DNA of 64,000 nucleotides from Eledone cirrhosa (Eukaryota): NCBI GenBank assembly GCA_964016885.1, contig OZ024745.1, positions 109,864,001 to 109,928,000 of the forward strand, read 5' to 3'. The notes under the pieces are model-generated. The model did no database searches. It saw nothing but the letters and a program-made list of their open reading frames with translations, and was not told the DNA's origin. Shown piece by piece: positions 1 to 64,000 of the stretch (the first letter of the stretch is position 1; each line of letters begins with the position of its first letter). The translations under genes were made by a program, and so were the position numbers.

Positions 1-128
1 AATACATGGAACTCCTTTAACCATCTTTTGATCTTATATTATGCATACTCCAGTCCTACAAACTGTAGAGTGCTTCTTATCCGATATCTGCATTGCTTTA
101 TTGTACTACAATAAAACTCACCTCCTAC

Positions 129-171
<43 letters not shown>

Positions 172-189
172 ATATATATATATATATAC

Positions 190-412
190 GTAAATAAATA
201 TAAATCAGGATGGATTCATTTTCAAACTGGTTGGACCATTAGTCACCAGAGTACTTGATACTTGCGGCAGTAAATATGGTTATATTATAAAGAGTCGTGA
301 CCTTGATGGCTGAGCTGTTGCTGCCTCAACAACTAGTTCCAGACAGTCTGGAACAAGCTGTTGAAAGGGCAAGAGCTCAGCCATTGGGGTTCCAACTCTT
401 TATAATATTATA
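190..412. mobile_element. Diverged copy of TA-embedded fold-back family HH-B
   Basis: GGACCAT..ACCAGAGTACTTGATACT..GACCTTGATGGCTGAGC resembles the 39697 and 58229 copies. 283-410 is a ~60-bp-arm hairpin whose right arm reads GAAA-GGGC..GCC-ATT-GGGGT, a decayed HHR 3' half. Confidence 0.55.
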
Positions 413-557
413 CATATATGTATATATATATGTAGGAGGTGAGTTTTATTGTAGTACAATAAAGCAATGCAGATATCGGATAAGAAGCACTCTACAGTTT
501 GTAGGACTGGAGTATACATAATATAAGATCAAAAGATGGTTAAAGGAGTTCCATATA

Positions 558-624
558 TTTTATTATGCGCATTTCAAAAACAAACATCATCATGCAATAA
601 TATTTGTGTTTTCATCAGATAAAA
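558..624 (-). ncRNA. Minimal type I hammerhead ribozyme (family HH-A)
   Basis: Minus strand: TTTTAT-CTGATGA-AAACACAAATATT..GATGTTTGTTTTT-GAAA-TGCGCA-TA-ATAAAA. Exact core, 6-bp stem I, long stem II, palindromic stem III, AUA cleavage triplet. Confidence 0.85.
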
Positions 625-1984
625 CAGGAGAACATGATATGAAGGCTAAAAAACACTTGTGGATAGTGCAGTTTTAAATCTACATATATGTATATATATA
701 TATATGTGTGTCATGATCATCATCATCATCATCATCACCGTTTTACGTCCGTTCTTCCATGCTAGCATGGGTTAGACGTGTGTGTGTCTGGCAATGTGAA
801 TACATGCATATTTGTCTACGTTCTATACAGTCTTAGGAAATACTGTGGTCAGTTAACTGCTCAACCCCAAAAAAAGCATGGCTTTCTGCCAAAATTAAGA
901 ATAATTATTACCATAAGTGGTCATCATGGTCATCATTGTCATCGTCATCATCACAAGCTGCTCCATCACATTAACCCTTAATAAGATATAGATTTCTTTT
1001 TTTTTTTTTTTACACCCAGAGATATTTATTTATGAATCAGCTTGTAGGTAGAATCCATGAAATGGGACAGAATCCATTGTTATTACTCTTACGAATGATT
1101 TAAAACACTTTTTGGTTTTAGTAGCATAATAATATCAGAATTTTATGAGTAAAGTTTGGTCTCTGAGACTAGGGTTTGCATATTTTTGCATTCGATTAGG
1201 ACAGAGGCAGGAAAAAATGCTCTATAGAAATACTTCAAGAAAAATAAGTAGGTGAGGATGCGAACATATCAAGTTCATAATACAATAACAAACAAATCAT
1301 CTAAGCTTTGGCAACATAGGAGAAGATGGATATAAAAACCATATATAATAACATCAGCCATGAATGAAGATGACTATGAACAAAATGATCCATATTTTTC
1401 CTCATGTAATAAGGAATGGACTGCTTGGGCCATTAGTATTGAGAAGTGTAGCAAAGTGACAATGGTGGTATCTAGTTTCTGTAATGTATTTTAACAGATT
1501 AAAGATTAGATTCTAGAGTTCAGGATAATTTGATAGGCATCGAGGGTTCTTTGGATATTAATAATATCACCGTATTACCATTAACATCCATTATCATCGT
1601 TATCATGATCATCATTATTATTATTATTATTAGTATTATTATCAAAATAAAGATACAAATTACGAAAATAGAGCTATAAGAAATAATAGAAGAAAATACG
1701 AGCAAAACAGTGTTTTATAATCCAGCGACTTGGTTTGCAAAAGACATTAAGATGTCTGGGGAAAAAATCACAGATATCAATTCTGACTGAACGAAGAAAT
1801 AACTGGACAAGACAAAGAAGACAGGCAAACTGTCCATATAATTAATAACCTACAGATTCATTGGAGGAAAGATCATCACATGGGAATGATATAGGGAGTA
1901 TTGACTTGCAGTATTAGGAACAGAAATACAACGTGAATGGAGCAAGATTTCTATCATACTGCAATATGTTCATCATGTCCACTC

Positions 1985-2480
<496 letters not shown>

Positions 2481-2775
2481 CTCACACACATATACACTTA
2501 GAGATATTTATAGATGCATGTATACATAACACATGGGCACAAATAAATAAATAAATACACACACAAATATATGTTTGTATATATGTCAAATCTAACGATT
2601 TCAAAATCATAATACAGCAATATTTAGATGACTCACTGGAACCATTTGTTTGTGTGTTGTGTGTTTTATGGAGATGCTTTTTCACTGTTGCTTTATTTGT
2701 GTTTTTGATAGAGGTGAATATTATTATTTGAAATTTGATGATTTGGCCAGTTACCAAATTATTGATAGAGTTTAC

Positions 2776-2820
2776 CTCCTCCCATTCCTTGACCAGTATT
2801 GTCACCTCCACCGTCACTAC
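2776..2820 (-). CDS. Candidate 45-bp exon (GSDGGGDNTGQGMGG)
   Basis: aatttatAG|GTAGTGAC...GGAGGAG|GTaaac; symmetric phase 1-1; GC-rich Gly-rich frame in an AT-rich background. Protein not recognised. Confidence 0.35.
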
Positions 2821-3281
2821 CTATAAATTTTACTTCAAATTTCAGGTTAATTCCATTTAATGACATTCATCCTCTATCACATACATACATATATTTCTAC
2901 ATAGACACATTAATAGTTATACAAGTTCACATAGACACATGCACACACATCATACCACATTCTCACTTTTACACAGACCTCAATATGTATATAAAGTCAC
3001 ATAGACCAACACTGGATTATCAATTAAACAAAATATGCACGTGCTTAAGGTCTCAATTAATGTGAGGCTCCATATAGTTTTCTTTTTTCCCCCAGAGATA
3101 GATGTAAAATGGGAAATAGTGCAATGCTACAGATGGACGAGGGCCCATAAATAAAAGGCCTCACAAATTTTTCAGTTCTTAGGGCCTATAAAGGAATTAA
3201 TCTTAAGCTTTGAAATAATATTTTCACACAAAATCATTTACTTGCAATATAATAGTTTTGTTTTTTAGCCACAGGTCAGCT

Positions 3282-3522
3282 TTAACCTTTTAGCATTTAA
3301 ACTGGCCATATCTGGCATATCTGGCCAAAATTCTCTCACATCTTTCTGTTCAAACCAGCCATAACTGACTGCTCATACTTATGTTAAGGTATTGTTCTCA
3401 AAATAAATAATATCAAAATCTCATAGATTTGATATTATGTGAGATAATTATGTGAAATAAAGTGTTTACCTTTAAAATAAAATAGTATATATTATAGAGT
3501 AATATAAATGCTAAAGGGTTAA
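3282..3522. mobile_element. piggyBac-type MITE (TTAA target, CCCTTTAGCATT TIR)
   Basis: TTAACCTTTTAGCATTTA ... TAAATGCTAAAGGGTTAA; five further copies in the window. Confidence 0.8.
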
Positions 3523-3769
3523 TCAAGCAGACTCATGATCAAAAGCTTTTCAGCCATGACCACCCTGTCTTTTTAATGTATAGTGTATCCAAGACTATAT
3601 TATCTTGGATAGATATGTTTCCTATTTTTATAACCACAGGGTGTAATTTGAGTAATTAAATTTCTAAGTAATTTAACTGCCCGATATTCAAACAATTATT
3701 TTCAAAGATTAGAACCATTTTCTCTGATCTCTGTATATATTTTTAAAATGTTAACTCTAAATGATCCAG

Positions 3770-3915
3770 ACAGGAAATTTCATTTAGAATTGAGAGAACA
3801 AATAAAAAAAATAAATAGAAAAGAGAAAAACAATTCCACTGGAAGTATTAGTGTTATAATTATTAAGCCAAAGGAAGAAATACCTGGATATTCTGAAGAG
3901 AAAGACAGGGTGTGG
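3770..3915 (+). CDS. Candidate exon (DRKFHLELREQIKKINRKEKNNSTGSISVIIIKPKEEIPGYSEEKDRVW)
   Basis: ccAG acceptor (weak pyrimidine tract), TGG|GTAAGA donor, open protein-like frame; phase-compatible with 5202-5244. Confidence 0.3.
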
Positions 3916-3968
3916 GTAAGAATTATGTAAACAAAAGATACACATACACACACACATATATATATATA

Positions 3969-4022
<54 letters not shown>

Positions 4023-4530
4023 ATGTCTGTATGCGTAAAAACAAATACAAATATAGAGAAATACTTACCTAAAATTTTTTTTTGTTTAAATAAAAGTAAT
4101 TTAAAAAAAAAAAATTCTGGGACTTCCGAACAATTAATAATTTCCTGGCAGTGGAATATTTCTGGTGATGCAAAATAACATCTTTTAAACAAAGTTTGTT
4201 TTTCTCTTCAACATTTAAAAATGCGAAGACTTTGTACATGCATGCTTTTATTTGTTTATTTTATGCGCATATATTATGATTTTTTTTTTTTTAAATCCAA
4301 TGATGGAACTTTGCTTCATTGGGGTAAGCACTATTTTTGAATTTGGCTCAAATACTCAAACTTTTGTGTAAATTACATTAAAATAACTAACAAGGAACCA
4401 TATGCATTTTGGATTTTGTTTACTTTATAATTAACAATTTTACCATGCCTTATATACATTCATATATATATACATATATATACATATATATATATATATA
4501 CATATACAGTATATATACATATATATATAC

Positions 4531-4571
<41 letters not shown>

Positions 4572-5201
4572 CACATGCATACACACACGCACATACACAC
4601 ACACAAGAATAATCAAGTCAGCTGGAGTTCTCTTTTAATGTGTTCACTTAGCCATGAGTTTGGCAAAACTTATTTCAGAAAGGAAATCACAATTTACTGT
4701 GTGAATTATAGAAGGGAGACCTATTATTTTGGTTTTATTTTATATTGCAAATTACTACATTGCAGAGTTCCTTCTCTTTGGTGTCATAATTAGCAAATTT
4801 AGATCAATTTTGCCTTTTAAAACAAAGACCATAATTGCTTAATCAATGTTCTTTACTTTTAGTTTATTCTGAAAACTGGGATTCAATGGATCTGCATTAT
4901 AGCCTCAAATTCATCACAAGAACTCTGAACAAATTAATCCAACAGTCCATTACTACTCTTCTCTTTACTTTTAACCCTTTCATAACTATATTTCTACTGA
5001 AATATACTATATTTCAATTAACTAAATAATTTGGAAAAATTAAAATAAATTATTAATTAATTATTGATGGTATTTCTAAAATAAAAAAAAACGTTTTTAC
5101 ATCAAATTATGTTGGAATATTTTAATTTGAATAGGACAGTTTAAAATGGAGACAGATTTGGGGCAAGTTACTATAAAAGGGGCTAATATATTTTTATACA
5201 G

Positions 5202-5244
5202 TATTCATTATCAATCCATATGCATCATGTGTCTTTACTTGACG
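5202..5244 (+). CDS. Candidate exon (YSLSIHMHHVSLLD)
   Basis: tttttatacAG acceptor, G|GTAATG donor. Confidence 0.2.
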
Positions 5245-5864
5245 GTAATGGAAATAAGAAATGTTCTTGATTAAACGTTTGAAAAGATGAAGAATAATGA
5301 CTGTGAAGTTAAGATTAAGATACTAGTAAATTAACCCCAGTCATGGGTTTAAATGTAAATTTTGTCAATGCCAAGCACTTAATTCTACTTACTCCATTCA
5401 ACGTGCTTCACTACATGAAATACATGTGCTACTCTAAATTCATGACTAGCAATAAGAAGAGTACGAAGCTGTAAGATGGTACTTTAATAAATAAACTACT
5501 ATACTCAGGTAAACATAGAAAAATGGATGTAAAATGGTGGGGATGGTGATCTTTATTTTCAAATTAATATTGATTTATCTTTATTAATCTAATGTTGAAG
5601 TTTGAATCAATATTGATCAATATTTGATATAAAATTAACTAAATTATCAAGCAATCATTTATATTTTTCTTTGAATGGCAATATCTATCACAAATAAGTG
5701 GTTGTGCTGATGCTATGATAAAATGCACCCAGTACACTCTATAAAGTGGATGGCATTAAAAAGTTCAATTCAGTTATAGAAATCATGCCCAAAAGAGAAC
5801 ATATGAGCAAGATGTGATTAGTCTGATTCATCTACGCTCAGACTACAACCCATTCAACCTACTT

Positions 5865-6600
5865 ATTCTGCTTGTCGTATGACATATGCACAATAGTTAG
5901 AGAGGCAGGTCAAGACCAACAAGCCAAACCAAAGCATCATTTGCAGCATTATGGATAGCCTCCAGGTCGCTGGGAAAATGTCTGAGGGAGCAATCCTGAA
6001 CAACATGCAGTCATCTGATTAGGGTCCCCACAGTCACATGCTGAGCTGTCTTTCATTTTCCATCAATGGAGATGATGGGTTGTTCTGGCATGTGTTGTTC
6101 AAATCTAATTAAGGGACACCCATTGCTTTCTGGGAAGGCCAAAGCTGGCTGGTTTAAATGTGGGGTCCTGGATGAGGTCTTCGTTGGTATATGTGGACTC
6201 ATTCCACGACCTTCACCACTCTTCCTTTAGATCCAAGTTATTGTTTTTAAGCATCTTCATTGATTCCCAGAATGGTTTGTGTGATTTCCAGTGCATGATG
6301 GGAAGGTTTTCCAGGTCTTCATGGATGGGAAGGTTGGGCTTGGACTTGCTAAGAAGGGCTGCTTTATGGATCATCTGCTGACATTGCATGTGAGAAGGAG
6401 CTGTATGAGAAAATGAAGGCAACCACTGAGTAAGTGTAGATTTTAGTGTGCCAGATACTATTCTCATTGCCGAGTTGAAGATGGTGTCAACTTGTGAGGC
6501 ATGGCAGCTCCCTACCCAGACTGGTGAACAGTACTTTGCAACTGAGTATGCAAGAGCTTTGCATGACAGTTTGGAGTGTGTGTGCATCACACCCACAGCT
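5865..6600 (-). mobile_element. 3' fragment of an I-group (Vingi/Ingi-like) LINE, decayed
   Basis: ALAYSVAKYCSPVW..HASQVD..AMRIVSGTLKSTLTQWLP, then the zinc-knuckle remnant CDCGDPNQ, WLVGLDLPL* and a CATACGA..AATAA 3' end. Confidence 0.7.
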
Positions 6601-7214
6601 GTTTCCTGTTAAATTGGAGATGATATTAATCCTGGTTATGAGATTTCTGGTTCATATAAGCACAGAAAGTAAACATAAAGGGATGATAATATACTTCTTT
6701 GCAGGAACAAATATTTCCAACAAACAGCTATGCTATATTAGGGAAATGTTTATACATTAGCGTTATATTTCTAAGAAAGTTTTCCTGTGACAGAATTCTA
6801 ACTACAACAGTGATAAGTAGCTAGTATATCATTATTAGATCAGCATAAGCTGACTTATTTGCAAGCAAATTTCTTAATTTGCTTTAAAATACCAAAGCCA
6901 CAGCTGTCTGTTCTAGTAACAATTATTACTTCAGCACATTAAATTTCCTTATAAACACTTCATATTAAGTAGGTGCATAATGAGGTTGAACAACAAGCTC
7001 CTTCGTTTTGATGGTCATATTGAGATCACATACACTACCTTGTATCATAAAATTTGCTTTTAGGCATTGTGCTATTGATTCTTTTCTAGCCCTATTATAA
7101 GAATGGCACAATGGTAAATGTTTCTGAAACTAGCAGAATAGTACTTTTTCTTGTGTACTAAATAAATACTGTTAGGCAAAATTCTTGTCTCTTAAATTCT
7201 AAATTAAGATGAGG

Positions 7215-7505
7215 GTGACGTCTTCTCCCTCTTTCTGTCTCTTTCTCACACAGACACATACTCTCTCTCTAAACAAATGACGTGCCTTTTCTCTTTCTAG
7301 TTATGTACATCTCTTTCACTTGGCACTCACCCTCTCTCTATATAAATGAGGGAAATGTCGGAACTGTCTGTCACCTTGAAAACATGTTCCCTTTTCTCTC
7401 TCTATGTACATATCTCTCACTTGGCACTCCCCCTCTCTATATAAAGTGAGTGTGACAGACAGACGGACAGACGGACAGACAGAGAGTGCTCTTATTATAA
7501 TATAG
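7215..7505. mobile_element. Helentron-associated (DINE-1/HINE-like) non-autonomous element
   Basis: Internal ~110-bp direct repeats, (GACA/GACG)n microsatellite and terminal CTTATTATAATATAG. Confidence 0.45.
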
Positions 7506-7514
7506 TTGAGCTCT

Positions 7515-9300
7515 TCTTCCTGGGCGGGTAAAATTCCCGAGATCCATGGACGAGTTCTCTCCAGCGGTCTCTGTCCCTCGTTATCGCTGCCATGTCCTGC
7601 GTCTCCAACAGACCAGTGTCTGTCCTTAGGGCATCAACATACATCAACCTTGGTCTTCTTCTTCCAGTGTGTCCATGTAGGGGCTCCCACAGGAGCACTG
7701 AGTGCAATGTCAACTCTGGATGTCGGTGAGCATGTCCAGCTAACCTCAGTCTCCTCTGTGTCACTTTTGAGCTGACTTTTGGGAGGCTCCCATACAGCTC
7801 TGAGGTTTTCATCCTCATTGTATACTGATTAATGTTCAGAGCCATCCTCAGCATTCTCATGTAGCACCCTTCCACCATCTGAGTGAGTTTCTTGGTCAGT
7901 GTCCAAGTCTCAGACCCGTACAGCAGCACAGACTCCACTACAGCAATGAAGAGGCGACGAAGGTCAGACTTCCACACCGATCTCAAGCTGTGGCACGCCA
8001 CCCAGGCTTTGCTCTTCCTCTCAACTACATCATCTTCCGTATTCCCAATCTTTGCTCCCAAATACAGGAAGTCCTCAACCAATTCTAGCAGCTTCCCGCC
8101 TACATTAGTGATCCCCTCTGGCTTCTCAACATTCTCTACCAGATATTTTGTTTTAGTCTCATTCATTCTCAGCCCCACACTCATCGACACAGTCTCAACC
8201 TCCTGCATCAAATCCTCTGCCTTCTTCACTGTATTTGTCACCAAAACTATTTCATCGGCAAATTCAGCATCCGATATCTTTTTCACCTTAACTCTCCTGC
8301 TCTGACCCGGTGCCACAGTAAAGCCAGAGTCCTGGTGTTTCTCCAGTGCAAGGCGCATACAATAGTCCACTACGATGATAAAAAGGTGTGGAGGTGATGA
8401 GGGAAGAACTCTGTATCGCTTACACTGAAGCCAGAGAGGAGGCACTGATAGAGAAGATCAGAAGTGTGGAGAGAGCGGTTGACAGGTCTGGATGTAAGGA
8501 GAGCTGGATGATCATCAATGAGGTCACAGGGAGGAAGAGAAGGTATTCGAGTCAGATCCAGGGAACAGGGCCTGAGGATAGGAAAAGGCTAGACGATTTT
8601 AGGACCCTACTAGGAGAGCCGCCCTCCACAGCCCAGAGCGCTGGGGAGATCAGGCAGCTGTTTGAAGAACTTGATATTGAGACAGAGCCCTTCACCAGAG
8701 AGGAGCTTCAGAGAGCCAAGAAGAAGATCGAGGAGGGCAAGGCTCATGGAGAAGATGGAGTGGCATCAGAGGTGATGAAGAGGTGTGATTTTGATGATAT
8801 CATCCTGGGGTTCTGTAACCAGGCAATGGAGAGAGGATTGCCCCGAATCAGTGGAGGATCAGTAACATCGTCACAGTGCCAAAGAAGGGAGATCTCTCTA
8901 ACACCAACAACTACATGGGGATCTCACTGACGTCACTTGTGGCAAAGACCCTCAACAGGATGATTCTTAACAGGATCCAGCCTGAGATGGAGAAGAAGCT
9001 CAGGTACAACCAGAACGGCTTCAGAGAGGGAAGATCAACCACCAGTCACATCCCGATGCTGAGGAAGATATTAGAGGGAGCTAGAGCAAAGTGCCTTCCT
9101 GCGGTCCTGGTTTTCATTGACTTTAGGAAGGCCTTTGATTCTGTGGACCGTCACTGCCTGATGAAGATCTTACAGGCTTATGGAATCCCCAAGAAAATAG
9201 TGGACCTGATATCACTGCTCTACACCAACACCAAAGCCCAAGTCATTACACCTGATGGGATGGCAGAGTTCTTTGAGATACTGGCTGGAGTGCTCCAGGG
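7515..9300 (-). mobile_element. RTE-clade LINE, 5'-truncated with 5' inversion
   Basis: Minus 8390-7515 encodes PHLFIIVVD..FADE..FLYLG..VLLYGSETW..RLRLAGH. Plus 8390-9300 encodes the upstream RT (frameshifted) PKKGDL..NYMGISL..NQNGFR..FIDFRKAFDSV..GVLQG. Candidate TSD AGTT(G/T)AGCTCT at 7504-7514 and 9301-9311. Confidence 0.92.
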
Positions 9301-9480
9301 AGTTTAGCTCTAACTTATATATTTCTGTTTACTGAGTTGTTATTCTATGTTTTCGTCGTTTTTGTTTAGACCGATATACTCTATATTGCATGACATTTTA
9401 ACAAATATATGTGAACACTTTAGAAGAACCAAAATAATTAATTATTTCTTAATTCTGTTATCAGAATGTTCAAGGTGTTA

Positions 9481-9511
<31 letters not shown>

Positions 9512-9892
9512 ACAAGCAGATGCATTTATTTTATTTTACTTCTTTCTTTAAATTGTTTTTTTTAAACCTCAAATCAACCCAATCCAGAGATCTATCATCA
9601 AAAGTATTTCTAACTGCAGCTGTCCCATAATTATTATTTTTTGTGGGAGCTGGACAGTACATCTAGGGCTACATTAGTCCATATATTCTTTCTTAAAGAT
9701 GGTAATGTGTGATTTTGAGGGAAATTTGGTTGTTCACAGGTCAACAGGCCACAGATCCTCTTTATTAGAATATATTTGCTAAGTAAATACTTTTAATAAT
9801 TTTGTGACCAGATTTTTACTTGTATGTATACATAAGAGAGTTTTAAATTAAACTATTCTTGTACAAAAATGGCAGGCATTAAAATACCTTAC

Positions 9893-9965
9893 TTGAAAGG
9901 CTTTGGTGGAACATATTCTGACTTTGGTCTGCTGGTAGATATCAATATGACAAATCTTAGAATAA
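9893..9965 (-). CDS. Candidate 73-bp exon
   Basis: cttaatttcAG acceptor, CAA|GTAAGG donor; two open frames (ILRFVILISTSRPKSEYVPPKPF or YSKICHIDIYQQTKVRICSTKAFQ). Confidence 0.35.
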
Positions 9966-12169
9966 CTGAAATTAAGTAGAATATTAATTGAACAATGACC
10001 AATTAATGAACAATTGTTAACTTTGTTATTCATTCTGCTTAATATGATTTAATAATGTTATTGATTGTTTTAAAGATCAATAAAATAAGTTGAGATACAC
10101 CATAAGTCATGTGAAATCACCATCATCATCATCATTATTATTTAATGTCTGTTGTCTTTGCTAGCAAGAGTTGGTTGGGTCATTACAGATCAAGTCAATA
10201 CTGAAGCAAGATTATTGACCACACAGACAGACCAAGGATCTGCATTGTACATTACCATATTTTACCAAATGGTGAGTCATCTTTGGTGCCTGCATTACAC
10301 CTGCATTCATTCCTACATTCTGCTGAATGCTTTTTATTGGGACACCAGCAGTAGCAAGGTTATCATGCTTTTGACATAGCTGAAGAGTATTCCTGACATT
10401 TTGGTTTTCTACAGCTGCATACTCTTTTTTATCACCAACCACTATACAGAGTGTACTGGGTGCATTTATCATGTAGATCCCCAACAGTAAGGAGGTTATT
10501 ATAGTTGAAAATTCCTCCCAACATAAGCTTCTACAGTTGGATAATATCCAAGAACATATCTGTTACATGGTTCCCCACACTTTACTTTTACTCCACCAAT
10601 GCCCTTTTGGATAGCAAATATTAAGATGCTCTATATAATTACAGAAAACATTTAAAAAAAATCTATTAATTCAAATTCTTGTAGTATCTCTACTAGTGAA
10701 CAAGCCGTAAAAATTTGTAGTAAACTAAAATAAAGACTAGTTTTTAATGTGATACATTCATTGTGTTGTTGTGTACTTTCAAGAATCTCTTGCTAATGCA
10801 GTTTCATGTGGTACAGAATGTGGAGGGTCAAAGAAAGGAGAAAATAGTAATAACAGGATCTTAAGAATTAACCCTTTCATTGGTGTATTTCCAATGAAAT
10901 ACATTGTTTACTAATAAATTAATAAAGAATTTGGGAAGAATTTATCAAAATTACAATCTCATGAAGATGGTATCTGTAACATAACAAAATGTTCTTATAC
11001 AAAATTAAGTAGGAAGCCTTTAAATGAGTGGCTTTGTTTCATAGAAACAGAGGCAGTTTTGAGCTAGTTGGTAACAAAAGTGTTAAATATAAGATTTAAA
11101 AGTATCTCATTGGAATATTGTAGTCACAATAAATTGTATATTTCTTTACACCAAAATTCTCCCTTGTACTTAAACCAATGCTTAAGTAACATTTTAACTT
11201 TATCATTAGGTTGTTACATATGTGAAGTAAAAAATCCAAAAAACTACAGAATATTCATGTTAATTTAGTACTGCTGAAGAATTCGGCTATAATTCCAAAG
11301 AGGAAAAGCAACTATCATTATGGGTTTGGTATGCAAGCAGAATACAGAATGTTATTTATGTAATAAACAATAGTTTTCAATGTCCACCATAAAAGAAATT
11401 GCTACTTCAGGTGGTCCCTATTTGCATTCATGCTTAGAAGTCTTGGCAACATGCCATCTTTGGTAAATTAGTAAGAATTCTAACTGTCAGTATCTAGGTT
11501 GGATTTCAAGCTTTTTACCTCTCCATTTTTGCTTCCAAGGTGTCCTCTAACACTAATGGCATACATGTGTTTCTGAGAATATCCAATATCTTTCACAACA
11601 AAAAGTTTTCATGAGCAATTACTTGAAGCTTTGTATCTTCAAAAAATTCTTAGAATTAAAATCATCATCATCGTGGTTGTTGTTGTTGTTGTTGTTGTTG
11701 TTTACTTCAAAAGCTGTCTCACTTTGCTCTGTAGAGTTTGAAAGAATTATTTGCCTGTTTACGGTTTTGTTGTATATGTGTGTCGTATAATTTGTTTTTG
11801 TGGTGGTCATGAACAGAGAGGACCATTCACTCCAGTTTGTTGGCCTATATGAGGCTGAAAGGATTTTAAAGAGATCCTGTTAAGAAATATTTAAAATGTC
11901 ACAAAATAACATAGTATGATGAAGAAGAGAGCATGATGGGGCAGAGCATACAGAGTGAGATGTTATACTCGTGAGCAACGGTTTCCTTCTTTAGTTCAAA
12001 GAAGAAAGACATTAACAGTAACAGCACAACTATCAGTGCCAGTAGTAGCAACAACAACACAAGCACCTTACCACTGTCACTAGTTTTGATAAGTCAAAAC
12101 CTTAGCAACAAATAGTATGGAAGCTGGAACAAACAAGAAAAATCATTCTATCCTACATTACTATTACTA

Positions 12170-12493
12170 GGTTGGCCCCTAACAGGAACAAAGCTCCAGA
12201 TGGTAATGCTCTCTCAGATGTACAGAACACACAAGCCCCCTCGCCACAACAAGGCCACACCCTTCGATGCATCAGCTGCAGGAAGGGGCCATGTGGCAAG
12301 GCTCACACCTGATGGCTGGATATCATCATGGAAGATCTCCGGAGGCTTGACATCACCTTGGAGGATGCAGAGGAACTGGCATGGGACCGCCAGAAATGAA
12401 GGGCACTGGTGAACCTAATCAGCTCTACACAGGATGATGGTTTGGGATTGCTGGCTTAAGATGACTTCAACCTCATCGAGCAAGAAGAAGAAG
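12170..12493 (+). mobile_element. Short RTE derivative: inverted 5' UTR joined to 3' end, (AAG)n tail
   Basis: 12170-12260 is the antisense of an RTE 5' start (TGTGGCCTTGTTGTGGCGAGGGGGCTTG). 12260-12440 encodes ..WLDIIMEDLRRLDITLEDAEELAWDRQK. TATTACTA occurs on both flanks. Confidence 0.65.
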
Positions 12494-13319
12494 ACTATTA
12501 TTACTACATCCACTTTGAGTTGTAACAGAAGCAGCATAAACAACAACTACAGCAAAAATGCAAAGGCTCATTCCTTTACAAAAGCCAGAAGACTATTTGA
12601 GCAGGATTGTCTAAAAGAGAAACACATAAACACGAGAGAAGTCAACAAGCTTATCTGGATAGCTGATAAACAAAAACAACTAAACAACAATACATAAAGA
12701 AGAAAAGCAACAACAATAAAACATACAGCCATTGCAGAAGCCAAACACAATACTCTTCCCTCGATGCATCTGGAGTAATTAACACAACATAAACTGCAAA
12801 CAACAATGGAGCTATTTGGTGGATTCACTCTAAAAACACTAACATAGATTTCTAGTTTATCAGTGATGGAACTATATCTGTGAAGGTTTATTGTGAAACT
12901 TATTAAGTGCCTGACCATTTTATCATAAAATTTCACTCTAAGTGTTGCTATAAAATCCCTCTAAGTGCAATAACTGTTATATGAAGAGTGCTTAAATATT
13001 TATCAGTTTTATCTATACTGTAATGCTGATCAAAGTTAACATGGTATTGGAGAGGATCATTGTGTTTGTCTTCAGACAAGACCATGTTCCAAATGTACCA
13101 AAGTGCTAAAGTATTAAAGTATGATATGTAAAGTGATACAAAGCAAATAATGGTTATAACAAATTTCAGGATAAATATTAACAAAGAATGAACTCTTTTG
13201 ATACCAAATCACTTGAAACCACCCTTATTTCTATGATCAAAAGCTGTTCATTTTAAACTATTTATATTTACCTAAAAACCTTCCATCAAGATTTCATGGA
13301 AGAACCTTTAAGTTGAGTG

Positions 13320-13532
13320 TAACCCTTTAGCATTTAAACTGGCTGTATCCGGCCATAATTCTCTCACCTCTATCTGTTCAAACTGGTTGTAACTAGCCAC
13401 TCATACTGACATTAAGGTATTGTTCTCAAAATAAATAACATCAAAATCTCATAAATTCGATATGATGTGAGATAATTATGTAATTACCACAAAAATACAA
13501 TAGTATATATAGAGTAAATTCTTAAGGGTTAA
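13320..13532. mobile_element. piggyBac-type MITE copy nested in an older TTAACCCTTTCAT-type MITE
   Basis: TAACCCTTTAGCATT...AAGGGTTAA; body matches 3282-3522. Confidence 0.75.
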
Positions 13533-16224
13533 AACATCATGTTAATGAGAAAATTAAATCCCTCCAAATTTGTGATTATTTTCAGATTTATATGAACATC
13601 ATAGTGTATTTCATGAGAAATATGGTAATGAAAGGGTTAAACATTTGTTAATTTTTTTATGTAATTATACAATATATATTACCATATTATTTTCTAGGTT
13701 CTTTTGTAACTCCTAATTAGTAAACTGCCTAGTTATTTTGTTAGCTACACATCTTAATATTATTCACACACACTTTTAGTATTTATTTCCTTACAATGAT
13801 TGGTGCCATCATTATCTTTATAGATAATACCATAGTATAAATATACATTGATTGGAAGACTTTATTTTATAGATTAGAGACATCGATATTCTCTATCTGT
13901 ACAGCTAACTATCTTTAATGATTGACAAAGACACTAATGGATTAGAATATTACACATATATTTATATATTATTTGTTTACTTATTATTTGAATCTAACCA
14001 TAATTTAACCATTTTAACCTCCTGAAACCTCCCTGGTTCTAAAATATAAAATCATAACTTTTAGTAAGCTATGCTCCAAACACCAACTTAATAAACATAG
14101 AGTTAATAATATTACTAAACCCATCCAAATTCACGATTATTTTGAAAATGATTTCAAAAATAAGCAGTGATTTTCATTAGAAATATAATAACAAGTGGAT
14201 TGAATATATTTTTTCTTTCAACTTGTTTGAAAATAAGCATAGGAAGGAAAGCTATCACAATTTGAACAAGCAAACTTTTTTCATTTTTTTATCAGTCTTA
14301 AACAATGTAGGAGTAGAATGGTAATATTGTTTCCTTTGTCTACTTTCTGAGGAATAATGTGCATTTTTTTCTTACCTACCATACTACTTCTCTCATTCTT
14401 TCACAGCCACTTCCATTTTTATCCATTATTGCTTCTTTTTTTTTACCCAATATTTTCTTTTTCCTTTCTTTATCACTTCATTCTTTTACACTCACCTTCT
14501 TTTATTTCTCAGCTTGCCATCCTCTCTGTCTGTTGCTGTCTTTCTCACCATCCCTCTCTCTCTTCCCCTCATTCACTCTCTCCCTATCTATATCTTCTAC
14601 CCTCCTCTCTCTTCTCACTCTTTGTAACTCCATCACTAATCTTTCATACATGCAGCAAGTAAAAGAAACTACAAGAGAGCATGCTATGGCATTACACTCT
14701 TAACATGTTTTCAATACCTAATTGATTTTAGTATATTAGGACCATAGTTGGCACTGACTTTTAGTCATATGCTTTAATGTATTTTATTGACTAATTTACA
14801 TGGAAGAGAACCAAGACAGAAATCTCCTATTTCAGATACGAGATCAAAAAAGATATGCCAGTAATGTCAGTCCCATATTATGTATCTGCTGTCCTAAAGA
14901 GTCCACATAAACACACTACTTAACATACTCATATAAGAAACATAGAAAATGAACAAAAAAAAAACATTCTTTCTTAATCTCACTCTCAATCTAAATTTAA
15001 AAGTTTGGGTACTCACACACATATATGTATGTACAAACACACACATGTATATATATATTATTTATACATATGTATATATATATTTACATACACACACACA
15101 TATATATTTATACATATACACTCACACAATAGCACATAACATGTTTTCCTATGTGATTCAATTCCCATCAAGAAGTTGAGTATAATCTTTCCTTTCAAAG
15201 TATTGTTCACCTATGTATACTGAAGTAAGTATGTGTGTAAGTGTTGATGTATAATAGTGAGTGTGTATGTGTATGTATCCTCTTGGTATATAATATATAA
15301 TATTAATCGCCAAGATTTTGTAATGTATAAACATCATGAAATAGTATACATTAATAAATAAACATCTGAAAGAGAAAAATAACAGCAAATCTCTTGTTAA
15401 CTGGATAAACATGTTACCATTGCCTTACAAAAAAACTTACAGTGTTCCTCTCTCAAGCTAAGTATCATCATCATCACCACCATTTAACGTCCATTTTTCG
15501 ATGCTAGCATGGATTAGATGAGTTGTCCCATTGTGAGACAAGTCAGATCAGATGGTTAACAAAAGTTCTCATATGAAATTATGTTGGAAGGTTTTAATTT
15601 AAATAGAAACTTTTTAAGATTGGTGGTTTTATTTCATAGAACCAGAGGCAGTTTAGGGTAGGTGAGTATCAAATAGAATGACAGCTACACTACTAAGAAA
15701 GTGTAATGAGATTTATTATATATTTAATCAATTTAAACATTCATAAAAAGCTGGTAAACCATGACATACTAGGAAAGGTATCTAATATCTCTTATAATTA
15801 AGAAAACAAGAACAAAAGAGAGTTAGAGAAAGAATGAAGAAAACAAGAACAAAAAGGAGGTTAAAAACAGCACAAATAAGAAAAATGTGAAAAACAAGGA
15901 CAGCTATAAAGCAGCCAAATGTTTCTATTGTTGAAACATTTCGTAGCTTCCATAGGCTGGATGATCATATTTAGAACTGGTAAATTCTTGACAATATATT
16001 GCACCTCAAAGAGGTGTTGCAAGTAGAGTGGTGTATGCTGATGATGAAATACCAAAAAATACATGGGGAGGAGAAATGAGATCAGGTCTCAGGGTAGTTA
16101 AATAGCTTAGATAACACGAGACAAAATAAAAGAGACTAGTAGACTGCTAAACTGAATGGAATATTGGTTTCAATAATAAGTGCTCCAGTTGTTCAATTAA
16201 CAGAGCAACCTTCTTCATCGTATT

Positions 16225-16440
16225 CTTTTTCGCCCATTTATTTGTGAGAGGGTCGTGGGGGAAGAGTCCTCAAACACTCCTTCCAGCAGGTCCTGTCAAA
16301 AGCAACTCCCTCCAATTGATCTGGCTGGATCCCCAAGCATGACCAGCCAAAATCCTGGATGTTATCCAACCATTTTGCTCGAGGTTTACCCCTGGGTCTC
16401 CTGCCAGTTGGTTTTGCACATAAAATGGACATATTTTACA
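16225..16440 (-). mobile_element. RTE (Expander-like) 3' fragment
   Basis: KPTGRRPRGKPRAKWLDNI..LEGVAFDRTCW..LPPRP, a typical RTE C-terminus. Confidence 0.75.
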
Positions 16441-17767
16441 GGAAAAAACCAACTAGCAAACCAACAGAACAACCTGCTCCTGAAATTAATGTGTAAGTGG
16501 CTGAACACTCCACAGACATGCGCATCCTTAACATAATTCCCAGAGCCATTTCGCATGATGGAATGTGAGATGAAGCTGGCCCTTTGAATTACAGGTATAG
16601 TCCATCTGACAGGCTTCCAAGCAGTTTGTATCTACCCAATTTCACTCACAAGACATGGGTCAACTTGAGGCTATGATAAATGATACTTACCCAAGATGCT
16701 ATGCAGTAGAATCAAACTCAGGACTTAATGATTGCAAAATAAACTTCCTAACCATGTATCTATGCTGATTCCAGGACTGATGTACTTACACACTAATTTA
16801 AACATAGAGGGGTTGGGGAATATATTTTTTAATGGATGCTGCTAATGATTATGATGATGACGGTGATAATGGTGGTATTAATGAGGATATGATTGGAAGT
16901 AAATCATTGAATACATCAGCTCTAAATAATGTATATAGAGCAACTCAGCTTGACAGATTTCATATATGTGTGTATGTATAAATGTAACCTAAAGAGGAAT
17001 TAAATTACCTAACTGGTTTGTTAAAGATAGGATATTCAATGGAACTTTGACAGGAAATATTATAATCAACTCTACAGCAGGAATTGAATAACACAGGAAA
17101 GAAAATATTACATAATATAAAGTGTGTATGTGTTATATGTGTGTGTGGATCCATAAACAGGAGCATACACAGATGTACATATATATGTAGAGGCTCATTT
17201 ATATATCTAGCTAGAGTAAGAAAAGAATAGATTTATTTTTTAAGGGATATTTACCATCATTAGCAACACATGATGTATTTCATAGTACAAAATCCAAACT
17301 GTAGGCAGTATATGTAAGAGTGTCATGTTAGATGGTAGTGAAAGATGGAGAAGTCTTGGGAAGGATGAACAGCTATGAGTTGTGTATAATGAATTAATTG
17401 TGTTACATTTGTAGGGCAGAAGGGACTTGAAAGAGCAGTAAACAATTCAGGCTATTGGTTGAAGATAAGCCCGAGGAACGACAGGTAAGGATTTATGAGG
17501 TGATTGAATGATGAGTGGGGGTAAGAGCAGTATGTTGTTGATAGAGGGATCCAATGGCAGAGGATGTAAAAAAAGAAAAAGAAAGGAGGCTATGGCAACT
17601 AGATATAATGAAAAGTGATAATATACGATAGATCTATCTAACCCTCACAGCATGGAACAAAACAGACATTACAATATGGTTGAAGATAAAGATGATGATA
17701 TATATATAAACATCTATGCATGCTCTATCTGTATACAAACAACCCACAAATCCAAAATCCCTCTTTT

Positions 17768-17815
<48 letters not shown>

Positions 17816-20800
17816 GTTGGCAGTAGAAACCATACCTAAAAGGATTGAGAGGACCCTTCAGTTGTATCAATGACACAACCTCTCTAGAGTTGGTGATCTA
17901 GACAATAAAAGCACCCAGTACATGTTGTGAGGTGGTTGGTGATAGGAAGAGTATCCAGCTGTAGAAAGCTGTCCCAAACAGGGTTGGGAAGACCCTTCAA
18001 TTGTGTCAATGTTAGGAGGCGCATCCAGCCATAGAAGGTTTGTCAGACAATAGGTTGGAAGGGCCTTCTAGTCATGTCAAATACATGACAACGTTTCTAG
18101 TGCTGGTGCTATGTTAAAATGCTCTTGGTAGAACAGAGAACCATATGTAAGTGAGATACGAATCCCCAGCTTGTCAGGAGGTCAGTGGCCCCACTTAACT
18201 ACAGACAGTCAGTGAAGACCCATCCAACCCTTGCAAGCAGGGAAAGTGGATGTTAAATAATGATGATGATGATATGGGTGTGCAAATATTTATATATATA
18301 TATATATATATATCATTCGCTTCAATGATATGAAATCTACTTATACATCACATATATGTATATATACACAATGTGTAGACATTAATGTGTACACATACAA
18401 AATAGATTAGCCTGTAATGTAAAGTCTAAAATATCAAATTGGATAACTGTCTGAACAATTTCCTTGTTTTTCAATACTCATTAAGCTTGCAAATGGTAAA
18501 AACAAAATAAAGAGAAGCCTAAAGAAAACCCAATGAGTAGCTTCCTTATTGTGCTGCAAAGCTGTTATATATGAAGTTGAGCATTGTGATGAAATTGGTT
18601 GATGAAAATCAGAAACTGTCTCTATTATTCTGCATGAACAGAGATTTAGAAGTGGGAGCAAAAAGCCATGCTAAAAAATATAAAAATGGCTACTTAAATA
18701 TATTAGGTTGAAGAGACAGCAACAAAAAGACATTGATGTAAGTAATACTACATAGATGAATAAGAGGAATATTAGAATGCATTTTTGAAATGAAGTCATT
18801 GTTATTAGTGACAACAATGGTGTAGTGGTGGAGTGGATGTAGGTAAGAGAGAACTGGATTAAAAACAAAAAAACACTTTTGGTAGTAGATGACAGAGACA
18901 GCTGAATATAAATGCTATATTCTACATTTATTTAACCTATGCCAACATGAAGAATATGGCATCTACACAACATGTCAACATGTAAATCAGGCATTAACAC
19001 CATCTGGGGATTTGGTTAGCTTTTCTATTAGGACATCCTATCCTACATTAGTTGTTTCTTGTGCTCAGCATTTGAAGTATATGATATTGGTGCTTAAATA
19101 TTTTAGGTGATATTTTATGTGACACTGATTTGCTTTACTTTGGGCCCTCAACTCTTGATGGAATTGTAGAGGTTCCATTATGATATACAGCATGTATTGG
19201 CCATTGTAAATCTTGTAGCGCCCATCATTTTTAACATTTCACCACTGTTAGTTCTCCTATATAGAGAGAAAAAGAAAAAGTTAAAGAGAAACAGGAAATG
19301 AGAAAAAAAAAAGACATGAATAATCTACTGTAATGCTGGACTTATACTTTATTGAGCCTGGGGAGGATAAAAGGCAAATTGGTAGGATTTGAACTTTAAG
19401 TACAGATAGCCAGAATAAATACTGCTACTCTTAACTTACTGTATCATGTAGTAGTGTTACATTATCATCATCACCGTTTAACCTCTATTTTTCCATACTT
19501 GCATAAGTTAGACAGGTTGTCCCATTATGAGACAATACAGGTCAGGTGACCATGTCTTGCTCATAAGGATCGGTATTTTGGCTTGGTTTCTTTGGCTGGA
19601 TGCCCTTCCTAACACCAACTACATTACAGTGTGGACTGGGTGCTTTTTGTCATGTCACCACCATGACTGCCTTACAGGCAGAATTTCTATAACACAATAG
19701 GTCAGTGAAACACTAATAGATACTTTGTCCTTGCAGCAAAATGGCTAGTATTATGGGCGAATGATTGTAAAGTCATAGGTTCAGTTCCTAGACTGCATGG
19801 TCTGTTGTGTTCTTGAGCAAAACACTTAATTTCATTTTGCTTTAGTGAACTCAGCTGAAAATTAGTACCAACAGCAGCTGTCTGAAGGTTAACCCTGTGA
19901 TAGATAGGCATCCTGTTCAAGAGGAAGTCATAGTCTCAGTTGTTTAAATGCCAATGAAACTGAGATAAGCTCTAGTCTAATGAGCCTTTGATTTTGTTTA
20001 ATGTGTTAAGACAAGTCAGTTTAAAGAATATGTTACTCAATGTTAGTGACCATAACCAGACACAATATCTCCCAATAAACTGACTGTATGCCATACATAT
20101 CACCACTGATCTACAAGCAAGTTGTCTCTTCTCTTTGCCTTTTCTAGATTGACTAAATATTACACAGGTTTCTGCTCCTTACAATTGGCTAGTTTCATGC
20201 AACCTTCACTCAAGCATTCCTGTTTCAACTTGTCTCTCCACCATTTACCACCTGTGTTGTATCTATTGCCCCCTTCCCTACACTACCTAATATCTCCAGT
20301 CAATCTTCGTCAGGTTGTCAGTTCTTGAGACTACCACATTAACACTTTTGATATCAAATCATCTGAAACTACCACTGGTTGTATGCCACAAATCCATTTA
20401 TTTTAAAGTATTTATATTTAGCTAAAACCAATCCATCATAATTTTATGTAAAGAATGTGTTAAGTTATGCTCCAAACACCAGATAGATATTGAGAAATTT
20501 AGTTATATTACTAAATCCCTCCAAATTCTTAATTATTTTCAAAATTACAGACATTATCTTTCATTAATTTTATGGTAATGAAAGGGTTCACAATAATTTT
20601 CTTGTATCCATCAACCTGCAAGCATTCAAAGGGAACATTAACCACAGCAAATTTGTCAGTTCTATGAAGGTTCTAAGCATAACGCCTAACTCGTAACTAA
20701 AAAAACAACAACAACAGAATGGTAAACAAGAAGGTTGTGATGTTTATACTTTTCTGAGGACATTAGCTGTGCATGTGATGCCAAAATAGCTCCAAACAGA

Positions 20801-20929
20801 TATTGAATATCAATTAATTGAACAGATATTGCAGATTATAGGTTTAACATTCTGGGAAGCTTACATTTTTTTCTCTACAGTATTTGCACTAAGTAAAAAA
20901 TCATAACAATTCATTCTAACAAACCACAA

Positions 20930-21059
20930 TATACATACATATATATACAAACATACATATACATATATATACATATATATACATATAAAACATACATACA
21001 CATATATATACATATACATACATATATATATACATATATATATATATATACATATATAT

Positions 21060-21092
<33 letters not shown>

Positions 21093-21224
21093 CATATACA
21101 TACATATATATACATATACATATATATACAATTATATACATATACATATATATACATATACATATATATACATATACATATATTATACATAAACCCATGC
21201 TAGCATGGAAGATAGATGTTAAAC

Positions 21225-21257
<33 letters not shown>

Positions 21258-21470
21258 ATATATACATACATATACAAATATATGCATATACATATATATA
21301 CATCTATAGGCATATACATATCTATACATACACATACATATATATATATACATATACAGATATATACATATATGTACATACATGTACATATATATATACA
21401 TATATATATACATGCTCTGATGATGATGATGATTATATATAATATATATATATATATACACACACACTAT
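20930..21470. repeat. Compound (TA/CA)n and (GAT)n repeat with a SINE tail remnant
   Basis: Direct inspection; CCCATGCTAGCATGGAA..GATGTTAAACGATGATG tail at 21193-21255. Confidence 0.9.
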
Positions 21471-22202
21471 CATACAGTCATATTACCATATTACATCAGC
21501 ACCAACTCTACAACATACCAGTCCATTATTCAACACATTGATATAATACAAAACAATAACAGTACACAGAAAAGCCATTATTATAACAATGCTGAGTGGT
21601 GAAAATCTGAATGACAGTGTGTCAAGTATGTTCAGGTGTCATCATATGATAAAGAATGAACAGCAAAGGATATTGAAGAATTTTTAAAATGAGAAGCTAA
21701 GATAAGAAGAAAAATACCCTCTTTTTTATTGAATATCTTTTTTTTTTCACCAAGTAAACCTTAAAGATATTCAAGTTTTCTTTTTATTATTTTATATCAA
21801 AGAAATAAATTTCATAAAATCAAACATTTTTCATTCAATTATAAAATTGAAAATGACAGAAGGATATAGTTTGACTTGGATTGATTTGGGGAAGTTTTAA
21901 TACAGACTTTCATTATAAAATAATTGGATTAAAAAAAAATTAAATCAATAATTTAAATGAACTTGAAATAGTTAGATTCAACTTTCATGTCTTTCTAACT
22001 TTAAAGATTACAGGTAGTTATTTTTTCAATCTCCTTTTTCCTCCTGATTGAAGTTTAATATCTGAATTCAATGTTTCAGAAATTAAAAAGAAATATGTTT
22101 CTTAATTGTTTTGTCTTTATTGCATATAAAAAAGAACCCATTATAAATAAAATGCATCTGCAAAATATTAACAGCTAACTTTTGCTGCATTCTATTGCTT
22201 AC

Positions 22203-22237
22203 TACACTGACTTCAACTCCACCCATCTGCCATTTTA
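22203..22237 (-). CDS. Candidate 35-bp exon (KWQMGGVEVSV)
   Basis: tcatttgtAG acceptor, GTA|GTAAGC donor. Confidence 0.25.
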
Positions 22238-23829
22238 CTACAAATGATAATCATCTTTCCAATAACTACAATACTATACTCATGCTACACATATACATGT
22301 TCACATTTATACACACACACACATACATACACACACAGACATATTTATATATATATAAAAGAATATATGTATTGTATATGTATGTACACTTTCTATAGAA
22401 AATCAAAGAACATAAATGACAAATGTTATTATCTCTTTAAAATGATAATAATAATAAAAAGAACATTCAGCAAAGAAACAATAAAGAATTCTATTATATT
22501 CTCAATTACTTTGGGCAGACGGTTGACAAAAGTCTTTGAATGTTCCCTCTGAAAGACGAAGACGAAATGACAATCAGATATAATTGCTAAGAGAGGTAGA
22601 AACAGTTTTGATATAATAAAACAGTGAGCAGGCCAGTAGCAAAATGCTGTTCTGAGACTTGGCAGAGATCAGAAGCATTCTTCGATAATTGCCAGTCATA
22701 TTCAAAAGAGTTTCTTATTGTCAGTTGTTCTCAAAGACAACAGTGGGATGAAAAGAAAAGGGTAATGGGTATGGATAGAAGAGAGCTGAGATACAAGTCA
22801 ATCTGTTAGTCAATATTAAATATAGTTAAGTGTCCTAGACAAATTCATTATGAAACGCAGATGTCTTGACGAGATCCGATAAGAATCAATAGTTTTTAGT
22901 GGCAACGGCAGGCAAACAATGTCCTTCAATGTCTTTGAATGCTTCCTCAACAGAAAAACTGGTTTTTATTTTACATGGCATGAACTTATTCTGAAAGAGG
23001 CCTAGTCAATGCTACAAAGCAAAGCCATAATATTAAGCAAAAGGTAAATAGGCAGACCAACTAATGGCATTTGTCCAAGTAACTGCACACTGGTCAGCTG
23101 TGCATGCAGCTTTAGTGATAGTGCAAAGAAATCTCTGACTCTTGTCGCTAGGCAGAAATGCAGTATTCAGTTACAATGAGACAAAACTATTACCAATATT
23201 CTCTACATATGGAAAAGATAACTCTCTCTATTTTCTGAACTGGGTGATTAACCATCAAAGAATGAAATCAAAACCCAACAGAAATAGCAATGAAGCAAGT
23301 TCTTGTATTGATTTCTTTGAATAATACCCACATCTGACTTTTCTGTGTTGCTATATGCTATGATAAATTCTAAAGAATACTTAGTTCTCTTTGTTAAACA
23401 ATGCTATAACTACAATTCAAGAGAGTTTGCTATCACCTTAAAGATGCTGGTTTATAAATAAATATAAAAAGACAGTGTTCTCTTTTATCATTTTACTAAT
23501 TATAAAACATACAGTGTATGGGTAACATTGAGAGTTTGCTATTAATCTGATTTTACAAACGTTCACATATTTGCTTTTAATCAGCCACTAAAATTCAAAT
23601 ATTTGACTAATGTCATTAGGTACATTGTGGGTACAACCTTTCTTAGTAAGCTGAGCCTAACCAGACTAAAATTATAATCATTGATTTTTAAATACAAAAA
23701 AAGTAAATGATTTCCAATTCACTTTAGAAATGACAATATAATGCAGGAAATGGCGAATAATTTACTGGTAGAAATTTTACAAATTCCATATGCCTGAAGA
23801 AAGAGGCTCAGAAACGTTATTACAGGGAA

Positions 23830-25130
23830 TGCATGGAGAAGTGAAGGACTACTCCAGTAGCCCCAAAAGAGGGACCAGCTATCAAAGATGACAGCCATTC
23901 TGATAAAAGCATGATTTAAAAAAGGAAGTCAAGGAAAACCCTTAATTCATCAGGGCTAGTTGCTTAATCACAGAAAATATCTGAAGTAAATATAGCATGG
24001 GTCATATGCAATGATTGTTATAGCAGTACCACCATTGGCTGCTATAAAGGCAAAAGAGATACTCAAGAAAATAAACAATTACAGAGGGATCAAACTGTTG
24101 GCTCATGTTATGAAAATAACAGAAAGAGTTATAGCACAACTGATTAGAAAAAGAATTAGATGAGATATAGTTCAGGTTTATTTCAAGAGGGAGTATTATT
24201 AATGCCCTCTGCCTAGTATAACAATTACAAGAGGGGGTCTTAGATAAAGTAAGCCATTATACCTAGCATTCATCATTGGGTAGAAAGTTTGTATAGGCTT
24301 CCAGACTATGATATCCTAGTTCATATAATTGAATCTGTAGAAGATTTAGAGAAAGCCCAAACATGGAAGCAAATCTTACAATGAAGAGACCTCAAAATAA
24401 ATCTAAAAAAAAACAAACCCCAAAAGCTTTTAGTTAGCCAGAAAAAAAAAAACAGATCTCTATTGGCATCCGGAAAATTGCCTTGCCCCAATATGCAGAG
24501 AAAGTGTAGGTAGGAATTCCATATTGTGTATTTGGTGTAAAATATAACAGCACAGGAGGCTTAGTTGGATTACAGGAAGGGTGACGAAGCAGGAAGTCTT
24601 TGTATGTGGAAGATGCACAGGAGTATTTAGAAAGAAAAAAACTCCCATAAAATAAATTCTTTCAAATTCTCAGAAGTAGTTGATAGCTTTCACTTTGGTA
24701 CCGTAAATAGCAGTAAAGTTGAGTGCTTGAAAAGCATAGTAACCAAACTAAGAATAGGCTGGAAGAAAGCTCAGAGAGCTATTATATATGCAAGCAACAC
24801 ATACATTCTCTCTTTATGTGGAGGATAGATTATATGATGCATGTATATAAAGTGTAATGTTGTATGGTAGCTAGACTGAGCATTGAATACAGATGATGAG
24901 CAAGTTGGCTAAAAAGAAATAAAACCTTGTTGGATGAGTATAAAATTAGTATGTATATACAATGAAATATAAATGAGCGGTGAGAAAAACTGTGTAGAAA
25001 AGATATTAGATGTAGTATACAAGGCTGCTATGGACATGTGATACATATGGAGATTAGCAGTTAAATAAAGAAGTAACAAGAGATCCAAGCAGAAAGAAGC
25101 AGTAAAAGAGGTAGACCGAGGAAGACATTA
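23830..25130 (+). mobile_element. Heavily decayed RTE LINE
   Basis: YKGKRD..NNYRGIKLLAHVMKITERVIAQLIRKRI remnants, many stops, RGRPRKT near the 3' end. Confidence 0.75.
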
Positions 25131-25269
25131 TGATGATAATGATGATGATGATGATGATGGTGGCAGTCATGATGGCAATGATAATGGTAGTAATGATGAC
25201 AATGATAGCTTTAAAACTACATCTTCTGGATAAAGTTGTAAAAGGCCTTAGATGTCATACCATAAAAGC

Positions 25270-26265
25270 AAAAAATCATCCTGCCTTTTGTATGTTGACG
25301 ATCTAGTCCTCATAGTAGAAACTGTAGAAGAATTAGAGAAGCAAAATCTGAAATTAAAAGACCTCAAAGTAAACATAGCAAAGACTAAAGTTTTAGTAAG
25401 TAGAAAAGAGAATAAGACTCAACTACCATCAAGGAAATGGTCATGCTCAAAATGCTGAGTAAGTACCCAGTATTTACAATGATGCACAAGAGGTGTAGTA
25501 GGATGAGGCATAGATTGACAAGAAAGTAGACTTCACAAGCAACTGGTACACAGAAATAATTGTTTCTACGTTAGGCACAAGGCCAGCAATTACCCAGTGC
25601 ATTACTGGTACTTTATTTTATCGACCCCGTAAGGATGAAAGGCAAAGTCAACCTCAGCGGGATTTGAACTCAGATCGTAAAGGGACGTAACTTTGCTGGA
25701 AAGCATGGTGTCCGACCCTCTACCGATACTGCCAATCCACCGCCCTCTGGTACACAGAAATAATGAACAGTAAGATTCCTCATGAAATTTACTCTCTTAA
25801 ATATTCAATAGGTTCATTAAATGTAGTAGATAGCTTTTGTTATGGAGGGGAAGCGGTTTCTATAGGTGTCAACTCTGCTAGCAATAAAGGGTTCCTCTCA
25901 CAGAGCAAGGGGAAGATTGTATGATGATTGTGTTGAAACTGCTATACTACACAGTATTGCATGCTTTACTGGATGTATAATGTAGACGTACATGAAAGAT
26001 AGAGCACAAGTAAGTTGAGAAAAAAGCAGAATATAAGAGAAAGGTGACTGTGGCAGCATAGACAAGTGATGTACATGGACAATGATAGCTAACTAAAGAC
26101 ATGTGAAGAACTTAAAGTGGTTAAAACCTGTGGAAGAGGGAGATCAAGTAAAATGTGGAATGAAGTGGTGAAAAATGACTTCAAGAAACTGAACTGTCAC
26201 AGAAGAGATGACATAAGACCATGTTGACTGGGAACTTGCCATATTGGAGGAAACTCACCCACAAT
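25270..26265 (+). mobile_element. Decayed RTE LINE 3' half interrupted by a SINE
   Basis: LLYVDDLVLIVE..LKVNIAKTKVL..KWSCSKC; GRGRSSKMWNEVVKNDFKKL near the end. Confidence 0.75.
25561..25746 (-). mobile_element. tRNA-derived SINE family A, full length, 18-bp TSD
   Basis: A box TGGCAGTATCGG, B box GAGTTCAAATCC, core GCCTTTCATCC..GGGGTCGATAAAATAAAGTACCAG; TSD CTGGTACACAGAAATAAT at 25543-25560 and 25747-25764. Confidence 0.92.
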
Positions 26266-27706
26266 TACAGGTACTGTAATGCTAAAAATATATTATGGTG
26301 AGAAAACGGAGTCTGTTTGGAAGGGAGAGGTCTTTATTAGCCTTGCAGTAGACTAAAAAATATTTCTAGTTTTGGTATGATAAAATGCACCCAGTACATT
26401 TTGTAAAGTGGTTGACATTAAGAAGGGTATCCAGTCATAGAAACTATGCCATAAGTATGTTTCTCTGACCTGTCTCATGTTGAACTGTAGCAACCTGTCC
26501 AACTCATGCTAACATGGAAAGCACACACATAAGAGGATGATGTGTTTGTGTGTCTGTGTGTAAATACAAATATATAAAAGAATTTCAAATTTATCTACCA
26601 TGTGTCTATGCTTTTTTTACATGTGTATGTAAATATAAACGACTCAGTTTTTTTTTCTTCTCTCTCACATATACACACACACAAACATATATAGTAAATG
26701 CTTGGTTTAACGGACTAATAGGGGGGAAAGTCTGACTGTTAATGCCAAAAGTCTATTACATTCAATGTCCCCTAAGGGCCATTTTATATTGCATTTGAAT
26801 GTAAAAAAATAGCTTTAATACAATTTACTATTCTGTACAAAATAAAATTATTAAATTATAATAAATAATATATAATTTTTATCTACCCCTTTGACAGTGT
26901 AGTTGAAAAGTATTTTGCAGTAACGATGATGGTAATACAGAAGTCATTATTCAGTGTCTGAAAGTGGAGTTAAAGGGGAAGCCACCGATTCAGACTCTTC
27001 TGAAATGTTCATATATGAATGCACTATTGTTGTCTGGTTGTTAGAAGTGAAATAGAAGTGGGAGTTGGGAAAGTTAGCTTAACTCTTAACATCTTGCAAT
27101 GATTTAGCAGGAAATATGTAAAAATGGATTTGTTAATTCAAATATTTATAGAATCCTTACTAACAGAAAGATCTTTGTGAAAATTTGCCATATCAGATTT
27201 CTAATGTGATGCTGTCTTATACAATTTAAGCACTGCTTTTCCTGTTCAGGAATATGGGTTTCATCTAGTTTGTCGAGCTTCCTGTCAACATGGCCCTGCG
27301 TTGTCTTCAAGAGATTCAGTTTCATGAGGCCATATTTATACTCTTGAAGAATGACTTGCTAATGCAGTTCCATGTGACACAGGACATAAATAGTTAAAGA
27401 AAGCATCTAGCTTTGGTCATTTGTCACTGATGTTACTTTTGAATTATTATTGCTCTAACCAGTATAATCATTGTAAGCCCATTCAGCCCTGTCACTCTCA
27501 CTCATCTTTCAGTGTTTTATGAAGGATGGGTGAGAGTTGCGAAAATAATGAAGCTGAGTGGGCCTACAATGACTCTGCTTTTCAAAGCATATCCTTGTAT
27601 TTTCCTCAATATTTTGGGCCCTTGTGACCAATAAAAGAAATGATTGCTCTAAACTGTTGAAGTGCACCTATGCACAGAAACAATAATTTTTCATTATTTT
27701 CTTTTC

Positions 27707-27768
<62 letters not shown>

Positions 27769-27769
27769 T

Positions 27770-28170
27770 TCAAGTAAAGAACAATTTTGAGGACAGTAAA
27801 TGTCCCCATGTAGTGACTGGCAACATCTATGAGGTTTCTCATTTCAGAGAATGTTGACTGTGCTGGTATAACTTTCATTTCTTTAATGTCTTCATATTCT
27901 CCTGCTTTGTCATGTAGAACTTCATCTACAATTTCTTCATCAGTGAGAACCTGATAGCCATGAACCAGGATCACTTTCACCAATCTAAAGCCATTCCTAA
28001 ATATCATCTTCAGTTGTTTTTTTGTTGCTAACATTTACAAAGGAATGTTGAAAGTAATTTGCTATAAAATCTTCAAAATCCATATCAGGTTCAACATTAT
28101 TCAACAACTTCAACCATTTCTTAAAGTTGTAATCTTCAATTCCTTCCAAAGAAATTACAAAGTTTTAAAA
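27770..28170 (-). mobile_element. Tigger/pogo-like transposase C-terminal remnant
   Basis: GYQVLTDEEIVDEVL plus an acidic tract, typical of the pogo/Tigger C-terminus; frameshifted. Confidence 0.5.
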
Positions 28171-28411
28171 ATGCAAACTTAATGTTTAGAGGTTCTTTAA
28201 GTCTCCCGAGCCTCTTGTGTTGCCTTGTGCTTCTTCTTCATTCTCTAATAGAATTATTATTTCTTCAAAAATGTTCTTTCAAATTATTTGCTGATCTATT
28301 CCAATCGAATCTAAGGCCTTCCCACACCTGTTGGAGGAACCCCTCCCACGATTTACTTCTACCACTTTCCATTTAGGTTTGCTTATGTCAGAGGTGTAGC
28401 TGTACTCACCA

Positions 28412-28606
28412 CAGACCTGCTAACCTCTAAAAAGCCAAAAGGGGAGTACCATGAAAAAAAGTCCCCTCAAAACGGGGAGAAATGAGGCAATATGGGGAGA
28501 TTTTACATAATGAAAGCTATACCCATTTTCACAAGAGAAGACATCTCTCACCCATCCCAAAGTAGGTGGGAGATCTCCCGTTGGACAGGGAGAGTTGACT
28601 GGTTTG
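28412..28606. mobile_element. Decayed hAT-like MITE
   Basis: Imperfect TIR CAGACCTGCTAAC / GTTGACTGGTTTG, flanked by TCACCA on both sides. Confidence 0.4.
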
Positions 28607-28791
28607 TCACCATGCTGGTCTATTTATTTGCCATCTGCCGTTAAAACCTGCCTTATATGTGTAAACGAATGAACGATTAGAACGTCTATGAATATTCTTT
28701 CATCTTGATAGATTTATGGCGCTGTATAAGTGTTTCATATAAATATATAAACATTATTTTTACTATCACTATTTACTATTTTTACTATATA

Positions 28792-29112
28792 CTGAGTTCA
28801 AATCCCGTCGAGGTTAACTTTACCTTTCATCCTTATCGGGTCGATAAAGTAAAGTACCAGTAATGAACTGGGTATTTGCTGGCCTTGTGCCAAAAGTAGA
28901 AACAATTATTTTTACTATCATTATTCCCGCCGAAGTTAACTTTGCCTTTCATCCTTACGGGGTCGATAAAATAAAGTACCAGTAATGTACTGGGTAATTG
29001 GTGGCCTTGTGCCTAAAGTAGAAACAATTATTAATTTAAGGGGTCGATAAAATAAAGCACCAGTAATACATTGGGGTAATTGCTGGCCTTGTGCTAAAAG
29101 TAGAAACATTAT
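28792..29112 (+). mobile_element. Three tandem, progressively 5'-truncated SINE-A copies
   Basis: The core-to-GCCTTGTGCC..AGAAACAATT tail occurs three times. Confidence 0.88.
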
Positions 29113-29195
29113 CATTCGACCGCACGATAGTATAAGGCGGATTAAAGACAGAAGTGGGTTTCCATGCTATCAAAAACAAATGCGGATGCACATAC

Positions 29196-29229
29196 TTGGC
29201 TCTTCTGTAGAACCTCCCAGTAACAAAAA
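29196..29229 (-). CDS. Candidate exon 2 of a minus-strand gene
   Basis: ctttctatttaAG acceptor, CAA|GTATGT donor; reads IFVTGRFYRRA when joined to 29734-29776. Confidence 0.35.
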
Positions 29230-29733
29230 CTTAAATAGAAAGTATTGTCACACGACATACTAGAAATAGCAGTAAAATCTTCTTCAAAATACAACCTAAG
29301 AAAGCGAATGACATATTGAATAATTTACGCATGAACACGCGAAGAAATAACGGCTGTGCACTGGTGGAATGAATGGTTTTGATTATAGGTCTGCTTGATA
29401 CAGATTTTAAGGCGATCTTTGTTAAAATAACACAGGTTTCGCTTTATCAAGCTGTGGTCGCTTTCATTTTGTTTAGCGATATAAAAGAAAAATACAATTA
29501 TTTTGTTTATGCTGGTGCTGTGACCAGAAAGTTCTTTTTTTTTATCGAGAATGTTTCGAATTAATTTTTTTTTTTCTGTGTGCTATTGTTGTTGAAAAAT
29601 AACGATAAAATAACTGTTGTTAAATTATTTTTCGGTATACACGTACACAACACAAAAATGAACAGTAACAATGCACCGATAATTCAATAACCACACATCG
29701 TAGTAACAATGACATCGCCGATGAAAAACATAC

Positions 29734-29776
29734 TGGACACCAAAGTGAAAGCAACTGCAGATAAAATGAAATTCAT
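29734..29776 (-). CDS. Candidate first coding exon (MNFILSAVAFTLVS, signal-peptide-like)
   Basis: ATG at 29776, hydrophobic N-terminus, CCA|GTATGT donor, at the edge of the CpG-rich island. Confidence 0.35.
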
Positions 29777-30249
29777 ACGCTATTATCATTGCAACTTAAC
29801 TATACACTCTGTATATGCCTCTTTTCATTCTCATACGCTCTCTCCCACACTAATATATGCCTTTTCTTGGTTTTATCTCGGACATTCTTTAACCCATTTG
29901 CCAATGGCTTCAGTAGTACTTCTAGTTTTCTCTATTTTTTTGTGGCTATTTGCTTTTCCATTTTTTCTATATCTTATACAAGAAGGTAGATGTAATTGAT
30001 TTAACCTCAGTATATTGAATCAAACTCAGATATCGACTACAAAGGGGTTTGTGTAGTAAAGTAAGTTTCTGAAGAGTACCAAACATTCGTACCCCGATTA
30101 TGCGGTCCCAGATGGCGTGAGGAAGCGTTCTCTTGTGTGCGGGGGAGACTATGTGCAAACCGCTGCGTGGTTCCAACGAACAGAATGGAGGGCGCATTGC
30201 CCCAGAGGATAGCAAGGTAGATGATAGTAGTGAGTAATGAAGTGTTGAG

Positions 30250-30400
30250 TGTGTTTGGGAAAGAACACCAGAAGTCTTCATTGTTACAGGTTCGACCACA
30301 AACCTATCGGGGAGCGACAGATATTTTGACAGCTTGTCCTCTTCAGTCTGACGAACAGCGAAACCTGGGTTAGACGCCAAATAAACCAGGTTGCCGTTGG
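30250..30400 (-). mobile_element. CRE-clade retrotransposon RLE-domain fragment
   Basis: GFAVRQTEEDKLSKYLSLPDRFVVEPVTMKTSGVL matches the CRE restriction-like endonuclease motif (E..K..KY..L..F.P.A.ET.G). Confidence 0.7.
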
Positions 30401-30504
30401 AGGTTGTGTAATTGCATTTATATATTATGCTTTGCCTTCTCCCTCCAGTATTGCTTTATAAAACAGCTCTTTTCACTCCTTTAAAAAATAGTCTGTTAAA
30501 CCAA

Positions 30505-30575
<71 letters not shown>

Positions 30576-30625
30576 AGTATGTGTGTATACGTACATACAT
30601 ATATGTATACAGACGTACAGTAGCA

Positions 30626-30675
<50 letters not shown>

Positions 30676-30876
30676 CAGGTACACATACATATATGCACGC
30701 ATCAGTTTAGCGGACGCTTATTATAACGCCGCTTTGTTCGTTTGTAAACAAACTGAACAGCCTATGTATGTACGTATACACACATACTTACATTTAAGTA
30801 AGTGCCGTACTAAGAGTGAGAAATGAAATTTCGTTTTCATTTTATTTCAACTTATATATATATATATATATATATA

Positions 30877-31071
30877 TAGGAAAATGTATGACCCCGACGG
30901 CAGATCTCAAGCCATTTCGACAGCTATTTCTGAATTCAGAAATAGCCGTCGAAACGGCTTGAGCTCTACCGTCGGGGTCATACATTTTCCTATTACCCAC
31001 TCTACTACCCTAAGTATTGAGTACTCTGGTGCGTTATGGTCCATCTGGTTCCTTACCACACCTCCTTCGTT
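30877..31071 (+). mobile_element. TA-embedded fold-back element HH-B with hammerhead 3' half
   Basis: ~58-bp-arm hairpin 30877-30992 centred on GAATTC. The right arm reads AATAGCCGTC-GAAA-CGG..CCG-TC-GGGGT. Copies at 39697, 55982 and 58229. Confidence 0.8.
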
Positions 31072-31081
31072 ATATATATAT

Positions 31082-31310
31082 ACGATATTAACAAATGGAA
31101 ACTATATTTATAAAACCATATTTATTTCATTATACATATTTCAAGGATACCAAGTTAAATTATGGTATGCCTTCATCAGACAAAATACAATATATACCAG
31201 TTTTATTTTGTTAATATCGTATTTCTACTCCAAATACTTGTCGACTGCTTTATATCAGTTATAAAAATATTTGCTTGTTGTATCCTAACAATTTAAATAG
31301 AACTTTTGCA
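31082..31310. mobile_element. TA-embedded Penelope-like terminal repeat family HH-C
   Basis: Homologous to 55089-55493 and 59760-59990; bounded by (TA)n. Confidence 0.75.
31123..31187 (-). ncRNA. Minimal type I hammerhead ribozyme (HH-C)
   Basis: TATTTTGT-CTGATGA-AGGCATACCA..TGGTATCCTT-GAAA-TATGTA-TA-ATGAAATA. Confidence 0.8.
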
Positions 31311-31397
31311 TATATATATATATATATATTGGAATTTCCTATTTCAGAAGAAATACGGTATACTTAAAATAAACATTTGGAGAGCCGTAGCTATGCC

Positions 31398-31401
31398 AAA
31401 A
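31398..31401 (-). terminator. Candidate Pol III terminator (T4)
   Basis: First T4 run after the predicted start, directly after the closing stem. Confidence 0.45.
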
Positions 31402-31509
31402 CAACAGCGACTAACACTGTCTGGCAGAAGCATGGAGGGAAATCGTGGATGCGCATTTCGGACTGAGCTGGTTCTCATCAGCATAATCCCTCCCACTCTT
31501 GCAACTGCT
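31398..31509 (-). ncRNA. Predicted ~110-nt Pol III small RNA containing a type I hammerhead ribozyme
   Basis: GGAGGGATTATG-CTGATGA(31481-31475)-GAAC-CAGCTCA-GTCC-GAAA(31459-31456)-TGCGCA-TC^CACGATTTCCCTCC. Extended, interrupted stem I. The 5' (C)AGCAG pairs with the 3' CTGTTG just before TTTT. Confidence 0.75.
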
Positions 31510-31530
31510 GGTCTTTGAAAACAGGCGAGA

Positions 31531-31580
31531 ATATATAGTTTTCTCGTCTGTGTAAATGAGGTGATTAATCTCATTTGCAT
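31531..31580 (-). promoter_or_regulatory. snRNA/U6-type (type 3 Pol III) promoter candidate
   Basis: Octamer ATGCAAAT (31580-31573), PSE-like TCACCTCATTT (31564-31554), TATATAT (31537-31531), with purines 28-29 nt downstream of the TATA start. Confidence 0.55.
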
Positions 31581-31611
31581 ATGAAGCTGTATAAGTTGGC
31601 TCAACTTATAA

Positions 31612-31828
31612 TGATTTCTAATATAGACACAAGGCCAGTAATTTGTGGGGAGAGGAAAGTCGATTAAATTGACCCCAGTGTGTGACTGGTACTTTATTTT
31701 ATCGACCCCGAAAGCATGCAAGGCAAAGTTAACCTCAGCGAGATTTGAACTCATATCATAAAGGGTCGTAACTTTATGCTGCAAAGGATGGTGTCCGACT
31801 CTCTCCCTATACTGCCAATCCACCGCCC
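31612..31828 (-). mobile_element. SINE-A copy (longer variant)
   Basis: A/B boxes, core and tail as in 25561-25746, plus an extra TCGACTTTCCTCTCCCC segment. Confidence 0.9.
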
Positions 31829-32175
31829 TCGGACAACTTAAAATAGAATAGAATTACTATGCCTGGAACTAAATTGGAAACGCTCATACAAATTCGGTAC
31901 TATTTGCCTTTTCTGCATGTTGGTACGACAACTAGATTTTTTTTGCACCCTTTGGAAATTTTTGTATTTGTTTAGCACAATTGATATTCTAAATTCATCA
32001 TTTAACCCTTTACGACTTAAATTAACTTCTTATCATAGTGCTTTTATATACACACGACGGTTAAAAATTTAAAGGCGTGTTAAATATGATTTAATAAAGT
32101 GTTCGCAACATTTACTGAACATGTACTGAACGCGTCCCAACAAGTTTTTAAGAAGTTCGGAGTTTTTCCATCTCT

Positions 32176-32362
32176 CGGTGGATTGGCAGTATCGGTAGAG
32201 GGTCGGACGCCATGCTTTCCAGCATAGTTACGTCCCTTTACGATCTGAGTTCAAATCCTGTCGAGGTTGACTTTGCCTTTCATCCTTACGGGGTCGATAA
32301 AATAAAGTACCAGTAATGCACTGGGTAATTGTTGGCCTTGTGCCTAAAGTAGAAACCATTAT
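32176..32362 (+). mobile_element. SINE-A copy
   Basis: Near-identical to 63388-63577 (reverse complement). Confidence 0.92.
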
Positions 32363-33029
32363 TTCAAGTGTCATGATCAATTCGCCACAGAGTGTCGTAT
32401 ATTTCTCGGTGTATAACATATTAAGTTATCTTGCAAGAATAATACAATCTTATTTAGATGCGCATACGTGAGTTTTGGTCCCGCCTTAAAATTTAGTGTG
32501 TGATAATGTATTTTGGTGCCTTTTCAACGAAGGATTTTGGCACTATTAAGACAAAACTTTTGGCTGTCATGTTTTCAATTTAGGAACTGTGAAGACTATG
32601 GTACGTTTCATATTTGATAATTTCATCTTGGATTTCAGATACTGCAAGCATAACATACGGTATACTTGAAGTTGAACTCGCGGAGTACACATTCTGTTTG
32701 GCTATTTTTTAAAAACATAACATGAAGTTGTTTTCTGTAACAAATACAAATTTATTAGTTCTTATTCTAGAAATTGAAATGATGATTATCCATTTAATTT
32801 TGCTTATATTTTTCTTTCTTTTTTTTTGTACGACATGAAATATCTTTTAAAAATTTTTTTTTTATTACGGCAAAAACTATATTAACCGGCCGATTGTCAC
32901 AGTTGGTAACGAATTTCACTCCTCCTTTTTTTTCTTGTTTTTAATGTTCTTTTTATCTCTCTTTTATGCGTATATATCATGTGTTTGCGTTTTCGTTCTG
33001 TAAGCGTTATATTATTGTTTTTATACAAA

Positions 33030-33256
33030 TTTAAACTCAGATCATAAAGGGGCGTATCTGAGTTCAAATCCCGCCGAGGTTAATTTTGCCAAGGATCAAA
33101 GGCAAAGTTAACCTCGGCGGGATTTGAACTCAGATATGCCCCTTTATGATCTGAGTTCAAATACCGCCGAGGTTAACTTTGCTTTTCATCCTTATGGGGT
33201 CGATAAAATAAAATACCAGTAATGCACTGGGATAATTAGAAGTAGAAACAATTATA
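33030..33256 (+). mobile_element. SINE-A with fold-back rearranged 5' end
   Basis: 33030-33160 is a ~60-bp-arm inverted repeat built from SINE B-box sequence. Confidence 0.8.
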
Positions 33257-33421
33257 TTTTTATACAAGTGTGAATGAATAAAAAAAAATTTAAGTTGTAC
33301 TAATTGCAAAACTAAAATGAACGCGGAATGGTTACTTCAAAATCGGCAGAACTTTAGTTCAGTGACCCCCCCCCCCCCCTTCCCAACACACCGACCGGCT
33401 TTATTTCCTCATAACTTTCTT

Positions 33422-33700
33422 AATAATTGTTTCTACATTTGGCACAAGGCCAGCAATTAACCAGTACATTACTGGTACTTTATTTTATCGACCTTGTAAG
33501 GATGAAAGGCAAAGTTAACCTCGGCAGGATTTTATGATTTAGGCACAAGGTCAACAATTTTGGGCGAGAATATTATTTTATCGACCCTGTAAGGATGAAA
33601 GGCAAAGTTAACCTCGATGGGATTTGAACTCAGACCGTAAAGGGACGTATCTATGCTGGAAAGCATGGCGTCCGACCCTCTACCGATACTGCCAATTCAC
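33422..33700 (-). mobile_element. Two tandem SINE-A copies
   Basis: Core and tail occur twice; head at 33640-33700. Confidence 0.85.
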
Positions 33701-33889
33701 ATATTTTTATATGGATTTTTGTGTATTGATAGATGTTTTTCTTTTTTTTGCAATTCATAATTATAGAAATGAAATTTACGTTCCTTGATGGATTTCATAT
33801 ATTATCAACACGTTGAAAGTATTCAGTAGTAACACACGGAATTATATGGTATTTGTTTCTACTTTAGGAACAAGACCAACAATTTGTCG

Positions 33890-34440
33890 AGTTAAACAGC
33901 ACACCTCCATGTCGGAGCCAATGTCTATGGGAGGTTTAGATATCTTTGTGGTACGCCTCTTGTCACATAGATTGTTTTGTCAATTGAATACAGATCGCTT
34001 CCCTCATCATGCCAAGCTGGACGTAACGATTAGGCAGGCTGGGACTTGAGTAAATATTCCTTCAACTATGGAGCCAGCCAAATTGTCCAGAGCTAATGGA
34101 AAGAGGCTAGATCTTCTTATCTTTAGTCCCTGGGTAAGATATGGATGTTTCATATGAAATGCCAGAATTAGCAACACCCTTTCGCTCCTTCCTACATCCT
34201 GGATGTAGGAAGGAGCGAATAAAATTCAAGTATACCAGAAATTATCGACAAGCTATATTTTCAGTCTGTGGCGTTCGAGAAGCTTGGTGGAGCTAAGCCG
34301 CTGACAACGGAATTCTTGACATTGTTGGCAGCTTGCATTACCGGCGTATCAGGTGATGTCTGCAAGGGTGCGTGATTATTTCTGCATCTTATCCTTGCTA
34401 TCACCCTCGGAAATATTTTAAGTGTGTTGACTTGTCGCCT
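33890..34440 (+). mobile_element. CRE-clade retrotransposon 3' fragment (zinc knuckle + RLE)
   Basis: RFPHHAKLDVTIRQA..IPSTMEPAKLSRANGKRLDLLIFSPW..YIFQSVAFEKLGG..SGDVCKGA*LFLHLILAITLGN, with stops and frameshifts. Confidence 0.8.
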
Positions 34441-34444
34441 CAAA

Positions 34445-34500
34445 ACCTATTAGAAGGAAGTTCCTGTGCCTCTTGACGCGGCGTGTGATTGTAGGTACAT
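34445..34500 (+). promoter_or_regulatory. Candidate Pol II promoter / non-coding first exon
   Basis: ETS-like GGAAGT, CpG cluster TGACGCGGCG, donor-like TAG|GTACAT inside the CpG-retaining island. Confidence 0.3.
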
Positions 34501-35339
34501 GTCTTCTCCCACGTTTTCTCCCTTTTAAAAATATAAATTGTGTTTATTTGTATGCATCATTATGTGAAATAAAAGTACCTAACCTAGATATTTAACGTAG
34601 AGTGGTAATGATTTCATATCAACAATATTTAAAATGGCGTTCCAGCATGTATTTGGCTGTTATAACCAAAGAAACCAAATAACTTGAGAATACATTTGTT
34701 AACTCTTTATATCCTGTCGATTCGGCATTCCGAGGGAATGCTTTTGTCGTCTTGTCAACGGGGTGCAGCACTTCTGCCCTAATCACCCTCCTCTTCACCC
34801 ATACCCTCTCTTCTGCGACACCAGAGCTTCTGCCATCCCTCTCCTTCCCGTTCTTTTTCTTCTTTCTTTTTTTTCTTCTATATTTCCCTATTCTTTCTTT
34901 CCTTTTGTTTCCCCCTTTTTATTTTTTCTTACTAAATTTTATTTTAAAACTAGACATCTATTTGTTGATATAGTCGTTACTCTAATACTGAGTCCTATTA
35001 AAATTTGACGTTTTTAGGCTATTATTGCAAATTTTCACCATGATCTCTCCACCAGAAAAGTTGCTATTACACTACACATTTAAATTAACAGGCATACATC
35101 TACAGATTTTCTTCTAAATCATTACTGGGTATTAAGAGTTATACTCTTTCAGAATGAAGATATAAACATATATAATAAATGCAATTGACTATTGTATTTA
35201 TTTATTAACACAAATATAATGTACGAAAATATACGATCAGAACCAGAAAAAGAATAAAAAAAGGTGGGAAACAAAAACGACCATCAATTGACCACAAAGT
35301 GCGACAAACGACCGCACATCACAAAGGTCTACGGAAATT

Positions 35340-35490
35340 TTTTGAGGCAAGCTAAATCACTCGCAGCATTGCCATGGGTGATGGCGAGGCTAAGGCGCTG
35401 AAACAGCCAGGCACCCTCACGGGTATCACCTGACATTTCTGTTAGGCGAGCCACTAACGATGACAAGAACTTCACTGTCAGTGGATCAGA
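35340..35490 (-). mobile_element. CRE-clade 3' fragment
   Basis: PLTVKFLSSLVARLTEMSGDTREGAWLFQRLSLAITHGNAAS. Confidence 0.8.
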
Positions 35491-35544
35491 GCAGTTATAG
35501 GATGTAGAAAATTAATAAAAGAAAATCAAAGAAGAACGTAAATA

Positions 35545-35840
35545 CGGGGTTGATAAAATAAAGTACCAGTAATACACTGAGATAATTGCTGGCCTTGTGC
35601 CAAAAGTAGAAACAATTATTTATGGATTGCCAGTATTGATATAGCGTCGGAAAACATGCTTTGTGGTATAGTTACGACCCTTTACGTTCTGAGTTCAAAT
35701 CCCGCCGTGGTTAGTGTAGTTTTTCATCCTTACGGAGTTGATAAAATAAGGCACCAGTAATGCACTGGGGTCGATTTAATCGACTTTCCCTTCCCCTTCA
35801 AATTGCTGGCCTTGTGGCTAAATTAGAAACAATTATTTAT
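35545..35840 (+). mobile_element. Two SINE-A copies
   Basis: A partial core+tail followed by a near-full copy. Confidence 0.85.
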
Positions 35841-36537
35841 AAATATTCCTTTAGACGTTTCAATCATAGAACTGAAAACATACTAGTGTACCATCTTGAG
35901 ATGTTAGTCAATAATATGGACTCGAGTACCTATTTTATCGATCTCTTTTTGTTGAACCGCTAAGTTATGGGACATGTAAACAAACAGCAACATAGTTCTT
36001 GGTTGTTCTTTTCTCCTCCCATTCATTTTGTTCTCTATTAATTGTTTTTGTAAACCATTTTTTTCTTAATTAACTGTCCAAAATATTTTAGTTTTCTCTT
36101 TGATGGTGTCTAACATAATTTTCTTAGTTTTTGTTATTTTTAGTATTTCATTATTGGTTTTGTGTTCTGTTCATGATATTTTCGATATAGTTGTGTAGTA
36201 GTAATTATCAGCTACCATACAATTATTAAACCTTGTTCTAACTCACTCTGAATTTAAGCAATTTTAAAACTCAGTAGTATTTATATCAGAAAAACAACCA
36301 GTATTACAAGCCAATGTAGGACAGTCGATGGGTAGAATCGTCAACATATCAGACACAATGTGCAGGGGTGGTGAAACTTGGGGTGGGCCAGGGGTACCAT
36401 GTCCCTCCCCCACCATATTTATATTTTCATCCCCAAGCTACCAACACACATATATTTGTATATGCACTACAATTTATGTACATGCTATGTTTATCGCATA
36501 TCAAAGTTGTTTTATTTTTAATATCTTGGTTGATATT

Positions 36538-37043
36538 TGATTTCTACTTTTGGCACAAGGCCAGCAATTACCTCAGTGCATTACTGGTACTTTATTTTAT
36601 CGACCGCCCCCGTAAAGAATGAAAAGCAAAGTTAACCTCAGCGGGATTTGAACTCAGACTGCAAAGGGACGTAACTCTATGCTGCAAAGAATGGTGTCCG
36701 ACTCTCTAGCGATACTGCTAATCTATCACCCTTAACTCCTATCATCACAACTACTGTAAACCAGTAGAAATACCATCACAAAAAAGTGAAAAAAGTTCTA
36801 TCACAACGAATGCATTTTCCATCTTGAAACTCTGTGAAATGCTAAAGACTGTATTGACATAATTGTTTCTATGTTAGGCACAAGGCCAGCAAATTACCCA
36901 GTGCATTACTGGTACTTTTATTTTATCGACCCCGTAAGGATGAAAGGCAAAGTCAACCTCGGCGGGATTTGAACTCAGATCGTAAAGGGACGTAACTCTA
37001 TGCTGGAAAGCATGGCGTCCGACCCTCTACTGATACTGCCAAT
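36538..37043 (-). mobile_element. Two SINE-A copies (36538-36732, 36860-37043)
   Basis: Full head, core and tail in each. Confidence 0.88.
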
Positions 37044-37455
37044 GGCTTCAGTCAGACTGTGGCCATGCTGGAGCACCGTCTTAAGGGATTTAGTCCATCA
37101 TATCAACCCCAGTACTTATTTTATTGATCTCTGTTTGTTGAACTGCTGTATTACAGGATGGGGACACACTGGTCTTGTGCAGTTTCCATCAACAAAATTC
37201 CATTGACAAGGCATATTACAAAATCATATGCCAGTGTTTAGTCTACAACTAAATCAGACTTTGTCTACAAAGCAATGATTTCTAGAAAGAATATAAGAGA
37301 ATCTCAAATATTGCCAAAAATTACCATTAATATAGTTGGTATTATCCAATAATAGTAGTATATATTTTTGTTTTAGAATGTCATATTCCATAACTATAGA
37401 AATTTGGTTTCTTTCCTGTATATATGTGTGTATGCATACACACATTATATGAATG

Positions 37456-37532
<77 letters not shown>

Positions 37533-38074
37533 GTATGTATATATGTATGTATGAATGTATGTATATATGTATGTATGAATGTATGTATATATGTATGTAT
37601 ATATGTATGTATGTATGTATATATGTATGTATGTATGAATGTATGTATATATGTATGTATGAATGTATGTATATATGTATGTATGAATGTATGTATATAT
37701 GTATATATGAATGTATGTATATATGAATGTATATATGTATATGTATGTATATACGAATGTATATATGTATATGTATATATATATATGAATTTATGTATGT
37801 ATATATAAATGTATATATATACACACACACACACACTGTAAGCCAGTCTTTTTACATTCTTCTATATACAACAATTACTGATGAATATATGAAATGAAGA
37901 AGTAGATAAAATATATGTATACTAAACAAAATGAAAAATATGAAGAAACGAAAATACATGGTAGAAAATTGTAGGAACATCCGAAGAAAAGAGCAAACAT
38001 TCATACATTTATCTGTAGGTTAAGTGGTTGAATTCTTAAAGAAAAATCCCATATGAATTTCATGAATTTATGTC

Positions 38075-38224
38075 AAAGAGTAAAGCAATCATCATTTTCA
38101 GTTGAGAATTTTGCATATTCCTGAGAATTTATACATGCATATAGGTATTTCAATGTGTATATAACTTTATATTTATAAGTCCATGAATATATATATATAT
38201 ATACATGTGAATGTGTGTGTGTAT

Positions 38225-38259
<35 letters not shown>

Positions 38260-38260
38260 A

Positions 38261-38302
<42 letters not shown>

Positions 38303-38397
38303 TATAATATATATATATATTATATATATAATATATATATATATTATATATATAATATATATATATAATATATATATAATATATAATATATATATAT

Positions 38398-38442
<45 letters not shown>

Positions 38443-38791
38443 GTGCCTACTATGGAGGCACACGACTTAGTGGTGAGCATTGGCCTTGCAATCGAAAGGT
38501 TGTGAGTTCAATTCTCAGACTGGGTGATGTGTTGTTTCCTTGAGCAAGACACTTTATTTCACATTGCTCCAGTTTACTCAGCTGTAGAAATGAGATGATA
38601 GGGACTGGGGTCCATATCATTCCACTGCAAAGTGGTCGTGGAGGTGCCGCAGCCAAAAATCACCCACCACACACTGTAAATGAGGTTGGTGTTAGGAAGG
38701 GCATCCAGCTGTAGAAATCAAGCCAGAATCAGTTCTCGTCCCACCCTTGCAAGCAGGGAAAAAGCGGACGTGAAATAATGATGAATGGTGA

Positions 38792-38823
<32 letters not shown>

Positions 38824-38931
38824 TCATGGACTTATAAATATAAAGTTATATACACATTCAAATACCTATATGCATGTATAAATTCTCAGGAATATGCAAA
38901 ATTCTCAACTGAAAATGATGATTGCTTTACT

Positions 38932-38935
<4 letters not shown>
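38075..38935. repeat. ~115-bp inverted repeat pair (38075-38190 / 38820-38935) around (TA)n and a SINE
   Basis: AAAGAGTAAAGCAATCATC..GTCCATGAATA is mirrored almost perfectly; same layout as 1-559. Confidence 0.85.
38454..38783 (+). mobile_element. tRNA-derived SINE family B with RTE-type tail
   Basis: Head GGAGGCAC..CTTAGTGG..GAGTTCAATTC, core TCCTTGAGCAAGACACTT, tail GGAAGGGCATCCAGC..GGACGT..(ATG)n. Confidence 0.9.
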
Positions 38936-38965
<30 letters not shown>

Positions 38966-39662
38966 GTGTGTGTGAGTATGAGTGTGTTTGTATAGATATA
39001 TATATGTGTATATATATATGTGTGTGTGTGTATATATATATATGTGTGTGTGTGTGTATAGTATATGTATATATATATATATATGCAGTAGTATTTTAAC
39101 AATGTAAATTTTCATGTATACGCTTCATTGTATATGCCTGTATATGTATGTATGTGTCTGTGAGATTACATGTGAATATGTATATGAGCTTATGTATATA
39201 TGAATGGCTCTATGGATTTGTAAACCTGTTTATATAATTGTGTATATAATTTGTTTATTTGCTGCTCTAAATAAAGTACGACAATCTACTTTTTTCAAGG
39301 CAGCCAAATCATATATTTTATATTTTATTCTATATTATTTTAGAACTTTTACTAGTCAATATAAAAATGAGACATTTCTATGATATAATAATGGTAGTTT
39401 TATGTAGAATTATAGTCAACCATTTTTCATAAAACTTAACAATATTATAATTATTTTGATATATATATATATATCATCATCATCCTCATCATCACCGTTT
39501 AACTTCAATTTTTCCATGCTTGCATGGGTGAGATGGGCCGTCCATGCTGGGAGGCAAGCTTGGCCAGGGATGGCAATGTGTCATGCCTTGCTCTGGTGAG
39601 GACTAAATTTGGCTGGGTATTTTGCAGCTGGAAGCCCTTCCTAACGCCAACCATGTTATATG

Positions 39663-39694
<32 letters not shown>

Positions 39695-39696
39695 AT

Positions 39697-39848
39697 GAAG
39701 GAATTGTGGTAAGAAACCAGATGGACCATAACGCACCAAAGTACTCAATACTTAGGGTAGTAGAGTGGATAATAGGAACAAGTATGACCCCGATGGCTAG
39801 CCGTCAAAACGGCTTGAGCTCTGCCGTCGGGGTCATACTTGTTCCTAT
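39697..39848. mobile_element. HH-B fold-back element
   Basis: Homologous to 30877-31071; hairpin 39773-39847; inside (TA)n. Confidence 0.8.
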
Positions 39849-40045
39849 ATATATATATATATATATATTTATTAAAATAACAGATTAAAGTTTAAGCAAA
39901 GAATCGCTGCTTTCACCCTTAACGGGATCTTCTGAATCTAAAAAACTCTGTTAGCAGGAGAAGAGGAGAGGGAAAAAGCATAGTAGGAGGTTGAATAGAG
40001 GTTGTCATAAGCAGTGTGAAGAGATTGCAATAAAAATGAGCCATG

Positions 40046-40211
40046 TTAACCCTTTAGCATTGAATTGATGTTCATATTGATGTTAAGGTATTGTTCTCAA
40101 AATAAATATAAAAAACTCATAGATTCGATATTATGTGAAATAATTATGAGAGTAAAGCTTTTACCACAAAAATATAGTATATATAGAGTAATGTAAATGC
40201 TAAAGAGTTAA
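40046..40211. mobile_element. piggyBac-type MITE, internally deleted
   Basis: TTAACCCTTTAGCATT...AATGCTAAAGAGTTAA. Confidence 0.75.

Positions 40212-64000: not shown

Follow-up and report, generated by a model that had tools for sequence, protein, structure and literature searches.

A decayed copy of a high-copy hammerhead repeat in Eledone cirrhosa with a putative snRNA-type promoter inside the repeat unit

The locus and its surroundings

Positions 31398 to 31580 of the window, by which we mean the whole 64,000-nt stretch of Eledone cirrhosa DNA that was analyzed, had been interpreted in a preliminary description as a stand-alone, single-copy Pol III gene for a hammerhead ribozyme RNA. Direct checking of the sequence located every motif named there on the minus strand, at the places and in the order claimed, including the octamer ATGCAAAT at 31580-31573. 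What lies at the locus is almost certainly a decayed, interrupted, single-ribozyme copy of a high-copy hammerhead repeat of ~343 nt, i.e. a non-LTR retrozyme, and the copy is an ordinary decayed insertion of a member of a known element class (Table 1).

Table 1. Parts of the retrozyme copy and adjoining features, in window coordinates
Feature	Position	Strand	Remarks
Retrozyme copy, main body	31327..31612	minus	unit positions ~179 via cleavage site to ~143
Upstream remainder of the same copy	31834..31857	minus	unit ~163-189; separated from main body by inserted repeat
Short inverted unit piece at 5' end of copy	31857..31876	plus	from direct sequence reading; below BLAST map size
Inserted ~220-bp interspersed repeat	31613..31833		unrelated to the copy
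(TA)n microsatellite	31310..31328		at 3' end of copy; usual insertion site of the family
Type I hammerhead	31441..31488	minus	stem I 31488-31482 with 31447-31441; core 31481-31475; stem II; GAAA; palindromic helix III; AUC, predicted cut 31448/31447
12-mer TATGCAAATGAG	31570..31581	minus	corresponds to the proximal element of host type-3 Pol III genes; no change among families A, B, D and E
TCACCT box	31559..31564	minus	octamer +16; family D has TCAGCC and family E has CCAGCC; weak candidate for a PSE
Imperfect inverted partner of 12-mer	31549..31560	minus	10/12; hairpin arm or second site
TATA-like box	31531..31537	minus	octamer +43; most A copies read CATATAT, B1 reads GTATATAT and D reads CTATGTTT
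Predicted transcription start	31505..31508 (about 31506)	minus	placed from host geometry: TATA at -30, TCA at -57
T4 run	31398..31401	minus	inside unit; unconserved in sister subfamilies

The main body differs from the majority sequence of subfamily A by 17 substitutions and one 10-nt deletion, a divergence of 5.7%, where 29 sibling copies span 3.9-9.4%. The repeat that interrupts it has on its two sides an 11-bp duplication (31834-31844 and 31602-31612), identical but for one mismatch, and at least 10 further matches within the 64-kb window. By its sequence, the inverted piece at the 5' end reads as the inverted 5' structure of Penelope-like insertions. Only one ribozyme is present in the copy, and it is damaged, so that release of a monomer from this copy would be impossible. 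Other features of the window may be mentioned here. A hammerhead-like repeat of a distinct, AT-rich type with a long stem II lies directly after the (TA)n tract (31080-31307, minus strand) and recurs as a fold-back pair at 55187 and 55304, with a similar one at another locus (L191), and broken frames resembling LINE-type reverse transcriptase were noticed by eye on both strands of 7495-9307. An Rfam scan of the window gave, among the matches listed (150 of 161), only microsatellite-driven miRNA matches.

Copy number and insertion structure

Within the window the stretch indeed has no second copy, but the claim that it is single-copy does not extend to the genome. A search with 31380-31620 returned 2140 first-look candidates, and the 40 that were scored comprised 39 others at 84-88% identity and near full length. 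An exact 36-mer of the promoter stretch had 857 genomic matches and the exact ribozyme core of sister subfamilies had 1421, each against 0 for its control; the repeat is present in over a thousand copies. The unit is 343 nt long in subfamily A and ~322-327 nt in subfamily B, and is circularly permuted. Reading on past the T-run leads into the sequence that precedes the octamer, which places the promoter-like motifs, described earlier as an external promoter, inside the repeat unit.

Among 57 loci, 36 exceeded one unit, 24 had an inverted 5' piece and 48 ended in a dinucleotide microsatellite, a structure to be expected of non-LTR retrozymes mobilised by Penelope-like elements. The flanks of 60 loci were microsatellite or unrelated DNA, and no reverse transcriptase frame was seen adjoining the mapped copies by sequence reading. 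Ribozyme-to-ribozyme matches at unit distance numbered 65, or 59 once six rows of an unrelated satellite were removed, and promoter-to-promoter matches numbered 39, from which 20 rows of one minisatellite, three of distant relatives and one of an unrelated repeat were removed, leaving 15 that belong to this family. The promoter block of dimers is situated between the two ribozymes, and four of the 15 promoter dimers showed the full promoter-ribozyme-promoter-ribozyme order by strict motifs. A genome search for the exact A-type dimer pattern gave 0 matches; dimers surfaced with looser patterns. We also considered a linear primary transcript, with a hard stop at the predicted start, as the template for new copies, from which no two-promoter copies would be expected; 15 exist, compared with 59 two-ribozyme copies, and a circular or multimeric template therefore fits. 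One real monomer, running from ribozyme to ribozyme, folded as a circle at -94.9 kcal/mol (z -4.3, with 0/100 shuffles as good). Elsewhere in the genome, seven identical subfamily B ribozyme cores are spaced about 60 kb apart at G000:C1:143348607-143796120; two of these loci, when compared, were ~91% alike including their flanks, so that they reflect segmental duplication.

The hammerhead ribozyme

The elements of a type I hammerhead that had been described are all present, namely CTGATGA (31481-31475), a GAAC/GTCC stem II with one A-C mismatch, GAAA (31459-31456), the UGCGCA helix III and the AUC site, predicted to be cut at 31448/31447. A second A-C mismatch lies in stem I. The stem II change occurs in none of the 29 siblings, and the predicted pairing probability of stems I and II is 0.0 in the window copy compared with 0.5-1.0 in an intact B copy; in an A copy with a U-U mismatch, stem II was also lost in prediction. 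Over 33 copies, hammerhead pairing held in 92.1% of 960 cells, compared with 32-52% for slid structures. Covariation, proposed earlier as a check, was found in the form of compensatory stem changes between subfamilies A and B: three of the four pairs in stem II and two in stem I differ by a swap, and helix III stays palindromic, although these swaps amount to a handful of subfamily events and are not independent in each copy. These patterns point to a hammerhead that is under selection at the level of the family and damaged in the window copy, and it is likewise at the family level that the earlier suggestions of a true type I lineage with palindromic helix III and of a link to retrozymes are supported. 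The suggested comparison with Rfam Hammerhead_1 (RF00163) gave no match in 31350-31650 at E<=10. Its 30 best matches in the genome (L243-L272) make up one young, other family with a short stem I and inverted pairs, and the 12-mer was found in 0/30 of these loci.

The 118-nt RNA proposed for the locus, with a body of ~110 nt, folds no better than shuffled sequences (z -0.86). Its pairing ends, CAGCAG at 31510-31505 and CTGTTG at 31407-31402, are present, but the pairing stems from private mutations: CTGTTG is a private change (G in 27/29 other copies, T in none), and the partner that CAGCAG has in the family was deleted here by the private 10-nt deletion. Similarly, TATATAT (31537-31531) is present, but 21/29 close copies have CATATAT at this place; the sister subfamilies do have a TATA. 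The TTTT taken for a terminator (31401-31398) is kept in subfamily A but absent from the B1/B2 majority.

Promoters of host small RNA genes

The genes for U6 (with promoters of three types), U6atac and RNase MRP in this genome share the motif TATG[CG][AT]AAT[GT]AG at -76 to -78, followed by a G-TATA box at -30. A matrix was made from these five promoters (U6 x3 types, U6atac, RNase MRP) on reading 14 + 13 U6 loci, leaving out dispersed, pseudogene-like U6 loci without the motif. All five training genes carry the motif at -76 to -78 with scores of 18.2-21.7 bits, and both held-out tRNA-Sec genes carry it as well (21.4 and 17.1 bits). The 12-mer is thus proximal in 7/7 host type-3 Pol III promoters compared with 0/18 Pol II-type ones, the latter group (U1, U2, U4, U5, U12 and RNase P) reaching at most 9.3 bits within 300 bp. 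In host U1 and U2 genes, TCA[GA]T instead lies at -56 to -58 and is followed by a TATA-like box 23-29 nt further. All host Pol II snRNA genes read (L045-L047, L075, L107-L112, L298-L316) have a TATA-like box near -30, often with AATTAA near -90. From these sequences, it seems to be the distance to the upstream box, and not the TATA, that separates host Pol II from Pol III genes. The layout of the U6-type promoters, with the 12-mer at -77 and TATA at -30, is useful in its own right for guide RNA expression.

Two further observations concern these genes. The RNase P RNA gene (L061, G000:C24:12936134) is unlike that of RNase MRP in having a TCAGT box of the U1/U2 kind (12.4 bits) and no Pol III 12-mer, and nonetheless ends in a long T-run. 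In the U6 array at G000:C19:31.78-31.84 Mb, six of the 11 loci read (L037, L038, L040-L043) contain the ~220-bp repeat also inserted in the window copy, sitting just after the TATA with a target duplication and displacing the proximal element.

The promoter-like block and its conservation

On the matrix of five host Pol III promoters the octamer element of the window copy scores 19.5 bits, the best site of the window on either strand, and 0/20000 random units reached that score. The octamer is therefore, as had been claimed, a word of host U6-type promoters. Among 30 loci chosen by the ribozyme alone, some of which overlap earlier sets, the motif was present in 16 and a one-change version in four, and 10 were truncated before it. 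Assembled contigs from four runs of unrecorded kind, all from one study, cover the B unit including the promoter stretch and are uninformative on RNA, strand and starts.

Two older families, D (295 candidates) and E (476 candidates), have the same layout with hammerheads of their own. Families A, B, D and E are pairwise 39-81% alike with gaps counted, and the 12-mer is the longest run invariant among them, which occurred in 2/20000 permutations, a figure biased upward as to conservation since D and E surfaced through the promoter-dimer search, i.e. via the motif. Across the four families a (T/C)CA(G/C)C box stands at +16 and a TATA-like box at +42/43 from the octamer, with other parts varying in length; in family D there is no TATA, the place being taken by TATG. 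Several features of these relatives are distinctive. Family D (L213-L242, e.g. G000:C1:63223909) has a core of the form U3-U-G-A-C-A8-A, a swap from C3:G8 to U3:A8 that is fixed family-wide and has been described for a schistosome Penelope-like element (PMC4209133). Family E (L273-L297, e.g. G000:C3:263020477) and a further locus, L175, are additional old relatives bearing the 12-mer; in family E the core is canonical, the basal pair of stem II is mismatched and the site is GUC. At L192 (G000:C459:4188-5057) a 26-bp minisatellite of at least 30 units has formed from the octamer stretch, placing the promoter word in a tandem array. Twenty metagenome matches to the octamer plus a hammerhead core were set aside as chance, none of them resembling the unit or having a stem II of 4 bp.

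Transcription of the unit

As a sequence feature the promoter-like block of the family is real, and a promoter function for it is plausible. It is likely, judging from the host match and the fixed spacing, that it serves as a working promoter in the family, and, if it does, there is a good chance that the polymerase is Pol II. Taken together, we consider it reasonably probable that the locus is a non-LTR retrozyme copy in which a promoter-like block within the unit would drive the element's own transcription, probably by RNA polymerase II. An internal snRNA-type promoter as in newt satellite 2, probably used by Pol II, is the best reading. In loci with promoter-ribozyme-promoter-ribozyme order, transcription would begin some 58 nt ahead of the first cut site and traverse the unit. 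A monomer with the promoter inside it would then be released by two ribozymes, likely paired via the palindromic helix III; the monomer would be circularised and then copied into (TA)n by a Penelope-like reverse transcriptase, and every new copy would thereby inherit the promoter.

The spacing of the block is where it resembles host Pol II genes. The distance from TCA to TATA is 27 nt in the element, within the host U1/U2 range of 23-29. The PSE-like TCACCTCATTT of the preliminary description is present at 31564-31554, but on the matrix of host Pol II PSEs its TCACC reaches -4.3 bits in A and B, compared with 8.8-17.7 for host genes in leave-one-out scoring; the box in this position in families D and E and in L175 scores -0.4 to 9.5 bits, always at +16. 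In its composition the block reads as a hybrid that has no exact host model, since none of the 18 host Pol II snRNA promoters examined has the 12-mer. We propose only tentatively the fuller version, in which an old retrozyme lineage would carry within its circular RNA a hybrid snRNA promoter that places the Pol III octamer word on Pol II snRNA spacing, with distances held constant between families as little as 39% alike, its copies would be self-promoted, and spacing, rather than TATA or octamer, would select the polymerase in the host.

An explanation that we regard as unlikely is that the block is no promoter and is kept instead because it forms hairpins in the circular RNA or is recognised by the mobilising enzyme, with retrozymes arising from read-through of host transcription. 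The latter origin has been proposed in a 2020 review, in the available part of which retrozymes are said to seem to lack promoters (PMC7761336). The block as a whole does fold into three hairpins, the 12-mer is 56-76% paired in local folds and forms a hairpin arm whose partner is partly conserved in the four families (10, 10, 9 and 8 of 12 positions matching in A, B, D and E), and the weak PSE match also agrees with this explanation. However, the 12-mer arm is invariant and its partner drifts without compensatory change, unlike the ribozyme stems, a combination that favours sequence recognition, though it leaves it unproven. Nor does a purely structural role accord with a word that matches host promoters exactly and that random units did not reproduce, or with spacings at +16 and +42/43 that stay fixed while other parts change length.

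Also unlikely, and slightly more so, is that the same retrozyme carries a type-3 Pol III promoter whose spacer has been shortened, and that its product is a ribozyme RNA of ~110-120 nt or comes from leaky read-through of T4 runs. The confinement of the proximal 12-mer to Pol III genes in the host (7/7 vs 0/18) would agree with this, as would the TATA of B1, which is the U6 TATA (11.3 bits), and the sense strand of subfamily A, which has no T-run over 4. Comparison with host U6 and MRP promoters, which had been suggested as a check, matched the octamer word but not the geometry: TATA follows the element by 46-48 nt in 7/7 host Pol III genes, whereas the distance is 43 nt in A, B and D and 42 in E, and every offset of 46-48 scores negative in the element. 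T-runs terminate Pol III. The T-run at the end of host Pol III genes is T5 or longer, compared with the T4 after the ribozyme, which B1/B2 lack, and the majority unit of B1 contains a T6, with T>=5 in 36/56 unit segments (from loci that overlap); in this host a T6 in the unit would be inferred to halt Pol III ahead of a full monomer. Family D, moreover, has no TATA. The spacing of 43 versus 46-48, the unconserved T4 and the T6 inside the unit of an abundant subfamily together disfavour Pol III, and with it the kind of promoter originally proposed.

The first suggestion, that a domesticated ribozyme gene stands here by itself under Pol III or that the family originated from this locus, is highly improbable. 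The motifs do stand in the order claimed and this copy has TATATAT and T4, but there are thousands of dispersed copies, its divergence is ordinary, its stem II change is private and its stems are broken, it has one ribozyme and is interrupted by an inserted repeat, and its paired ends are products of private mutation.

Comparison with known systems

Animal retrozymes seem to have no promoters according to the 2020 review, while newt satellite 2 has an snRNA-type one; if the present reading is true, the presence in an invertebrate lineage of a promoter block that is conserved and matches those of the host would generalise the newt case. The newt promoter comprises an octamer and a PSE. A search of main texts, mostly outside subscription journals, gave no account of a promoter in mollusc retrozymes. 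In the available text of PMC7229834 'promoter' is used only for T7, the terms promoter, octamer and mollusc are absent from that of bioRxiv 10.64898/2026.07.22.740005, and the accessible portions of PMC6155905 and PMC2837043 contain nothing on promoters.

Metazoan non-LTR retrozymes have a type I hammerhead in a unit of 150-450 nt, 350-390 bp in mussel, according to the parts available of Cervera and de la Pena 2020 (PMC7229834) and Li, Clavereau and Pollet 2026 (bioRxiv 10.64898/2026.07.22.740005). The Eledone repeat resembles them, as described there, in its short palindromic helix III, its monomers and dimers, its copies exceeding one unit and the proposed role of Penelope-like elements as helpers, and differs in consisting mostly of dispersed copies of 0.5-1.7 units in (TA)n and in its conserved promoter-like block. 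Penelope-like elements, in the sections available, form partial tandems, have an inverted 5'-truncated copy and use microsatellite targets (PMC8557442), and palindromic helix III, dimers and the U3-A8 core are treated in PMC4209133. The present insertions are similar in all of these insertion features and in having type I hammerheads, unlike Penelope-like elements in that no reverse transcriptase frame was seen beside mapped copies and in that stem I is long, not that of a minimal pLTR ribozyme.

With host type-3 Pol III genes (U6, U6atac, RNase MRP and tRNA-Sec) the repeat shares the 12-mer word, and in B1 the TATA word as well, and it departs from them in its spacing of 43 rather than 46-48, in the lack of a conserved T>=5 terminator and in carrying its promoter-like block within a mobile unit. 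The schistosome Sm-alpha satellite is a hammerhead repeat with an internal Pol III promoter (as cited in the part available of PMC2220036); an internal promoter, putative here, is common to both, but there it is reported as Pol III and here the spacing and T-runs argue otherwise. Newt satellite 2 is a hammerhead repeat of ~330 bp whose internal snRNA-type promoter is used by Pol II (as cited in the same part of PMC2220036). On that description the two are alike in being hammerhead repeats of similar size with an snRNA-type promoter, putative in Eledone, inside the unit, and they differ in that the Eledone repeat belongs to another phylum, is dispersed rather than in long arrays, has as its octamer the word of the host's Pol III genes, and has a promoter that is predicted.
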